From NCBI GenBank assembly GCA_944354725.1, contig CALVQA010000039.1, positions 1 to 62,208 of the forward strand: a DNA stretch of 62,208 bases, given 5' to 3'. Of this stretch, positions 1-62,208 are shown piece after piece; position 1 is the stretch's first letter; every line of letters begins with the position of its first letter. The notes beneath the pieces are model-generated. The model ran no database searches. It worked only from the letters and a program-made list of their open reading frames with translations, and was not told where the DNA came from. The stretch is from an uncultured Clostridia bacterium (lineage in GTDB: Bacteria; Bacillota; Clostridia; Christensenellales; Borkfalkiaceae). Position numbers and translations under genes: made by a program.

Positions 1-308
1 GTACGTATCATTATCCCGTCGAGATAGCGCGAAAGCACGCGGGCGGTATCCCGTACCGGCTCCCCCCTGCCTATCTGAAGATCGTTGCTCGAGAGGAAGA
101 GCGCATATCCGCCCAACTCATACATGCCGACTTCGAACGACACCCTCGTGCGGGTAGACGCCTTCTGAAATATCATGCCGAGCTTCTTGCCCTTTAAATA
201 ATCTTTCTGAATGCCGTTATTCCGTTCGAACTTGAGCTGGTCTGCAAGATTGAGGACGGAAAGTATGTCTTCCCTTGACAAATCGCCGAGTTTAAGTAAA
301 TGTTTCAT
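1..308 (-). CDS. argF: Ornithine carbamoyltransferase, N-terminal part only (runs off the left window edge)
   Basis: Minus-strand translation from the ATG at 308 reads [32 protein letters not shown]...[23 protein letters not shown], which contains the STRTR carbamoyl-phosphate motif. It is absent from the ORF track because it is truncated. Its start overlaps the argD stop (ATGA). Confidence 0.85.
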
Positions 309-1471
309 GAGCTTATAACCTCGTTTAATATATTGAGAGCAAAGTCGATATCCTCTTTGCCTATTGTAAGGGGCGGCAACAAACGCACTTTAGAATGTGC
401 GGTAAGCACCAGCAATCCCCTTTCTATACATTCCTTTGCTATCTGCAACGCGGGTTTGGCGGTTTTAATGCCTATCATAAGCCCCATGCCGCTAACCTCT
501 TCCACGCCGCTTATCTTTTTCAGCCCCGCCATGAAGTATTCGCCCTTTTCGCGAACATCGCGGAGCAACTCTTCGTCGAGCCTGCCGATTATGTTGCAGG
601 CCCCGGCACATACAACGGGATTACCGCCGAACGTCGAGCCGTGGTCGCCCGGCCCGAACACGTCGCCGCATTTCCCGAACAACATGCACGCACCTATAGG
701 CAGACCGCCACCAAGGCCTTTGGCCGTAGTGACGATGTCGGGAACTATCCCGTACGCCTGATAGGCGTACAGATGACCGGTCCTGCCGTTACCGGTTTGC
801 ACCTCGTCGCAGATCAGAACGATGTCACGCTCGCGGCAGATCTTTTCGGCGGCTTTAACAAACCCGGCATCGAGCACGTTCACCCCGCTCTCGCCCTGTA
901 TGCACTCTATCATCAGAGCGCAGGTCTTTTCGGTAATGCATTCCCTAAGCCCGTCGACCGAAGCTTCGCAATGCAAAAATCCCTCGGGGAAAGGGCCGAA
1001 ATATTTATGGAACTCGTCCTGCCCGGTCGCCGCGAGAGTGGCAAGCGTGCGGCCGTGGAACGAACCTTTCAGCGTAATGATCTGCTTTCTTTCGGCGCCG
1101 TAAAGCATCTCGGAATATTTGCGCGCGGCCTTTATGGCACACTCGTTGGCTTCCGCACCGCTGTTGCCGAAAAAAACCTTTTTTGCTCCGGTTTTTTCGC
1201 AGAGCAACTTGCCGAGGCGCGCCTGCGGCTCGGTGTAGAACAGGTTGGAGGTGTGCTGCACCCTGTCGAGCTGCACGATAACGGCGCTCTTCCACTCCTC
1301 GTCGTTCACCCCGAAAATATCGACGGCGATCCCGCTGCCGCAGTCGACGTATTCCTTCCCGTCGTAATCGCGGAGCCTGCAGCCCTTCCCGTCTTTAAAC
1401 GCCACGGGGAAACGAGCATAAGTCCCCGCGACATATTCTTTGTCTTCGTCTATGATAAATTTTCCGTCCAT
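305..1471 (-). CDS. argD: Acetylornithine aminotransferase (class III PLP aminotransferase)
   Basis: The 396-aa track ORF shows typical ArgD similarity ([27 protein letters not shown]). The track start at 1495 is TTG. I prefer the ATG at 1471, which has GGAGA 5 nt upstream. The gene sits in the arg cluster. Confidence 0.9.
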
Positions 1472-1551
1472 CGCTTCTCCGAAAATATGCGGCAATAGCG
1501 GAAAGTCGCCGCAAACATTAAAATAAAGACTGATTTAAAAATATAAATCAG

Positions 1552-2400
1552 TCAACTGTAGAACATGGTGCCGCTGCCTTCTTCAGACAATATTTCCACC
1601 AAAATGGAATGATAAACCCTTCCGTCGGTTATGAACACCTTGTTCACTCCGCGGCGGATGGCCTCTTTGCAGCATTCGATTTTAGGAATCATGCCTCCCG
1701 ATATTATGCCCTGCTTCACGAGAGCGGGAATATCGGAGACGTAAACTTTTTTAATGAGGCTGTCGGGATCGTTCTTGTTTTCGAGCAATCCCTTTATATC
1801 CGTCATGAGGATAAGACTCTCCGCGCCGAGCGCTCCCGCGATGGCCGCGGCCGCAGTATCGGCGTTTATGTTATAGATATGCCCCTCGTCGTCAAACCCT
1901 ATAGGGGAAATTACGGGCACATAGCCGAGGCTGAGCACGTCGGAGATGATATCGGTATTAACGCAGCTTATTTTGCCGACATAACCGAGTTCGTCAGAAA
2001 TTTTTTCACACCGCAACATATGGCCGTCTTCGCCGCACAGTCCGAGCGACTTGCCCCCCGCCGCACACAGAAGGTCGACGAGCGACTTGTTTACTTTCCC
2101 GGCAAGCGCCATACGCGCGATCTCCGCCGTCTCCTCGTCGGTGTAGCGCAACCCGTTCACAAATTTGGGCACGATCCCCATTTTTTTTGAAATATCGGAT
2201 ATCTCAGGCCCGCCGCCGTGCACGAGCACGACTTTTATGCCGAGAGCGCTCAAAACGGCAACGTCGTTCATAACGGCAAACTTAAGTTTCTCGTCCGTCA
2301 TGGCGTTTCCGCCGTATTTTATAACAAGTATTTTGTTATAGTATTTTTTGATGTACGGCAGAGCTTCTATCAAAAACTCCGCCTGTTCTTGTTTGTCCAT
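1552..2400 (-). CDS. argB: Acetylglutamate kinase
   Basis: Motifs VIKYGGNAM, VLVHGGGP and NINADTAA are present. The track start at 2442 is GTG. The ATG at 2400 has GGAGAG 5 nt upstream. Confidence 0.9.
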   Translation of the reverse strand: MDKQEQAEFLIEALPYIKKYYNKILVIKYGGNAMTDEKLKFAVMNDVAVLSALGIKVVLVHGGGPEISDISKKMGIVPKFVNGLRYTDEETAEIARMALAGKVNKSLVDLLCAAGGKSLGLCGEDGHMLRCEKISDELGYVGKISCVNTDIISDVLSLGYVPVISPIGFDDEGHIYNINADTAAAAIAGALGAESLILMTDIKGLLENKNDPDSLIKKVYVSDIPALVKQGIISGGMIPKIECCKEAIRRGVNKVFITDGRVYHSILVEILSEEGSGTMFYS

Positions 2401-2438
2401 CGAACTCTCCGAAAACAAAACCCGCATACGCGGCCGCA

Positions 2439-3659
2439 TCACGTGCGGTAATCGCCGTTTATTTTAACGTAATCATATGTAAGATCGCATCCCCAAGCAG
2501 AAGCCTTGTTCCTGCCGAGCTTGAGGTCGATGTTTATCGCCACCTCATCGCGCGAGAGCACGCGCTTTGCAAATTCTTCGTCGAAAGCAATGCCGCTGCC
2601 GTCCCTGCAAACAGGGAGCACGCCCTCATCGGAGGCGAAATCGACATCTATCTTTCCGACGTCGACGCTCTCTCCCGCATAGCCTATGGCACAGAGCACC
2701 CTGCCCCAATTCGCGTCGGCTCCGAACATCGCGGCCTTTACCAGAGAGGATTTTATTACCGACCTTGCGACGTTCGAGGCCATTTTTACCGACCTTGCGC
2801 CGCGCACGTTACACTCTATCAACTTTGTGGCGCCCTCGCCGTCCTTTGCGATCATGCGCGAAAGTTTTACGGTACAATAATGAAGCGCCCTCTTAAAGGC
2901 CGAAAAATCTTTGCCCGGCGCCGTTATTTCATCGTTGCCGGCAAGTCCGTTGGCAAGCATGCAGCAGGTATCGTTGGTAGATTGGTCGCCGTCGACGCTG
3001 ACCATGTTGAACGAAGTCTTGACATCTTCGGAAAGAGCTCTTTGCAGCATCGCGGCGGAGATCTTCGCGTCGGTGGTAATGAATATCAGCGTGGTCGCCA
3101 TATTGGGGCATATCATGCCCACGCCCTTGGCTATGGCGCCCATCCTGCACGCTCTTCCTCCCACCGAAAACTCGACAGACACAGACTTCGGAACGGTATC
3201 GGTCGTCATTATAGCTTCCGCCGCAGAAGCGCTGTCGTCGCCGAGAGCCGCATACAGCCTGCCGACGGAAGCCGCCATAGGCCCGATATCGAGCGGAACG
3301 CCTATAACGCCCGTAGACGCCACTATCACGTCGGAGGCCTTTATGCCGCACACATCGGCAGCAAGAGCGCACATCTTTTCGGCAACGGCCTCGCCGTCCT
3401 TATTGCAGGTGTTGGCGTTTCCGCTGTTGCATATGACCGCACGGGCAATTCCGTCGGAAATATTGCGCTTGGAAACGATCACGGGCGCACCCTTCACCAG
3501 GTTTTGCGTAAAAACGCCCGCCGCAGCACACGGCACATCGCTCACGATGAGCGCAAAATCTTTTTTATCTTTATTTTTCCGTATGCCGCAATGTATGCCC
3601 GCAGCCTTAAAACCGACAGGCGCGCAAACGCCGCCGTCTATCTCACGCAAAAAAAACAT
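2439..3659 (-). CDS. argJ: Bifunctional ornithine acetyltransferase / N-acetylglutamate synthase
   Basis: ArgJ hallmarks are present: GFKAAG.HCGI near the N-terminus and the autoprocessing region NMATTLIF.TTDA. The ATG at 3659 lies downstream of a predicted internal promoter. The longer track start at 3713 would lie upstream of the predicted transcription start. Confidence 0.88.
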   Translation of the reverse strand: MFFLREIDGGVCAPVGFKAAGIHCGIRKNKDKKDFALIVSDVPCAAAGVFTQNLVKGAPVIVSKRNISDGIARAVICNSGNANTCNKDGEAVAEKMCALAADVCGIKASDVIVASTGVIGVPLDIGPMAASVGRLYAALGDDSASAAEAIMTTDTVPKSVSVEFSVGGRACRMGAIAKGVGMICPNMATTLIFITTDAKISAAMLQRALSEDVKTSFNMVSVDGDQSTNDTCCMLANGLAGNDEITAPGKDFSAFKRALHYCTVKLSRMIAKDGEGATKLIECNVRGARSVKMASNVARSVIKSSLVKAAMFGADANWGRVLCAIGYAGESVDVGKIDVDFASDEGVLPVCRDGSGIAFDEEFAKRVLSRDEVAINIDLKLGRNKASAWGCDLTYDYVKINGDYRT

Positions 3660-3715
3660 ATCTATGATCTTTCCGAATGCGGCGGCCGGGCAAAGCATAT
3701 CCGACCGTCGCAATA

Positions 3716-3744
3716 ATTATAACTTAAAAAAACCTTTCAGTCAA
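3716..3744 (-). promoter_or_regulatory. Putative sigma-A-type internal promoter upstream of argJ (TTGACT-17 nt-TATAAT)
   Basis: The minus strand reads TTGACT gaaaggtttttttaagt TATAAT. The -35 is at 3744-3739 and the -10 at 3721-3716. Confidence 0.45.
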
Positions 3745-3807
3745 TCGACTTTATTTATAAAATACAAAACAACGCAAAACCTTTTACGGTGCACGAACTC
3801 CCCGACG

Positions 3808-4740
3808 TCAGGCGAGGGAATAGCCCTCGTCGAGACCGAGCATGATATTCATGTTCTGCACGGCAGCGCCCGAGGCGCCCTTGCCGAGATTGTCGAACAC
3901 GCTGCACAAAAGTATCATTTCGTCGTTGCCGCAAACATATATCTCGAGCATGTTCGTCCCCGACAGCCCGTTCGCGGGCAGATAAGCGGGAACATCCTCT
4001 TTTTTTGCCACTTTTATAAATTTATGCGACGCATAATACTCTGCAAAATACTCAATCATATCATCGGTTCCCACTTTTTTAAGCAAAAGCGACTTATACA
4101 GCGGCACCGTGACGCACATACCGCAATAAAAATCGGCCACGATGGGATTGAATATAGGCGCATGAGCAAGACCGCATTCCTTTACCATCTCGGGAATATG
4201 CTTATGCGAAAGAGAAAGCGCGTATTGCCTCGGCGAATCGAGCGAAACGTCTCTGCTCTCGGACTCATATTCGGCTATCATCTTTTTGCCGCCGCCCGAA
4301 TACCCCGTGACAGAATGCGCCGTGAGGGGATAATCGGCCCCGACGATCCCGCCTTTGACGAGCGGAGCGACGAGCGAAATAAAACCCGTGGCGTGACATC
4401 CGGGATTTGCCACCCTGCTCGCGGAAGCTATCTCCTCCCTTCTGCCTCGGGCGATCTCGGGGAATCCGTAAACCCACCCGTCGGAAACGCGATGAGCGGT
4501 GGACGCATCGATCACACGCGCCGACGGAGAGGTTATCAACGAAACACTTTCCCTGGCAGCGGCATCGGGAAGACATAAAAAACTTATATCGGCAGAGTTC
4601 AGGCACTCCCTGCGGGCAGACGGATCTTTTCGCTTGCTTTCCGGCAGCACGATAAGATTTATATCGGCACGCTTTTCCAATCTTTCGCAGATCTGCAGGC
4701 CCGTCGTGCCTTCACGGCCGTCAATAAAAACGTTATACAT
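3808..4740 (-). CDS. argC: N-acetyl-gamma-glutamyl-phosphate reductase (short ~310-aa form)
   Basis: N-terminal GREGTTG, a catalytic-Cys context NPGCHATG, and an ATG start. The gene sits in the arg cluster. Confidence 0.9.
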   Translation of the reverse strand: MYNVFIDGREGTTGLQICERLEKRADINLIVLPESKRKDPSARRECLNSADISFLCLPDAAARESVSLITSPSARVIDASTAHRVSDGWVYGFPEIARGRREEIASASRVANPGCHATGFISLVAPLVKGGIVGADYPLTAHSVTGYSGGGKKMIAEYESESRDVSLDSPRQYALSLSHKHIPEMVKECGLAHAPIFNPIVADFYCGMCVTVPLYKSLLLKKVGTDDMIEYFAEYYASHKFIKVAKKEDVPAYLPANGLSGTNMLEIYVCGNDEMILLCSVFDNLGKGASGAAVQNMNIMLGLDEGYSLA

Positions 4741-4756
4741 CTATACCCGTTACAGC

Positions 4757-4781
4757 GCCGCGCCGTGAATAACGGCGCGGC
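4757..4781 (-). terminator. GC-rich stem-loop between argG and argC with no clear U-tract, possibly a partial terminator or processing/stability element
   Basis: A 10-bp perfect stem, gccgcgccgt / acggcgcggc, with a 5-nt loop lies immediately after the argG TAA stop. Confidence 0.3.
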
Positions 4782-4793
4782 AGGCTAAATAAT

Positions 4794-6014
4794 TTATTTG
4801 AGCTTTTTTTCGTCGAGGAGAGCCTTTATTTTTATAGGCAATCCGAAGAGATTTATAAACCCTGCCGAATCGGTCTGGTCATAGCAGTCGTCGGCACCGA
4901 ACGTCGCTATATCCTCGCTATAGAGCGAATGCGGCGATGTTATCCCGGCAGGGATGACGTTGCCCTTGTATATGCGCAGCTTCACGTCGCCGGTAACGTT
5001 CTCCTGCGTTTTTTCCACAAACGCATCGAGCGCCTCCCTCAAAGGCGTGAACCACTGGCCGTCATACACCATCTCGCCGTATTTCACGGCGATGAGCTGC
5101 TTATAGTGCGCGGTGGCCTTGTCGAGACAGATCGACTCCAACAACTCGTGCGCGGCATACAATATCGTGCCGCCGGGCGTCTCGTATACGCCGCGGCTCT
5201 TCATGCCCACAAGACGATTCTCGACCATGTCTATTATCCCGACGCCGTTCTCGCCGCCGATCTTGTTCAATTTTTCCACGAGCGAAACGCTGTCGAGCTC
5301 CTCCCCGTCGAGCGCGGTAGGAACGCCCTTCTCGAAATGTATGGTTATATAGGTGCTCTTGTCGGGCGCCATCCATGGAGACACGCCCAGCTCGAGTATT
5401 TTATCGTACTGCGGTTCGTTGGCAGGATCTTCGAGGTCGAGCCCCTCGTGAGAAAGATGCCACAGGTTTTTATCTTTGGAATAGTTGGTCTCCCTGCTGA
5501 TCTTTAGCGGAACGTTGTGCGCCTCGGCATAATCGATCTCTTCGTCGCGGCTCTTTATGTCCCATATGCGCCAGGGAGCGATTATCGGCATTTCGGGCGC
5601 GAATGCCTTTATCGAAAGTTCGAAACGCACCTGATCGTTGCCCTTGCCCGTGCACCCGTGGCAGATCGCGTCGGCCCCCTCTTTTTTGGCTATCTCGACT
5701 ATGCGCTTTGCGATGACGGGGCGGGCGAACGAAGTACCGAGAAGATACTTATTCTCGTAAACGGCCCCCGCCTTCATCGTCGGATAGATATAATCTTCTA
5801 TAAATTCCTTGCGGAGATCTTCTATATAGAGCTTAGACGCACCCGTTTTTAACGCCTTTTCTTCCAGGCCGTCGAGTTCCGACTGCTGTCCCACATCGGC
5901 AGAAACGGCAACAACTTCGCAGTTGTCGTAATTTTCTTTAAGCCAGGGAATGATTATTGAGGTGTCAAGCCCGCCGGAATAGGCAAGCACGACTTTTTTG
6001 ATTTTCTTTTCCAT
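4794..6014 (-). CDS. argG: Argininosuccinate synthase
   Basis: The N-terminus [14 protein letters not shown] forms the ATP PP-loop, and similarity to ArgG runs the full length. The ATG at 6014 is preferred. The longer ATG at 6056 would sit about at the predicted transcription start. Confidence 0.9.
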
Positions 6015-6064
6015 AGTTCCAGTTCCGAAAATTTTATTTGAAGCCCTCGGCTCCATCTTGCAAG

Positions 6065-6093
6065 ATTATACAACACGCCGAGCATTTAGTCAA
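6065..6093 (-). promoter_or_regulatory. Putative argG promoter (TTGACT-17 nt-TATAAT)
   Basis: The minus strand reads cTTGACTaaatgctcggcgtgttgTATAATc. The -35 is at 6093-6088 and the -10 at 6070-6065. Confidence 0.5.
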
Positions 6094-6134
6094 GCGTTTG
6101 TGCTGCATATTTAAAAAGAATTTTGCTTGATTGT

Positions 6135-6188
6135 TGCATAATTATACATAAATTATACATATATAACAAATTTATGTATAATTATTCA
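6135..6188. promoter_or_regulatory. ARG-box-like operators (candidate ArgR/AhrC sites) in an AT-only palindromic block upstream of the argG promoter
   Basis: TGCATAATTATACA (6135-6148) and TGTATAATTATTCA (6175-6188) each resemble the TGAATwwwwATTCA ARG-box core. There are 13-nt inverted arms ataattatacata / tatgtataattat. A perfect 11-bp tandem aattatacata x2 lies at 6140-6161. Confidence 0.45.
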
Positions 6189-6220
6189 ATAACACGCCAA
6201 GTCTTCCGACGACAGGCGGT

Positions 6221-6862
6221 TCAATACATGCGGGCGAGGAAGGCATACCTCTTCAAACGAGCGCGTTTTGTTTTCCAGTCCGGCAAAAAAGAACCTACCA
6301 GCGCCCAAAATTTTTCGGAATGGTCGCAGTGCACGACATGACATAGTTCGTGCAACATTACATAGTCCTGCAGCTCGCGCGGCAACATAAGCAATTTGAA
6401 ATTGAAGGCTATATTGCCCTTACCGTCGCAACGTCCCCACACATTTTTATATGAGCGGACGGTAACATCCGAAGCGTACAGCCCGCACGCCTCCTGCAAG
6501 CGGCGGAAACGCTCAATAAACTGCCCGCCGAGACTGTTGACGTATGCCGCCTTGAACCCTTTCATGCCGGTGACGTGTACACCTTCGTCATCGATAAAAT
6601 TGCGTCTGCCGAAGCACACCGGCACAAGCCTGCCCGACACATACGCCTTGCGATAATTTTTTACATCTGCACAGGCGAGCGAATTGCAGGCGTTGAAAGC
6701 GAGCGCGCGCTCTATCCACGTGCGCTTCTCCTCCAAAAGACGCTCCACTTCCGCAACCGAAACGCTTCGCGGCGCACGGACCACCACCTCGTTATCCTCG
6801 GTGACTCTTATCGCGATCGTTTTGCGGTCGCACTTTACAAGCGAGTAACAAACCGACGGCAT
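6221..6862 (-). CDS. YgjP/DUF45-type M48-family zinc metallopeptidase
   Basis: The C-terminal motif HELCHVVHCDHSEKFW (HExxH) is present. The track start at 6898 is GTG. The ATG at 6862 has GGAGG 7 nt upstream. Confidence 0.75.
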   Translation of the reverse strand: MPSVCYSLVKCDRKTIAIRVTEDNEVVVRAPRSVSVAEVERLLEEKRTWIERALAFNACNSLACADVKNYRKAYVSGRLVPVCFGRRNFIDDEGVHVTGMKGFKAAYVNSLGGQFIERFRRLQEACGLYASDVTVRSYKNVWGRCDGKGNIAFNFKLLMLPRELQDYVMLHELCHVVHCDHSEKFWALVGSFLPDWKTKRARLKRYAFLARMY

Positions 6863-6919
6863 CCCCTGCCTCCACGTTAAAACTGCCCGCAGCGGCACAT
6901 GCCGAGCGGACAGCAGATA

Positions 6920-7651
6920 TTACTCTTCATCGATAAATTCCGCCTTGAGGCGAACGCGGGGCTCGCCGCCGACGCGCCCCTCTATCAGCGTGAAGCCGTC
7001 GCAATCGGAACGATAGAACTCCAGCTTTTCGCCGTATTTGCATTGCTTTACATAAGTTATCTGCACGGCGCCCAAACTTTTGCCCGCAAACTCGTCTACA
7101 TCGAAAACATCGAGGCACATATCGGCATATTTTGTGTTGTTCACATGGTGATAATGGTCGTAATCGGAGAGAGAAACGACCTTCTCATACTTCTTGACGC
7201 CGTCCTTTACCGCGGGAATGCGCCAAGAATTGAAATCTATGGCGCGAAACTCGTTATATTCGCGCGTATCGCCCTCGAAGAACGCACTCGTGGGGAGTAT
7301 CGAAAACGTTTCGAGATCGACCATGCACCAGCGCGTCGTGGCGGCGCAAACTTTAATGCCGTCGCAGTAAACTTCGAATTCCCTGAAAAAGATGGTGTTC
7401 TTCGGCTTCATCGGCCAGGTATGGACAGTTAGCCTGTCTTTAAGGCGCATCGGGCGATATATCTCTATATACCAGTTGGCAAGGATGAACCCTATACCGC
7501 GGGGCGTTATGTCGTCATAGCCGAAGCCGAGCTCGTCGGCAGAAGCGCATGCAGACTCTTCGAGCACGGAAAGAAGCGACGAAAGTTTAAGCTCGTCTTT
7601 AAAATCAACGTCCGTATAACGGATGTCGTAATTTCTGATGTTCTTATACAT
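6920..7651 (-). CDS. Acyl-[acyl-carrier-protein] thioesterase (FatA/B-like double hotdog)
   Basis: N-terminal Y.IRYTDVDF..ELKLSSLL..LEE...ADELGFG and C-terminal DYDHYHHVNNTKY are typical of bacterial acyl-ACP thioesterases. Confidence 0.8.
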   Translation of the reverse strand: MYKNIRNYDIRYTDVDFKDELKLSSLLSVLEESACASADELGFGYDDITPRGIGFILANWYIEIYRPMRLKDRLTVHTWPMKPKNTIFFREFEVYCDGIKVCAATTRWCMVDLETFSILPTSAFFEGDTREYNEFRAIDFNSWRIPAVKDGVKKYEKVVSLSDYDHYHHVNNTKYADMCLDVFDVDEFAGKSLGAVQITYVKQCKYGEKLEFYRSDCDGFTLIEGRVGGEPRVRLKAEFIDEE

Positions 7652-7773
7652 AATACTTCACCTGATATATCTTACGTATTTATTTTAGCACAAATCTTGC
7701 CCCATGTCCACAAAATGAGAATACATGTTTCAATTTATGTATGACATAATACTATATAAATATCTGCAAACTA

Positions 7774-7803
7774 TTGACATATCGGCGCATATTATGATAT
7801 AAT
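7774..7803 (+). promoter_or_regulatory. Putative promoter of the PadR-like/flavodoxin operon (TTGACA-18 nt-TGaTATAAT)
   Basis: TTGACA lies at 7774-7779 and an extended -10 TGATATAAT at 7795-7803, 26 nt upstream of the ATG at 7829. Confidence 0.6.
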
Positions 7804-7828
7804 TTGTATAAATTACGGGAGATAAAAC

Positions 7829-9667
7829 ATGGATAAAAATACCGAAGAATTCGAAGGCGGCCCCGGCGGCAAATCTTCGATAAGCGCCGACCTTATACGC
7901 GGCCATATCAACACCATAATCCTCCGTTCGCTGTACGAAGAGGACAAATACGGCTATGAGATCATTAACGAGATAAACGAAAAGAGTCACGGCCAGTATA
8001 CGCTCAAACAGCCCACCTTGTACAGCGCTCTCAAGAGGCTGGAAAACCAGGGCTACATTCAGGCCTATTGGAAGAACGACGAAGTTTCTGCAGGCGGCAG
8101 AAGGAAATATTTCCGCCTTACCGAACGCGGCAGGGAAATAACCGAGCGCAACCAGGCCGAATGGGAATATTCGAGGACGGTGATCGACAATCTCATATCC
8201 GACAAAAATTTTGATTTCAGCCGTCCCGCCCCCACCCCCGTCGATTTTAAGATCTTAAAACAGGCCACGTCGCGCGTGCCCGTCGTTCACGACGAAAGCC
8301 GGGCGGAGGGCTTGCCGCAAGAAGCGGCGCCCGGGTTTGAAACCGAAAACTTTGTTTCGGAAGAAGAACCCACCGTTTACGTCGACGACCCGAATTCTGC
8401 TCCCGAGCCCGCCGTGGTATACAGCTCCGAAACGGAAAAACCGCTCGCCTATTCCGAGCAGGTATTCGAGAGCGGCATCCGTCCCTCTCAAAGCGAACGG
8501 CAGCCCGAACAGGCATACGGCGTAGAGCACACGGAGACATACGAGGCGCAGGCGCAAGCCGAAACAACAGCCGCAAACGACTACGCCGAACGGCAGGCGC
8601 AAGCCGAAGCAACGGCTACAGATGAATACGCCGAACGGCAGACGCAAGCCGAGGCAACGGCAGCAAACGAATACGCCGAACGGCAGTCGCAGGCCGAGGC
8701 AGCCGTTCCCGACATGGGCGACGGCTTCGACGATGCGGCGCCCGTAAACCAGACTTACGAACAGCCCGCAACGAACGAAGAAAACCCTGCACCTCAGCAG
8801 GCTCAGCCGCCTTTCGATCCCGACAAATTTGAGGCGGAACGCGAGAAATACACCTCTCAGCTCTCGCAGCAGCTCGACGAAGAGAGCCGCCGCCAGCAGC
8901 ACGAGAACTACATGAAGCTCATTTCGGGCGACGATGACGAAAAGCGCGGCAACTCGTACGACGAGCGGCGCGAAAGCATGATATACAACGACCGTCCCGA
9001 AGAAGAGCGCGACTATAAGAACCTGATCGACAAACTGTTCGAAAACACCCTCAAAAATTCGGAGCCCGTGCCCGAACAGCCCTATATCCAGGCACAGCAG
9101 CGCGAACCTTTGAGGCAGGCCCCAGCACCCGAAGCTTTTTCGGCCGAACCTGCGCAGACGGTGAGATACGGCGGCTACGACGAAGTGATGAAGAGGGCTG
9201 CTTCCGACGGCATAAAGGTAACGACTTCGGAAGAGGCGTTCGCCGCGGGCAGCGTCAAACAAAAAACATACAACAAGGGCGCCACGCTTTTTAAATGCTC
9301 GCTGATAATCGGCATAATAATGCTGGTAGAATTTATTATAACCATATCGCTGAAAACTCAGCTCGGCGTAAGCGTCGCATATCCCATAGTGATACTTGCA
9401 ATGGGGCTCGGCACGGTTATCGTATGCGGAATATTGTTTGCCACCCGCTACGGCACACACATGCGCAAACCCGTTACGTTGAAATATATTATAACTTCGA
9501 GCATCATAACGGTGATACTCATAGTTGTAATAATACTCTTCGGCGTGATTATACAAACCAACTGGACGGCCGCAAACGAAGTGCTCGCAAATGTGGTGAT
9601 ACCCTGCATAATCGCGCTGAATATCCCCGTATTTACGCTCAGCTTTTACCTTCTCACAAAAAACTGA
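7829..9667 (+). CDS. PadR-family winged-helix regulator fused to a long low-complexity linker and a C-terminal four-helix membrane domain
   Basis: The N-terminal ~100 aa, LIRGHINTIILRSLYEEDKYGYEI...YTLKQPTLYSALKRLENQGYI..YW........RRKYFRLTERG, are PadR-like. Residues ~130-470 are rich in E, Q, A and P. The last ~125 aa contain four hydrophobic segments. An RBS GGGAG precedes the ATG. Confidence 0.75.
   Translation: MDKNTEEFEGGPGGKSSISADLIRGHINTIILRSLYEEDKYGYEIINEINEKSHGQYTLKQPTLYSALKRLENQGYIQAYWKNDEVSAGGRRKYFRLTERGREITERNQAEWEYSRTVIDNLISDKNFDFSRPAPTPVDFKILKQATSRVPVVHDESRAEGLPQEAAPGFETENFVSEEEPTVYVDDPNSAPEPAVVYSSETEKPLAYSEQVFESGIRPSQSERQPEQAYGVEHTETYEAQAQAETTAANDYAERQAQAEATATDEYAERQTQAEATAANEYAERQSQAEAAVPDMGDGFDDAAPVNQTYEQPATNEENPAPQQAQPPFDPDKFEAEREKYTSQLSQQLDEESRRQQHENYMKLISGDDDEKRGNSYDERRESMIYNDRPEEERDYKNLIDKLFENTLKNSEPVPEQPYIQAQQREPLRQAPAPEAFSAEPAQTVRYGGYDEVMKRAASDGIKVTTSEEAFAAGSVKQKTYNKGATLFKCSLIIGIIMLVEFIITISLKTQLGVSVAYPIVILAMGLGTVIVCGILFATRYGTHMRKPVTLKYIITSSIITVILIVVIILFGVIIQTNWTAANEVLANVVIPCIIALNIPVFTLSFYLLTKN
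8549..8710 (+). repeat. In-frame 45-nt tandem repeat (about 3.6 copies) inside the PadR-like linker
   Basis: Units start at 8549, 8594 and 8639, with a partial unit at 8684. They encode QAQAE(T/A)TA(A/T)(N/D)(D/E)YAER. Confidence 0.85.
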
Positions 9668-9685
9668 GCAACCGAGGAAGATCAA

Positions 9686-10159
9686 ATGAAGTTGCTTGCC
9701 ATAGTGCATTCGACCCATATGGGCAACACCATGCAGATAGCCGAAGCCATGGCCGAAGTTGCTCCCCTTACTATCGCGGAGCTCGGCGATGCAGGCAAAT
9801 ATGACCTTTCGCAGTTCGATGCCGTCGGCTTCGGCGGCGGAATAAACGCCGGCAGCCACGACAAAAAACTTATGCAATATGTGCAGAAGCTGAATGCGGC
9901 GCCCGCCCTCTCGTTTGTGTTTTCTACCAGCGCCTCAGGCAAAGGCAGAAAGCAGAACGCAAAGCTCATAAAACTGCTCGAAGAAAAAGGAAGCAAAGTT
10001 TTGGGTTCGTTCGGATGCAAAGGGCTGTGCAGATTCTTTGTTTTCGCCATAGGCGGCGGAATAAATAAGGGCAAGCCCGACATTGACGACTTCGATGCGG
10101 CGCAGAGCTTTATTGAGGACATGATGAAGAGCGTAGAACTTGAAAAAAAGGGCAAATAA
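9686..10159 (+). CDS. Flavodoxin-family protein
   Basis: The N-terminus MKLLAIVHSTHMGNT is a flavodoxin-like FMN phosphate loop, and the length is 157 aa. An RBS GAGGAAG is present. The gene starts 18 nt after the PadR-like gene, so the two are probably co-transcribed. Confidence 0.7.
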   Translation: MKLLAIVHSTHMGNTMQIAEAMAEVAPLTIAELGDAGKYDLSQFDAVGFGGGINAGSHDKKLMQYVQKLNAAPALSFVFSTSASGKGRKQNAKLIKLLEEKGSKVLGSFGCKGLCRFFVFAIGGGINKGKPDIDDFDAAQSFIEDMMKSVELEKKGK

Positions 10160-10172
10160 CAGAATATTAAAC

Positions 10173-10204
10173 AGCTACCCCCGTGCAGACGCACGGGGGT
10201 AGCT
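10173..10204 (+). terminator. Stem-loop terminator after the flavodoxin gene
   Basis: The stem agctacccccgtgc / gcacgggggtagct has a 4-nt loop and is followed by a weak T-rich tail (tagttta). Confidence 0.5.
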
Positions 10205-10249
10205 TAGTTTATGCCATTCCCCCCCGCCACGCGATCTTGCCAAAGCGCA

Positions 10250-10452
10250 TGCCTCCCGTTTTAGGGGAGGTGTTTCGCGTATGCGAGGCGAAGGGGTCAA
10301 CTTGAATAGGTGTTGAGCGGAGTTAACCCCTCAGTCACTGCGTGACAGCTCCCCTAAAGGGGAGCCAAGGAGTTCCGTCATATCTATCCCATTAAAGGGG
10401 AGCTAAGGTATTGCCGCCCCTTTTGAAGGAAGCTGAGAGATGGCCTCACCAC
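10250..10452. repeat. Copy A of a 203-nt direct repeat made of consecutive hairpins
   Basis: It aligns to 10595-10797 with about a dozen mismatches by manual alignment. It contains the hairpins cctccc-N6-ggggagg, gtcac-tgc-gtgac and gctcccc-taaa-ggggagc. Confidence 0.85.
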
Positions 10453-10594
10453 TTAAAGGGGAGCCGAGGGATACGCCACTTGCCCCCACCCACGCTTGAA
10501 TACATTACTACTATAAGAGAACCGAGGGATAGCCCACTACTTTAAGGAGCGAGTAAAGAGCGTGCCGAGGCCATCGGCTTCCGCAGAAAAACCT

Positions 10595-10797
10595 TGCCTC
10601 CCATTTTAGGGGAGGTGGCTCGCGCATGCGAGGCGAAGGGGTCAACTTGAATAGGTGTTGAGCGGAGTTAACCCCTCAGTCACTGCGTGACAGCTCCCCT
10701 AAAGGGGAGCCAAGGAATTCCGTCATATCAGTCCCCTTAAAGAGGAGCTAAGGTATTACCGCCCCTTTTGAAGGAAGCCGAGAGATGGCCTCACCAC
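10595..10797. repeat. Copy B of the 203-nt direct repeat
   Basis: Same as copy A, offset by 345 nt. No ORF of 60 aa or more appears in the supplied track between 10195 and 10891. Confidence 0.85.
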
Positions 10798-10821
10798 GAG
10801 GGATAGCCGACGACGCAATAT

Positions 10822-10857
10822 AAAAACGGAGCCGAAAATTTCAGCTCCGTTTTTTTG
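10822..10857. terminator. Bidirectional rho-independent terminator downstream of the 825-aa gene
   Basis: The sequence aaaaacggagc..gaaaattt..gctccgttttttt has an A-run on one side and a T-run on the other. It lies 35 nt after the TAA at 10892-10894. Confidence 0.7.
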
Positions 10858-10891
10858 CGAATTTATTTACTTTCGCATTCGGTCATTGAAT

Positions 10892-13369
10892 TTATGATAT
10901 GGAACTAAACGAAATATTGTAATTAACATCAAAATCATCCAATTGATAGTCATCTAACGACGGCTCGTCATGATATACAACTTTCCACTTCTGACCGTAT
11001 ATATCACTGTAATCATTTCTTTCGGCACGCTCTATATAGTCCTCATGAGTGGGAGAACCCGAAAGTTCGTCAATTCCGCCAATAATATTAGCCGTAAGAG
11101 TATTAGTAAAATAATATCTTCCATTGTCACTCCTGACTTCAAAAACTTCGGGGTTCTTATCAAGAGATATATAAGAAGTATTAGTACTATAATCCCAATT
11201 TATATCAAATGCCCAGTTCCAACCGATCCTGAACTTAAAGTTTACCTTTTCGCCAGCTTTAAAAGTTTTATTTAACGGACTGTTTTCAGACTTCAATATC
11301 TCAACAAGTTCATCAATATTGCGCAGATAGCAATTCTCGCATGTGTTGCACTTAAAGTAGTAATCTACATAATTTGCGTTAGGATTATAAAGTGCCGTAG
11401 GATCACTGCTATGATCATGATCGTTGCACCTTTCGCATCCTTCACAAAATTTAACAAGCGAGCAAGTGCCGGCTTCATCGTCCCAGATTCCTATATAGAA
11501 CCGCATGGGATAAAATGTAATCGTATCATCATAATAGTCACTTGTAAATTTCATATAGTTAGCTACGGGGGCATTACCCTCAGAGTCGGTGACGATAAAA
11601 TCTAACCTGACATCATCTACAAGCGCCGTTTGAGATGTTAACGTTACATCAACACTCTGGAAACCACCTGCCGCAATTAAATCCAAATCAACTGTAGCGG
11701 CAGCACTAACAAAGAGGTCACTTGAATTACCGCTCTCAGAAGTTGTTTGGGTAGAAAAACTGCTTTGATAACCATATGTATAATCGAGCTGAACATCGAT
11801 CTGCGTTCCGTTTGTTTTGCCGCACACACACTCGTTATTTTCACCATACGAATGCTCGGCATATTCAATGCCGCCACAGCCTTCCCTGTTGCATTCGCGC
11901 AGATGGATATCATCATATATCACATATGCGCTCCAGTCGTGGCTGAGCGCATCTCCCTCGATCGCGCCGCACACGGCGCAGGTTTTGGGAGCGGTGCAGG
12001 TGGCCTCTATCCATACATGTTCGGCTATGGGCAGATCCTGGGTTTTTTGCGCGCCGCAAGCGGTGCAGGTATAAACTATTTTCCCTTCGCTCTCGCAAGT
12101 AGGAAGGGTAACGACGCCGTTGCCCCAATCGTGCGCGCCTGTTGCAGGAATGGCGGCGGAAATCGTATCGCCGCAGCCCGTGCAGGTAAACACGACACTG
12201 CCTGCCGTCGTGCAGCCGGGCGCCGTTATTACAGGCTTTCCGTAGTCGTGCCCTTCAGAAGCGGGGAAAGTTATTTCCAAAGTCTCTTCGCAATCTTTGC
12301 ACGAGTAAACTATCTTGCCTTCGCTCGTCTCGGTGGCAGGCGTTACCTCCCCGTTTTCAAAATCCCAGTCATGCACGCCCGTCGCGGCGACAGCCTTCGT
12401 TTTTACGGTACCGCAATCGAGGCAGGTAAACAACATTTCGCCTTCACCCTCGCAGTCGGCAGGGACGCTCAAAACGCCGTCGTCCCATCTGTGCACACCT
12501 GAAGCGGGAGTGAGCACCTCCACCGTCATGCCGCAGTCAAGGCAGGCATATTCTATGATCCCGCCCTTATTGCAGACAGCGGCAACCTTTACCTTACCGT
12601 TTTCGAAATCGTACCTGTGCTCGCCGTTGAGCGATATCGTAACGTCGAACGACTTGCCGCAGTCGGCACAAACATATTCGAGTTCGACTATCTCCTTGCA
12701 GTTTTCGGGAACAGTAATGTTTATCACATCCCAGTCATGCACGCCCGTTGCGGGGATAACGGCCGTTTCGGTGTGGCCGCAGTCGGCGCAGACATACTCA
12801 AGCTCGCCGTCATGCGTGCAGGTGGGCGCCTTTACCTCTTTGCTCTGAACAAGGTCGTGCCCTAAAGCGCTGCCCTTTATTATGCGTGTATCGGTCGCGT
12901 CGCAGCGGGAGCATACCGCCGTTTCGGTGCCGTCGGAAGCACACGAAGCATCGCCGTTGGATATGTAGGTCTTGAATTCATGCCCGAGCGCCTCGCCGTC
13001 GGAATACCCGCACACGCTGCACTGCCTGGGAGCTTCGCATGAAGCCGCCACCCAAACGTGGCCCGCGGCGGCAATGAGCGCATCCTCTTCTTTTATCTCG
13101 TGTTTGCCGTCTTTATCTTCAAAATATTTACCACAACCGGCACAATACCAATATTCCGAGTTGCCGCCGACGGTACAGGTCGCCTCCGCGGAGGAAAAGT
13201 GCGTGAGCTCGTGCCGGTGAACAAACAGAAAAACAAGGCTGAGAATAAGCGCAACGATAAGAACTGCTATTATAGCGAACGATGCGGCTTTAAAGGCTTT
13301 AGAACTGCCCGAAGGGCCTTTACCTGCAGCCCCGCCGCCCGCTTCGCTAAGTTTTTCTCTGTCATCCAT
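10892..13369 (-). CDS. Membrane-anchored Cys-rich repeat protein of unknown function (N-terminal TM helix, ~10 C-x2-C repeat modules, unrelated AT-rich-encoded C-terminal ~300 aa)
   Basis: A strong RBS AAAGGAGA precedes the ATG at 13369. The TM segment is FKAASFAIIAVLIVALILSLVFLFV. Repeated modules have the form ...C....G...Y.C..CG.......A.G.H.W. About eleven C-x2-C motifs occur in the first ~520 aa. I recognise no enzymatic domain. Confidence 0.8.
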   Translation of the reverse strand: MDDREKLSEAGGGAAGKGPSGSSKAFKAASFAIIAVLIVALILSLVFLFVHRHELTHFSSAEATCTVGGNSEYWYCAGCGKYFEDKDGKHEIKEEDALIAAAGHVWVAASCEAPRQCSVCGYSDGEALGHEFKTYISNGDASCASDGTETAVCSRCDATDTRIIKGSALGHDLVQSKEVKAPTCTHDGELEYVCADCGHTETAVIPATGVHDWDVINITVPENCKEIVELEYVCADCGKSFDVTISLNGEHRYDFENGKVKVAAVCNKGGIIEYACLDCGMTVEVLTPASGVHRWDDGVLSVPADCEGEGEMLFTCLDCGTVKTKAVAATGVHDWDFENGEVTPATETSEGKIVYSCKDCEETLEITFPASEGHDYGKPVITAPGCTTAGSVVFTCTGCGDTISAAIPATGAHDWGNGVVTLPTCESEGKIVYTCTACGAQKTQDLPIAEHVWIEATCTAPKTCAVCGAIEGDALSHDWSAYVIYDDIHLRECNREGCGGIEYAEHSYGENNECVCGKTNGTQIDVQLDYTYGYQSSFSTQTTSESGNSSDLFVSAAATVDLDLIAAGGFQSVDVTLTSQTALVDDVRLDFIVTDSEGNAPVANYMKFTSDYYDDTITFYPMRFYIGIWDDEAGTCSLVKFCEGCERCNDHDHSSDPTALYNPNANYVDYYFKCNTCENCYLRNIDELVEILKSENSPLNKTFKAGEKVNFKFRIGWNWAFDINWDYSTNTSYISLDKNPEVFEVRSDNGRYYFTNTLTANIIGGIDELSGSPTHEDYIERAERNDYSDIYGQKWKVVYHDEPSLDDYQLDDFDVNYNISFSSIS

Positions 13370-13476
13370 AAAAATTCTCCTTTAACTGATCTACCGAATC
13401 AAATCGGCGAAAATATTGTTAAAGGCATGCCCTTTTAGAGGTTTTTGCCGAAAACGTATAAAAAAACCGATATCGC

Positions 13477-13519
13477 AAAAAACAAATAAAAAAGCGTGCC
13501 TCACATTGCGGAGACACGC
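13477..13519 (-). terminator. Leader (attenuator) terminator inside the 5' UTR of the Cys-rich protein gene
   Basis: The minus-strand RNA reads GCGUGUCUC-cgcaaugu-GAGGCACGC followed by UUUUUUAUUUGUUUUUU. It lies 108 nt upstream of the start codon. Confidence 0.55.
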
Positions 13520-13632
13520 CCTGCACCCGTATCTCCGAATGTTGGCACACAAATCTCCAGAGCATAGGAAAATAGAGAGATACAAAAATGCCCACTTGTA
13601 TCCCATGCTCTGTATTATTAAATTTGTGTGCC
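13509..13632 (-). promoter_or_regulatory. Structured leader: an 89-nt three-stem hairpin (13544-13632) plus an antiterminator hairpin (13509-13537) that overlaps the terminator 5' arm
   Basis: P1 is GGCACACAAAU/AUUUGUGUGCC, P2 is CAGAGCAU/AUGCUCUG and P3 is GGGAUACAA/UUGUAUCUC. The antiterminator CGGAGAUAC/GUGUCUCCG shares GUGUCUC with the terminator stem. Confidence 0.45.
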
Positions 13633-13638
13633 GAGGTA

Positions 13639-13667
13639 ATTATATCACGTACGGCACTAAAAATCAA
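13639..13667 (-). promoter_or_regulatory. Putative promoter of the Cys-rich protein gene (TTGATT-17 nt-TGaTATAAT)
   Basis: The minus strand reads TTGATTtttagtgccgtacgTGATATAAT. The predicted transcription start falls at the first G of the P1 stem (~13632). Confidence 0.6.
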
Positions 13668-13706
13668 CAAAAAGGACGGAGGAAAAGATTTCCTTCGTCC
13701 TTTTGC
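13668..13706 (-). terminator. rny terminator
   Basis: The minus-strand hairpin AAAGGACGAAGGAAA-ucuu-UUCCUCCGUCCUUU is followed by UUGUUGAUUUUU. It lies 20 nt after the rny stop. Confidence 0.65.
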
Positions 13707-13726
13707 CAAAAGGCGTTGCCTTCTAT

Positions 13727-15346
13727 TTATTTTGCGTATTCAACGCTTCTGAATTCCCTTATAACGTTGACTTTTATCTGCCCGGGATATTCAAGCTCCG
13801 ACTCTATCTTCTTTGCTATATCCTTGGCGAGGAACAACGCCTGCGCGTCGTCTATCTGTTCCGGTTTTACTATTACGCGCACTTCCCTGCCCGCCTGGAT
13901 GGCATAGCTCTTATCCACCCCGTTAAAGCCGGAAGCGATCTCCTCGAGTTTTTCGAGCCTCTTTACGTAGTTGGTGCCGGTCTCTCTCCTCGCGCCGGGG
14001 CGCGCGCCCGAGATCGCGTCGGCGGCGGCAACGAGAACGGCCTCCACCGTTTTGGGCTCAACGTCGCCGTGGTGCGCCTCTATTGCGTTTACGATATTGG
14101 CGTTTTCTTTATACTTCTTTGCAAGGTCGGCGCCCAGACGGATGTGAGTGCCCTCCTGCTCGTGGTCGACGGCTTTGCCTATATCGTGTAAAAGCCCCGC
14201 GCGTTTGGCAAAGTTCACGTCTAAGCCGAGCTCCTGAGCCATGAGTCCCGCAAGCAGCGAAACCTCTATGGAATGACGATATACGTTCTGCCCGTAGCTC
14301 GTCCTGTATTTGAGCCTGCCTATGAGTTTGATAAGTTCGGGATGAAGGCCGAAGATGCCCACTTCGAACATCGCGCTCTCGCCCGCCTGCTTTATCTCGG
14401 TATCGAGCTCCTTTCTTACCTTTTCAACCGTCTCCTCTATACGGGCGGGATGGATCCTGCCGTCGGCGATGAGTTTTTCGAGCGAGAGCCTCGCCACTTC
14501 GCGCCTGATGGGATCGAACCCTGAGAGGATGACCACTTCCGGCGTGTCGTCTATGATGAACTCTATGCCGGTAGCATTTTCGAGGGCGCGTATGTTGCGG
14601 CCCTCCCTGCCTATTATCCTCGCCTTCATGTCGTCGCTGGGGAGCGAAACGGTGGAAACCGTTGTCTCCGCGGTGTGATCGGCGGCGCAGCGCTGTATGG
14701 CAAGGGTGATTATCTTTTTCGCTTCGTTCGAAGCCTCTTCCTTTGCCGTCTGCTCGATGTTGCGGACCTGAAGCGCCACGTCGTGCCTGGTTTCGTCGAG
14801 TATCTCGTTGGCGAGCAACGTTTTTGCCTCGTCCTTGGTGAGCTGAGCGACCTTTTCAAGCTCCTGGATCATGAGCTCGTGCTGATGGTTGATCTTATCC
14901 TGTGTTTTTTTGATCTCTTGTTCGCGATTGGCAAGATCCTTCTTCTGCTGTTCGAGGGCGTCGCTCTTTTTGCCGAGGGAATCTTCCCTCTTATCGAGAT
15001 TGTCCTCTCTCTGCGTAAGGCGCTGCTCTTGCTTTGCAAGTTCCGCGCGCTTTTCTCTGCTTTCGCGTTCGAAATCGTTTCTGAGTTTAAGTTCCTGTTC
15101 CTTTGCCTCCAATATGGCTTCTTTTTTCAAAGCTTTGCTTGCCGCCTGAGCTTCGGCTATCATTTTCTGCGCCCTTTCCGACGCCTCGCCGAGTTCAAGC
15201 TCTGCCTTTTTAGTGTTGCGCTTATGCCTTACATACAGCACGGTCACTAAAGCTAAGGCAACCGATGCAACGGCGAACAATACGATAAACGTTATCGACA
15301 GTCCGTCTGCCGCGAGAAACAGGGAGCTTATGCCGAGTAAATTCAT
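13727..15346 (-). CDS. rny: Ribonuclease Y
   Basis: It has an N-terminal TM helix, a long coiled-coil, a KH domain ([12 protein letters not shown]) and an HD domain (LLHDIGKA). An AGGAGG RBS is present. Confidence 0.93.
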
Positions 15347-15475
15347 GTAAGCCTCCTGATAAATTTGTAAATATATACGACCCTGAAACGCGGCGTTTTA
15401 AAACACCGCACCGTGCCGGAAGCAGAATGACCTCCCGTGTCCGGCAATACCGCAGGGTAAGCTATATCCTTATTA

Positions 15476-15504
15476 ATTTTACAACATTTTTGCAATAAAG
15501 TCAA
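15476..15504 (-). promoter_or_regulatory. Putative rny promoter (TTGACT-17 nt-TAAAAT)
   Basis: The minus strand reads cgTTGACTttattgcaaaaatgttgTAAAATt. It would give a ~120-nt leader. Confidence 0.5.
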
Positions 15505-15560
15505 CGTATCGCGGTTTTTTTGTAAAAATACTTTGACGACGCGTTGAAAAGTTTTACATA

Positions 15561-15589
15561 AAAAAGGCGGTAACCGTCACCGCCTTTTT
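15561..15589. terminator. Terminator after nadE (A-run/T-run flanked hairpin)
   Basis: The sequence is aaaaaggcggt-aaccgtc-accgccttttt, 18 nt downstream of the nadE stop. Confidence 0.65.
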
Positions 15590-15606
15590 ACAGAGCAAAC
15601 AAACCT

Positions 15607-17529
15607 TCAGTCCTCTCCCTCTTCCAAACATTTAAGCCACAGCGCCACGGAGGCATCGGAAGGCATCCGCCAGTCGCCGCGGGGAGAGAGCGTTACCGTG
15701 CCGACTTTTACGCCGTCGGGGATACACGAACGCTTGAACTGCTGCGAGAAAAATCTTTTATAAAAATTTTTCAGCCATTTATCTATCTCACCCGAATCGA
15801 ACTCGTCGGCAAAAGTCGCACGCGCGATGTAGCGCACCTTTTCGGGCGAAAATCCCCAGCGCACGATATAATACAAGAAAAAGTCGTGCAACATATAGGG
15901 ACCGACTATATCCTCCGTCTTTTGGGCAATGTTGCCCGAAGGGTCGGGCGGAAGGAGTTCGGGGCTTATCTCCGTATCGAGGATGATACCGAGCGTCTTT
16001 TGCGCCTCCCCGCCAAGGCGTTCGGCTTCGAACGCGATCAGATGCTTTACAAGCGTTTTGGGCACGCCGGCATTCACGGCGTACATCGACATATGATCGC
16101 CGTTGTAAGTGGCCCAACCGAGCGCAAGTTCGCTCAAATCGCCCGTGCCTACCACAAGCCCGCCCGATTTGTTTGCCAGATCCATGAGGATCATCGTGCG
16201 CATGCGCGCCTGGGCGTTTTCGTAAGTAACGTCGCGCACGGCGGGATCGTGCCCGATATCTTCGAAATGCTTAAGCACAGAGGGGGCTATCTCCACCTTT
16301 TTGAAAGTTGCCCCGACCGCGCCGATGAGATTGGTAGAACTCTTCAACGTTTTGCCCGTCGTGCCGAAGCCGGGCATCGTGACCGCGATTATATCCCTCG
16401 CGTCCTTGCCGAGTTTTCGGAACGCACGGCAGGTCACAAGCAACGCAAGCGCCGAATCGAGCCCGCCGGAAATACCTATCACCACCGTCTTTGCGCCGGT
16501 ATGCCTGAGGCGCTTTACGAGCCCCATAGTTTGAAGATCGAGAATGAGCTCGGTACGCTCTTTCAGCTTTGACCCGCCATTGGGGACGAACGGGTACTTC
16601 GGAAATTTCCGTTCAAGTTTTCCGCCGCGCGGCGTCACGGCGAATCCGACCGCCAAATGCTCTTCGGGTTCGGCACAATAGTAGGCGCTCGCGCACCTAT
16701 TCCTCTCGCCGTCGAGCTTGTCGCAGTCGATATCGGCATAGACGGCGCCGTTTTCGAACAGCTTGCTCTCACCGAGCACGGTGCCGTTTTCGCAGATAAC
16801 GTCGTGCCCCGAAAATACCATGTCGGTAGTGCTCTCGCCGTTGCCCGAATCGCAATATATATACCCGCAGATGAGCTTTGACGACTGCATCTTCACAAGA
16901 TCCCTGCGATATTCGGGCTTGCCCGCCACTTCGTCGCTGCAGGAAAGGTTGACTATGATGTTCGCACCTGCGAGAGCGTGCCCCACCGAGGGCGGCGCGG
17001 GCACCCAAAGATCTTCGCATATCTCTGCCGACACCGTGAAATTCGGAATGCGCTCCGACTTAAACACGATATTCGTACCGAAAGGAACTTTAAAGCCGCA
17101 CAGCTCTATCTCGGAAACGCCCTTGCCCGCCGGGCAAAAATAGCGTCTCTCGTAAAATTCGCCGTAGTTCGGTATATTTTTTTTGGGGACGACGCCGAGC
17201 AGCCTGCCTCCGCAGACCGCGACGGCACAGTTGTAGAGCCTGCCGTCCCTCTCTATCGGCGCACCTATAAAAAGCAACGCATCCCACTCTTTGCTGCGCT
17301 CGACAAGCCGTCCGAGCGCGTCGAGCACCCCGTTCTGCAACGCGCGCTGGTTGAACAGATCGCCGCAAGTATATCCGCATAACGAAAGCTCGGGAAATAC
17401 AACGAGTGCGGCTCCCTTTTTTACCGCGTCGGCCGCCGCCGACGCCATGGAATTTTCGTTGAACGGTATGTCGGCCACCCTGATTTCCGGAGTGACGGCG
17501 CATACCCTTACAAAACCGTAGCGGTTCAC
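15607..17529 (-). CDS. nadE: Glutamine-dependent NAD+ synthetase (CN-hydrolase domain plus NAD synthase domain)
   Basis: At 640 aa it has an N-terminal nitrilase-like domain ([17 protein letters not shown]) and a C-terminal PP-loop GISGGLDSA. The GTG start has AGGAGA upstream and overlaps the recA stop (GTGA). Confidence 0.9.
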
Positions 17530-18533
17530 GCTTTTTTCTCCTGAATGAGCTTATATTCTTCGCGTATGGCGGCCTCTATCTCCGCCCTTGCCTCGGTATT
17601 GTTTATGAGGAATTCCCTCATCTTCTCTCTGCCCTGCGCAACTTTATCGTCCTTGTAACTGAACCATGCGCCGCTCTTTTTGAGCACACCGAACTCCACG
17701 CCGAGGTCGATAAGGCAGCCTTCCTGCGAGATGCCTTTGCCGTAGATTATATCGAATTCCGCGACCCTGAACGGGGGAGCCACCTTATTTTTTACCACTT
17801 TGCACTTTGCCCTGTTGCCTATGATGCCGTCGCCGTCCTTTAACGTATCGGCCTTTCTTATATCCAGCCTTACGGAAGCAAAGTATTTGAGCGCCTTGCC
17901 GCCGGGCGTGGTTTCGGGGTTGCCGAACATTATGCCCACCTTTTCGCGCAACTGATTTATGAAGATGACGCACGTCTTCGAGCGACTGGTTATTGCCGTG
18001 AGCTTGCGCAGCGCCTGCGACATAAGGCGGGCAAGCAGTCCGACGTGCGTATCGCCCATATCGCCCTCTATCTCTGCCTTCGGCGTGAGCGCCGCGACGG
18101 AGTCGACCACTATAACGTCAACCGCGCTCGAACGCACGAGCGATTCGCATATGTCGAGGGCCTGCTCGCCCGTATCGGGCTGAGAAATATAGAGCTCGTC
18201 GGTATTCACCCCGAGATTTTTTGCGTATACGGCGTCGAGAGCATGCTCCGCGTCGATGAACGCCGCCACTCCGCCTCGCTTCTGCGCCTCGGCTATGATA
18301 TGCAGGGCGACGGTGGTCTTGCCCGACGACTCGGGACCGAATATCTCCATTATCCTGCCGCGCGGAACACCGCCCACGCCGAGCGCAAGATCGAGCGAAA
18401 GGCAGCCCGTGGGAATGACCTCGAGGTCGGTATTGACCGTAGCATCGCCGAGCTTCATTATAGCCCCTTTGCCGTACTGCTTTTCTATCATGGCAACGGT
18501 AGAGTTGAGAGCTTTGAGTTTTTCTTCGTTCAT
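17526..18533 (-). CDS. recA: Recombinase RecA
   Basis: Walker [10 protein letters not shown] is present, and FIDAEHALD and INQLREKVG match the canonical RecA sequence. Confidence 0.97.
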
Positions 18534-18555
18534 GGTCTTCTCCTGAAAGGTTTTT

Positions 18556-19644
18556 TTAATTGAAATTTTGCCTTACGCTCTTATAAGCGAGATAGAGCGC
18601 GTAGTTTATAGCCGTTTCCGTTATAGTCTTCCTGTCGCCGGAAATATTGTATTTATACACCGCGGCGCCCTTGAACGAGGAAAAATCTTTGAGCGCCACT
18701 GCTATGTAACACAACCCCACGGGTTTTAAGGTATCGTCCGATTTGGGCCCCGCTATGCCCGTAGTGGAAACGGCCACGTTGCAACGCCCGCGCCACATGA
18801 GACCGTTTGCCATCTGCTTTGCCGTTTCGGCGGAAACCGCGCCCTCCGTTTTTAACGTTGCGTCCTTTACCCCCAGCCTCTCTTTTTTTGCTTCGTTGGA
18901 ATAGGTATTGAGCCCCTCGTAATACACTTCGCTCGCGCCGGGTATCTCTACTATCCTGCGTCCCACGCCGCCGCCGGTAAAAGATTCGGCACACGATATT
19001 TTGAATTTGTTCAGCCTGAGCAGCCTGCAGAGGCATTCGGCTATGCTCACGTCCTCGTGCGCATAGATATACTCGTCGAGCGCCGTGGCAAACATGCGCG
19101 TGACCGCGGTTATCGATTTGGGCATACCCTCGGGACAGACGAGCTCTATCGTAAAATCGCCGTACTTTTCGAATACGTTTACCTCTACCGAGGGTTCCGC
19201 CGCCTTGGCCTCTTCGGCGATCTTTACTATTTTGTCGCGCGGAGCGCCTATCGCCTTTATATATTTGCGTTCGAGCCTGATGCCGCTCTTTGAATTTATG
19301 AGCTCGGCAAAGGTACCGCAGTCGGCATTGCCGTCGGAAAAACACAAGTATACGGCCCTGTCGCCCGCGTCGAGCAGCTGCCCTTCGAAACTTCCGCCGT
19401 ACAGAGGACAGATATAATCTTTAAGCGTCTGCTCCATGGCAGAAATGCACATGACGACGGTGTTTTCGAACGACGAACGGCACTCTTTGAGCTGAGCGGT
19501 AATGTCGCGCGAGCTGTCGTACGCGATGACGGCTATTTTATCGAAATACAGGCCGCGAGCGGCAAAGTCGTGCACGCAACCGATATATTCCGCAGCATCG
19601 GAACACAATTTTTTATTTTTTAAAACAACGAGACAGTTCCTCAT
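18556..19644 (-). CDS. cinA: CinA-family protein (divergent N-terminal domain plus C-terminal PncC-type nicotinamide-nucleotide amidohydrolase domain)
   Basis: The C-terminal half reads [10 protein letters not shown]....IPGAS.VY.EG...YSNEAK...LGV....L...GAVS...A..MA and [11 protein letters not shown]. The pgsA-cinA-recA synteny is classical. Confidence 0.8.
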
Positions 19645-19654
19645 TTCGACACTT

Positions 19655-20368
19655 TCACTTCTTTAAAACTTCGATATTTTTTACGATATAGTTCACGCCG
19701 GAGAGCACTGTAAGGACGACGGCGACGACAAACAGAGCAAGCCCCGCATAGTTTACTACCTGTGCCGCCGTATAAGCGGCGCCGGAAGAGAGATCGACGA
19801 TCTCGGTGACGCCCGCACTCAAAAGAAGAACAATGGCCGACGCGTCCTGAAACACCGTTTTGTATTTACCGAATTTGTCGGCCGCGATGACCTTGCCCGC
19901 GTCTGCGGCGACCATACGGAAACCGCTTATTATTATCTCACGCGCAAGTATGACGGCAACGCCGCAACCGGCGAGCACGATCGCCCAACCGCCCGCAAAC
20001 AGAGTGAACATCCACGGCGCGGTGAGCATGACGATGAATGCAGTCGCAACAAGCACTTTATCGGCGATCGGATCGAGAAATTTGCCGAGATTGGTCACGA
20101 GTTTGTACCTGCGCGCGATCTTTCCGTCCAGAAGGTCGGTAAGCGAAGCCGCTATGAACACGGCAAGCGCCACAAAAAAGTGGCCTGTGAACTCCAAATA
20201 AAAAAAGAGCACGAATACGGGGATCATCACGACGCGGCTTACCGTAAGTTTATTGGGCAGATTCATAACGCCCTCGCCGCGCGCGAATTTATAAAATTTG
20301 TCTTCGGACAGACCGTCGCGGTCCGCGCGCTCCTCGGACGAATTGCGCCCGTCGATATCGTCATTCAT
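19655..20368 (-). CDS. pgsA: CDP-diacylglycerol--glycerol-3-phosphate 3-phosphatidyltransferase
   Basis: NLPNKLTVSRVVMIP and the CDP-alcohol phosphatidyltransferase motif DLLDGKIARR....T..GKFLDPIADK are present. The ATG at 20368 has GGAGG 9 nt upstream. The alternative ATG at 20266 would remove a 34-aa acidic N-terminal extension. Confidence 0.85.
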   Translation of the reverse strand: MNDDIDGRNSSEERADRDGLSEDKFYKFARGEGVMNLPNKLTVSRVVMIPVFVLFFYLEFTGHFFVALAVFIAASLTDLLDGKIARRYKLVTNLGKFLDPIADKVLVATAFIVMLTAPWMFTLFAGGWAIVLAGCGVAVILAREIIISGFRMVAADAGKVIAADKFGKYKTVFQDASAIVLLLSAGVTEIVDLSSGAAYTAAQVVNYAGLALFVVAVVLTVLSGVNYIVKNIEVLKK

Positions 20369-21701
20369 TTTCGTAATCCTCCGTCATGCCGTACAGATCA
20401 TAACCGTCGTACCCCGTTATGAGCACATCGTAGTATTTTCCCTGCTCTGCAAACGGGCAATTGAAAAACACATTGCCGTCGATGTCCGGCGCCTGAAAAT
20501 AGGCCCTTCCGCAAAAGCATCCCCTTCGTTCGTCGATACCGTCGCACAGTACCCTGAGCCTTTTACCGCAAAACGCCGACATTTTGGCTTGAACGATCTT
20601 ATGCTGGACGGCATACATGTTTTTTACCCGCCGTTTTTTTACAGACGCTGCGACCTGCCCTCCGAGCTTAAACGCGGGCGTATCCTCCTCGCGCGAGTAG
20701 GCAAAGAAACCGCAGTTATCGAGCTTCGCCTCCTCCAAAAAACTCCCGAGAGCGGCGCTCTCCTCCTCCGTTTCGGTGGGAAAGCCGCATATGAACGTCG
20801 ACCTTACCGCAACTCCCGGAATGCGGGCGCGCAGTTTTTGCAGCAACTCAAGATATCCCGAACGCGTTCCCCGCCTGTTCATCAGCTTGAGCACCCTGTC
20901 CTCGCTGTGCTGAAACGGTATGTCGAGATATTTGATTATTTTGGGATTGGACGCGATCTCGCTTATGAGTCCGTCGTCTATCATCTCCGGATAGCAGTAG
21001 AGCAATCTTACGCTGCCGACGTTATCGAGCGCTGTGAGCTTTTGCAGGAGCTCGCAGAGCTTTTTCTCTCCGTAAAGATCCATGCCGTAGCGGGTCACAT
21101 CCTGCGCCACCAAAACAAGTTCGGATATCTCGCCGAGCGACTCCGCTTCTTTTACGAGCTCCTCAATCGGATACGAAAAATAGGGGCCGCGTATTTTGGT
21201 GATCAGGCAATACGTGCAGCGATTGCCGCAGCCGTCGGCAATTTTGAGGTAAGCATAGTGCAACGGCGTAGTCAATACCCTGTCGCAGGTGAAAACGTCC
21301 TTGCCGGCGCCGACCATATTGCAGCGGCCGTGCACGTAGGCCTCTTCGAGGGCGCAAAAGAACTTATCGTAATCGAACGTCCCCAAAAACACGTCGGCCT
21401 CGGTAAGTCCGTCATACAATTCGCCGATAAATTTCTGCGGCAGGCATCCCGTTACGACGAGCTTTTCGAGCGAGCCGCTCTCTTTATACGACGAACACTC
21501 TATAACGGTATCTATCGCCTCTCTGCGCGCCTCCTCCAGAAAGGAACAGGTATTTACTATGAGCACCTGCGCCTTTGAGATATCGTTGGTTATCTCATAC
21601 CCGCGCGCTCTTATGCGTGCGAGCAACTTTTCGGAATCGACCCTGTTCTTGTCGCATCCGAGCGAAATGAGCCCGAATTTTTTCGATGCGAGATCAATCA
21701 T
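20361..21701 (-). CDS. rimO: Ribosomal protein S12 methylthiotransferase RimO (radical SAM MTTase)
   Basis: LISLGC.KN.VDSE lies in the N-terminal domain, CGNRCTYC is the radical-SAM cluster, and there is a C-terminal TRAM-like region. The ATG at 21701 overlaps the ftsK stop. The track start at 21710 is GTG. Confidence 0.85.
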   Translation of the reverse strand: MIDLASKKFGLISLGCDKNRVDSEKLLARIRARGYEITNDISKAQVLIVNTCSFLEEARREAIDTVIECSSYKESGSLEKLVVTGCLPQKFIGELYDGLTEADVFLGTFDYDKFFCALEEAYVHGRCNMVGAGKDVFTCDRVLTTPLHYAYLKIADGCGNRCTYCLITKIRGPYFSYPIEELVKEAESLGEISELVLVAQDVTRYGMDLYGEKKLCELLQKLTALDNVGSVRLLYCYPEMIDDGLISEIASNPKIIKYLDIPFQHSEDRVLKLMNRRGTRSGYLELLQKLRARIPGVAVRSTFICGFPTETEEESAALGSFLEEAKLDNCGFFAYSREEDTPAFKLGGQVAASVKKRRVKNMYAVQHKIVQAKMSAFCGKRLRVLCDGIDERRGCFCGRAYFQAPDIDGNVFFNCPFAEQGKYYDVLITGYDGYDLYGMTEDYENE

Positions 21702-24700
21702 CCACGTCACCGTAGGTATTCACAAACTCGTCGTACGAGAGCAATACCTTCCTTGCTTTGGAACCTTCCGATTTGGTGACATAGTTCATGTTCTCCATCC
21801 AGTCGATTATCTTGCAGGCCTTCATGTAACCTATCGGGAAGCGGCGCTGTATCATCGACACCGATGCGGCATTGGACGTGACGCAGAACTTCAGCGCCCT
21901 TATGTAAGTATCGTCTATCTTGCTTTCGTCTCCGCCGTCGGAACCGTCGGAAAGGCCCGACTGCTCGGCAGGCTCCTCCACCGTGTTTATAAAATCGGAA
22001 ACGCTCTGATCGAAGTATGTTTCGTTGTGTTCCTTTATGTAATCGGTCACGCGCTGCACTTCGAGCGTATCGACGAAACATCCCTGTATTCGCTGCAACG
22101 GCTCGGGCCGTTCGGGTGCGCGGTAGTACATATCGCCCATACCGAGCAGTTTTTCCGCGCCGCCCTTATCGAATATGGTGCGCGAATCGTCGAACGAACC
22201 GACTTTAAAGCCTATTCTGGCAGCCAGGTTGGATTTTATAAGACCGGTTATGCAGTCGACCGAGGGGCGCTGAGTGGCAAGGATAAGATGTATGCCCGCG
22301 GCACGTCCCTTCTGAACGAGCCTTATTATGCGCTGCTCTATGTCTTTTTTTGCCTGCAGCATCAAATCGCCGAACTCGTCGAGCACGATGAGTATCTTGG
22401 GAAGTTTTTCCACGCCGGCCTCTATATGGGCGTTGTATTCGTCGATCTCTTTGGTGGCGATCTTTTTGCCGTCCTTGGCATTCGTTCCCGTCTCGGTCAT
22501 GTCTTTGAACAGACCGTAGCGGCGCTCCATCTCTTTTATTGCCCAGTTGAGCGCTTTTATTGCCTTATCGATATCCAAAATAATTTCGTTTATCATAAGG
22601 TGGGGCAATTTGTCGTAGCTTATAAATTCGACCTGCTTTGGATCCACGAGTATAAGCCTGAGATCTTCCGGCCCGTATTTATACAACAGGCTCAGAAGCA
22701 GCGAATTCAGGCACACCGATTTACCGCTGCCCGAAGTGCCCGCGACCAAAAGGTGAGGCATCTTTCTTATATCGGGGCAGACGCACGCGCCGTCTAAATT
22801 TTTGCCCAAAGCAAACGTGAGCGAAGAGGGCTTTGCCGCGTTGTATGCGGCAGAACGCATCATGCCTTTCAAGCCGACTTTGGCATGTTTTGCATTGGGC
22901 ACCTCAATGGAGAGCGCGCCCTTTGCAAAGTTGAGGTATGCGTTGACGTTTTCGCGCTTGAGCGCCATGGCTATCGATTCTTTGTAGCGCAAAAGCGTGG
23001 GCTTGATATTTGTCCTGTCCAAAATGGCTATATCGTAGCGGGTAAGCGCGGGAGCCACTATGACGTCCATAACCTCGCACTCCACCCTGAAACTTACGAG
23101 CGTTTCGACTATTATGCGCTTGCTCGCCTCGATCTCGGCGCTGTCGGCACCGCAATTTTCGGGATAATCCTCGAGAAGGTCGAGGGGCGGGCGCATATAT
23201 TTTTTCCAGACGTGAGGCGCCTTCTGTTCGGTCTCGCTCTTTTCTGCGACGGGCTCGGCGGGGACGGGCGCAACGTTGCGAGCGGGCAGAGGGACAGATG
23301 CCGCCGCCCTGCCCGAATCATCCCGCGCCGCAAGCGATTCGTCATCGTCGGGCTCGTCGAACAAGTCGGCGTTGCTGCGGCGGGGAACGGAAAGACGCGA
23401 ACTGTCGGGCTCTATCCTGCTCTCTCCGAGGCGGGAATTCGATGCCGAAAACAATGAAGAAAGTCCTCCCGCCCTCGGGCCGTCGGACGACGAGGGCTGC
23501 CCTCGCGAGGGGAAAAGGCCGCCGGCCGATCCTCCCCTGCCTTCGCCCGAAATGCCGCCGCGCGTACTCTCCGACGGTTCGCCGAAGCCGACTATCTTGC
23601 GATCGGGTTCCTTATCGGCAGGACGCAGGCTGCGGTCGTCCGAGCGCTCGTTCCCTGAAATTTCCCTGCGGGGCTCATCGCCCGACGAAAAACGCCCGTC
23701 GTCCACGCCGTCGCCGTTTCTGCGCGGGAAAGAAACGTCTTCGCGCCCGCGGTCGGTCCCGAACAGCGCCCTGTCTATGTCCCTTTCGCGCGCGGGGATA
23801 TCCGAAACGCTCTCGCGAGACGGGATATCGCCGCCCGAATGTATATCGGCAGGCCGAGGCTCGAGCTCGTCGCTCACATCAAAATCGGTTTCGGGAGCAT
23901 CCTCGATGCCGCCCTGCATTTGTTCCGAAGAATAGTCGTCCGGGCCGTCCGTCAAAGGCGCCGCATTCTCTTCGGGTTCGTCAAAAAGTTTGCTGACGGG
24001 CGCGTCGCCGTATATTACGCCCGGAACCGACGGCGTAGGCTGAGAACTCACGCTCTTCTGATATGCGGCCGTATATGTAGCCGAAGAAGCACCCTCGGCG
24101 GCAGACCGCTGCGGCTGTTCCGCGGCCGAAGCGGAAGCCGACTGCGAAGGTGCCTGCTGTACCGAAGCGGGACGAGTCGCAGGCTGAGACGCTACGGCGC
24201 TGCCGGCAGGTTTGCCGTTATATACCGGTTCTATCTTTGTGCCCGCAGACTGCTTGCCGGAGCTGAACCCGTTGATATAGCTCCCGCTGTTGCCGCTGCT
24301 CTTTACCGGATGGTTAAAGTATGAACTTTCGTCAAAGATGCCGTTCCTTCTGTAGCTTTCGGCGGCAAACTCGTCGCGGTCGAAAATTATCTGCCTGCCG
24401 AGATTCTCAGGCGAATACCTGTCGTCCGAGCTTGAAGAGTTTCCGCTTATCGCTCTGTTGTAGGCCTCCTGATTTCTCAGATATTCGGCATAAGGATCGG
24501 CATAGCTCTGACCGGAAGCAGCATATTGCCCTCCCTGCGTGCCGTCGTCATAAACGGCGTCATCCCGATAGTCGGGAAGATAGTTGCCCTGGAATCCTTC
24601 CGCGGGACGGGCATAACGGGGTTGCTCGAACCCCTCTGCCGGATACTGCTGCTCCTGCCCGACATATCCCTGTTCGGGCACGGCTTGTCCGTCCGCGCCG

Positions 24701-25362
24701 ACGTATTGCTGTGCGGGAAGCGCGTCGGCGGCATATTGCGCGTCTCCCGCGACCTCTGCGGCATTACCTGCGGTGACGGCCTCAGAAACGGCAACGGTTT
24801 TTTCGGCCTTGGGGCGCGCGGAAACTTTACCGTAATGCTTTAAAAACGACTTAACGGTAAAATAGCCGCAGAGCACGGCAAGCAGCGAAAAAATTATATA
24901 CGCGCCTATGAAAGTGGTGGCCGCAGCCACGGGATACACGAACGCCGCAGACACGACGCCGCCGAAGGTATACGACGAAAATTCCCCCGTCGCGGCGGCA
25001 TCGTAGCAGGCGGAAACATAATCTGCGTCCACGGTAAAGCCGCGAGTGCCCGTAGACACGGAATGAAAGAGCAAAAACAGCACGAATACCGTGAGCGACA
25101 TGAAAAACGCGGGACGCAGTTTTATTTTAATGCGCTTTTCAAACGTGAGCCATACACCGAGGCAGGCAAAAAGAAACACCACGAAAAAGCAGCCGTAACC
25201 GAACGTGCCGAACATGAAGTGGCATATGGCCGTTCCAAAGCCCGCAAAAATCGTGCTGCCGCTGCACAGCGCGAGGGTGACTATGAGGCAGAACAACAGC
25301 AGCGCCATGCCGAACGTCTCCCTCGTAAATACCAAAGATTTGTTACCCGATGATTTTTTCAC
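21694..25362 (-). CDS. ftsK: DNA translocase FtsK/SpoIIIE with an unusually long low-complexity linker
   Basis: It has N-terminal TM helices, a ~500-600-aa linker rich in S, G, A, P, D and R, and a motor domain with Walker A GTSGSGKS and LILATQRPS. A C-terminal gamma-like wHTH is present. The GTG start has GGAGA upstream. Confidence 0.9.
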   Translation of the reverse strand: MKKSSGNKSLVFTRETFGMALLLFCLIVTLALCSGSTIFAGFGTAICHFMFGTFGYGCFFVVFLFACLGVWLTFEKRIKIKLRPAFFMSLTVFVLFLLFHSVSTGTRGFTVDADYVSACYDAAATGEFSSYTFGGVVSAAFVYPVAAATTFIGAYIIFSLLAVLCGYFTVKSFLKHYGKVSARPKAEKTVAVSEAVTAGNAAEVAGDAQYAADALPAQQYVGADGQAVPEQGYVGQEQQYPAEGFEQPRYARPAEGFQGNYLPDYRDDAVYDDGTQGGQYAASGQSYADPYAEYLRNQEAYNRAISGNSSSSDDRYSPENLGRQIIFDRDEFAAESYRRNGIFDESSYFNHPVKSSGNSGSYINGFSSGKQSAGTKIEPVYNGKPAGSAVASQPATRPASVQQAPSQSASASAAEQPQRSAAEGASSATYTAAYQKSVSSQPTPSVPGVIYGDAPVSKLFDEPEENAAPLTDGPDDYSSEQMQGGIEDAPETDFDVSDELEPRPADIHSGGDIPSRESVSDIPARERDIDRALFGTDRGREDVSFPRRNGDGVDDGRFSSGDEPRREISGNERSDDRSLRPADKEPDRKIVGFGEPSESTRGGISGEGRGGSAGGLFPSRGQPSSSDGPRAGGLSSLFSASNSRLGESRIEPDSSRLSVPRRSNADLFDEPDDDESLAARDDSGRAAASVPLPARNVAPVPAEPVAEKSETEQKAPHVWKKYMRPPLDLLEDYPENCGADSAEIEASKRIIVETLVSFRVECEVMDVIVAPALTRYDIAILDRTNIKPTLLRYKESIAMALKRENVNAYLNFAKGALSIEVPNAKHAKVGLKGMMRSAAYNAAKPSSLTFALGKNLDGACVCPDIRKMPHLLVAGTSGSGKSVCLNSLLLSLLYKYGPEDLRLILVDPKQVEFISYDKLPHLMINEIILDIDKAIKALNWAIKEMERRYGLFKDMTETGTNAKDGKKIATKEIDEYNAHIEAGVEKLPKILIVLDEFGDLMLQAKKDIEQRIIRLVQKGRAAGIHLILATQRPSVDCITGLIKSNLAARIGFKVGSFDDSRTIFDKGGAEKLLGMGDMYYRAPERPEPLQRIQGCFVDTLEVQRVTDYIKEHNETYFDQSVSDFINTVEEPAEQSGLSDGSDGGDESKIDDTYIRALKFCVTSNAASVSMIQRRFPIGYMKACKIIDWMENMNYVTKSEGSKARKVLLSYDEFVNTYGDVDD

Positions 25363-25423
25363 TTTATATTTCTCCGTTGCGCGCTCCGGCGCGCAAAATA
25401 TTTTCCTGTATTTACTGATATTT

Positions 25424-25452
25424 ATTATATCATTTCGATTGTCTCAGGGCAA
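25424..25452 (-). promoter_or_regulatory. Putative ftsK promoter (TTGCCC-17 nt-TGaTATAAT)
   Basis: The minus strand reads TTGCCCtgagacaatcgaaaTGATATAAT. Confidence 0.4.
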
Positions 25453-25562
25453 CAAAATCGAGCTGATTTCTGAAAGAATATTATAATAGAGGCGCGCGCC
25501 CGCGGGCGCGCGTAGCGACCCGGTACGCGGCGAAACCCCTCCGCCCGACATAAAACGCGGAA

Positions 25563-25592
25563 CGAGGGGCGCGCCGTTCGGCGCGCCCCTCG
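25563..25592 (-). terminator. ilvC terminator hairpin
   Basis: A 13-bp GC stem, cgaggggcgcgcc / ggcgcgcccctcg, is followed on the minus strand by UUCCGCGUUUUAU. Confidence 0.5.
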
Positions 25593-25611
25593 CTAAGTCG
25601 ATTTTTAAAAA

Positions 25612-26670
<1,059 letters not shown>

Positions 26671-26675
26671 CTACA

Positions 26676-26704
26676 ATTATATCCTCTTGAAATTTTATAG
26701 TCAA
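26676..26704 (-). promoter_or_regulatory. Putative ilvC promoter (TTGACT-17 nt-TATAAT)
   Basis: The minus strand reads gcTTGACTataaaatttcaagaggaTATAATt. The leader is short, with no room for a T-box or attenuator. Confidence 0.55.
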
Positions 26705-26792
26705 GCGATATTAAAAATTTAACGTGAAAATATTGCATAAATATGCAAACGGGTATATAATAACTAAAAAATATACGAAACGGTCAAAATTT

Positions 26793-27962
26793 ATGGAAGA
26801 AGAAAACATCCGCCTGCTCACCGTATTGGGCGGCATATTGAACGACGGAGCCGTGTCGGCGTTTGCCGACGCCTGTGAAAAAGGCGACGACGCAAGTTTC
26901 TGCAAGTTGGTGGCCGCCGCCATGGCGGCGGGTGCCGAAAGCAACTTCATCGACTTCATATGTAAAAAAATACTCGAAGACGAAAACGCCTTTTCGATAA
27001 AGTGCGCTTCCGACAAGAGCATTTCCCCGTACCTGAAAAGGGCATACGTCCGCGACCTTAAAATAATTTTCGGCTGCCTGCAAAAATTTGAAAACCGTGC
27101 GCCCGAACTGCTGTGCACGGGCAAAGCCGCGGCACCGTTCGAAGGCACCTTCGAAGAACAGTGTGAAGCGCTTGAAAACTTTTACAAAAAATACGGCTAC
27201 GGCATGTTCATAGACAATCGCGCGTTCGGCTACGAAAACGGCAGGCTCGTCCCCGTGAGCAACCCGTCGTCGGTCACACTCGACGACCTGAAGTGCTACG
27301 AACAGGAAAAAGCGACGATAAATTCCAACATCGTAAACTTTATGAGCGGCCTGCCGTTCGGCAACATGCTGCTGTACGGAGACAGAGGCACGGGCAAGTC
27401 CTCCACCATTCACGCCATGCTGAACAGATATTGGGAGGACGGGCTGCGGCTTATCGAGCTCAACAAAGAAAACATGCTCGACCTGCCCAAAATACGGCAG
27501 TTGATAATAGAAAACCCTTTAAAATTCATAATTTTCATCGACGACCTGTCTCTCAACGAAAACGACGACAAGATATCGGGGCTCAAAGCCGCCCTCGAGG
27601 GCTCGGTCGCGGGGAATACGGCAAACACCATGATAGTGGCCACATCCAACAGGCGCCACATAGTGAAAGAGAATTTTTCCGACCGCGAAAACTCCGTACA
27701 CGTGAACGATTCGTTGCAGGAGCAACTCTCCCTCTCCGACAGATTCGGCATAACCGTGCTGTTCTCTTCTACCGGCAAAACGCAGTATCTCGATATAGTA
27801 AAGAGCCTCGCCGCGGACGAATCCCTCGAATGCGACGACGGATTGCTTGCGCTCGCGGAGCGCTGGGCGCTCACAAAGGGCGGACGTTCGCCGAGAAGAG
27901 CAAGGCAATTTATAGACATTGCCGTGTCGTGTAAAAAACGGGGAGTGGAAATAGATTTTTAA
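26793..27962 (+). CDS. DUF815-type AAA-family ATP-binding protein
   Basis: Walker A LYGDRGTGKSS and Walker B IIFIDDLS are present, and the overall layout matches the DUF815 ATPase family. The ATG at 26793 is preferred over the GTG at 26724. Neither has a good RBS. Confidence 0.65.
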   Translation: MEEENIRLLTVLGGILNDGAVSAFADACEKGDDASFCKLVAAAMAAGAESNFIDFICKKILEDENAFSIKCASDKSISPYLKRAYVRDLKIIFGCLQKFENRAPELLCTGKAAAPFEGTFEEQCEALENFYKKYGYGMFIDNRAFGYENGRLVPVSNPSSVTLDDLKCYEQEKATINSNIVNFMSGLPFGNMLLYGDRGTGKSSTIHAMLNRYWEDGLRLIELNKENMLDLPKIRQLIIENPLKFIIFIDDLSLNENDDKISGLKAALEGSVAGNTANTMIVATSNRRHIVKENFSDRENSVHVNDSLQEQLSLSDRFGITVLFSSTGKTQYLDIVKSLAADESLECDDGLLALAERWALTKGGRSPRRARQFIDIAVSCKKRGVEIDF

Positions 27963-27998
27963 GCGGCGTCTGCGGCACGCAAAGTATCTCTGCCGCGT

Positions 27999-28049
27999 AA
28001 AAAACTGCCGCGCCGCGGGAGCAAAAGTCCCGCGGCGCGGCAGTTTTTT
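27999..28049. terminator. Bidirectional terminator between the DUF815 gene and murC
   Basis: The sequence is aaaaaa-ctgccgcgccgcggga-gcaaaag-tcccgcggcgcggcag-tttttt. Confidence 0.75.
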
Positions 28050-28058
28050 AACGTATTG

Positions 28059-29387
28059 TCAGTCGGTTTCCGAAAGGATCTTTTTTGCGATGTCGTATAT
28101 GTCGCCCGCGCCGAGAAACAGCACGGTATCGCCGTCGCCCGCGGCGGACATGAATTTTGTTATATCCTCCGCGCATTCGCCGTATCTGCTCTTTCTTACC
28201 GCGCGCGAAAGCGTGAACGCGCAGCCCTCCTCATCGAAGTATTCGCGGGCGGCATAGGTACGGTATATCAACAGCCTGTGCACTCGCGAAAGCACCGCAA
28301 CGAATTGAGCAAACAAGTTCTTCGTGCGGGAGTAAGTGTGCGGCTGAAACACCACGAACAATTTCCCTTCGGTTATCTTTCCCGCGGTTTTCAACGCGGC
28401 GGCGATCTCTGCCGGATGATGAGCATAGTCGGCGACGCATCTCGCTCCTCCGTAATTGCCCAATAACTGCATCCGCCTCTCCACCCCTTCAAACTCCTCC
28501 AGCCCGCGCATTATACCGTCGAAACTTATGCCGTGAACATATGACGCTGCCGCCGCCGCGAGCGCGTTATGCACGTTGTGCTTTCCGGGCACCGAAAGAG
28601 AAACTCTCCCCTCCGTCTTGCCGAAGGCCTCCAGCTCGAACGAATAACAGCCGTCCGAGCATTCCGCATTGCGTGCCCGAAAACTCGCTCCTCGCCCCGT
28701 ACCGAAAGTTACGGCGCCGCTGACCTTTTCGGCCAGCGCCCCGCACGCCACCACGGCGTTGGAAGCGCGGGACGCAAAACGGCGATAGCATTCCAGCAGC
28801 TCGCCTTCGTCCCTGTAACATTCGAGATGATCGGCGTCCGTATTCAGCACGACCGCCGTATCGGCATCTATAAGCAAAAAATTCTTTTTGTATTCGCATG
28901 CTTCGGTTATGAAGCAATCGTTCCCGAACGAACAAAAATTAGAAAACTGAAGGGAATTTCCGCCGATGTGCGCCGAGAACCTCTTGCCTGCGGCATAAAA
29001 TATCGAAGCGAGCATCGCCGTACAGGTCGTTTTGCCGTGGGCGCCGGCAACTGCCGTAACATCGGCAAACTTAGCGCATGCCGCGGCAAGGAACTTCGCG
29101 CGGGAAAAGGCCGGCTTATTCAAAGACAGCGCATATCTCAGATCCGCGTCGTCGCGACACACCGCGTCGGTATACACCACGGCGTCGTACGAGGCGGGCC
29201 CGCCGACGCCCCCGCGAAAGATCTTTACGCCGAACCCGCGCAGCCGCTCCGCAGCCTCCGCGTCGCGATCGCTGCCGCCGACACGCTTGCCCTGCGTGAG
29301 GGCGAACCTGGCGAGCGCGCTCATGCTTATTCCCGCTATCCCTATAAAATAGAAACTTCCGAAACGCGTCAAAACATCGTCACGCAT
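28059..29387 (-). CDS. murC: UDP-N-acetylmuramate--L-alanine ligase
   Basis: FIGIAGISMSALA is present, the P-loop is VAGAHGKTT, and a Mur ligase C-terminal domain follows. The track start at 29444 is TTG. The ATG at 29387 is chosen, though no clear RBS supports it. Confidence 0.85.
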   Translation of the reverse strand: MRDDVLTRFGSFYFIGIAGISMSALARFALTQGKRVGGSDRDAEAAERLRGFGVKIFRGGVGGPASYDAVVYTDAVCRDDADLRYALSLNKPAFSRAKFLAAACAKFADVTAVAGAHGKTTCTAMLASIFYAAGKRFSAHIGGNSLQFSNFCSFGNDCFITEACEYKKNFLLIDADTAVVLNTDADHLECYRDEGELLECYRRFASRASNAVVACGALAEKVSGAVTFGTGRGASFRARNAECSDGCYSFELEAFGKTEGRVSLSVPGKHNVHNALAAAAASYVHGISFDGIMRGLEEFEGVERRMQLLGNYGGARCVADYAHHPAEIAAALKTAGKITEGKLFVVFQPHTYSRTKNLFAQFVAVLSRVHRLLIYRTYAAREYFDEEGCAFTLSRAVRKSRYGECAEDITKFMSAAGDGDTVLFLGAGDIYDIAKKILSETD

Positions 29388-29472
29388 AGTAAATTTTATT
29401 AAAAAAGTTGTTACATTAGCACGCTTTATAAAATTTTGTCGCAAAAAATTATTAAAAATTGTCGAAAAGCTA

Positions 29473-29501
29473 TTGTAATTTCAAACATTTTATTGTACAA
29501 T
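29473..29501 (+). promoter_or_regulatory. Putative spoVG promoter (TTGTAA-17 nt-TACAAT)
   Basis: The -35 is at 29473-29478 and the -10 at 29496-29501. Confidence 0.45.
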
Positions 29502-29536
29502 GGTTTTCATAAAAGTATAGTCTGGAGGTAAGCGCT

Positions 29537-29800
29537 ATGAAAATCTCAGACATACGAATCAGATTAGTCAGCAAGGAGGACAATAAATTAAAGGCTGTAG
29601 CCTCGATAACAATCGAAGATTGCTTTGCGGTTCACGACATTAAAGTTATCGAAGGCAACGACGGCGTATTTATTGCCATGCCGAGCAGGAAAACTAATGA
29701 TGGCGAATATAAGGATATTGCACATCCGCTTAATACCGAGACCCGAGACAAGATAAAAGAGGCAGTCCTTACGGCTTACTTTGACGCACTCAACAAATGA
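29537..29800 (+). CDS. spoVG: Septation protein SpoVG
   Basis: The sequence [11 protein letters not shown]......[38 protein letters not shown] matches SpoVG. A GGAGG RBS is present. Confidence 0.93.
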
Positions 29801-29844
29801 GCTTTCTTTGGTTTGATCAGACGAATACTTGATTTGTAGGGGAG

Positions 29845-29875
29845 AAATGCGGCCGAAACGTTCGGCCGCATTTTT
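29845..29875 (+). terminator. spoVG terminator
   Basis: The sequence is aaatgcggccgaa-acg-ttcggccgcattttt. Confidence 0.75.
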
Positions 29876-29880
29876 CATAT

Positions 29881-29909
29881 AAAAAAAGCGGCGATAACGC
29901 CGCTTTTTT
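29881..29909 (-). terminator. ftsZ terminator (A/T-flanked hairpin)
   Basis: The sequence aaaaaaagcggcg-ataa-cgccgctttttt lies 22 nt after the ftsZ stop. Confidence 0.7.
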
Positions 29910-29930
29910 GATTGACTTATCGTTAAACGC

Positions 29931-31364
29931 TCACTCGCCCCTTCTGCCGAGATTCTTGAGAAGCTGAGCAAAGCGGGGAACGTTCTTTTCGGCAGGACGC
30001 TCTATAGTCTGCTGCGACTGCTGAGGCTGCTGAACGGGAGCCTGCTGAGGCTGATAAGGCTGCTGATACTGGGGCTGCTGATATTGAGCCTGCTGGTACT
30101 GAGGCTGCTGAACGGGAGCCTGCTGGGGCTGACCGTAAGGCTGCTGATACTGAGGCTGCTGCTGAGGATAGCGAGGCTGCTGATACTGGGGCTGAGGCTG
30201 AGGACGCTGCAGAGGCGACTGCTGCATGGTCGGCTGAGGACGCGAGGAAGGGATGGACGAAGTGTTCTGAGCCGCCGCCTGCTGAGCCGCATAGTAAGGA
30301 TCGGAAACCGAGAGACGGGAACCGCCGTATGCGGGCTGAGAATAGTTGTTGCGGAACACGCGCTGCTGATCGTCCTCGCGCTGCTGCTTGCCGCTCTCGT
30401 AGCCGGGGAAGCCGGTCGCGATCACGGTTATTTCGACCTCGTCCTGAACGTTGGGATCGATCCTGGCGCCGAATATAATGTTCGCCGATGCGTCTACAAC
30501 GCTCTTGACAAGTTCGGCGGCATCGTTTACTTCGTCGAACGTAAGGTCTTCGCCGCCTACAACGTTGAGTATGACGCCGCGCGCGCCCTCTATCGTAGTC
30601 GTGAGCAGCGGGCAGTTTACCGCCACCCTTACCGCCTCTATTATCCTGTTCTCGCCCTTGGCCACACCTACGCCGAGATGAGCCACGCCCTTGTCTTTGA
30701 GGATGGTCTTAACGTCCGCAAAGTCGAGATTGATGAGCGCGGGGTTGACGATGAGTTCGGCTATGCCCTTGATGCCCTGCTTGAGTATCTCGTCCGCAAC
30801 GCGGAGAGCTTCCTTCATCGGGGTGTTCTTGGGAACTACCGTGCGTATCTTGTCGTTGGGGATGATGATGAGGGTGTCAACGTACTTTTTGAGATTTTCA
30901 AGGCCCTTAACCGTGTTCTCCATACGTTTCTTGCCCTCGAAAGCAAAGGGCTCGGTCACCACTGCTACGGTAAGTATCTTCATATCGCGCGCGATCTTTG
31001 CGATCACGGGCGCAGCGCCGGTACCGGTACCGCCGCCCATGCCCGCGGTTATGAAGAGAAGGTCGGTATCCCTTACCGCATCGGTGAGAGCGTCTTTGCT
31101 CTCTTCGGCAGCCATGCGACCAACGTCGGGTTCGGCGCCCGCGCCGAGGCCCTTGGTAAGAGCGCTGCCTATCTGGATCTTGTTCTCGCAAGGCGACAAA
31201 GCAAGTATCTGACTGTCGGTATTGACAACATAATAGTCGGAGCACATGATGCCCGCCTCTATCATCCTGTTGACAGCGTTATTGCCTGCGCCGCCAACGC
31301 CTATTACTTTGATTTTGGCGCGGCCTGCGATGTTGGTAACGTTATCGTTAAAATCGTTAAACAT
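29931..31364 (-). CDS. ftsZ: Cell division GTPase FtsZ with a long Q/P/Y-rich C-terminal linker
   Basis: GVGGAGNNAV and GGGTGTGAAP are tubulin signatures, and the conserved C-terminal peptide is VPRFAQLLKNLG. The ATG at 31364 has GGAGG 7 nt upstream. The track start at 31370 is TTG. Confidence 0.96.
   Translation of the reverse strand: MFNDFNDNVTNIAGRAKIKVIGVGGAGNNAVNRMIEAGIMCSDYYVVNTDSQILALSPCENKIQIGSALTKGLGAGAEPDVGRMAAEESKDALTDAVRDTDLLFITAGMGGGTGTGAAPVIAKIARDMKILTVAVVTEPFAFEGKKRMENTVKGLENLKKYVDTLIIIPNDKIRTVVPKNTPMKEALRVADEILKQGIKGIAELIVNPALINLDFADVKTILKDKGVAHLGVGVAKGENRIIEAVRVAVNCPLLTTTIEGARGVILNVVGGEDLTFDEVNDAAELVKSVVDASANIIFGARIDPNVQDEVEITVIATGFPGYESGKQQREDDQQRVFRNNYSQPAYGGSRLSVSDPYYAAQQAAAQNTSSIPSSRPQPTMQQSPLQRPQPQPQYQQPRYPQQQPQYQQPYGQPQQAPVQQPQYQQAQYQQPQYQQPYQPQQAPVQQPQQSQQTIERPAEKNVPRFAQLLKNLGRRGE
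30005..30245. repeat. CTG/CAG-rich imperfect tandem repeats encoding the FtsZ linker
   Basis: ctgctgatactg(a/g)ggctg units are reiterated. A longer repeat, ctgaggctgctgaacgggagcctgctg, occurs at ~30022 and ~30101. The region encodes QPQYQQ-type repeats. Confidence 0.8.
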
Positions 31365-31400
31365 TTTCAACCTCCGTGTATGATTGACGGCGTTCAGCCG

Positions 31401-32561
31401 CTATCTAAAAATTTTTGAAATTATTGACAATACCGATGAATCTTCCCGCTCTTCCACAGCCGCGTCTATGAGGCTGAAAAGAGGGCCGAAACAAGGTTTA
31501 TTGTAAAAGGGGATCCCGGGCGCGGCCACTTCCACCTTGCGTGAAAGCCTGCTGCACATATAATCGACCGCACCGCGCACACACATGGCGCTTTCGCCCG
31601 TGATATTCAATGCTTTATAGTCGAGATTGCGCTCGGTAAAACTTGCGGCGCATTCTTCTATCGCCTCGCAGATGCCGTCGAGAGCTTCGCGTATCCTGTC
31701 TTTGACCTCATATGTGAGGAAACTGCAGGTGCGGCCCTCCGAAACGACCTCTATCGTGCCGTTCCTGCTTTCGACCGAATTGAGGTTTACCTTGCCGAGC
31801 AACTGCTCCGCCGCCTCGAACGAAACGCCGAGCGTTTCGGTAAGGTAGAGCGCGATGTGGCCGGCACCGAGCGAAAAACTTTCGCTGAACACGACGCCGT
31901 TGCCGCACGCCACGCTGAATGTGGAAGATATGAAGCCGAAATCGAACAACACCGCGTATTCGTCACGCTTTTCCGGCGAGAGCAGATACATGGCCTCCGC
32001 GCCCGCAGAGGGTATGTACCTTATGTCCGAAACAAGCCCCGTTCCCGAAAGAGCGCTCCGGCACGCCTCACAAAAAGAGGCGGCGCAAAGATAATGGCAC
32101 AACCTTCCGCGAAGGCTGTCCGAAGGAAGGCCGACGGGATCGACCACCCTGCGCATATCCGACAGAACGTAATACAGGCAACCCGAACCGATGTGCCTCC
32201 ATCCGCTTTTCTTTGCGGGGCGGGAGCTCTCTTCGAGAGCTTTCACGTCTCCGCGGCCGACACGCTTCGACGACTGGAAACTTATAGTATTATCGGTCAC
32301 GCAAACATCCGTAAATTCGCCAGGAACGCTTACGTACAGCGTCCCTATCCTGCCGCCGCAGGCTTCGGAAGTGCTTTTGACTACCGAACGAAACGCGCTT
32401 GCAAAGCTGCGCGCGTCGATGAGCTGCCCCTCGGCGAAACCGTCGTACCCACAGGAAAATTTACTTTTGATCACAAACGTTTTGTTCACTCCGCGCTCTG
32501 CCACCACGGCAGTCATATCGGAGGAACGGACGTCTACGACCGTAACGCTTTTATTGAGCAT
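31401..32561 (-). CDS. ftsA: FtsA-like actin-fold cell division protein with degenerate nucleotide-binding motifs
   Basis: It sits immediately upstream of ftsZ and has an FtsA-like length and layout, with a C-terminal amphipathic tail LSIISKIFR. The expected DIGTS and DIGGG motifs read DVRSS and DFGFISS. Confidence 0.65.
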   Translation of the reverse strand: MLNKSVTVVDVRSSDMTAVVAERGVNKTFVIKSKFSCGYDGFAEGQLIDARSFASAFRSVVKSTSEACGGRIGTLYVSVPGEFTDVCVTDNTISFQSSKRVGRGDVKALEESSRPAKKSGWRHIGSGCLYYVLSDMRRVVDPVGLPSDSLRGRLCHYLCAASFCEACRSALSGTGLVSDIRYIPSAGAEAMYLLSPEKRDEYAVLFDFGFISSTFSVACGNGVVFSESFSLGAGHIALYLTETLGVSFEAAEQLLGKVNLNSVESRNGTIEVVSEGRTCSFLTYEVKDRIREALDGICEAIEECAASFTERNLDYKALNITGESAMCVRGAVDYMCSRLSRKVEVAAPGIPFYNKPCFGPLFSLIDAAVEEREDSSVLSIISKIFR

Positions 32562-32631
32562 ACGAACTCCGTAAAAGGCACCGGAAAAGCATTTTTTATA
32601 AACGATGTCCCACCTGTGCCACTATGTATTA

Positions 32632-32661
32632 ATTATATAATAACAGCCCCTTTGATGTCAA
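32632..32661 (-). promoter_or_regulatory. Putative ftsA-ftsZ promoter (TTGACA-18 nt-TATAAT)
   Basis: The minus strand reads cTTGACAtcaaaggggctgttattaTATAATt. Confidence 0.55.
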
Positions 32662-32734
32662 GAAAAAACACGTTAAAAAAGCAGATGTTTGCACAATATA
32701 TTGTCCCTTGCTTACATTTTTTTACAAAATAAGC

Positions 32735-32767
32735 AAAAAAACGACGCCCGCGAAAACGGACGCCGTC
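32735..32767 (-). terminator. Terminator after the ftsQ-like gene
   Basis: The minus-strand hairpin GACGGCGUCCG-uuuucg-CGGGCGUCG is followed by UUUUUUU. Confidence 0.6.
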
Positions 32768-32809
32768 ATTTATAGCAAAAACATGCGCGCATGCGGCAAA
32801 AAGCCGACC

Positions 32810-33592
32810 TCACACGACCGTATCATCGGGAAGGATCACCCTTATCGCGCCGGACTGCGTCTCCATGCAGTACATCACGCCGCCGAGCTTAAGATAGTCG
32901 GGAGTGAGGTCGAAGGCATTGAACAGGGCCTCCGCTTTTTCGTCCGTGCGCACGCGGAAATCCCTTACCTCCATAGTAACGCCGCAGCGCAGTTTTATGC
33001 GGAGCAACTCGCCGAGGATCTTATCGTTTACGACGGTAACGCTCTCGGCAAAGGAACGGACGGAGGAGAACTTTTCGCCGAACGCCCTGCATACAGAACC
33101 GACGATGCCGTAGTCGTCCTCGGCGACGCCTTCAAGAAGCACATTGGGCGAGCCGTCGAGATTGTTTACATTCTCCGCCTTGAAAGCTATCGGAACGAGA
33201 TCGACGTCGAGCACGTTATAGCCCTGCCCGCCGTCGTCAGCCGCAGGCACGGCAAACACTTCGAGGCGCTCTTTTACCGTGACGTTTATCGTGCAGGGAT
33301 ATATCTTTTCAAGAGAGACGTATTCGGCATAACCGTCGGATCCGACTATTTCTTTTACGTCCGACTCGTTTACCGTGGCAATCGTCTTTCCCTCGAACCG
33401 GGCAAGCCCCTCTTTTATGCGCGCCACCGAGCCGGCAAATTCGTCCACTCCGTCTCCGTCGGCAACGGCGCCGTAATCTATCGTGAAGACGTTGATGTTG
33501 CGCACGGCAAACACTACGCTGAGCCCTATCGCCACGGCCGCGATGAATACGGCGGCGAGCACGAGAGCTATTGCTTTTCTTATGTACTTCAT
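32810..33592 (-). CDS. FtsQ/DivIB-like cell division protein (single TM plus POTRA-like region)
   Basis: The N-terminal TM is IALVLAAVFIAAVAIGLSVVFAV. The size and position between murA and ftsA fit FtsQ/DivIB. Sequence similarity is weak by eye. Confidence 0.6.
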   Translation of the reverse strand: MKYIRKAIALVLAAVFIAAVAIGLSVVFAVRNINVFTIDYGAVADGDGVDEFAGSVARIKEGLARFEGKTIATVNESDVKEIVGSDGYAEYVSLEKIYPCTINVTVKERLEVFAVPAADDGGQGYNVLDVDLVPIAFKAENVNNLDGSPNVLLEGVAEDDYGIVGSVCRAFGEKFSSVRSFAESVTVVNDKILGELLRIKLRCGVTMEVRDFRVRTDEKAEALFNAFDLTPDYLKLGGVMYCMETQSGAIRVILPDDTVV

Positions 33593-33664
33593 GAATTTTC
33601 TCCGTCCGCAAAAAATGCGGTTTCAACGGTATTTGATTGTTTATGAGCAAAACGAAAGATCTTT

Positions 33665-34921
33665 CTACACCGCCACCCGCACTATGTCCGCGCCGAGAGA
33701 GCGGAGCTTATATTCAAAATCTCCGTAGCCCCTGTCGATATGAGAGAGATCCAGGACCTCGCTTCTCCCCTCAGCGGAAAGCGCCGCGAGCACGAGCGCC
33801 GCGCCGCCGCGGAGATCGCAGGCGACTACCGTAGCGCCGGTGAACCTATCCACCCCGCGCACAAAGGCGTTCCTGTCTACGACGGTGACGTCCGCGCCCA
33901 TTTTTCTGAGCTCGGGAACATATTTGAAGCGCGTTTCGAACAGATTTTCGGTGACTATCGACTGCCCGCTGCATATGCAGCACAGAGCGGTCATCTGCGC
34001 CTGAAGATCTGTAGGAAAACCCGGGTACGGCTGCGTTTCCACCGATTTGACCGAAACGAGCCGCCCCTCCCTTTTTATATTTATTTTATCATTTTTTATA
34101 TCTATTTTGCAACCGTTTTCCCTAAGTTTATGTAAAAGCGAACTTATATTTTCTCCGCTTATCCCGTTCACGGAAACATCGCCGCCGCACATCGCCGCCG
34201 CAATGAGAAACGTGCCTGCCTCTATCCTGTCCGCCATGGGGCGGAACGTCGCGCCGCCGAGGCTTCGCACGCCGTCTATGACTATCGTGCCGCTGCCCGC
34301 ACCGCGCACTTTTGCGCCGAGCAGGTTCAGAAATTTTTGAAGATCCTCTATCTCCGGCTCGCGCGCGGCGTTCTTTATAACGGTCTCGCCTTCGGCCTTT
34401 ACGGCCGCCAGCATTATGTTTTCGGTGGCGCCCACGCTCGGACAATCGAGCATTATCTCGTTGCCGACGAGTTTTTTGCACCCGCAGAGGATATAGCCGT
34501 TGCTCTCCGTAATCGTCACGCCCAGCCTTTTAAGGCCGTTAAGGTGCAGATCGACAGGCCTGAGCCCTATGTCGCAACCCCCGGGATAAGCTATCCTCGC
34601 CCTGCCGAAGCGCGCGACGAGCGGCCCGAGCAGAAATACCGAGGATCTGAGAACATGGGCGAGCGCGCGAGGGATCTCCCAACAGCGAGCGGGCGACGGA
34701 TCGATGAAAATATCGTCGCCGTCGTATTCGGCGCGGCAGCCGAGGCAGGAGAGTATTTTCATCATGTTTTTTACGTCGGATATGCGGGGAGCGCCCGCGA
34801 CGCGCACCTCTTTTTCGGCGAGCACGGATGCGGCCAGCACCGGCAGAACGGAATTTTTGGCCGCCTGAACGCAGACCTCGCCGTATAACTTGTTCCCTCC
34901 GTTGACAATATATTTATCCAT
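33665..34921 (-). CDS. murA: UDP-N-acetylglucosamine 1-carboxyvinyltransferase
   Basis: The N-terminus reads MDKYIVNGGNKL.GEV....AKNS.LP.LAA, the active-site region is GGCDIG.RP.DLH, and the C-terminus is typical of MurA. The ATG at 34921 has GGAGA upstream. The track start at 35017 adds 32 atypical residues. Confidence 0.9.
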   Translation of the reverse strand: MDKYIVNGGNKLYGEVCVQAAKNSVLPVLAASVLAEKEVRVAGAPRISDVKNMMKILSCLGCRAEYDGDDIFIDPSPARCWEIPRALAHVLRSSVFLLGPLVARFGRARIAYPGGCDIGLRPVDLHLNGLKRLGVTITESNGYILCGCKKLVGNEIMLDCPSVGATENIMLAAVKAEGETVIKNAAREPEIEDLQKFLNLLGAKVRGAGSGTIVIDGVRSLGGATFRPMADRIEAGTFLIAAAMCGGDVSVNGISGENISSLLHKLRENGCKIDIKNDKINIKREGRLVSVKSVETQPYPGFPTDLQAQMTALCCICSGQSIVTENLFETRFKYVPELRKMGADVTVVDRNAFVRGVDRFTGATVVACDLRGGAALVLAALSAEGRSEVLDLSHIDRGYGDFEYKLRSLGADIVRVAV

Positions 34922-35034
34922 ATTATCTCCGTGTATGTAAATTCGTGCCACCGCCGAAACGCCGGCGGCGACAGGAAACGCCGACGGCGCGCAGTCGCGC
35001 GCCGTACGATAATTCATTATATGGAAAACGCTTT

Positions 35035-36186
35035 TTATTTGTTAAAGGAGGGCGCACGCGGCAACCCCGTAGAGACGGCCGAGCCGCGCGAAATATTGTA
35101 GAGCACGCCCATGGACGCCATGGTTATTATAAGAGAAGTGTTGCCGCTGGAAATGAGCGGAAGCGGCAAGCCCGTGGGAGGGATCGTGCCGCTGACGACA
35201 AGCGCGTTTATGACCACCTGTATGCCGTAGACGAGCGTGAATCCCGCGGCAAGGAGATAGCCGAACGGCTCCCCGCAGTTTTTTGCGATCCTCATCCCAC
35301 GCCATATTATAAAGGCGCAGCCGCAGAAAAACACCATGAGCCCGAAAAAACCGAGCTCCTCTCCCATCACCGATAAAATAAAATCGCTCTCGGCGAACGG
35401 AAGGAAACGATATTTCTGAGTGGAGTTGAACAACCCGACCCCGAACAATCCGCCGTTTCCCAAGGCATACAGCGACTGTATTAGCTGATAACCTTCGTCG
35501 AGCGGCGACGACCACGGATCGAGAAATGCCGAAAGACGCTCCAACCTGTACGGCTCGGCGATTATGAGCGCCGGAACGGCGAGCGCGCACGGGATGAGGA
35601 CGAGCGCGAACGTTTTAAGTCCTGTGCCGGCGAGGTATACGAGCGCGAGCATGAGCATCCCTATGCACATCGTTATAGACATGTTCGGCTCGAGAATGAC
35701 CAACAAGCAAAACAGCGCCCCGACGGCAAGGACCGGCAGAACGCCCGAAAAACTCTTAACTTTGCGGTAATTTTTACTGAAATACGCAGCCGCAAACAGA
35801 GCATACGCATACTTTGCCACTTCCGAAGGCTGAAGGGTGAGCGGACCGAGCCCTATCCAGCGAGTCGCGCCGTAATTCGTCACTCCCACGCCCGGCACGA
35901 ACACCAGGGCAAGCAGCGCTACGGCCGCGGCCACGGCGACGTATCTGAATCTGTACAGCCGGCGATAGGGAAAAAAACAAAAAAACGCCATGAGCGCACC
36001 GCCCGCCACCGCACCGAGCGCCTGTTTTTTAAAAAAATAAAACGCGTCGCCGTACTGAACCTTACCTACGTAACTGCTCGCCGAATATATCATCAGGCAT
36101 CCGAAGCACACCATAAGGCACACGCACACGAGCAGCGGCACATCGCCCCGAGGCCGTGCGGCGGGCACGCTTTTAAACGCCTTCAT
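35035..36186 (-). CDS. ftsW: FtsW/SpoVE (SEDS family) peptidoglycan glycosyltransferase
   Basis: It is a multi-pass membrane protein with SEDS motifs (FLPFAESDFI, P.TG.PLP.IS.G..S). The start overlaps the murD 3' end. Confidence 0.85.
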   Translation of the reverse strand: MKAFKSVPAARPRGDVPLLVCVCLMVCFGCLMIYSASSYVGKVQYGDAFYFFKKQALGAVAGGALMAFFCFFPYRRLYRFRYVAVAAAVALLALVFVPGVGVTNYGATRWIGLGPLTLQPSEVAKYAYALFAAAYFSKNYRKVKSFSGVLPVLAVGALFCLLVILEPNMSITMCIGMLMLALVYLAGTGLKTFALVLIPCALAVPALIIAEPYRLERLSAFLDPWSSPLDEGYQLIQSLYALGNGGLFGVGLFNSTQKYRFLPFAESDFILSVMGEELGFFGLMVFFCGCAFIIWRGMRIAKNCGEPFGYLLAAGFTLVYGIQVVINALVVSGTIPPTGLPLPLISSGNTSLIITMASMGVLYNISRGSAVSTGLPRAPSFNK

Positions 36187-37522
36187 CGCCTTTTACCATG
36201 CGAGCAAACGCGTCGCCGCGCTCCTCATAGCCGGAAAATTCGTCAAAGCTCGCGCTCGCTGGGCTGAGAAGCACGTTTTGCCCCGACTTTGCCGTATGAT
36301 CGGCAAGTTTTACCGCCATTTCGAAATCGTCGCAAAGCGAAAACGAATTGTATCCCGCCTCCTGCGCGGCGGCGAGCAGCCTGAACCTGTTTTCGCCGTA
36401 GAGCACGGTATGCACCACCCTGCTCTCCTTTATTTTTCTGAACAGCGGATAATATTCGTACCCCTTATCCTTGCCGCCGAGCAGCATCACCGTTTCGCGG
36501 CGCATACAGTCGATAGCCTTGATCGCGGCGTCGACGTTTGTTCCTTTACTGTCGTCGATATACGTTTTGCCGTCGCGCTCGCACACCGTTTCTATCCTGT
36601 GGCGCACGCCCTTGAAATCGCATACCGCCTTTGCCGCGACCTTCATATCCAGGCCCAAAGCCTTGGCCGCGCCTATCGCCGCGAGAGCGTTGTAAACATT
36701 GTGTTCGCCGCCCGCCTTCATCTCCGCCACGGAGAACACCCGCGCGCCGTCGCAGTACACCGCTCCGTTCTCGCACCACACGCCGTCGGTACGGGGGCGC
36801 ATGGAAAAAAAGATCACCCGGCAACGTATTTTTTCGGCAAAAGCGCTCACGGTCTTGTCGTCGGCGTTGAGCACGGCGTATTCGCTGCCGCGCAGATTAC
36901 GCAATATTTTACTCTTCAGAAATATGTAATTCTCCATATTATAGTGTCTGTTGAGGTGATCTTCGGTTATATTCGTGATCACCGCAACATGCGGACGAAG
37001 GCTGGAGAGCGTTTCGAGCTGAAAGGAAGAAACTTCTATGACTGCAAAATCGTCGAACCCGAGAGCCTCTGTCTCTCCGACGAGCGGATTGCCTATATTC
37101 CCGCACAAAACGGAATTTTTGCCGGCCGCTTTAAGGATGCCGTCTATCATGGAAACGGTGGTGGTCTTGCCGTTCGTCCCGGTAACGGCCACCGCCGTCG
37201 CCCTCAGATAGAGGGCGCCGAGCTCCTCTTCCCCTATTATGCACTTTCCCTGCCGCCTGAACGAGAGCGGCAGCGAATTGTCTATGGGGATGCCGGGACT
37301 GAGTACGAGCACGTCGCACAAATTCACCGCGCGCTCCAGCCCGTCGGAGTCGACGGGATGTGCGCCTATGAGCGCAAGCTCCGTCATGACCGCAGATATC
37401 TTGTCGCCCGCGACGTCGTCGTAAACATACACCTCCGCGCCGCGCTTAAGAAGAAATCGGGCAGAACTCTCACCCGATCTGGACATGCCGGCAACAAGAA
37501 ATTTCTGATTTTTGAAATACAC
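36173..37522 (-). CDS. murD: UDP-N-acetylmuramoylalanine--D-glutamate ligase
   Basis: The P-loop is VTGTNGKTTT, the N-terminus is a Rossmann fold (VAGMSRSG) and the C-terminus reads LLSPA.ASFD.F. The start is GTG with GAGGTG upstream. Confidence 0.9.
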   Translation of the reverse strand: MYFKNQKFLVAGMSRSGESSARFLLKRGAEVYVYDDVAGDKISAVMTELALIGAHPVDSDGLERAVNLCDVLVLSPGIPIDNSLPLSFRRQGKCIIGEEELGALYLRATAVAVTGTNGKTTTVSMIDGILKAAGKNSVLCGNIGNPLVGETEALGFDDFAVIEVSSFQLETLSSLRPHVAVITNITEDHLNRHYNMENYIFLKSKILRNLRGSEYAVLNADDKTVSAFAEKIRCRVIFFSMRPRTDGVWCENGAVYCDGARVFSVAEMKAGGEHNVYNALAAIGAAKALGLDMKVAAKAVCDFKGVRHRIETVCERDGKTYIDDSKGTNVDAAIKAIDCMRRETVMLLGGKDKGYEYYPLFRKIKESRVVHTVLYGENRFRLLAAAQEAGYNSFSLCDDFEMAVKLADHTAKSGQNVLLSPASASFDEFSGYEERGDAFARMVKGDEGV

Positions 37523-37530
37523 ATTTCACC

Positions 37531-38472
37531 TCAGACAAAAATCAGACAAACGAGCCCCGCAAAAGCCGTCACCGCGGCATAGGCATATGAGATCTTGCTT
37601 TCGGCGCAGCCCTTCATCTGAAAATGATGGTGGACGGGCGCCATGAGAAATATCCTGCGCCTTGTCCGCTTATAGTATATTACCTGAACGATCACGGATA
37701 TTCCCGAAACGACGAACATTATGCCGATTATTGGTATATACAGCGCATTGCCCGAAAACACAGACACGCAGCTTATGAAGCTGCCCAGAGCGAGAGAGCC
37801 TGTATCGCCCATAAAGAGCGAAGCGCGGTTCGTATTGAACACTAAAAACGCCGCAACGGCGCCGCACATGCAGAAGCACGGAACATATTCCGTCCGTTCG
37901 GCGGCAAAAAGCAGCAGGCCGACAAAAAACATATAGCAAAAACATGTTCCGCCGGCAAGCCCGTCGAGCCCGTCTGTCAGGTTCACGCAATTTACCGTGG
38001 CGAGAAACACGAACAAAACGAGCGGGACGATACCCCATTTTATGTCTGCCGAAACAGAGGAAAACGGGATATTCAACGCCGTCATGCCGTTTACATAGCA
38101 AAACACCGCGGCAATGGCGGCTATGGCGCACTGAAAAATTATTTTCTGATAGGGCCTGAGCCCGAGGTTGTCCTTGCGGTACACTTTTAAAAAGTCGTCC
38201 ACAAAGCCCACAAGGCAAAACCCCGCCGTTATCACGAGCGTGAGGTTTATCGTTACCGACCTCACCCCGCAGAACAGCAGCGAAGCAACGACCGCGGCGC
38301 ACACAAAGGCGAGCCCGCCCATCGTGGGCGTGCCGCTCTTGCCTTTATGCTCCTTTACGTATCCCAGAATATATTGCCGCGCCCCGAGCCGCTTGAACAA
38401 AGGCCTTACGAAACAGCAAAGCGCGAGCGAGATGACAAATGCCGCGATCGCCGCGGCCGCCGCCGTCTTCAT
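37531..38472 (-). CDS. mraY: Phospho-N-acetylmuramoyl-pentapeptide transferase
   Basis: GTPTMGG, DD..KV, NLTDGLDGLA and the C-terminal APVHHHF are MraY hallmarks. Confidence 0.95.
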   Translation of the reverse strand: MKTAAAAAIAAFVISLALCCFVRPLFKRLGARQYILGYVKEHKGKSGTPTMGGLAFVCAAVVASLLFCGVRSVTINLTLVITAGFCLVGFVDDFLKVYRKDNLGLRPYQKIIFQCAIAAIAAVFCYVNGMTALNIPFSSVSADIKWGIVPLVLFVFLATVNCVNLTDGLDGLAGGTCFCYMFFVGLLLFAAERTEYVPCFCMCGAVAAFLVFNTNRASLFMGDTGSLALGSFISCVSVFSGNALYIPIIGIMFVVSGISVIVQVIYYKRTRRRIFLMAPVHHHFQMKGCAESKISYAYAAVTAFAGLVCLIFV

Positions 38473-38482
38473 TATATAAAAT

Positions 38483-39913
38483 TTATTGCCCTATGATGTT
38501 TTTTATTACCGTATTGTCGTTATAGCTGTGTTTTATACCCATTATCTCCTGATAATTTTCCCCTCCCTTGCCGGCAACGAGCAGCACGTCGCCTTCTTTT
38601 AGTATGTTCACGGCGTATTGCGTGGCGGTCTCCCTGTCGGTAACGGCCACATACGCCTTGCCGGAAGGTCTGACCCCTTCCTCTATTTCGCGAATTATGT
38701 CGTAGGGATCCTCATAGCGCGGATTATCGGAAGTTATTATGCAAAAATCGGCATACTTCGCCGCGACCGCGCCCATCTGCGGCCGTTTAGCCCTGTCCCT
38801 GTCTCCGCCGCAGCCGAACAGACAATACAGCTTGCCGCGGCACAACTTTTTGAGGGAGGCAAGCGATTTTTCGAGCCCGTCGGGCGTATGCGCGAAATCG
38901 ACGAATATGTGCGCACCGTTATATATCCCTACCCGTTCCAGCCTTCCGGGCACGCCTTTGAGCGCAGCCAAACCTTCGGCGATGACCGAGATATCCACGC
39001 CGAGAAGTTTCGCGCACGTCGCGGCAGCCATGGCATTATACACATTGTGTTCGCCGGGCAGGTTGAGCTCTATCTCGTACAATTCGTCGAAAAGATTGAG
39101 CACGAAGCCGACGCCTTCCAGATCGTCCTCCACGTCGACGGCAAAAACGTCGGCGGGGTTTTTCAACCCGTAAGTTATCGGCGACGGCAGCGAACGGGCG
39201 ATCTCCATGCCGACGGCATCGTCGGCATTTATCACCGCCAGCGCGCACCTGCCGCCTTCGAACAATTTTTTCTTTGCCGCGGCATAGCTTGCCATATCGC
39301 CGAAAAAATCGAGATGATCGTGCGTGCAGTTGGTGAATATCCCCGCCGCAAAGGATATGCCCGCGACTTTATCGTAGTGCAGGGCGTGCGCCGACACCTC
39401 CATAAACACATATTCCACCTCGCAATCGAGCATATCGCGCAACACGGAATGCAGGTATACCGGATCGGGCGTGGTGAGTTCCGGCGCGATACATTTGCCG
39501 GCATAAAACACGCCGAGAGTGCCTATCACCCCGCACCTTCTGCCCGCCGCGCGGAATATGCCGTTCAGCATATACGACGTTGTCGTCTTTCCGTTCGTGC
39601 CCGTTATCGCGACTATTTTCAATTTCCTGTCCGCAGCACCGTAAAAAGCCCGGGCCGCTTTGGCAACGGCCGCCCTGCCGTCGCCGACTATAAGTTGCGG
39701 AAGCGGGCAGTCGAGCCGTCGTTCGCACACCAGCGCCGCGGCGCCCCTGCTCTCCGCCTCACGCGCGCAGTCATGCGAATCGAAACGCGCCCCCTTATAA
39801 CAAAAGAAAAGGTCGCCCTTTTTCACCTTGCCGCTGTCGGTGCACAGCCCGCCAATCTCGGCATCGCACCCGACGGTGCAACCGAGAACATGCGCTATCT
39901 CTTCAAGCCTCAT
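38483..39913 (-). CDS. murE: UDP-N-acetylmuramoyl-L-alanyl-D-glutamate--2,6-diaminopimelate ligase
   Basis: The P-loop is ITGTNGKTTT. The DNPR motif (ITSDNPRYEDP) is characteristic of meso-DAP-adding MurE. An AAGGAGG RBS is present. Confidence 0.9.
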   Translation of the reverse strand: MRLEEIAHVLGCTVGCDAEIGGLCTDSGKVKKGDLFFCYKGARFDSHDCAREAESRGAAALVCERRLDCPLPQLIVGDGRAAVAKAARAFYGAADRKLKIVAITGTNGKTTTSYMLNGIFRAAGRRCGVIGTLGVFYAGKCIAPELTTPDPVYLHSVLRDMLDCEVEYVFMEVSAHALHYDKVAGISFAAGIFTNCTHDHLDFFGDMASYAAAKKKLFEGGRCALAVINADDAVGMEIARSLPSPITYGLKNPADVFAVDVEDDLEGVGFVLNLFDELYEIELNLPGEHNVYNAMAAATCAKLLGVDISVIAEGLAALKGVPGRLERVGIYNGAHIFVDFAHTPDGLEKSLASLKKLCRGKLYCLFGCGGDRDRAKRPQMGAVAAKYADFCIITSDNPRYEDPYDIIREIEEGVRPSGKAYVAVTDRETATQYAVNILKEGDVLLVAGKGGENYQEIMGIKHSYNDNTVIKNIIGQ

Positions 39914-39955
39914 ATCTCCTCCTTACGCGCGGCAAAAAATCCGGCCGTCCGCGCG

Positions 39956-41647
39956 CTATTCATACGGCCTTATATTTTTTAAAGCGATGATGCTTTCGAA
40001 AACGCTCTTCGCCGCCGGTGCCGCCACAGTGCTGCCGTAATATGCGCCCTGCGGCTCGTCTACCGTTATAAGCGCGAGATATTCGGGCGCATCGGACGGA
40101 AAAAAACCTATGAACGACGACACATACTTTCCGACGGCTATCTTTCCGTCTTCGTACTTCTGAGCCGTGCCCGTTTTGCCGCCTACTTTATATCCTTCGA
40201 TATAAGCGTTTTTACCGCTGCCTTCGGTGACGACCCCCTCAAGCATCTCCGCAAGCATGCGCGAAGCCTCTTCGCTTATCACTTTGCTCTTCAACACGGG
40301 GGAAACTTCCTCAAAGACGCCGTCTTCGCCCGCGACGCCTTTCAGCAGCCGCGGCACGTAATAGTTCCCGCCGTTGACCGCAGCCGCGGCTGCGCATGCG
40401 AGCTGCAATCCCGTAACCGCCACCGTCTGCCCGAAACCCATGCGAGCGAGATCGCAATCGCGCACCATGGACTGAGGGAGCAGCATGCCCACCGCCTCGC
40501 CCGAAAAATCTATACCGGTCACGTTGCCGAACCCGAACGCCGACAGATAGCCGTAAAAGGTATCGACGCCCAAAGAGAGCGCAATATCGGTAAAACAGGG
40601 GTTGCAGCTGTTGTTCAGCGCGGCGGCGAGCGTCTGATTGGAGTGCTTCCCGTTTTTATGGTCGGACCAGCATTTTATGGTGGTGCCGTCCACCGAACGC
40701 GTGCGGGAGGAGTTGAATATGTGTTCGGGCGAAAATGCCGCGGAATTACCCTTAAGATACTCCTCTATATCCGCAGCCGCGGTGATTATCTTAAACGTGG
40801 AACCCGGCTCGTATATATCGACGACGAGCCTGTTGCGCGACAGCGCGTTGAGCAGGTCGGTATCGTCTTTCGGCACGTCGTTCAGGTCATACGACGGATA
40901 ATTTACGAGCGCGAGTATTTCGAATGTCTGCGGGTCGAGAACAATACACGAAACGGCTTTTGCCCCGCAAGAATAATAAACTTCGCGCATTACCTGCTCC
41001 GCGGCAAGCTGTATGCGCGCGTCGACGGTGAGCATTACGGAAGAGCCGTCCTCGGCGGGGGCATACACCACGGCGGCGTTTTCCGTTTCGACTCCGACTA
41101 TATCCGTGGTATACATTATCTCTCCGTTTTTTCCGGAAAGAAGGGCATCGTAATACTTTTCCAATCCCGATATTCCCGATCCGTCAGTCGAGGTAAAGCC
41201 GAGCACCTGACAGAGCGCTTCGCCGTACGGGTAGAGCCTGGTGTTGTCGCGCGCGTAATAAACGCCGTCGATGTCGCAGGCGACGAGCTTTTCCACATCG
41301 CCTGCGGCGACGTGCGCGGCTACGGTAACTTCCGAAACGCCCTTTCGGGAAATTTTTTGAAAGACCGCATCGCCGTCCAGCCCGAGCGCCCCCGCTATCG
41401 CCGCGGCGCAGTAATTTTTATCTTCCACGGCATTCGGCCGCACAAAGACCGAATAGGTATTTTCGTTGCCGGCAATTACGGAGCCGTTTCTGTCGCGTAT
41501 CAGCCCGCGCGACGCGATGACGGGTATCTCCCTGTTCCACTGATCGGTCGCCTTAAGCACGAGCTCCCTGCCCCAGATCGCCTGAATATAGAAGAATCTG
41601 CCCGCTATCACGCAAAAAATAAAGGCTATTGCCAGACTTGCCGACAA
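39956..41647 (-). CDS. Class B penicillin-binding protein (FtsI/SpoVD-type transpeptidase)
   Basis: SxxK (STFK) and KTGT motifs are present, preceded by a PBP dimerisation domain. The track start is TTG. The reading frame stays open 28 codons further upstream to the ftsL-like stop, so the N-terminus is uncertain. Confidence 0.85.
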   Translation of the reverse strand: MSASLAIAFIFCVIAGRFFYIQAIWGRELVLKATDQWNREIPVIASRGLIRDRNGSVIAGNENTYSVFVRPNAVEDKNYCAAAIAGALGLDGDAVFQKISRKGVSEVTVAAHVAAGDVEKLVACDIDGVYYARDNTRLYPYGEALCQVLGFTSTDGSGISGLEKYYDALLSGKNGEIMYTTDIVGVETENAAVVYAPAEDGSSVMLTVDARIQLAAEQVMREVYYSCGAKAVSCIVLDPQTFEILALVNYPSYDLNDVPKDDTDLLNALSRNRLVVDIYEPGSTFKIITAAADIEEYLKGNSAAFSPEHIFNSSRTRSVDGTTIKCWSDHKNGKHSNQTLAAALNNSCNPCFTDIALSLGVDTFYGYLSAFGFGNVTGIDFSGEAVGMLLPQSMVRDCDLARMGFGQTVAVTGLQLACAAAAAVNGGNYYVPRLLKGVAGEDGVFEEVSPVLKSKVISEEASRMLAEMLEGVVTEGSGKNAYIEGYKVGGKTGTAQKYEDGKIAVGKYVSSFIGFFPSDAPEYLALITVDEPQGAYYGSTVAAPAAKSVFESIIALKNIRPYE

Positions 41648-41731
41648 TAACCTCTTTTGTAAAACGGTTACGGAAAAACCCGTACGGTTGTTTTTAATTT
41701 TATTTATGATAACATTCTCCGTTGGATATAT

Positions 41732-42637
41732 TCAGTTGATCCAACCCATCTCAAGCGCGATGTTATAGATATTTTCGCGGGAGACGAGATCGGAGTATTC
41801 CGAAGCGGCATTCGCATTGGCCGAACGAACGGTCTGCACCATTTCTTCGAGCATTCCGATATCGTTGTTCAGGTTGGAGATCACCGCCGAATTTACGATG
41901 ATGAGCACGAAAACCGCAAGAATGAGCCCTACGATAACGCCGATGACGACCTTATCCTTTCTGGTGAGCGTGAACTTTTCCGCCTTTTCTTCACGCTCCG
42001 CGGGACGGGCGATCTCTCCCTCCTGCCTCGTGCGGGCGACGCTGCCGCTCACGGCGGTACCGTCGGCGCCTATCGTCTGATACTGTATCGTCGTGGCGGT
42101 GGGACGGAGATCCTCGCTCTCCTCTTCCTGCCTCATTACGGGCGCGGGGACTGCAGCTGCCGCCGCGGCCGCCGCTGCTGCCGCAGCAGCCGCCCTCTCC
42201 CTTGCCGCGGCATAGGCCTCGGCGGGCGTAGAAGCATACACCTGGCGATTTATGGGACTGTCGGCGCGGAACAGATCGGAATCGGCACGCGCGTTGGTGA
42301 CCATATAGACTGGCTGACGGGCGGGCTGTTCGCTAGCGCTGACGATGCCCCTGGTAACGGTGGCCTTGCTTGCGCGCCTGGGCCCGTAGAGCATGTCGTG
42401 AGCGGAGAGAGGCGCCGCAGGCTCCTCTTCAACAGGAGCCGTCCTTATGACGTTGGTACCCTCGGCATCGATGCTCGCAACGACATCCTGCGTGGTGTTT
42501 GCAGGATTGAGAAGACGCGCGAGATTGTTTTTCATGCGTGCGTTGTGAAGCTGCTCGGCATCCGATACGGCCGACGCGGCTTCCGTCGTCTGATTCAAAT
42601 ATGTATTTCTTTCGAGAACCGATAATGCTGCTGCCAT
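41732..42637 (-). CDS. FtsL-like protein with a ~210-aa N-terminal extension containing a 13-Ala run
   Basis: It sits between rsmH and the PBP gene. The C-terminal TM VVIGVIVGLILAVFVLIIV is followed by a short coiled-coil, as in FtsL. An AAGGAG RBS is present. Confidence 0.55.
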   Translation of the reverse strand: MAAALSVLERNTYLNQTTEAASAVSDAEQLHNARMKNNLARLLNPANTTQDVVASIDAEGTNVIRTAPVEEEPAAPLSAHDMLYGPRRASKATVTRGIVSASEQPARQPVYMVTNARADSDLFRADSPINRQVYASTPAEAYAAARERAAAAAAAAAAAAAAVPAPVMRQEEESEDLRPTATTIQYQTIGADGTAVSGSVARTRQEGEIARPAEREEKAEKFTLTRKDKVVIGVIVGLILAVFVLIIVNSAVISNLNNDIGMLEEMVQTVRSANANAASEYSDLVSRENIYNIALEMGWIN

Positions 42638-42672
42638 GATCCACTCCTTAAAATTGCCTTAGGTTTTATCGC

Positions 42673-43614
42673 CTAAACGATTTTTTGCGCTATACGCAGC
42701 TTAGCCGAGCGCGAACGCGAATTGATCACGCGCTCTTGCGGGCCGGCCACTACAGGCTTTTTTGTAATTATTTCTATTTCTCTTTTCTTTCCACAAACGC
42801 AAACGGGAAGTTCTTTCGGACACACACAGTCCGTTTCCAAAAACCGGAAAGCATTTTTTACTATTCTGTCTTCCAGCGAATGAAAGGTGAGGATGGCTAT
42901 CCTTCCGCCCTTTTTAAGCCTTCGGGTAAGGCCTAAAACGGCTTCGTAGAGCCCGCTGAGCTCTCCGTTCACCTCGATGCGCACTGCCTGAAAACTTTTA
43001 CGAGCGGCAGGGCCGTTTTGCCGGAATTTTGCGGGAATGCTTTCTTCGATTATTCTTGCGAACTCGCCGCAGGTCTTGATACGTGCGCGCGCCCTTGCTT
43101 TAGCCACATTTGCGGCTATCTGCGGCGCGAATTTTTCTTCGCCGAACTGCCTGAGTATTTTTGCGAGTTCATTCTGCGGATATTCGTTTATTACCTCTTC
43201 CGCCGTAAGCTGCGCCGACATATCCATGCGCATATCGAGCGGAGCATCTTCTGCCAGATACGAAAAACCGCGTTCGGGCACGTCTATCTGATGGCTTGAT
43301 ATCCCGAAATCGAGCATAACGCCGTCGAGACTGCCCACACCCTCTTCGTCCAAGACTCTTTCGAAATCTTTGAAGTTGGATTTGTGAATAAAAAACCTGC
43401 CGGGAAAGGCCGAGAGCTTCTCCTTTGCCGCCGCTATCGCCTCTTCGTCGAGGTCGGTGGCGATGAGTTTACCGTCGGGTGACGAACGCCTGAGTATCTC
43501 GTACGAATGCCCGGCGCCGCCGAGCGTACCGTCGAAATATACCCCTCCGCCCGAAATGTTCAGGCCTGACATACATTCTTCGAGCATTACGGGTAAGTGT
43601 GAAAACGCGCCCAT
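42673..43614 (-). CDS. rsmH: 16S rRNA (cytosine1402-N4)-methyltransferase
   Basis: HLPVML.E, D.T.GGAGHS and DLGISS.Q.D match the canonical RsmH/MraW sequence. Confidence 0.95.
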   Translation of the reverse strand: MGAFSHLPVMLEECMSGLNISGGGVYFDGTLGGAGHSYEILRRSSPDGKLIATDLDEEAIAAAKEKLSAFPGRFFIHKSNFKDFERVLDEEGVGSLDGVMLDFGISSHQIDVPERGFSYLAEDAPLDMRMDMSAQLTAEEVINEYPQNELAKILRQFGEEKFAPQIAANVAKARARARIKTCGEFARIIEESIPAKFRQNGPAARKSFQAVRIEVNGELSGLYEAVLGLTRRLKKGGRIAILTFHSLEDRIVKNAFRFLETDCVCPKELPVCVCGKKREIEIITKKPVVAGPQERVINSRSRSAKLRIAQKIV

Positions 43615-43616
43615 CG

Positions 43617-44051
43617 TCAGATCCCGAGGGAATCGAAGTATTCGTTGAAGTTATCGTCGTCGTCGGCGAAGTATTCGTCGTATACCTCTTTTGCCCAAAG
43701 CTCTGCCCTGTTGCCCACGCCGCAAAACACGACGTCTTTTTTTATGCGGGCAAACTCTCTGAGGTTCGAAGGCAGAACCACTCTGCCCTGATTATCTTCC
43801 TCGGCAAGCACAAACGATTTGGTGAAAGACCTTATGCCGCGGCGCTTTTCCGCGTCGGACATTCTTTCCTCGTTTATTTTGGCGAGCTGTTCTTTCGCTA
43901 CTTCTTCGGGGAATATGAAAATACAGCCGTCGGTACCCTTGGCGAAGTAATATTTCTTGTCTTCGCCCATCTCCTTCTTGAGTCTCGAAGGTATCCGTAT
44001 CCTGTTTTTCGCGTCCAACTGGTGGTTGTATTCGCCCGTGAGAAAAAACAT
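43617..44051 (-). CDS. mraZ: Transcriptional regulator MraZ
   Basis: MFFLTGEY.HQLD.KNRI.IP...R marks the first SpoVT/AbrB-like repeat, and a second repeat, D.QGR..LP..LR, follows. The length is 144 aa. Confidence 0.95.
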   Translation of the reverse strand: MFFLTGEYNHQLDAKNRIRIPSRLKKEMGEDKKYYFAKGTDGCIFIFPEEVAKEQLAKINEERMSDAEKRRGIRSFTKSFVLAEEDNQGRVVLPSNLREFARIKKDVVFCGVGNRAELWAKEVYDEYFADDDDNFNEYFDSLGI

Positions 44052-44080
44052 CGCTACTACCTTTAATAAACTGTGAAATT

Positions 44081-44113
44081 ATGATACCACATAAAATGAC
44101 CACTGTCAACCAC
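44081..44113 (-). promoter_or_regulatory. Putative dcw (mraZ) promoter TTGACA-17 nt-TATCAT overlapped by three GTGGT direct repeats (candidate MraZ boxes)
   Basis: The minus strand reads GGTGGTTGACAGTGGTCATTTTATGTGGTATCAT. The GTGGT units are spaced 10 and 13 nt apart. Phased A-tracts lie upstream (44120-44150). Confidence 0.55.
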
Positions 44114-44189
44114 CAACCGTAAATTTTTTTGATATTTTTTTATTTTTTTGCATCTTGACGAATTCCACGATAAAATTTCAAGAAAAATT

Positions 44190-44933
44190 TTAAAATGAAT
44201 TATGTTGCAACATCTCAAAAACTGCACGATTTTTTGCCAAATTGCCACAAATAAAGTCGATTTTGCCTGTTATTTTTGTTGAGTGGTCAAAAATCCCTAA
44301 AGTGGCCGCCAAGTGGTCAGCCGTCCCTAACACCCCGTCAAAAACAGGCGCGCGATAGCGCTCCTTCACCGCATTTTTTATAAAAACATAGTGCGTGCAG
44401 CCAAGCACCACCGCTTTGTATCTCCCTGCGGGAAGGTCGTCGGCCATGGTCTTCGCGTCGAGAGAGAAAATTTCCCGCTCTATCCTTCCCGCCAACAACC
44501 TCTGCGGACACACCTCCGCATCGGCGCCGTATCTGTTTATCAGGCGAGCGAACGCGGCGCTGCGGCAGGTCGATTCCGTAGCCAGAACAAGAAATTTTCC
44601 GCCCGCGGCGGCGGCCTGCTTAACGGCCGGCTCCATTCCGATGACGGGAAAGGCAAAGCGTTTCCTCAGGTCGGATATGCACTCCGCCGTAACGGTATTG
44701 CAGGCGATCGCGACGGCGTCGGGCGAGAGTTTTGCCATTTCGCCGAAGAGGCGCATCACCCGCTCCTTCACCTCTCCTTCCGGGAGATTGCCGTACGGCA
44801 CGCGGAAATTATCGGCAAAATAGCAATAGTCCGCCTGCGGCATGCGGCGCACGCAGGCGTTTAAAAGATTGAGCCCGCCGATGCCGCTGTCGAATACACA
44901 CACGAGCGGCCCCCGGCTGTTTGAGATACGCAT
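44190..44933 (-). CDS. murI: Glutamate racemase
   Basis: VFDSGIGGL, the first catalytic Cys in ACNT and the second in GCTHY are present. Confidence 0.9.
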   Translation of the reverse strand: MRISNSRGPLVCVFDSGIGGLNLLNACVRRMPQADYCYFADNFRVPYGNLPEGEVKERVMRLFGEMAKLSPDAVAIACNTVTAECISDLRKRFAFPVIGMEPAVKQAAAAGGKFLVLATESTCRSAAFARLINRYGADAEVCPQRLLAGRIEREIFSLDAKTMADDLPAGRYKAVVLGCTHYVFIKNAVKERYRAPVFDGVLGTADHLAATLGIFDHSTKITGKIDFICGNLAKNRAVFEMLQHNSF

Positions 44934-44995
44934 ATAAATATTCTATTGGCGGACAAAATTTATATGAAAAAAATGCGAAAGACGGCATAAATTAG

Positions 44996-45024
44996 TTTAC
45001 AATGGCATTTTTTTATGCTAAAAT
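44996..45024 (+). promoter_or_regulatory. Putative rpsT promoter (TTTACA-17 nt-TAAAAT)
   Basis: The -35 is at 44996-45001 and the -10 at 45019-45024. Confidence 0.45.
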
Positions 45025-45065
45025 TACTCAAGAATTTTATTGATACGCTTAAAGGAGAGATAGAA

Positions 45066-45329
45066 GTGCCTAACATAAAGTCAGCGAAAAAGCGCGTTCT
45101 CGTAACCGAAAAGAAGACAATGAGGAACAGAGTTATCAAAACTCAGGTAAAAAACGCAATGAAGAAATTCCTTGCGGTCGTTGAAAGCGGCGACAAAGCG
45201 GCCGCCGCCGCCATGTTCCCCGAGACCTGCTCGGTAATAGACGGCGCCGTAACCAAGGGCGTTCTCAAAAAGAACACCGCCGCCAACAAAAAGAGCGGTC
45301 TTGCAAAAAGGCTCAACGAGATGGAGTAA
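45066..45329 (+). CDS. rpsT: 30S ribosomal protein S20
   Basis: The GTG start at 45066 has AAAGGAGAG 6 nt upstream and gives (M)PNIKSAKKRV....K....N...K, the canonical S20 N-terminus. The track ORF starts 17 codons too early. Confidence 0.9.
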   Translation: MPNIKSAKKRVLVTEKKTMRNRVIKTQVKNAMKKFLAVVESGDKAAAAAMFPETCSVIDGAVTKGVLKKNTAANKKSGLAKRLNEME

Positions 45330-45341
45330 AACCGAAACGTC

Positions 45342-45369
45342 ATCGGGCGCGCATGCGCCCGATTTTTTT
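45342..45369 (+). terminator. rpsT rho-independent terminator
   Basis: The sequence is atcgggcgc-gcat-gcgcccgat followed by ttttttt. Confidence 0.8.
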
Positions 45370-45381
45370 ACGCGCAAATCC

Positions 45382-45419
45382 GGCAGGGCGCCGCGGGACA
45401 ATACCCGCGGCGCCCTGCC
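45382..45419 (+). other. Perfect 16-bp GC-rich hairpin directly after the rpsT terminator, of unknown role
   Basis: The sequence is ggcagggcgccgcggg-acaata-cccgcggcgccctgcc, followed only by a weak T-rich tail. Confidence 0.4.
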
Positions 45420-45495
45420 TTCGTTCTGAGCGGCGGCACGATAAAATTCAATTATATCGTCGCGCGCACGCGCGTGGCGCGTGTGATGTGATTTT

Positions 45496-45517
45496 TTCAC
45501 AAACATTTCACAAACAT
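45496..45517 (+). promoter_or_regulatory. Perfect tandem 11-bp direct repeat (TTCACAAACAT x2) upstream of the pot-operon promoter, a candidate regulator binding site
   Basis: The two units lie at 45496-45506 and 45507-45517. The second ends 38 nt upstream of the -35 hexamer. Confidence 0.4.
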
Positions 45518-45555
45518 GCAATTTATTAACACATTTGAAAGTTCGCCGAATTTAT

Positions 45556-45584
45556 TTGACATCTTGCACATATGCGCTTATAAT
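45556..45584 (+). promoter_or_regulatory. Consensus sigma-A promoter (TTGACA-17 nt-TATAAT) for the XRE/cupin regulator and potABCD
   Basis: TTGACA lies at 45556-45561 and TATAAT at 45579-45584. Confidence 0.65.
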
Positions 45585-45711
45585 CAAACGCGATTTATTA
45601 TTGCTAAACTTTTTGTTTAAAAATGCTAACCGTTTAATAAACTTAAACACCGCGTTTAGCGGAACACGCTTTCCGCGCCGCGGCCGGAGTTGGCTTTAGA
45701 AGGGTCAGTTT

Positions 45712-46245
45712 ATGGAAATCGGCAGTAAAATCAAACGGATGAGGCAGCAGCTCAACCTTTCGCAGGCCGAACTCGCCGACAGATGCGAGCTCACCAAGGG
45801 CTATATCTCTCAGATAGAAAACGACATAACCTCCCCGTCGATCGCCACATTGTGCGATATCCTGGCGGCGCTCGGCACCGACCTCGCCGAGTTTTTTAAA
45901 AAGGAGGACGACGAGCGGGTGGTTTTCGGCGCGGACGACTTCATCGAAAAGCGCGACGACGGCATGACGCTCAAATGGATAATCCCGAACGCGCAGAAGA
46001 ACATGATGGAGCCGGTGATATTGGAATTGCTTCCCGGCGCCTCCTCTTCCGAGGACTTCCCCCACGACGGGGAGGAATTCGGGTTCGTGCTCGAAGGGAA
46101 AGTACGGATAACGCTGGGCAAAAAAGTTTACGTCTGCAAGCGCGGCGAAACTTTTTATTATAAAGCCAACACAACGCACTGTCTGAGCAATGCGGGAAAG
46201 ACGAGCGCAAAGGTCCTGTGGATCTCGGCGCCGCCTAATTTTTGA
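45712..46245 (+). CDS. XRE-family HTH regulator with a C-terminal cupin domain (PuuR-like architecture)
   Basis: The N-terminal HTH reads IKRMRQQLNLSQAELADRCELTKGYISQIEN. The C-terminal cupin-like strands read GEEFGFVLEGKV...G.....K.GE.FYY. The gene is immediately upstream of potA. Confidence 0.8.
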   Translation: MEIGSKIKRMRQQLNLSQAELADRCELTKGYISQIENDITSPSIATLCDILAALGTDLAEFFKKEDDERVVFGADDFIEKRDDGMTLKWIIPNAQKNMMEPVILELLPGASSSEDFPHDGEEFGFVLEGKVRITLGKKVYVCKRGETFYYKANTTHCLSNAGKTSAKVLWISAPPNF

Positions 46246-46263
46246 TCTTTAAGGAGAAAAGCA

Positions 46264-47613
46264 ATGAGCGACGCCAAAACCATAATCGAACTGAAAGACG
46301 TATGCAAATCTTTCGACGACACCGTTGCCGTCGAAAATTTCAACCTCACGGTGCAAAAGGGCGAATTCGTTACCTTCCTCGGCCCCTCGGGCTGCGGCAA
46401 GACGACGACGCTGAGGATGATCGCCGGGTTCGATCTGCCCACGTCGGGACAGATACTCTTAAACGGCGAGGACATAAGCAACCTTCCCCCCAACAAACGC
46501 CCCGTAAACACCGTTTTTCAGCGCTACGCCCTCTTCCCCCACCTGAACGTTTACGAAAACATAGCTTTCGGGCTGCGCCTTAAAAAGACGGAAGAAGAGT
46601 TTACCGACAAAAAAGGCGCAAAAGTCAAAAAACTCACGCGCCTCTCCCGCCGCGAGATAGACGAAAAAGTCAAGCACGTTTTGGACATCGTCGACCTCGA
46701 AGGCTTCGAAAAGCGCTCGGTAGCCACCCTGTCCGGCGGCCAGCAGCAGCGCGTGGCCATAGCAAGGGCGATAGTCAACGAACCCGAGATACTCCTTTTG
46801 GACGAACCTTTGGGCGCGCTCGACCTTAAAATGCGCAAAGAGATGCAGATAGAATTAAAGGAAATGCACAAGAGGCTGGGCATAACCTTTATCTACGTTA
46901 CGCACGATCAGGAAGAGGCGCTCACCATGAGTGACAAGATCGTTGTAATAAACGACGGCGAGATACAGCAGATAGGCACGCCGACCGACATATACAACGA
47001 GCCCGTGAACACATTCGTCGCCGACTTCATCGGCGAGAGCAACATATTCAACGGCATGATGACCGGCAAGCTTAAAGTCAAATTCTGCGGCACGGAATTC
47101 GATTGTCTCGACGACTACGAAATAAATCAGTACGTCGACGTCGTGGTGCGCCCCGAAGACATAAAGATATGCCGCCCCGGCGAAGGACAATTGAGCGGCA
47201 AGGTGCTCTCCACCGTATTCAAGGGCGTGCACTACGAAATAACCGTGGAAGTGGGCAGATTTGAAATAGTTATACAGTCCACCGGTTACGCGGCGCCCGA
47301 TTCCGTAATAGGCATGAGGATAGAGCCCGACGGCATCCATATCATGGAAAAGGTATACACCGAAAACAAATACGACGGCGTTATAACAAAAAACAACACG
47401 GTAAAGTTCGGCGACGGCGAATTCGAATGCGACGTAACGCAGCTCTATCCCGGCTCGCGCCTCGACGAAGAGGGCTATCTCATAACCGCTTCGGGCGAGA
47501 AACTCGATCTCACCGATACGGAAGTGACCGTCGAAGTAGGCTTCGGCGACATCACGATGAGCGACGAGAAGGACGCCGGCGGCGTTGAAGGCAGCATCAT
47601 CTCAATGATATAA
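46264..47613 (+). CDS. potA: Spermidine/putrescine ABC transporter ATP-binding protein, with an extra C-terminal TOBE-like extension cut short by an in-frame TAA
   Basis: Walker A GPSGCGKTT, signature LSGGQQQRVAIARA and Walker B LLLDEP are present. The first TOBE-like region reads GKVLSTVFKGVHYEITV. The ORF ends at the TAA at 47611-47613 in the middle of a second TOBE-like segment. Confidence 0.85.
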   Translation: MSDAKTIIELKDVCKSFDDTVAVENFNLTVQKGEFVTFLGPSGCGKTTTLRMIAGFDLPTSGQILLNGEDISNLPPNKRPVNTVFQRYALFPHLNVYENIAFGLRLKKTEEEFTDKKGAKVKKLTRLSRREIDEKVKHVLDIVDLEGFEKRSVATLSGGQQQRVAIARAIVNEPEILLLDEPLGALDLKMRKEMQIELKEMHKRLGITFIYVTHDQEEALTMSDKIVVINDGEIQQIGTPTDIYNEPVNTFVADFIGESNIFNGMMTGKLKVKFCGTEFDCLDDYEINQYVDVVVRPEDIKICRPGEGQLSGKVLSTVFKGVHYEITVEVGRFEIVIQSTGYAAPDSVIGMRIEPDGIHIMEKVYTENKYDGVITKNNTVKFGDGEFECDVTQLYPGSRLDEEGYLITASGEKLDLTDTEVTVEVGFGDITMSDEKDAGGVEGSIISMI

Positions 47614-47775
47614 AAGGGCGACCACTACCGCTATATCGTTAGGACTGAGGAAAACGAAGAGGACTACGTTCTCGCGTGCCCCGATCTCTGGAACATAGGC
47701 GACACGGTAAGCCTTATAATCCCGCCCGAAAAGCTGAAACTCTCGTTAAAACCTGCGGCAGGTGATAAGAAATGA
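47614..47775 (+). pseudogene. potA: In-frame 53-codon continuation of potA after the TAA (orphaned C-terminal TOBE-like tail)
   Basis: In the same frame as potA it reads KGDHYRYIVRTEENEEDYVLACPDLWNIGDTVSLIIPPEKLKLSLKPAAGDKK. Its TGA overlaps the potB ATG (ATGA). It has no start codon of its own. Confidence 0.55.
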
Positions 47776-48578
47776 CCAAGACTTTTAAACTGCGTTTCAA
47801 CAGAAAGCAGTTGTGCATACCGTACGCCGCGTTTCTGATATTGTTCGTGATATGCCCGCTGCTCGTTATAGTATATTACGCGTTCACCAACAGGACGGGG
47901 CAGTTCACGTTCGACAATCTCGTTCTGTTCTTTACCAACGGCAACACTCTGGGCACGCTGCTGTACAGCCTGGCGATAGCCGCGGCCACCACCGCCGTCT
48001 GCCTCGTCATAGCATATCCTGTGGCATACATCCTTTCGAGGAGCAAATTCAGAAAGAAATATGTGCTTTTGATGCTCTTCGTGTTGCCGATGTGGATAAA
48101 CTTCACGCTCAGGATAACCGCGCTGAAAGAGATACTGACGGCAATAGAGGCCAACATCTCCGCATACCCCTTCCTCAACACCGTGATAGGCATGAGCTAC
48201 GACTTTTTGCCCTTTATGATACTGCCGCTGTACACGTCGCTATCCAAGCTCGACAACAGCCTGACGGAGGCGGCCGCCGACCTCGGTGCAAACAATTTTA
48301 CCGTGTTCATGAGAGTGATACTGCCCCTCTCGGTGCCCGGCATAATTTCGGGCGTGACGATGGTGCTGCTTCCCTCCATGACCAACTACGTAGTGCTGGA
48401 CATGCTGTATAACAGCACCTATATCATGGGCAGCCTGATAGGCAGCTACTTTTCGCACTTCGACTGGAACAACGGCTCGATGATATCGCTGATCCTGCTT
48501 ATCATCATATTCGTGATCACTCTGGCGACAAACCGCTTCAGCGACAACAACGAGACCGCAGGGAGGAACATATTGTGA
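47772..48578 (+). CDS. potB: Spermidine/putrescine ABC transporter permease
   Basis: It is a six-TM ABC permease with an EAA-like loop (LTEAAADLGAN.FTVF..V.LP). Confidence 0.9.
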   Translation: MTKTFKLRFNRKQLCIPYAAFLILFVICPLLVIVYYAFTNRTGQFTFDNLVLFFTNGNTLGTLLYSLAIAAATTAVCLVIAYPVAYILSRSKFRKKYVLLMLFVLPMWINFTLRITALKEILTAIEANISAYPFLNTVIGMSYDFLPFMILPLYTSLSKLDNSLTEAAADLGANNFTVFMRVILPLSVPGIISGVTMVLLPSMTNYVVLDMLYNSTYIMGSLIGSYFSHFDWNNGSMISLILLIIIFVITLATNRFSDNNETAGRNIL

Positions 48579-49387
48579 AAACGGCAAAAAAGATATTAAG
48601 CGTGGCGTGGCTCGCGCTGATACTGGCGTTCATATACGTCCCCATACTGCTGCTCGCGGTATACTCGTTTACCGACGCGACTATGGTCGGAGGAGCCATA
48701 GACGGGATATCGTTCAAAAACTATATAACGCTGTTCGAAAACGAAGAACTGCGCGGCATGATATTAGGCACGATAGCGCTCGCGCTCGGTTCCGCCCTGA
48801 TATCCGCGATACTCGGCACATTGGGAGCGATAGGCGCCTTCTACTCCAAAAAAACGGCAAAACACCTCATCAACTACGCAAATCAGATACCCGTCGTAAA
48901 CGCCGACGTGGTCACGGGCTTTTCGCTGTGCGTGCTCCTTATAGTGCTGCTGAAAATAGGGAAAGACACCTTCGTTCCCCTCGTCCTGGGACATGTGGTA
49001 TTGTGCACGCCGTTCGTGTTCCTCTCGGTAATGCCGCGCCTTAAACAGATGGACAACAACCTATACGAAGCCGCGCTCGACCTCGGCGCGACCCCCGCAC
49101 AGGCGCTCATGAAAGTGGTCATCCCTCAGCTGCTCCCCGGCATCCTTTCGGGATTCATGCTTGCGGTGACCCTCTCCCTCGACGATTACTTTATAACGAC
49201 TTACACCAAGCCCTCCACGTTCGACACCATAAGCACTTACGTGGTAAACGCGACCAAGGGCGGGCAAACAGACATCAAAACGGCGCTATGGGCGCTGTCA
49301 ACGATAATATTCGTGATAGTAGTCGCCGCGGTGGTACTTATGAACGTACTCTCCGGGAAAAAGAAGAAAACGGAGGAACGAGTATGA
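48575..49387 (+). CDS. potC: Spermidine/putrescine ABC transporter permease
   Basis: The EAA loop reads LYEAALDLGATPAQALMKVV.P. The GTG start has GGGAGG upstream and overlaps the potB stop (GTGA). Confidence 0.9.
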   Translation: MKTAKKILSVAWLALILAFIYVPILLLAVYSFTDATMVGGAIDGISFKNYITLFENEELRGMILGTIALALGSALISAILGTLGAIGAFYSKKTAKHLINYANQIPVVNADVVTGFSLCVLLIVLLKIGKDTFVPLVLGHVVLCTPFVFLSVMPRLKQMDNNLYEAALDLGATPAQALMKVVIPQLLPGILSGFMLAVTLSLDDYFITTYTKPSTFDTISTYVVNATKGGQTDIKTALWALSTIIFVIVVAAVVLMNVLSGKKKKTEERV

Positions 49388-51006
49388 AAAAGAAGAGGAT
49401 AGCGGCCGTTGCCGCGGCATGTTTTATGGCAACTCCCGTTGCCGCGCTCGTCGGCTGCGCGGAGACGGACGAAACGGTAGTGCTCCGCGTATCGAACTGG
49501 GAGGAATACATCGACCTCGGCGATTGGGACGACGAAGAAGCCATCGACATAGAAAACCCCTACACCGGCGAAGACAGCATAATAGGCGAAAACAGCGTCA
49601 TCGACGACTTCACCGAATGGTTCAACTCGCAAGATTACGGCTTTGACGTGCGCGTCGAATACTCCACCTTCGGCACAAACGAGGACTTGTACAATCAGCT
49701 CAACCTGGGCGACGTTTACGACCTTGTATGTCCTTCGGAATACATGATAATGAAGCTGCTGAACGAAGGTAAAATACAGCCCTATTCCGAGGGATTTTCC
49801 GACCAGTCCAAAGAGACGAACTACTACGTAAACAACGTTTCGCGCTATATCGACGGCGCCGAAGGCAGCATATTTTACGAAAACGAATGGAACGGCATAG
49901 CCGCCTGCTACATGTGGGGCACGACGGGCTTTGTTTTCAACCCAGAGCTCGTCGACGAAGACCTCGACGACGTTTCGGCATGCGACATCCTCATTAACGA
50001 AGATTACTACAAGTCGGTAACGGTGAAAGACAACGTGCGCGACGCGTATTTTGCAGCCCTTTCGGTACTGTTCGAAGACAGGCTGAACGAGATAAACGCC
50101 GATACGGCCATGAGCGAAGAGCAGAAGGCCGAAGAACGAAGCGATCTTTTGAACAGCACCGACGAAGACACCGTGCGCGCCGCGGAAGAGCTCCTGAAAA
50201 AGGTGAAGGAAAACGTATATTCCTTTGAAACGGACAGCGGCAAAACCGACATGGTGACCGGCAAGGTGAAAGCAAATTATCAGTGGTCGGGCGACGCCGT
50301 TTATATCATGGATCAGGCCGACGAGGACGAAACCGAACTTTGGTATTCGGTCCCGGAAGAGGGCACCAACCTGTGGTTCGACGGCTGGGTGATGCTCAAA
50401 GACGGCATAGCAGGAAACGAGCAGAAACAGACTGCCGCCGAAGCGTTCGTGAACTTCCTCTCCCGTCCCGACATTGCCGTGCGCAACATGTATTATATAG
50501 GTTACACCTCCTCTATCGCCGCCGACGAGGTATTCAATTACTTCGACTGGTGCTACGGCGCCGTAACAGACGAGGACAGCGAAGACTACTACGAATTCGA
50601 CAACATATATGTATACGACGTGAGCTACTTTTTCGGCGATGACAGCTATATCTATATCGACATGGATTCTCTCAACGTGGAAGGCGCTCGGCTCACGCAC
50701 GACTACGACGACGATGAGTATGTGGCCGGCTATCCCGTTTACAGCGGCGGCACGATAAGCATAGGCAGGCAGGCCTTCGGTCAGTATCCCACGCAGGACG
50801 TTATCGCGCGGAGCGTCGTGATGCGCGACTTCGGCGACGATCTTGCCGACATAAATCAGATGTGGATAAACGTGCGCTGCCTTAACGTGACGGATATAAA
50901 CATCAACGTCGTGATCGCCGTAACGTCTATCGTAGTGATAATGGCGACGGCAATAATTTTATATCGCTTCAGGTTCAACATATTTTACAACAGAAAGAGA
51001 AAGTGA
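49384..51006 (+). CDS. potD: PotD-like polyamine-binding lipoprotein, enlarged (540 aa) and carrying an extra C-terminal TM helix
   Basis: The ATG at 49384 overlaps the potC stop. The signal peptide carries the lipobox LVGC. PotD-like segments are present (VSNWEEYI, LVCPSEYM, WGTTGFVFN). The C-terminal hydrophobic segment VVIAVTSIVVIMATAIILY is followed by a basic tail. Confidence 0.8.
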   Translation: MKKKRIAAVAAACFMATPVAALVGCAETDETVVLRVSNWEEYIDLGDWDDEEAIDIENPYTGEDSIIGENSVIDDFTEWFNSQDYGFDVRVEYSTFGTNEDLYNQLNLGDVYDLVCPSEYMIMKLLNEGKIQPYSEGFSDQSKETNYYVNNVSRYIDGAEGSIFYENEWNGIAACYMWGTTGFVFNPELVDEDLDDVSACDILINEDYYKSVTVKDNVRDAYFAALSVLFEDRLNEINADTAMSEEQKAEERSDLLNSTDEDTVRAAEELLKKVKENVYSFETDSGKTDMVTGKVKANYQWSGDAVYIMDQADEDETELWYSVPEEGTNLWFDGWVMLKDGIAGNEQKQTAAEAFVNFLSRPDIAVRNMYYIGYTSSIAADEVFNYFDWCYGAVTDEDSEDYYEFDNIYVYDVSYFFGDDSYIYIDMDSLNVEGARLTHDYDDDEYVAGYPVYSGGTISIGRQAFGQYPTQDVIARSVVMRDFGDDLADINQMWINVRCLNVTDININVVIAVTSIVVIMATAIILYRFRFNIFYNRKRK

Positions 51007-51295
51007 CCACCGCTTTATGCGCGGCTCCGAGGCGCAGCCCTCTGAGCCGCGCACAGAGGCGACGGCCCTTGAATTATAGGCTAATTTATAAATCGACGTT
51101 AAAATCGTTTGATTTTTTCGATGATTTAATGTATTATATTTGCGTTGCAGGGAAAAGCGCCGCCAAGATCGAATAATTCGATCGCAGCCGCGCGTTCAAA
51201 GACTTGCAAGGCGCACTCCCCCGCTTGCCGCCGCGTCGTCTTTCCCGCTCAGCACGTTCTTCCGCAAAACATGCGCGTCGGCGCAAACAGAATAC

Positions 51296-51370
51296 GCTTC
51301 CGTAGTTAAATGGATATAACAGCCCCCTCCTAAGGGGCCGTTGTGGGTTCGATTCCCGCCGGGAGTACCA
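51296..51370 (+). tRNA. tRNA-Arg (anticodon CCT)
   Basis: I folded the cloverleaf manually. The acceptor is GCTTCCG/CGGGAGT with two G-U pairs. The anticodon stem is GCCCC/GGGGC with loop CTCCTAA. The T-arm is GTGGG-TTCGATT-CCCGC. CCA is encoded. Confidence 0.85.
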
Positions 51371-51373
51371 AAA

Positions 51374-51412
51374 ACACCTCTTCGCTTTGACTTAAGCGAA
51401 GAGGTGTTTTGT
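51374..51412 (+). terminator. Terminator after tRNA-Arg
   Basis: The stem cacctcttcgctt...aagcgaagaggtg is followed by ttttgtt. Confidence 0.7.
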
Positions 51413-51416
51413 TATG

Positions 51417-51462
51417 CAAAAATACAAACGGCAGCCGCACGGGCACACACGAACGGCTGCCG
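51417..51462 (-). terminator. Terminator after the GNAT gene
   Basis: The minus-strand stem CGGCAGCCG-N16-CGGCUGCCG is followed by UUUGUAUUUUU. Confidence 0.45.
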
Positions 51463-51513
51463 CAAATGTCTGCCATACATATATTATGTATGACATAGTA
51501 CATCGCATCATAT

Positions 51514-52086
51514 CTAAATAGCTTTGAACGGCACCGGCCGAGGCGGATTTTTTATGTGTGAGCCTATAACTTTTTCCATCCACACCATATCGTACCACCG
51601 GCCGAACTTATTGCCGCAATTCTCAAATTTTCCGACCGTTCTGAACCCCGTCTTTTTATGAAATTCAACGCTGCCGAACGTGAGATACTCGTCCTCCCTC
51701 TTCGGACAGGCTATGCAGGCATACATGTTAACTATTCCCTGCGACCTCAACGCCCGTTCGAGAGCGGCATAAAGTTTGCGCCCCGTACCGCGGGCGACGC
51801 AGCCGGGCGCAACGTATATCGTAGTTTCGACGGCCCAATCGTACGCCGAGCGGTCCTTGAATTTCCCCGCATAGGCATAACCTGCGACCTCCCCGTGCAA
51901 AACCGCGACGAAGCAGGGATAAAACGCGGTCACCTTGCGTATCCTCTCCGAAAACTCCTCGTCCGACGGCGCCTCGTCCTCAAACGTTACCGCCGTGTTT
52001 TTTACATAATAGGCATATATACGATTCAGGCCGCGCAAATCGCTTTCGCGCACGGCACGTATCTCCGTTTTGCTGCCGCTATCCAT
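51514..52086 (-). CDS. GNAT-family N-acetyltransferase (phosphinothricin/methionine-sulfoximine acetyltransferase-like)
   Basis: IR.....D...L..IY..YV..T..TFE...P...E and GYAYAG.F..R.AY....E.TIYV......G.G..LY..L are typical of the PAT subfamily. The ATG at 52086 is chosen. The track start is TTG. Confidence 0.75.
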   Translation of the reverse strand: MDSGSKTEIRAVRESDLRGLNRIYAYYVKNTAVTFEDEAPSDEEFSERIRKVTAFYPCFVAVLHGEVAGYAYAGKFKDRSAYDWAVETTIYVAPGCVARGTGRKLYAALERALRSQGIVNMYACIACPKREDEYLTFGSVEFHKKTGFRTVGKFENCGNKFGRWYDMVWMEKVIGSHIKNPPRPVPFKAI

Positions 52087-52151
52087 TTTTCCGCTCCCTT
52101 TCACATCATACAAAATGCGGCCGCAAACGCGGCGGCCGCACCTTTGCTTTA

Positions 52152-54392
52152 TTAGTTTACCTTTTGCACATACGTCACGTCGCCGCCGTAAAAATCGACG
52201 TCGGCAAAATAGTCGTTGAGCAATACGGCATCGAGTATGGTTTGCTTATCGTAATAATCGACGGCGCTGTACAAAAAGCGCATTTCACGCCTTCCGAACC
52301 CCTCGTCGCGATAGGTCTCGTCGAAATCGTAAATATCCCACTCCCTGCCGTTTTTAACGTACAGGTGTATGGTCGAAAAATAGATGTCGTCGATAAAGAT
52401 ACCCGATTCGTGACTGACGAACACCGTCTCCTCTTCCGAAAACATGCTGGTCCCGTGATAGAGATTGCGATTGTAGCTGAAGCCGCAAAGATGAAGTATG
52501 GTGGGCAGGATATCGTATGTGTTGCAGAATTTTGTTATTTTTCCGCTCCTGAGAACGCCGTCCCCCGGAGAAACATAGTCGACGGCCGAGTAGCCCTCTA
52601 TATCGAGCGCCTCCGCCTTGAGATCCATGCTTCCGCCGTACCACATGAAGCAGGGCACGGCATACAGGTCGGTATTGTAGAACTGCTTGTTGTCTATGCC
52701 CTTCATGATATAGTTCATCTGGTCGTAATATGCGGAATGGTCGGCATAAAACATAAAAAACGTATCTTTCAGTTCGCCGCTCGCCGCAAGGTCGGTTACA
52801 AGCATATTTATTCCGTAATCGAGGTCCATGATGCCGGCCTGATAACGCTTGTATCGCAGGAACATCTCGGAATACTTGCCCTGCTCCTCCAGATAACTTT
52901 CGTTTATGCCGCCCGTGCCTTCAACAAACGTCGAAGGGAACCTGTCGATGAGCCCGTAATAGTCCTCCAACCCCTTCACCTGGCACTTTCGGGAAAATTC
53001 AGCCGTTTCCTCCTCGTCCATCTCCCCCGAAGACACCTCGCCGACTGCCTCGGGAGTGGTTTCGAAAGGATAGTTGCCGTAATCTAAAAGGTCGGTATAC
53101 CTGCCGTGCGAGATCAGCGTCATCATCTGCGTAAAGAACGGCCCGTCGTCTTCGGAGCAGGTAAATTCAGGCAGATAATATTTGAACACATCGGAATCTT
53201 TATCGAAGTCGTAAAAGCCCTCTTTGTTCTCGTAGCCGTCCAAAAGGGGCATATCCTCTAAAAAGTGAGTGTTATCGAAGCCGTAGAGACTTTCGAACAC
53301 CTCGTCGCGGCCGTAATACCCGCCGTCGTTGATATGAAAATAGTTCGACGTGTATCCGTCTTTCCCGAGGATGTTGGCAAGAGTGTAAGGCATGGCGTTG
53401 CCCGACACGCCTTCGGGTTCGAGAGCGGTCACCGACGGATAGCTGCCCATTATTGAGAGCGCCTCCGAGCAATTCGTCTTATCGCGCGCATGATAATCTA
53501 TCGCGGCTATACCGCCTTCGGCCATGGCATACAGCGTGGGCGTATATTCCTTGTTTATCGCATACCATTCACCCGATTCTATGGTTATGAGCACGATGTT
53601 TTTACCGTCGATGGCGCCGGTATAGATATTGTCGCCGTACACGCTTTCGCTCATCTGCCCTTCGGCAAAATAACTGTCGATATCGGATACGTTCACCTCG
53701 TCCACATAGGTGTTCCCGCTCATGGAATTATAGATGTTCACCATAAAATAGCCGAACGTTCCGAACTCGTAAAAGGCCTTTACGGTAAAAAACTGCTCGG
53801 TATACAGCTCCTCTTCGTCATAAAAGATACTTAGCCTGTCGTAAGTTTCGTCCTTTTCAAATGCGGAAAAGCTCTCTATCGTTACCATATATAAAATTCC
53901 GGCACAACAATTCGCAAGTATGAACGCCACTATCATTATACATATGGCATTGCGCGAATACAATCCTTTCGGGACCGGATAACGCAACGCAAACACGATC
54001 AGGCCGGCCAAAGATCCGCCGAAAATCAGCACGAACGCGACTATCAGCCACCAGTTAAGAAAGCTGGCGTCCATAACGCCCGTGACCTCGTTCACAAGGT
54101 TGAGCATGCTGAAACTGAACACCGTGCCGCTCATGGAATACAGCGCCTCGTTGGCGATGGACAGTATTATCTGCAAAGTAAGTATTGCGCCGATGACTAT
54201 AAGCTGCGCTATCCTGCTCGGGATTATAAAAATCAGGAACGCGATTATACAGATGATAGCTATATCCAGCCCGAAATAGCGCGGCACAGCGCGGCCCAAC
54301 CCCATGGCAAGAAACGTTATTATTTCGAACAACAGAGCGAGCACAATATAACTTACGGCAAAAACCGTTTTTTGAACGAGCAAACGCTTCAT
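52152..54392 (-). CDS. LTA-synthase-family (sulfatase-fold) polytopic membrane protein
   Basis: It has five or more N-terminal TM helices and an extracellular alkaline-phosphatase/sulfatase-like domain (NIVLITIESGEWY, ARDKTNCSEALSIMGS). The ATG is at 54392. Confidence 0.7.
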   Translation of the reverse strand: MKRLLVQKTVFAVSYIVLALLFEIITFLAMGLGRAVPRYFGLDIAIICIIAFLIFIIPSRIAQLIVIGAILTLQIILSIANEALYSMSGTVFSFSMLNLVNEVTGVMDASFLNWWLIVAFVLIFGGSLAGLIVFALRYPVPKGLYSRNAICIMIVAFILANCCAGILYMVTIESFSAFEKDETYDRLSIFYDEEELYTEQFFTVKAFYEFGTFGYFMVNIYNSMSGNTYVDEVNVSDIDSYFAEGQMSESVYGDNIYTGAIDGKNIVLITIESGEWYAINKEYTPTLYAMAEGGIAAIDYHARDKTNCSEALSIMGSYPSVTALEPEGVSGNAMPYTLANILGKDGYTSNYFHINDGGYYGRDEVFESLYGFDNTHFLEDMPLLDGYENKEGFYDFDKDSDVFKYYLPEFTCSEDDGPFFTQMMTLISHGRYTDLLDYGNYPFETTPEAVGEVSSGEMDEEETAEFSRKCQVKGLEDYYGLIDRFPSTFVEGTGGINESYLEEQGKYSEMFLRYKRYQAGIMDLDYGINMLVTDLAASGELKDTFFMFYADHSAYYDQMNYIMKGIDNKQFYNTDLYAVPCFMWYGGSMDLKAEALDIEGYSAVDYVSPGDGVLRSGKITKFCNTYDILPTILHLCGFSYNRNLYHGTSMFSEEETVFVSHESGIFIDDIYFSTIHLYVKNGREWDIYDFDETYRDEGFGRREMRFLYSAVDYYDKQTILDAVLLNDYFADVDFYGGDVTYVQKVN

Positions 54393-54527
54393 TATATCCT
54401 TTTTTTTCTCCTCGTTCGCAGCAAGGCGCGACTCATTGGTAAATATAAAAAGTATTCCGGTCAGCATTTTCGGGACGGGCATGCGACCCCGCCCCGAAAA
54501 ACGGCCGGAACACAGATAAAAACAACC

Positions 54528-55133
54528 TTATTTCTTTGCGGTGTCGCCTTCGGTATTTTCGCCCTTGGCGTTTTCGGCGAGCAGGTTCCTTATTTCGGTG
54601 AGCAACTCCTCCACCGTGGGTTTTGCCGGCGCGGCGGGTGCGGGAGCGTGATCGGAAGCATACTGCTCTTCGGCCTTAGCCTGAGCTTCCTCGGCGGAAA
54701 CGCCCTGCTTTATGAATTTCTTCTTTAACTTTCTTATCTCTTTATCCTTTTGCGCCTGTTTGTTGAACTTGTTGCCCGCGTCGCGTACGGTATTTATTAT
54801 TTTAACTATGGCAAACACAACTATCGCTATAAGGATAAAGTCTAAAATCGCCTGTATAAACGTGCCCCAATTGATGATGAGCGAATTTGCCGTATCCAAA
54901 ATCTTGTTGCCGTCGGCATCCACCGTGTACACTTCTTTGAGTATCGTGCACAGCGAAGTGATGTCTCCGTCGCCGACAGCCAGATTTATGAGCGGCATTA
55001 TGATGTCGTTCGTGAGGCTGGTGACGATTGCCGTGAATGCGGCGCCGATAACAACGCCTACGGCAAGGTCGAGCACGTTGCCTCTGGTAATGAACTTTTT
55101 GAATTCATTCCAGATGTTTTTTAAACCTTTCAT
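54528..55133 (-). CDS. mscL: Large-conductance mechanosensitive channel with a ~60-aa charged C-terminal extension
   Basis: The N-terminus EFKKFI.RGNVLDLAVGVVIGAAFTAIV.SL..DIIMPLI is the MscL signature. The length is 201 aa, against my recollection of about 130-150 for typical MscL. An AGAGGAGAAG RBS lies 19 nt after the upstream stop. Confidence 0.85.
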   Translation of the reverse strand: MKGLKNIWNEFKKFITRGNVLDLAVGVVIGAAFTAIVTSLTNDIIMPLINLAVGDGDITSLCTILKEVYTVDADGNKILDTANSLIINWGTFIQAILDFILIAIVVFAIVKIINTVRDAGNKFNKQAQKDKEIRKLKKKFIKQGVSAEEAQAKAEEQYASDHAPAPAAPAKPTVEELLTEIRNLLAENAKGENTEGDTAKK

Positions 55134-55152
55134 ACTTCTCCTCTGTAAAAAT

Positions 55153-56304
55153 TTATTTTAAAAGCGCGTTTGCGAGAGCTTCTAATTCGGGAACGTTCTC
55201 CTCCGAAAACGAAGCGCGCACCCTGACTACGGGCGCAAGAAAATTTATATCGCGGCAACCGGAGAGCCTTTCGCGCATGAGTTTGGCAGAAATCGGCGCC
55301 CATGTCCCGTTTTCTATAAAACCTACCGTCCTGCCGCGGAAATTCCTCTCCGCAAGGCAATCTATGAACTCGCGCATGCAGGGAAATATTTCGGCATTGT
55401 ACGTTACCGAAGCAAGCACCAGCTTGCCGCACATGAAGGCGTCGGCAACGCATTGCGAACGGTCTGCGCGGGCAAGGTCGGCGACGATCACTTCTTTGCC
55501 CGCCTTTTTTAAAATATCCGCAAGCATTTCCGCGACCGCCTTTGTGTGCCCGTATACAGAGGCATAGGCAACCATCACCGCGTCCTTCTCCGGCCTGTAC
55601 GACGACCATGTATCATAAAGGCCTATATAGTGGGAAAGATCGCCTTCGAGGACGGGCCCGTGAAGCGGACATATCTTATCGACCTCGAGCGACGAAAGTT
55701 TTTTGAGCAGGGCCTGCACCTGCACGCCGTATTTGCCGACGATGCCTATATAATAGCGCCTGGCCTCGTCATCCCACGGCTGGTCGGCATCGAGAGCGCC
55801 GAACTTTCCGAAACCGTCGGCCGAAAACACTATTTTGGAGCACTCGTCGTAGGAGACCATGACCTCCGGCCAATGCACAAGTGGCGCCATAATAAAGCGC
55901 AACGAATGCCTGCCGAGCGAAAGCATGCCGCCGTCTTCGACCTTGCAGGCATTCTTTACCTCAAAACCGAAGTATTCTTTTATCATCACAAAGGTCTTGG
56001 CATTGCCGACTATGCACGCTTCGGGAAATTCCTTTATGAATCTCAGGATATTCGCGGAGTGGTCGGGTTCCATATGGTGCACGACGAGATAATCGGGCCG
56101 ACGCTCCCCGAGCACGCTTTTGACTTTTTGCAGCCATTCGTCGCCGTATGCCGCGTCCACGGTATCGAGGACGGCTACCTTTTCGTCGGATATGACATAC
56201 GAATTGTATGAAACGCCTTCGGGAACTTTATACATCCCCTCAAAGAGATCGATGCTGCGGTCGTTTACGCCGACATAAAAAATATCGCTTTCAACATTGA
56301 ACAT
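55153..56304 (-). CDS. Flavodiiron protein (metallo-beta-lactamase-like domain plus flavodoxin domain)
   Basis: The di-iron motif is VVHHMEPDHSA. SYNSYVI and a C-terminal flavodoxin-like domain (MVAYASVYGHT) are present. The start is either 56304 or 56331. 56304 is chosen relative to the predicted promoter. Confidence 0.8.
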   Translation of the reverse strand: MFNVESDIFYVGVNDRSIDLFEGMYKVPEGVSYNSYVISDEKVAVLDTVDAAYGDEWLQKVKSVLGERRPDYLVVHHMEPDHSANILRFIKEFPEACIVGNAKTFVMIKEYFGFEVKNACKVEDGGMLSLGRHSLRFIMAPLVHWPEVMVSYDECSKIVFSADGFGKFGALDADQPWDDEARRYYIGIVGKYGVQVQALLKKLSSLEVDKICPLHGPVLEGDLSHYIGLYDTWSSYRPEKDAVMVAYASVYGHTKAVAEMLADILKKAGKEVIVADLARADRSQCVADAFMCGKLVLASVTYNAEIFPCMREFIDCLAERNFRGRTVGFIENGTWAPISAKLMRERLSGCRDINFLAPVVRVRASFSEENVPELEALANALLK

Positions 56305-56346
56305 AATCGGCAAAATCCCATCCTTTTGCATGCAATATACATTGAT

Positions 56347-56375
56347 ATTATATATAGCATGAGTGATTATGTCAA
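56347..56375 (-). promoter_or_regulatory. Putative promoter of the FDP-mscL operon (TTGACA-17 nt-TATAAT)
   Basis: The minus strand reads tTTGACAtaatcactcatgctataTATAATa. Confidence 0.55.
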
Positions 56376-56385
56376 ATTTTTGACG

Positions 56386-56427
56386 CTCAAAAGCGCGGCG
56401 AGGGGCAAAAATTTTGCCCCTCGCCGC
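56386..56427 (-). terminator. proA terminator
   Basis: The hairpin gcggcgaggggcaaaa-tt-ttttgcccctcgccgc is followed on the minus strand by GCUUUUG. Confidence 0.55.
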
Positions 56428-56476
56428 ACACAGACGCATAATTTTTCCTGCTCGTACAATATTTTCCGCAACCGGA

Positions 56477-57736
56477 CTACCTTATCTGTCCGTCGCCGCG
56501 CACGACGTATTTATACGTCGTCAGTTCCTTCAGCCCCATGGGGCCGCGGGCATGCAACTTTTGCGTGGAGATGCCCATTTCGCAGCCGAGACCGAACTCT
56601 CCGCCGTCGGTAAACCTGGTAGAAGCGTTCACATATACCGCGGCGCTGTCTACCGCGCCGATAAAATATTCGGCCGCGGCGGCGTCGTCGGTGACGATGC
56701 AATCGCTGTGCGCCGTCGAATGAACGGCTATGTGCTCCGCCGCCTCCTCAACCGACGCAACTACCTTTACTGCCATAACATAATCCAAAAACTCGGTGTC
56801 GAAGTCGGCCCCCCCCGCAGGCAGACAGCACTTGCGCCCGCCAAGGATGCCGTATGCCTTTCGGTCGAGTTTCATAACGACGGGATTTTCTTTGCGCCCG
56901 ACGACCAACCTTTCCCACAGCATAGGCAAAAATTTATCGGCGATATCCTCGTGGACGAGGCAAACCTCCATCGCGTTGCACACCGAGGGACGGCTCGTCT
57001 TTGCATTTTCCACTATATTGAGGGCCATATCGAGCCCGGCAGAGCGATCGACGTACACATGGCAGATGCCCGTGCCCGTCTGTATGCACGGCACCCTGGC
57101 ATTCTGCACGCAGGCAGCTATCAGCCCCGCCCCGCCGCGGGGAATGAGCAGATCGACCAATCCCGAGGCCTCCATTATTTCGTTGGCGCTCCGGCGCGAA
57201 GTATCGTCTATGAGATTTATTAGACGCTCGTCGAGCCCGCACTTTTTCAGCCCCTCGCGCATGGCGTCGACGATGGCTTTGGCGGAATTATACGCCTCCC
57301 TGCCTATCCTCAAAACGCACGCGTTGCCGCTCTTTATGCACAGCGCGGCAGCGTCGGACGTGACGTTAGGACGGCTCTCATAGATGATCGCGACCACGCC
57401 GAGCGGCACGCTCACTTTGCGCACGACTATCCCGCTCGGGCGGGTAACGGTATCGAGCACGACCCCTACGGGATCGGGCAGAGACGCCACCTGCCTTATC
57501 CCGTCTGCCATTCCCTCTATCCTCTTTTTATCGAGGCGGAGCCTGTCTGTCATCACCTCCGATATTTTGCCGGCGGCAGCCTCGACGTCGGCGGCATTGG
57601 CTTTAAGGATCTCGTCGGAACGTTCGATCAGTTCATCGGCCATAGCCGAAAGCGCAGCGTTCTTCGTTGCCGTATCGGCAAGCGCGGCGGCCTTTTTTGC
57701 CGCGTTTGCACTGAGCAGGATCTCTCTCGTTGTCAT
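56477..57736 (-). CDS. proA: Glutamate-5-semialdehyde dehydrogenase
   Basis: It matches the canonical ProA sequence ([50 protein letters not shown]). Confidence 0.95.
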
Positions 57737-58515
57737 GATCTTTCTCCTATGAAGCGCGTACCTATGCGCTTTCCCTCACATATATCGTAGAGCACGGCGG
57801 GGTTTTCGCCCCTGGCTATCACCATATCGATGCCGCTCGCCATACACATTCCGGCGGCGTGCAGCTTCGTGCTCATGCCTCCCGTACCGAGGGCCGTTCC
57901 CGCCCCTCCCGCCGCGGCGGCGAGTTCGGGCGTTATGGCGCGCACCTCAGGAATGAGCTTTGCCGACTTGGCGCGCCTCGGATCCTCCGTATAAAGCCCT
58001 TCCGTATCTGTGAGCAGCACGAGAAGATCGGCCCGCGAATGCACGGCGACTATGGCGGCGAGCGTATCGTTGTCGCCTACGACGGCTATCTCCTTTATTT
58101 CCTTTGTGGCGATAGTATCGTTTTCGTTTATTACGGGAATGGCGCCCAGCTGCAACAGCCTTTCGAGCGTATTTATGAAGTGCCCGCGCCTGTCGTCGTT
58201 TTCGACGTCGGCGGCGGTGAGCAGTATCTGCGCCACCACCTGGTTATATCCGTCGAAAAATTTGTCGTAAGTATACATCAACTCGCACTGACCGACGGCC
58301 GCCGCCGCCTGTTTTGTGGGGATGTCGGAGGGCCTGCCCGCAAGCGAGAGCTTGTCGGTACCCATGGCTACCGCGCCCGAAGAAACAAGGATGACTTCGT
58401 TGCCGGCATTTTTAAGATCGGAGAGCACGCGGCACAACCCGTCGATAAACCTGAAGTTGACTTTGCCCGTCGCGTGAGAGAGAGTGGACGAACCGACTTT
58501 TACAACAATACGCAT
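57733..58515 (-). CDS. proB: Glutamate 5-kinase (short form without a PUA domain)
   Basis: [20 protein letters not shown] and INENDT are present. The ATG at 58515 is chosen. The stop overlaps the proA start. Confidence 0.9.
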
Positions 58516-58552
58516 GATATCACACCGCAGAATTTCTTTTCGATTATTGATT

Positions 58553-58581
58553 ATTTTATAATATTTGCACCGTTTAGTCAA
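58553..58581 (-). promoter_or_regulatory. Putative proBA promoter (TTGACT-17 nt-TAAAAT)
   Basis: The minus strand reads TTGACTaaacggtgcaaatattaTAAAAT. Confidence 0.45.
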
Positions 58582-58593
58582 ATAAATTGCGGA

Positions 58594-58633
58594 AAATAAA
58601 AACGGCAGGGCCGCCCGAAAGGCAGTCCCGCCG
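58594..58633 (-). terminator. gdhA terminator
   Basis: An imperfect 12-bp minus-strand hairpin, GGCGGGACUGCC-uuucg-GGCGGCCCUGCC, is followed by GUUUUUAUUUU. Confidence 0.5.
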
Positions 58634-58685
58634 CAAATATCCGGAGCCGTGAGCTCCGTTTACCATACAATGCCGCAAACGTACG

Positions 58686-60056
<1,371 letters not shown>

Positions 60057-60286
60057 TTATTTTGATGAAGCAATTATAACACACGCTTATTATTTTGCAA
60101 ATTTTTTAAGGCGCATTTTTTATAATGATTTTTTATACTTTATATAAGTTCAGCTAATAATATTCGATTTTTAGACAATTTTGAGCATAATTTAAAGCAA
60201 AAAGCTCGAATTTTAATTTTTGAACGAACGAGCAGAATTATAAGCATTGATTATATATACAACAAGTAAAACTTATCGCAGGCGCC

Positions 60287-61207
60287 TTACTCGCCCTCGC
60301 TGCCGAAGTAAACTTTAAGTGCGGTATCGTAAAACACCTTTTCAAGCTCCGCAGGCGAAAACACGCCCGACAGAGCGATATAGTCGCGCAGATGAGCATA
60401 TGTGTCGCGGCAAAGGTTGCCCGGCATGTCGGTGCCGAACATGAGCCTGTCCGCTCCCACAACGCGCTTTGCGGTTTTCAAATGTTCCGCGGCGGTCGGA
60501 TAGGGATAAACTTCAGGCTGCTGGTTGGCGGCAAGCGAGGCAAGATCGAAATAGACGTTCGGAAGCGCAAGCCGCGAAAGCGCTTCGTCCAAAAGCGCGA
60601 CGTCAGTACGCTGAGGCGCGAGAAGATGGCAGACAACAAAAGTGACCGAGCGGTAATTTTTTATCGCGGCAGCGAGCCTTTCGACCTGCCAGCAGCAGTT
60701 GCGCGGGCGGCCTATATCCATTACCACGGTAAGGCCGTTTTCGGCGGCGTGACGGTAACAGCCGTTCATGACCTCGCCGTTCAGATCGATCGGAGGATGA
60801 TACGCCATCAGCCCCGAGCCGTTGCTTACCTCAAACTTTACCGCCCCGAAACCGAGCTCTTTAAACAAACGGCGCCTCACGTCGTCGACTTTGACGCAAA
60901 AAGGATCGTATGAGCCCGCTCCAGCAAAGCGACGGGGATACCTCTTTACCGCTTCGGCGGTATACTCGTTCTGAAAACCGAAGAACTGCCCCTGCAAGAG
61001 AACGGCCCTTTCGACACCGTTTTTGTCCATAACGCCTATCAGAGCCTCGGGCGTAACGCCGTATTCGCCCATTTCCGGCGGGATCATGGCAAATTCGCTG
61101 CCGTCGGCATAGCGGGCCATACCGCCGCCGACCCCGCGCAGCTCCCCGCGCGAAGTAAAACCTGCAATATATTGAACGACATGAGCATGCGCATCGATAA
61201 TCTTCAT
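60287..61207 (-). CDS. Amidohydrolase-family (TIM-barrel metal-dependent hydrolase) protein
   Basis: The N-terminus MKIIDAHAH is the metal-binding HxH. The C-terminal FGTD motif is present. A GGAGG RBS is present. Confidence 0.7.
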   Translation of the reverse strand: MKIIDAHAHVVQYIAGFTSRGELRGVGGGMARYADGSEFAMIPPEMGEYGVTPEALIGVMDKNGVERAVLLQGQFFGFQNEYTAEAVKRYPRRFAGAGSYDPFCVKVDDVRRRLFKELGFGAVKFEVSNGSGLMAYHPPIDLNGEVMNGCYRHAAENGLTVVMDIGRPRNCCWQVERLAAAIKNYRSVTFVVCHLLAPQRTDVALLDEALSRLALPNVYFDLASLAANQQPEVYPYPTAAEHLKTAKRVVGADRLMFGTDMPGNLCRDTYAHLRDYIALSGVFSPAELEKVFYDTALKVYFGSEGE

Positions 61208-61314
61208 GATATCCTCCCTCGCCGTTATTTTACCATATCATTATACCACGACCGCACGCTTTTGCACAAGCGCGCCGAAGCACGCCGCGGCATTATTTTT
61301 CATATTATAGAAGT

Positions 61315-61800
61315 ATGAAAACCATAGCTTACGACAGACAGGCCGCATGCCTGTATGCCCGAAGATGGGCATTCGGACGCAACCCGCGGTATCACAACTT
61401 CGACAGGCTCGGCGGCGACTGCACAAATTTTGCCTCGCAATGCATTTTCGCCGGCACAAAAACCATGAACTTTGTGCCCGAGTCGGGGTGGTACTACATA
61501 GATCTGAACGACCGTGCCCCCGCCTGGACCGGTGTGGAATACCTGTATAACTTTCTCATATCAAACGAAGGCGAAGGGCCGTTCGCAAGAGAGGCGGAAT
61601 TAAGCGAACTGGAAGTCGGCGATATCGTTCAGCTCGGAACGGCTGCAGGCGACTTTTACCATTCTCCCGTCGTAGTGGCGGCGGCGCGCGGGAAGATATG
61701 CGTGGCCGCGCACTCGCTCGACGCATTCATGCGCCCTCTCTCGTCTTATAACTTCGCGCGCGTGCGGGGCATTCATATTTTGGGCGCACGACTAAAGTGA
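61315..61800 (+). CDS. Putative amidase-domain protein (papain-like Cys/His fold, Amidase_6-like)
   Basis: YDR..A..YA..WA...NP.Y..F...GGDCTNFASQC...G and later GD..Q......YHS..V resemble the 'putative amidase domain' family. The assignment is from memory only. Confidence 0.5.
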   Translation: MKTIAYDRQAACLYARRWAFGRNPRYHNFDRLGGDCTNFASQCIFAGTKTMNFVPESGWYYIDLNDRAPAWTGVEYLYNFLISNEGEGPFAREAELSELEVGDIVQLGTAAGDFYHSPVVVAAARGKICVAAHSLDAFMRPLSSYNFARVRGIHILGARLK

Positions 61801-61972
61801 CGCGAAACAGAGCCGCGCGCCGCGGTCGCGCAGGCAAACCGAGCCGGACGCAGGCACGCGAACAAGCACGCACGCCGACAAACACCCGAAGCGGCTGCCA
61901 TCCCTTTATTTACATAAACACGGAAACATTTCAAGTAAAATAAAATATTTCTGCATAACGGCGCAAAAACAC

Positions 61973-62001
61973 TTGAAATTTAACGCAAAATGTTATAAAA
62001 T
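61973..62001 (+). promoter_or_regulatory. Putative tRNA-Ser promoter (TTGAAA-17 nt-TAAAAT)
   Basis: The -35 is at 61973-61978 and the -10 at 61996-62001. The tRNA starts 12 nt downstream. Confidence 0.45.
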
Positions 62002-62012
62002 CTAATGGTCAC

Positions 62013-62102
62013 GCAGAGATGGCGGAGTGGTCGAACGCGCACGACTCGAAATCGTGTTACGTGGGAACACGTACGGGGGTTCGAATCCCTCTCTCTGCGC
62101 CA
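62013..62102 (+). tRNA. tRNA-Ser (anticodon CGA), class II with a long variable arm
   Basis: The acceptor is GCAGAGA/TCTCTGC. The anticodon stem is CACGA/TCGTG with loop CTCGAAA. The variable arm is TTACGTGGGAACACGTAC. The T-arm is GGGGG-TTCGAAT-CCCTC. The discriminator is G and CCA is encoded. Confidence 0.85.
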
Positions 62103-62111
62103 TACAGAAAC

Positions 62112-62167
62112 GATCCGAACTTCTACCGATCCCGGTCGGCAGAGCGTTCGGATCTTTTTTGTTTTTT
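62112..62167 (+). terminator. Terminator after tRNA-Ser
   Basis: The stem gatccgaac...gttcggatc, with an internal sub-hairpin, is followed by ttttttgtttttt. Confidence 0.55.
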
Positions 62168-62208
62168 GCATGCAGACAAGCCGTATACCGAGGAAATCGC
62201 CCTAAACG

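Follow-up and report, generated by a model that had tools for sequence, protein, structure and literature searches.

A probable cis-acting transcription-attenuation leader, carried on a compact promoter-to-terminator cassette, upstream of surface-protein genes in uncultured gut Clostridia

Stem-loops at the 5' end stabilise the aprE, ermC and S-layer mRNAs in Firmicutes, and terminated riboswitch leaders, such as SreA/B of Listeria, can act in trans. An ANTAR target is formed by a pair of small neighbouring hairpins, each with a hexanucleotide loop that has A at position 1 and G at position 4; the second hairpin overlaps a terminator. The c-di-GMP-I and c-di-GMP-II riboswitches precede adhesin and surface-protein genes in Firmicutes, as in B. 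thuringiensis (cbpA; PMC7423583) and C. difficile (PMC11477304). Here we describe a leader from an uncultured Clostridia bacterium, located on the minus strand at positions 13477-13667 of a 62 208-nt stretch of DNA (the window), in which a promoter, a rod of about 90 nt (P1-P2-P3), an antiterminator and an intrinsic terminator follow one another. This cassette of about 200 bp probably represents a cis-acting transcription-attenuation leader, belonging to an RNA family without a match in Rfam 15 or in the literature searched. The features listed in an earlier note on this DNA were all located at their positions on the minus strand, with corrections to two of them, namely the extent of P3 and a 71-codon ORF. 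The observation itself is thus confirmed, and its reading as a terminator switch is supported.

The gene downstream of the leader (10892..13369, minus strand) encodes an 825-aa product that has a membrane anchor at the N terminus, repeats rich in Cys and a variable domain at the C terminus; a Pfam scan of this product gave no match and an exact-protein look-up returned no record. The upstream neighbour is the RNase Y gene rny (13727-15346), the ORF of which contains the Pfam RNase_Y_N, KH and HD domains. It is followed by its own intrinsic terminator (13670..13704, minus strand), a 16-nt inverted repeat with 94% complementarity and then a T run, which insulates the promoter of the leader. The remainder of the 5' untranslated region (13370..13476, minus strand) has a Shine-Dalgarno (SD) sequence, GGAG, at 13380-13377; in alignments its conservation is confined to the species, and no promoter-like site was found in it. 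The minimum free energy of the 266-nt leader is -96.5 kcal/mol, compared with -60.7 ± 4.7 kcal/mol for shuffled sequences (z = -7.6), and none of 200 shuffles equalled it. No second copy of the element was found in the 62-kb window; a weak nhmmer match at 5366-5401, inside an argininosuccinate-synthase-like ORF, was rejected as a chance similarity.

When the window was compared with Rfam 15 at gathering thresholds, only two tRNAs were detected. At E <= 10 the region gave only chance matches to miRNA and sRNA models, of 25 bits or less, and six other members of the family gave nothing at the element at E <= 1. The suggestion that the leader belongs to no known riboswitch class (T-box, SAM, TPP, c-di-GMP, purine, glycine or ykkC) therefore agrees with the lack of any Rfam 15 assignment. 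No matching motif was found in the first 200 of the 408 supplementary files of Fremin & Bhatt 2021, or in literature on BspA riboswitches, on noncoding RNA of Christensenellales and on Coproplasma/Borkfalkia.

Related elements were recognized at 33 loci in gut metagenomes and metagenome-assembled genomes, representing about 15 lineages within a narrow group of gut Clostridia. In metagenome contigs, one pattern scan yielded 21 true loci, and the divergent member L061 was found by nhmmer. A covariance model gave 56-117 bits for the sense strands of the 33 loci and 15-28 bits for the antisense strands. Between species (the window and L084) the cassette is about 88% identical from promoter to terminator, while the flanking non-coding DNA is unalignable and identity at the third codon positions of rny is 50%, which is saturated. 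The earlier note had proposed that orthologous leaders be examined for conservation and compensatory changes; conservation turned out to be strong in orthologous and paralogous leaders, with many compensations in the stems. The near-identical genomes of L081 and L082, whose leaders are 98-99% identical to that of the window, were uninformative for covariation. A blastn search of the leader against 80 GTDB rny-centred loci from related species gave no matches, and only L061 was recovered later, by nhmmer. The closest of these species have a convergent gene directly after rny; the absence of the leader from related rny loci indicates that the gene and its leader are lineage-specific insertions. 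Homologues of the gene that occur in other species or contexts (L083/L087, L086 and L116-L118) are without the element, as are the orthologous genes of some relatives. Scanning of viral contigs gave no matches.

The near-consensus promoter described in the earlier note is present at 13639..13667 on the minus strand, as a sigma-A-type sequence with TTGATT (13667-13662), a 17-nt spacer and TG-n-TATAAT (13647-13639). It scores 10 out of 12 and is the sole promoter-like site within 13000-14000. The layout TTGnnT, 17 nt, TGnTAnAnT is common to all of the approximately 20 distinct family members, in which the distance from the end of the promoter to P1 is 4-7 nt as scored by script and about 6-9 nt by eye. 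The 5' end of the transcript is probably located 0-2 nt upstream of the 5' strand of P1, and with this predicted start the structure falls in the 5' untranslated region in the window and in all members.

In the window, the 5' strand of P1 (GGCACACAAAUUU, 13620..13632) pairs with AGAUUUGUGUGCC (13544..13556), the latter assigned from family covariation; its arms, GGCACACAAAU and AUUUGUGUGCC, are 100% complementary. Next comes J1/2, an A/U-rich asymmetric internal loop with AAUAAUA (13613..13619) opposite one nucleotide on the 3' side; across the family this loop measures 5-16 nt on the 5' side and 0-9 nt on the 3' side, with 20 nt on the 3' side of L061. The 5' strand of P2 (CAGAGCAUGGGA, 13601..13612) pairs with UCCUAUGCUCUG (13558..13569), again assigned from family covariation, as 12-nt strands with 92% complementarity. 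P3 (13581..13600) is a hairpin composed of UACAAG, the loop UGGGCAUU, in which the motif GGCAU is conserved, and UUUGUA; the loop is 6-9 nt long, or 4 nt in one parse of L093/L098. The segment X (GUAUCUCU, 13583-13576), which combines the 3' half of P3 with the start of an 11-nt pyrimidine bulge, together with the rest of that bulge occupies 13570..13583. X is nearly invariant in 23 sequences, even though it was absent from the search pattern.

Covariation was evaluated on a structural alignment (A5), hand-anchored, padded with N and built by hand to fit the rod. A plain MAFFT alignment (A4) misaligned P2, and was set aside for this reason; from it RNAalifold found only the terminator and the pairing of X with a downstream segment, X'. 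In A5, 96.7% of the cells of the rod and terminator are paired, compared with 81.1% when shuffled (none of 500 shuffles was as high), and 24 of the 43 pairs show changes on both sides; sliding the partner columns lowers pairing to 33-59%. RNAalifold recovers P2, P3 and the terminator. In P1, 7 of 13 pairs have compensatory changes and 98.8% of the cells are paired. P2 shows 11 covarying pairs of 14, likewise with 98.8% of cells paired, and comprises about 14 unrelated sequences across the family, every one of them paired. P3 has 93.4% of cells paired and two covarying pairs, so that the sensor domain P1+P2+P3 as a whole shows compensatory changes in 20 of 33 pairs. The 89-nt rod proposed earlier thus stands with respect to P1, P2, the internal loop and the bulge, but not its 9-bp P3: the additional GGGA:UCUC pairs are 84.8% paired, with zero covariation and no better than shuffles, and covariation favours instead a 12-bp P2 (GGGA with UCCU) plus a P3 of 5-6 bp. 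Pairing of the P3-loop GGCAU with GUGCC at the 3' end of P1 was also considered and rejected, because L061 compensates within P1 and not in the loop.

The stem cells contain 80 G·U and six A·C combinations, which indicates that the structure is that of the sense-strand RNA. This bears on the possibility that the P1 inverted repeats act at the DNA level, as an invertible phase-variation switch or a miniature mobile element. Inverted repeats of 11-13 bp around a segment of about 67 bp, placed between a promoter and variable surface-protein genes, and the recombinant or interrupted copies at L110 and L105, would suit such an element. Tolerance of G·U and not of A·C points instead to selection on the sense RNA, and several lineages have a P1 that is not a perfect repeat at the DNA level. 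The inner segment has one orientation only at the 33 loci, as the low antisense scores also indicate, and the window has a single copy, whereas an invertible switch or mobile element should show both orientations or many dispersed copies. We consider a DNA-level element extremely improbable.

A linker, AACAUUC (13537..13543), joins the rod to the antiterminator; it is 7 nt long throughout the family and 6 nt in one member. The antiterminator described previously as a 9-bp hairpin is present at 13537-13509, composed of the 5' arm CGGAGAUAC, the loop GGGUGCAGG (9-13 nt long in the family) and the 3' arm GUGUCUCCG; the segment X' (GGAGAUAC, 13536-13529) lies within the 5' arm. The terminator hairpin could likewise be identified (13519-13477), with GCGUGUCUC (13519-13511), a loop, GAGGCACGC (13502-13494) and the U tract UUUUUUAUUUGUUUUUU (13493-13477), between the predicted transcription start and the start codon. 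Its stems have energies of -15 to -21 kcal/mol in all members, and four of its ten pairs covary. The overlap that was held to make antiterminator and terminator mutually exclusive, through their common strand, is kept in every member, and covariation support for the exclusive antiterminator consists of one event. Except in one member, constrained folding puts the energies of the two states within 1-5 kcal/mol, and the minimum-free-energy fold of a family member can be either state.

Complementarity between the 5' arm of the antiterminator and the 3' strand of P3, to which the earlier note had drawn attention, is kept in every member (99.5% of X:X' is paired), and was selected independently by RNAalifold on the MAFFT alignment. 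The X:X' helix and that of the antiterminator hardly vary, in part through ascertainment, because the search pattern fixed X' and b'; each of the two has the support of one compensatory event, in one sequence. The event is found in L061, where X6:X'3 has changed from U:A to C:G and X'3:b' from A:U to G:C, that is, as a coordinated change in three partners. In addition, GCAU of the P3 loop is complementary to RUGC of the antiterminator loop. With P1 and P2 in a coaxial stack (about 25 bp), the 7-nt linker would be too short to reach the bulge; X:X' could then form in cis only with a sharp bend of the rod at its internal loop or with fraying of P1.

These features bear on two further explanations. 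In the first, the leader would be constitutive, the rod being a 5'-terminal stabiliser that protects an abundant mRNA against 5'-end-dependent decay and the terminator a fixed, leaky attenuator without regulation. In its favour, every member has a rod beginning a few nucleotides from the predicted +1, the helices of P1 and P2 are long and close to perfect, and the promoters are strong with an extended -10. Several features would nevertheless have no explanation in such a leader: X' and the invariant bulge X, the GGCAU and RUGCAGG loops, the constant 7-nt length of the linker, the near-equality in energy of antiterminator and terminator that all members but one maintain, and the change coordinated between three partners in L061. 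We regard this explanation as unlikely. In the second, GGAG within X' would be an SD sequence and RUG of the antiterminator loop a start codon, so that an initiating ribosome covers the common strand and blocks the terminator, reporting translational capacity or stalling. Every member has GGAG (GGGG in L061) followed at 5-8 nt by AUG or GUG, position one varying only between A and G, which speaks for this model; pairing with the U of GCAU in the P3 loop would account for this variation just as well. The ORFs opened by RUG range from 6 to 97 codons, are no longer than those in control frames, and shift in frame relative to the conserved nucleotides, and the putative SD would be sequestered in the X:X' state and the antiterminator state alike. 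Of the features of a leader peptide, the SD-like GGAG and the RUG at 5-8 nt are conserved, whereas the length and frame of the ORF are not; we consider ribosome-mediated attenuation very unlikely. The 71-codon ORF that the earlier note described as threading through the hairpins is interrupted by indels in orthologous leaders.

The genes located 3' of the element encode BspA-type LRR_5 lipoproteins, Listeria-Bacteroides-repeat proteins, and Cys-rich or zinc-ribbon membrane proteins. All 33 copies lie directly upstream of a co-oriented gene. The distance from the terminator to the SD and start codon is a few dozen nucleotides in most members (42-59 nt after the matched b' segment), which leaves no space for another promoter, and expression of the gene must therefore rely on read-through. 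More than one copy type occurs in single metagenome samples, at several different surface-protein genes. No conserved regulator gene was seen among the ORFs around ten members, inspected by eye. The same gene arrangement speaks against the view that the region from promoter to terminator is the gene of a trans-acting sRNA of about 155 nt, in which the anti-SD-like bulge UCUCU... pairs with the SD of other mRNAs and expression of the downstream gene is incidental read-through. A strong promoter and a strong terminator of its own, and conservation of the loop and bulge sequences beyond the needs of pairing, are what an sRNA gene might show, but the constant adjacency to a co-oriented gene would be unexpected and the conserved antiterminator would have no role in a pure sRNA gene. 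We consider this view decidedly unlikely.

For the attenuation leader we propose the following mechanism. Transcription would start at the foot of the rod, which would expose a single-stranded pyrimidine bulge, and X' (GGAGAUAC) would have two alternative partners. In the OFF state, X' would pair with the bulge and the 3' strand of P3 (X, GUAUCUCU), leaving GCGUGUCUCC free to pair with GAGGCACGC as the intrinsic terminator, and transcription would stop at about 13477. In the ON state, X' would pair with GUGUCUCC to form the antiterminator, and RNA polymerase would continue into the surface-protein gene. An effector recognising the apex of the rod may bias the choice of partner; it would probably contact the bulge, the GGCAU of the P3 loop, the RUGCAGG of the antiterminator loop and the linker with its constant length of 7 nt. 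The transcription start site, premature 3' ends and conditional termination or read-through are predictions from the sequence, as is the formation of X:X' in cis, with the rod bent at the internal loop.

The effector may be a small ligand or an RNA-binding protein, which we infer to be roughly equally likely; helices as long and perfect as P1 and P2 are unusual for small-molecule aptamers. It is possible, and we put this forward only tentatively, that the rod serves as aptamer and the switch as expression platform in a riboswitch class that is new. Its ligand would be a small signalling molecule or a metabolite related to the envelope or the host, and it would co-ordinate the repertoire of adhesin-like surface proteins (BspA-type LRR lipoproteins and Cys-rich repeat proteins) in gut Clostridia that are uncultured, Candidatus Coproplasma among them. 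A small-molecule effector would mean a new riboswitch class with an unusual regulon, and a protein effector a new antitermination system.

Gene regulation in uncultured Christensenellales-like gut Clostridia is almost wholly uncharted, and the leader provides a testable handle on it. The large hypervariable surface proteins of these bacteria are the likely interface with host and phage, and a conserved cassette in front of many of their genes points to co-ordinated, condition-dependent control and may serve as a regulon marker. An element of about 150 nt with explicit exclusive pairings can be synthesized and probed in vitro without culture, and the covariance model can be used to annotate such leaders in gut metagenomes.

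Among known systems, the riboswitches coupled by pseudoknots or loop-loop contacts (ZTP/pfl, preQ1-II/III and the kissing loop of cobalamin) resemble the leader in having covarying helices in a structured domain at the 5' end, a 3' segment able to pair either with the sensor or with the 5' strand of the terminator, an intrinsic terminator right before the regulated gene and, possibly, a loop-loop pairing between sensor and platform (here GCAU:RUGC). In contrast to them, the leader matches no Rfam 15 model in sequence or structure, its sensor is a bent rod of two helices of about 12 bp and not a multi-helix junction, and it controls surface proteins and not metabolic or transport genes. The c-di-GMP-I/II riboswitches are also terminator-bearing, precede diverse cell-surface and adhesin genes, and recur at different surface-protein genes; the leader differs from them in architecture and matches neither the GEMM-I nor the GEMM-II covariance model, and binding of a second messenger by the leader would be pure speculation. 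Protein-dependent antitermination leaders (RAT with LicT/SacY, ANTAR with EutV/AmiR, PyrR and TRAP) share with it an antiterminator that overlaps an intrinsic terminator, and conserved loop nucleotides as a potential protein-binding site. Some members show a local likeness to the RAT core (UACUGAUGCAGG), the CUG/CAG top stem of which is not conserved in the family. ANTAR targets have paired hexaloops, whereas the loops of the leader measure 6-9 nt in P3 (4 nt in one parse) and 9-13 nt in the antiterminator; its P3-loop motif is GGCAU, and P2, P1 and the linker lie between its two hairpins, unlike the ANTAR target as outlined above. No PRD or ANTAR gene was noted among the neighbouring ORFs inspected by eye, and the gene class of the family differs from those of the RAT, ANTAR, PyrR and TRAP leaders. 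Finally, the 5' stabiliser stem-loops (aprE, ermC and S-layer slpA) resemble the leader in forming a very stable hairpin at or near the 5' end of the mRNA, before an abundant surface-protein gene; unlike these stabilisers, the leader carries a conserved terminator/antiterminator module and a complementary bulge.

The minus strand of the window carries, in order, the NAD synthase gene (15607-17529), the RNase Y gene rny (13727-15346; Pfam RNase_Y_N, KH and HD), a spacer of 357 nt, and the gene of 825 amino acids (10892-13369). The host is a Candidatus Coproplasma-like gut Clostridium; GTDB genomes with names including Ca. Coproplasma, Borkfalkia and 'uncultured Christensenella' encode RNase Y relatives of 72–95% identity. 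The 825-aa protein, which has no match in Pfam, has a short tail at its N terminus, then a single membrane helix and around ten Cys-rich repeats, and ends in a C-terminal domain. In a near-identical genome (locus L082; rny 98.5% identical in nucleotide sequence) the regulated protein (L082:6001-8307, versus window 10892-13369 (-)) is ~98% identical over the first ~470 residues, and the C-terminal ~350 residues are unrelated (4–32% identity per 50 aa); by sequence comparison this looks like a swap of C-terminal domain cassettes in a polymorphic surface protein. Between the end of the gene and a flavodoxin gene convergent with it (9686-10159 (+)) lies a gap of ~730 nt without a long ORF (10160-10891), where the corresponding part of the syntenic locus L081 has called small ORFs of 63 and 49 aa.

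The window contains a single copy of the leader, in which all of the elements listed in the earlier note were found. The promoter TTGATT, 17 nt, TG-n-TATAAT (13667-13639 on the minus strand), the only promoter-like site within 13000-14000, comes immediately after the rny terminator (13704-13670). Then come the rod, with P1 (13632-13620 with 13556-13544), P2 (13612-13601 with 13569-13558) and a small apical hairpin after the P2 5' strand; the antiterminator CGGAGAUAC / GUGUCUCCG (13537-13509); and the terminator GCGUGUCUC / GAGGCACGC plus UUUUUUAUUUGUUUUUU (13519-13477). The folding energy is -96.5 kcal/mol, compared with -60.7 kcal/mol for shuffled sequences (z = -7.6). A 71-codon ORF previously seen to thread through these hairpins is not coding, because a 2-nt indel in L084, a syntenic locus of another genome, and other indels elsewhere break its frame. 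A 34-nt inverted repeat (13423-13456 with 13468-13501; 71% complementary), conserved within the species only, allows the downstream A-rich UTR to pair with the terminator 3' arm and U tract in read-through transcripts.

Blastn of the leader against 80 GTDB rny loci gave no match, and in the nearest species rny is directly followed by a convergent flavodoxin-like gene; the gene with its leader therefore represents an insertion that part of the genus carries. Through homologues of the 825-aa protein, syntenic loci ordered nadE, rny, leader and variable Cys-rich gene were identified: L081 and L082, from near-identical genomes with leaders 98–99% identical, and L084/L085, L088, L089-L092 and L093. 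When the window is compared with L084, RNase Y shows 93% protein identity and only 50% at third codon positions, i.e. saturated, the regulated protein is 32% identical, and the rny terminator and the spacer 3' of the U tract have diverged, whereas ~88% identity is kept from P1 through to the terminator U tract. Leader conservation among orthologues, which the earlier note had proposed to examine, is thus pronounced, and this pattern of identities indicates strong purifying selection whose target is precisely the unit from promoter to terminator.

A pattern made from the invariant blocks (TGTGCC N3-8 GGAGATAC N6-12 GCGTGTCT) matched 22 loci in metagenome contigs, 21 of them genuine, and none in viral contigs. 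The remaining match, L114, is a false positive in GC-rich coding sequence. A profile search by nhmmer added one divergent member not fitting the pattern (L061:7405-7263, E = 1e-10). R1, a covariance model of the family, scored 56–117 bits on the sense strand of 33 loci versus 15–28 bits on their antisense strand; it found nothing in loci with homologous genes but without the element, and among the other 79 GTDB loci its single match, weak and at chance level, reached 17 bits (E = 0.4). The promoter has one layout in all members, TTGnnT, 17 nt, TGnTAnAnT, which ends a few nt before P1 (4–7 by script parse), and the RNA is therefore predicted to begin at the rod base.

Several loci have individual features. 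L110:9780-9921 (-) holds a leader copy truncated at its 5' end: an ORF of 29 codons for a lipoprotein signal peptide is joined to it at the P3 loop, and an intact switch and another lipoprotein gene come after; the arrangement suggests recombination between cassettes. L105 has a transposase-like ORF (1173-2120 (+)) between the leader terminator and the next gene, and an insertion element thus seems to have split this copy from its gene. One member lies directly 3' of the end of a 23S-5S rRNA operon (L109:777-1326 (-), L106 and L113). Among orthologous or homologous Cys-rich genes without the element, one is preceded by a different GC-rich structured leader (L086:3696-4000; -127 kcal/mol, z = -6.3), and others by a promoter and then a terminator-like hairpin, AAAAAAAGGGGGCCCCCTTTTTT (L117:480-800 and L118).

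Every distinct rod, folded alone, gives the same shape: P1 of 8–13 bp; an A/U-rich asymmetric loop with 5–16 nt on the 5' side and 0–9 nt (20 in L061) on the 3' side; P2 of 8–14 bp; P3 of ~6 bp with GGCAU within the loop; and a 3' pyrimidine bulge, UCUCU(N)UUU. That the rod is a purely constitutive stabiliser hairpin we consider unlikely. The 5' internal loop (window 13613-13619 (-) and its equivalents, at about +15 to +21) is often TATAAT-like, resembling a -10 element, and TTNTTT is frequent in the bulge; we speculate that either might act as a sigma-dependent or NusG-dependent pause signal.

In a structure-anchored alignment of 23 sequences from ~15 lineages, aligned by hand to the rod and including several close relatives from a phylogenetically narrow family, 96.7% of rod and terminator cells are paired, compared with 81.1% in column shuffles, none of 500 of which reached the observed value; sliding the partner columns lowers pairing to 33–59%. 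The compensatory changes that the earlier note had named as a check occur on both sides in 24 of the 43 pairs (P1 7/13, P2 11/14, P3 2/6, terminator 4/10), and RNAalifold recovers P2, P3 and the terminator (covariation term -6.1). The 9-bp P3 first drawn is not supported: its GGGA:UCUC pairs lack covariation, whereas GGGA:UCCN pairing, which extends P2, covaries, leaving the UCUCU segment as a single-stranded bulge. Family stems contain 80 G·U cells versus 6 A·C cells, placing the constraint on the sense-strand RNA rather than on DNA; this count, and the observation of just one orientation, disfavour an inversion switch in the DNA.

The leader is best explained as a conditional terminator/antiterminator. 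Segment X' (GGAGAUAC, 13536-13529), in the antiterminator 5' arm, has two complementary partners: b' (GUGUCUCC), with which it makes the antiterminator, and X (GUAUCUCU, 13583-13576), made up of the P3 3' half and the bulge. Since b' is also the terminator 5' strand, the two hairpins do share a strand as first proposed, and the suggested complementarity of the antiterminator 5' arm to the P3 3' strand extends across the family, with X:X' paired in 99.5% of cells. X lies outside the search pattern, yet is invariant except in L100/L107 and L061. The RNAalifold consensus on an unbiased MAFFT alignment is X:X' plus GCAU (P3 loop) with RUGC (antiterminator loop). L061 has G for A at position 3 of X', C for U at the partner positions in both X and b', and a terminator 3' strand changed to match; this coordinated change supports three-way pairing, and being one event is suggestive rather than decisive.

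Computed energies run from -15 to -21 kcal/mol for the terminator hairpins and from -8 to -15 kcal/mol for the antiterminators. Constrained folds of whole leaders place the two states ~1–5 kcal/mol apart in all members but one, and the minimum-free-energy fold can be the one state or the other; on these computed energies, the leader behaves as would be expected for a bistable switch. Pairing of X' with the rod bulge would let the terminator form (OFF), pairing with b' would form the antiterminator (ON), and the choice would be biased by a putative effector acting on the rod apex. The P1-to-X' linker is fixed at 7 nt, AAC(A)AUC, too short for a straight ~25-bp stack, so X:X' in cis would need a sharp rod bend at the asymmetric loop or fraying of P1.

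Control by a ribosome within the leader would fit the conserved GGAG in X' (13529-13536) followed 5–8 nt on by RUG (13524-13526), which in all members resembles a ribosome-binding site with AUG/GUG inside the antiterminator; however, the ORFs from RUG span 6–97 codons and are not conserved, and we regard such control as highly improbable. Returning to the conditional terminator, most members have a Shine-Dalgarno sequence and start codon within a few dozen nt 3' of the terminator, so that the leader promoter must drive the gene and expression requires read-through; that the leader is instead a trans-acting sRNA is very unlikely. The genes 3' of the leaders encode lipoproteins that carry BspA-type LRR_5 repeats (E down to 0), Listeria-Bacteroides repeat proteins, proteins with Cys-rich repeats resembling that of the window, one zinc-ribbon membrane protein, and small lipoproteins not assigned to a family. 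Inspection by eye of neighbouring ORFs showed no conserved regulator gene.

Rfam 15 assigns the leader to no family, in agreement with the earlier note, where the upstream domain could not be matched to a riboswitch class: the leader region at E <= 10 gave only chance miRNA/sRNA matches (<=25 bits), and six other members at E <= 1 gave no match at the element. At gathering thresholds the whole window yields two tRNA genes (51296-51367 and 62013-62099 (+)) and nothing else. The papers searched, with 200 of 408 supplement files from Fremin & Bhatt (2021), contained no comparable element. As a type of element, an attenuator or riboswitch-like leader is familiar; this leader family appears to be undescribed, and so do the three-way pairing logic and the regulon of surface proteins.
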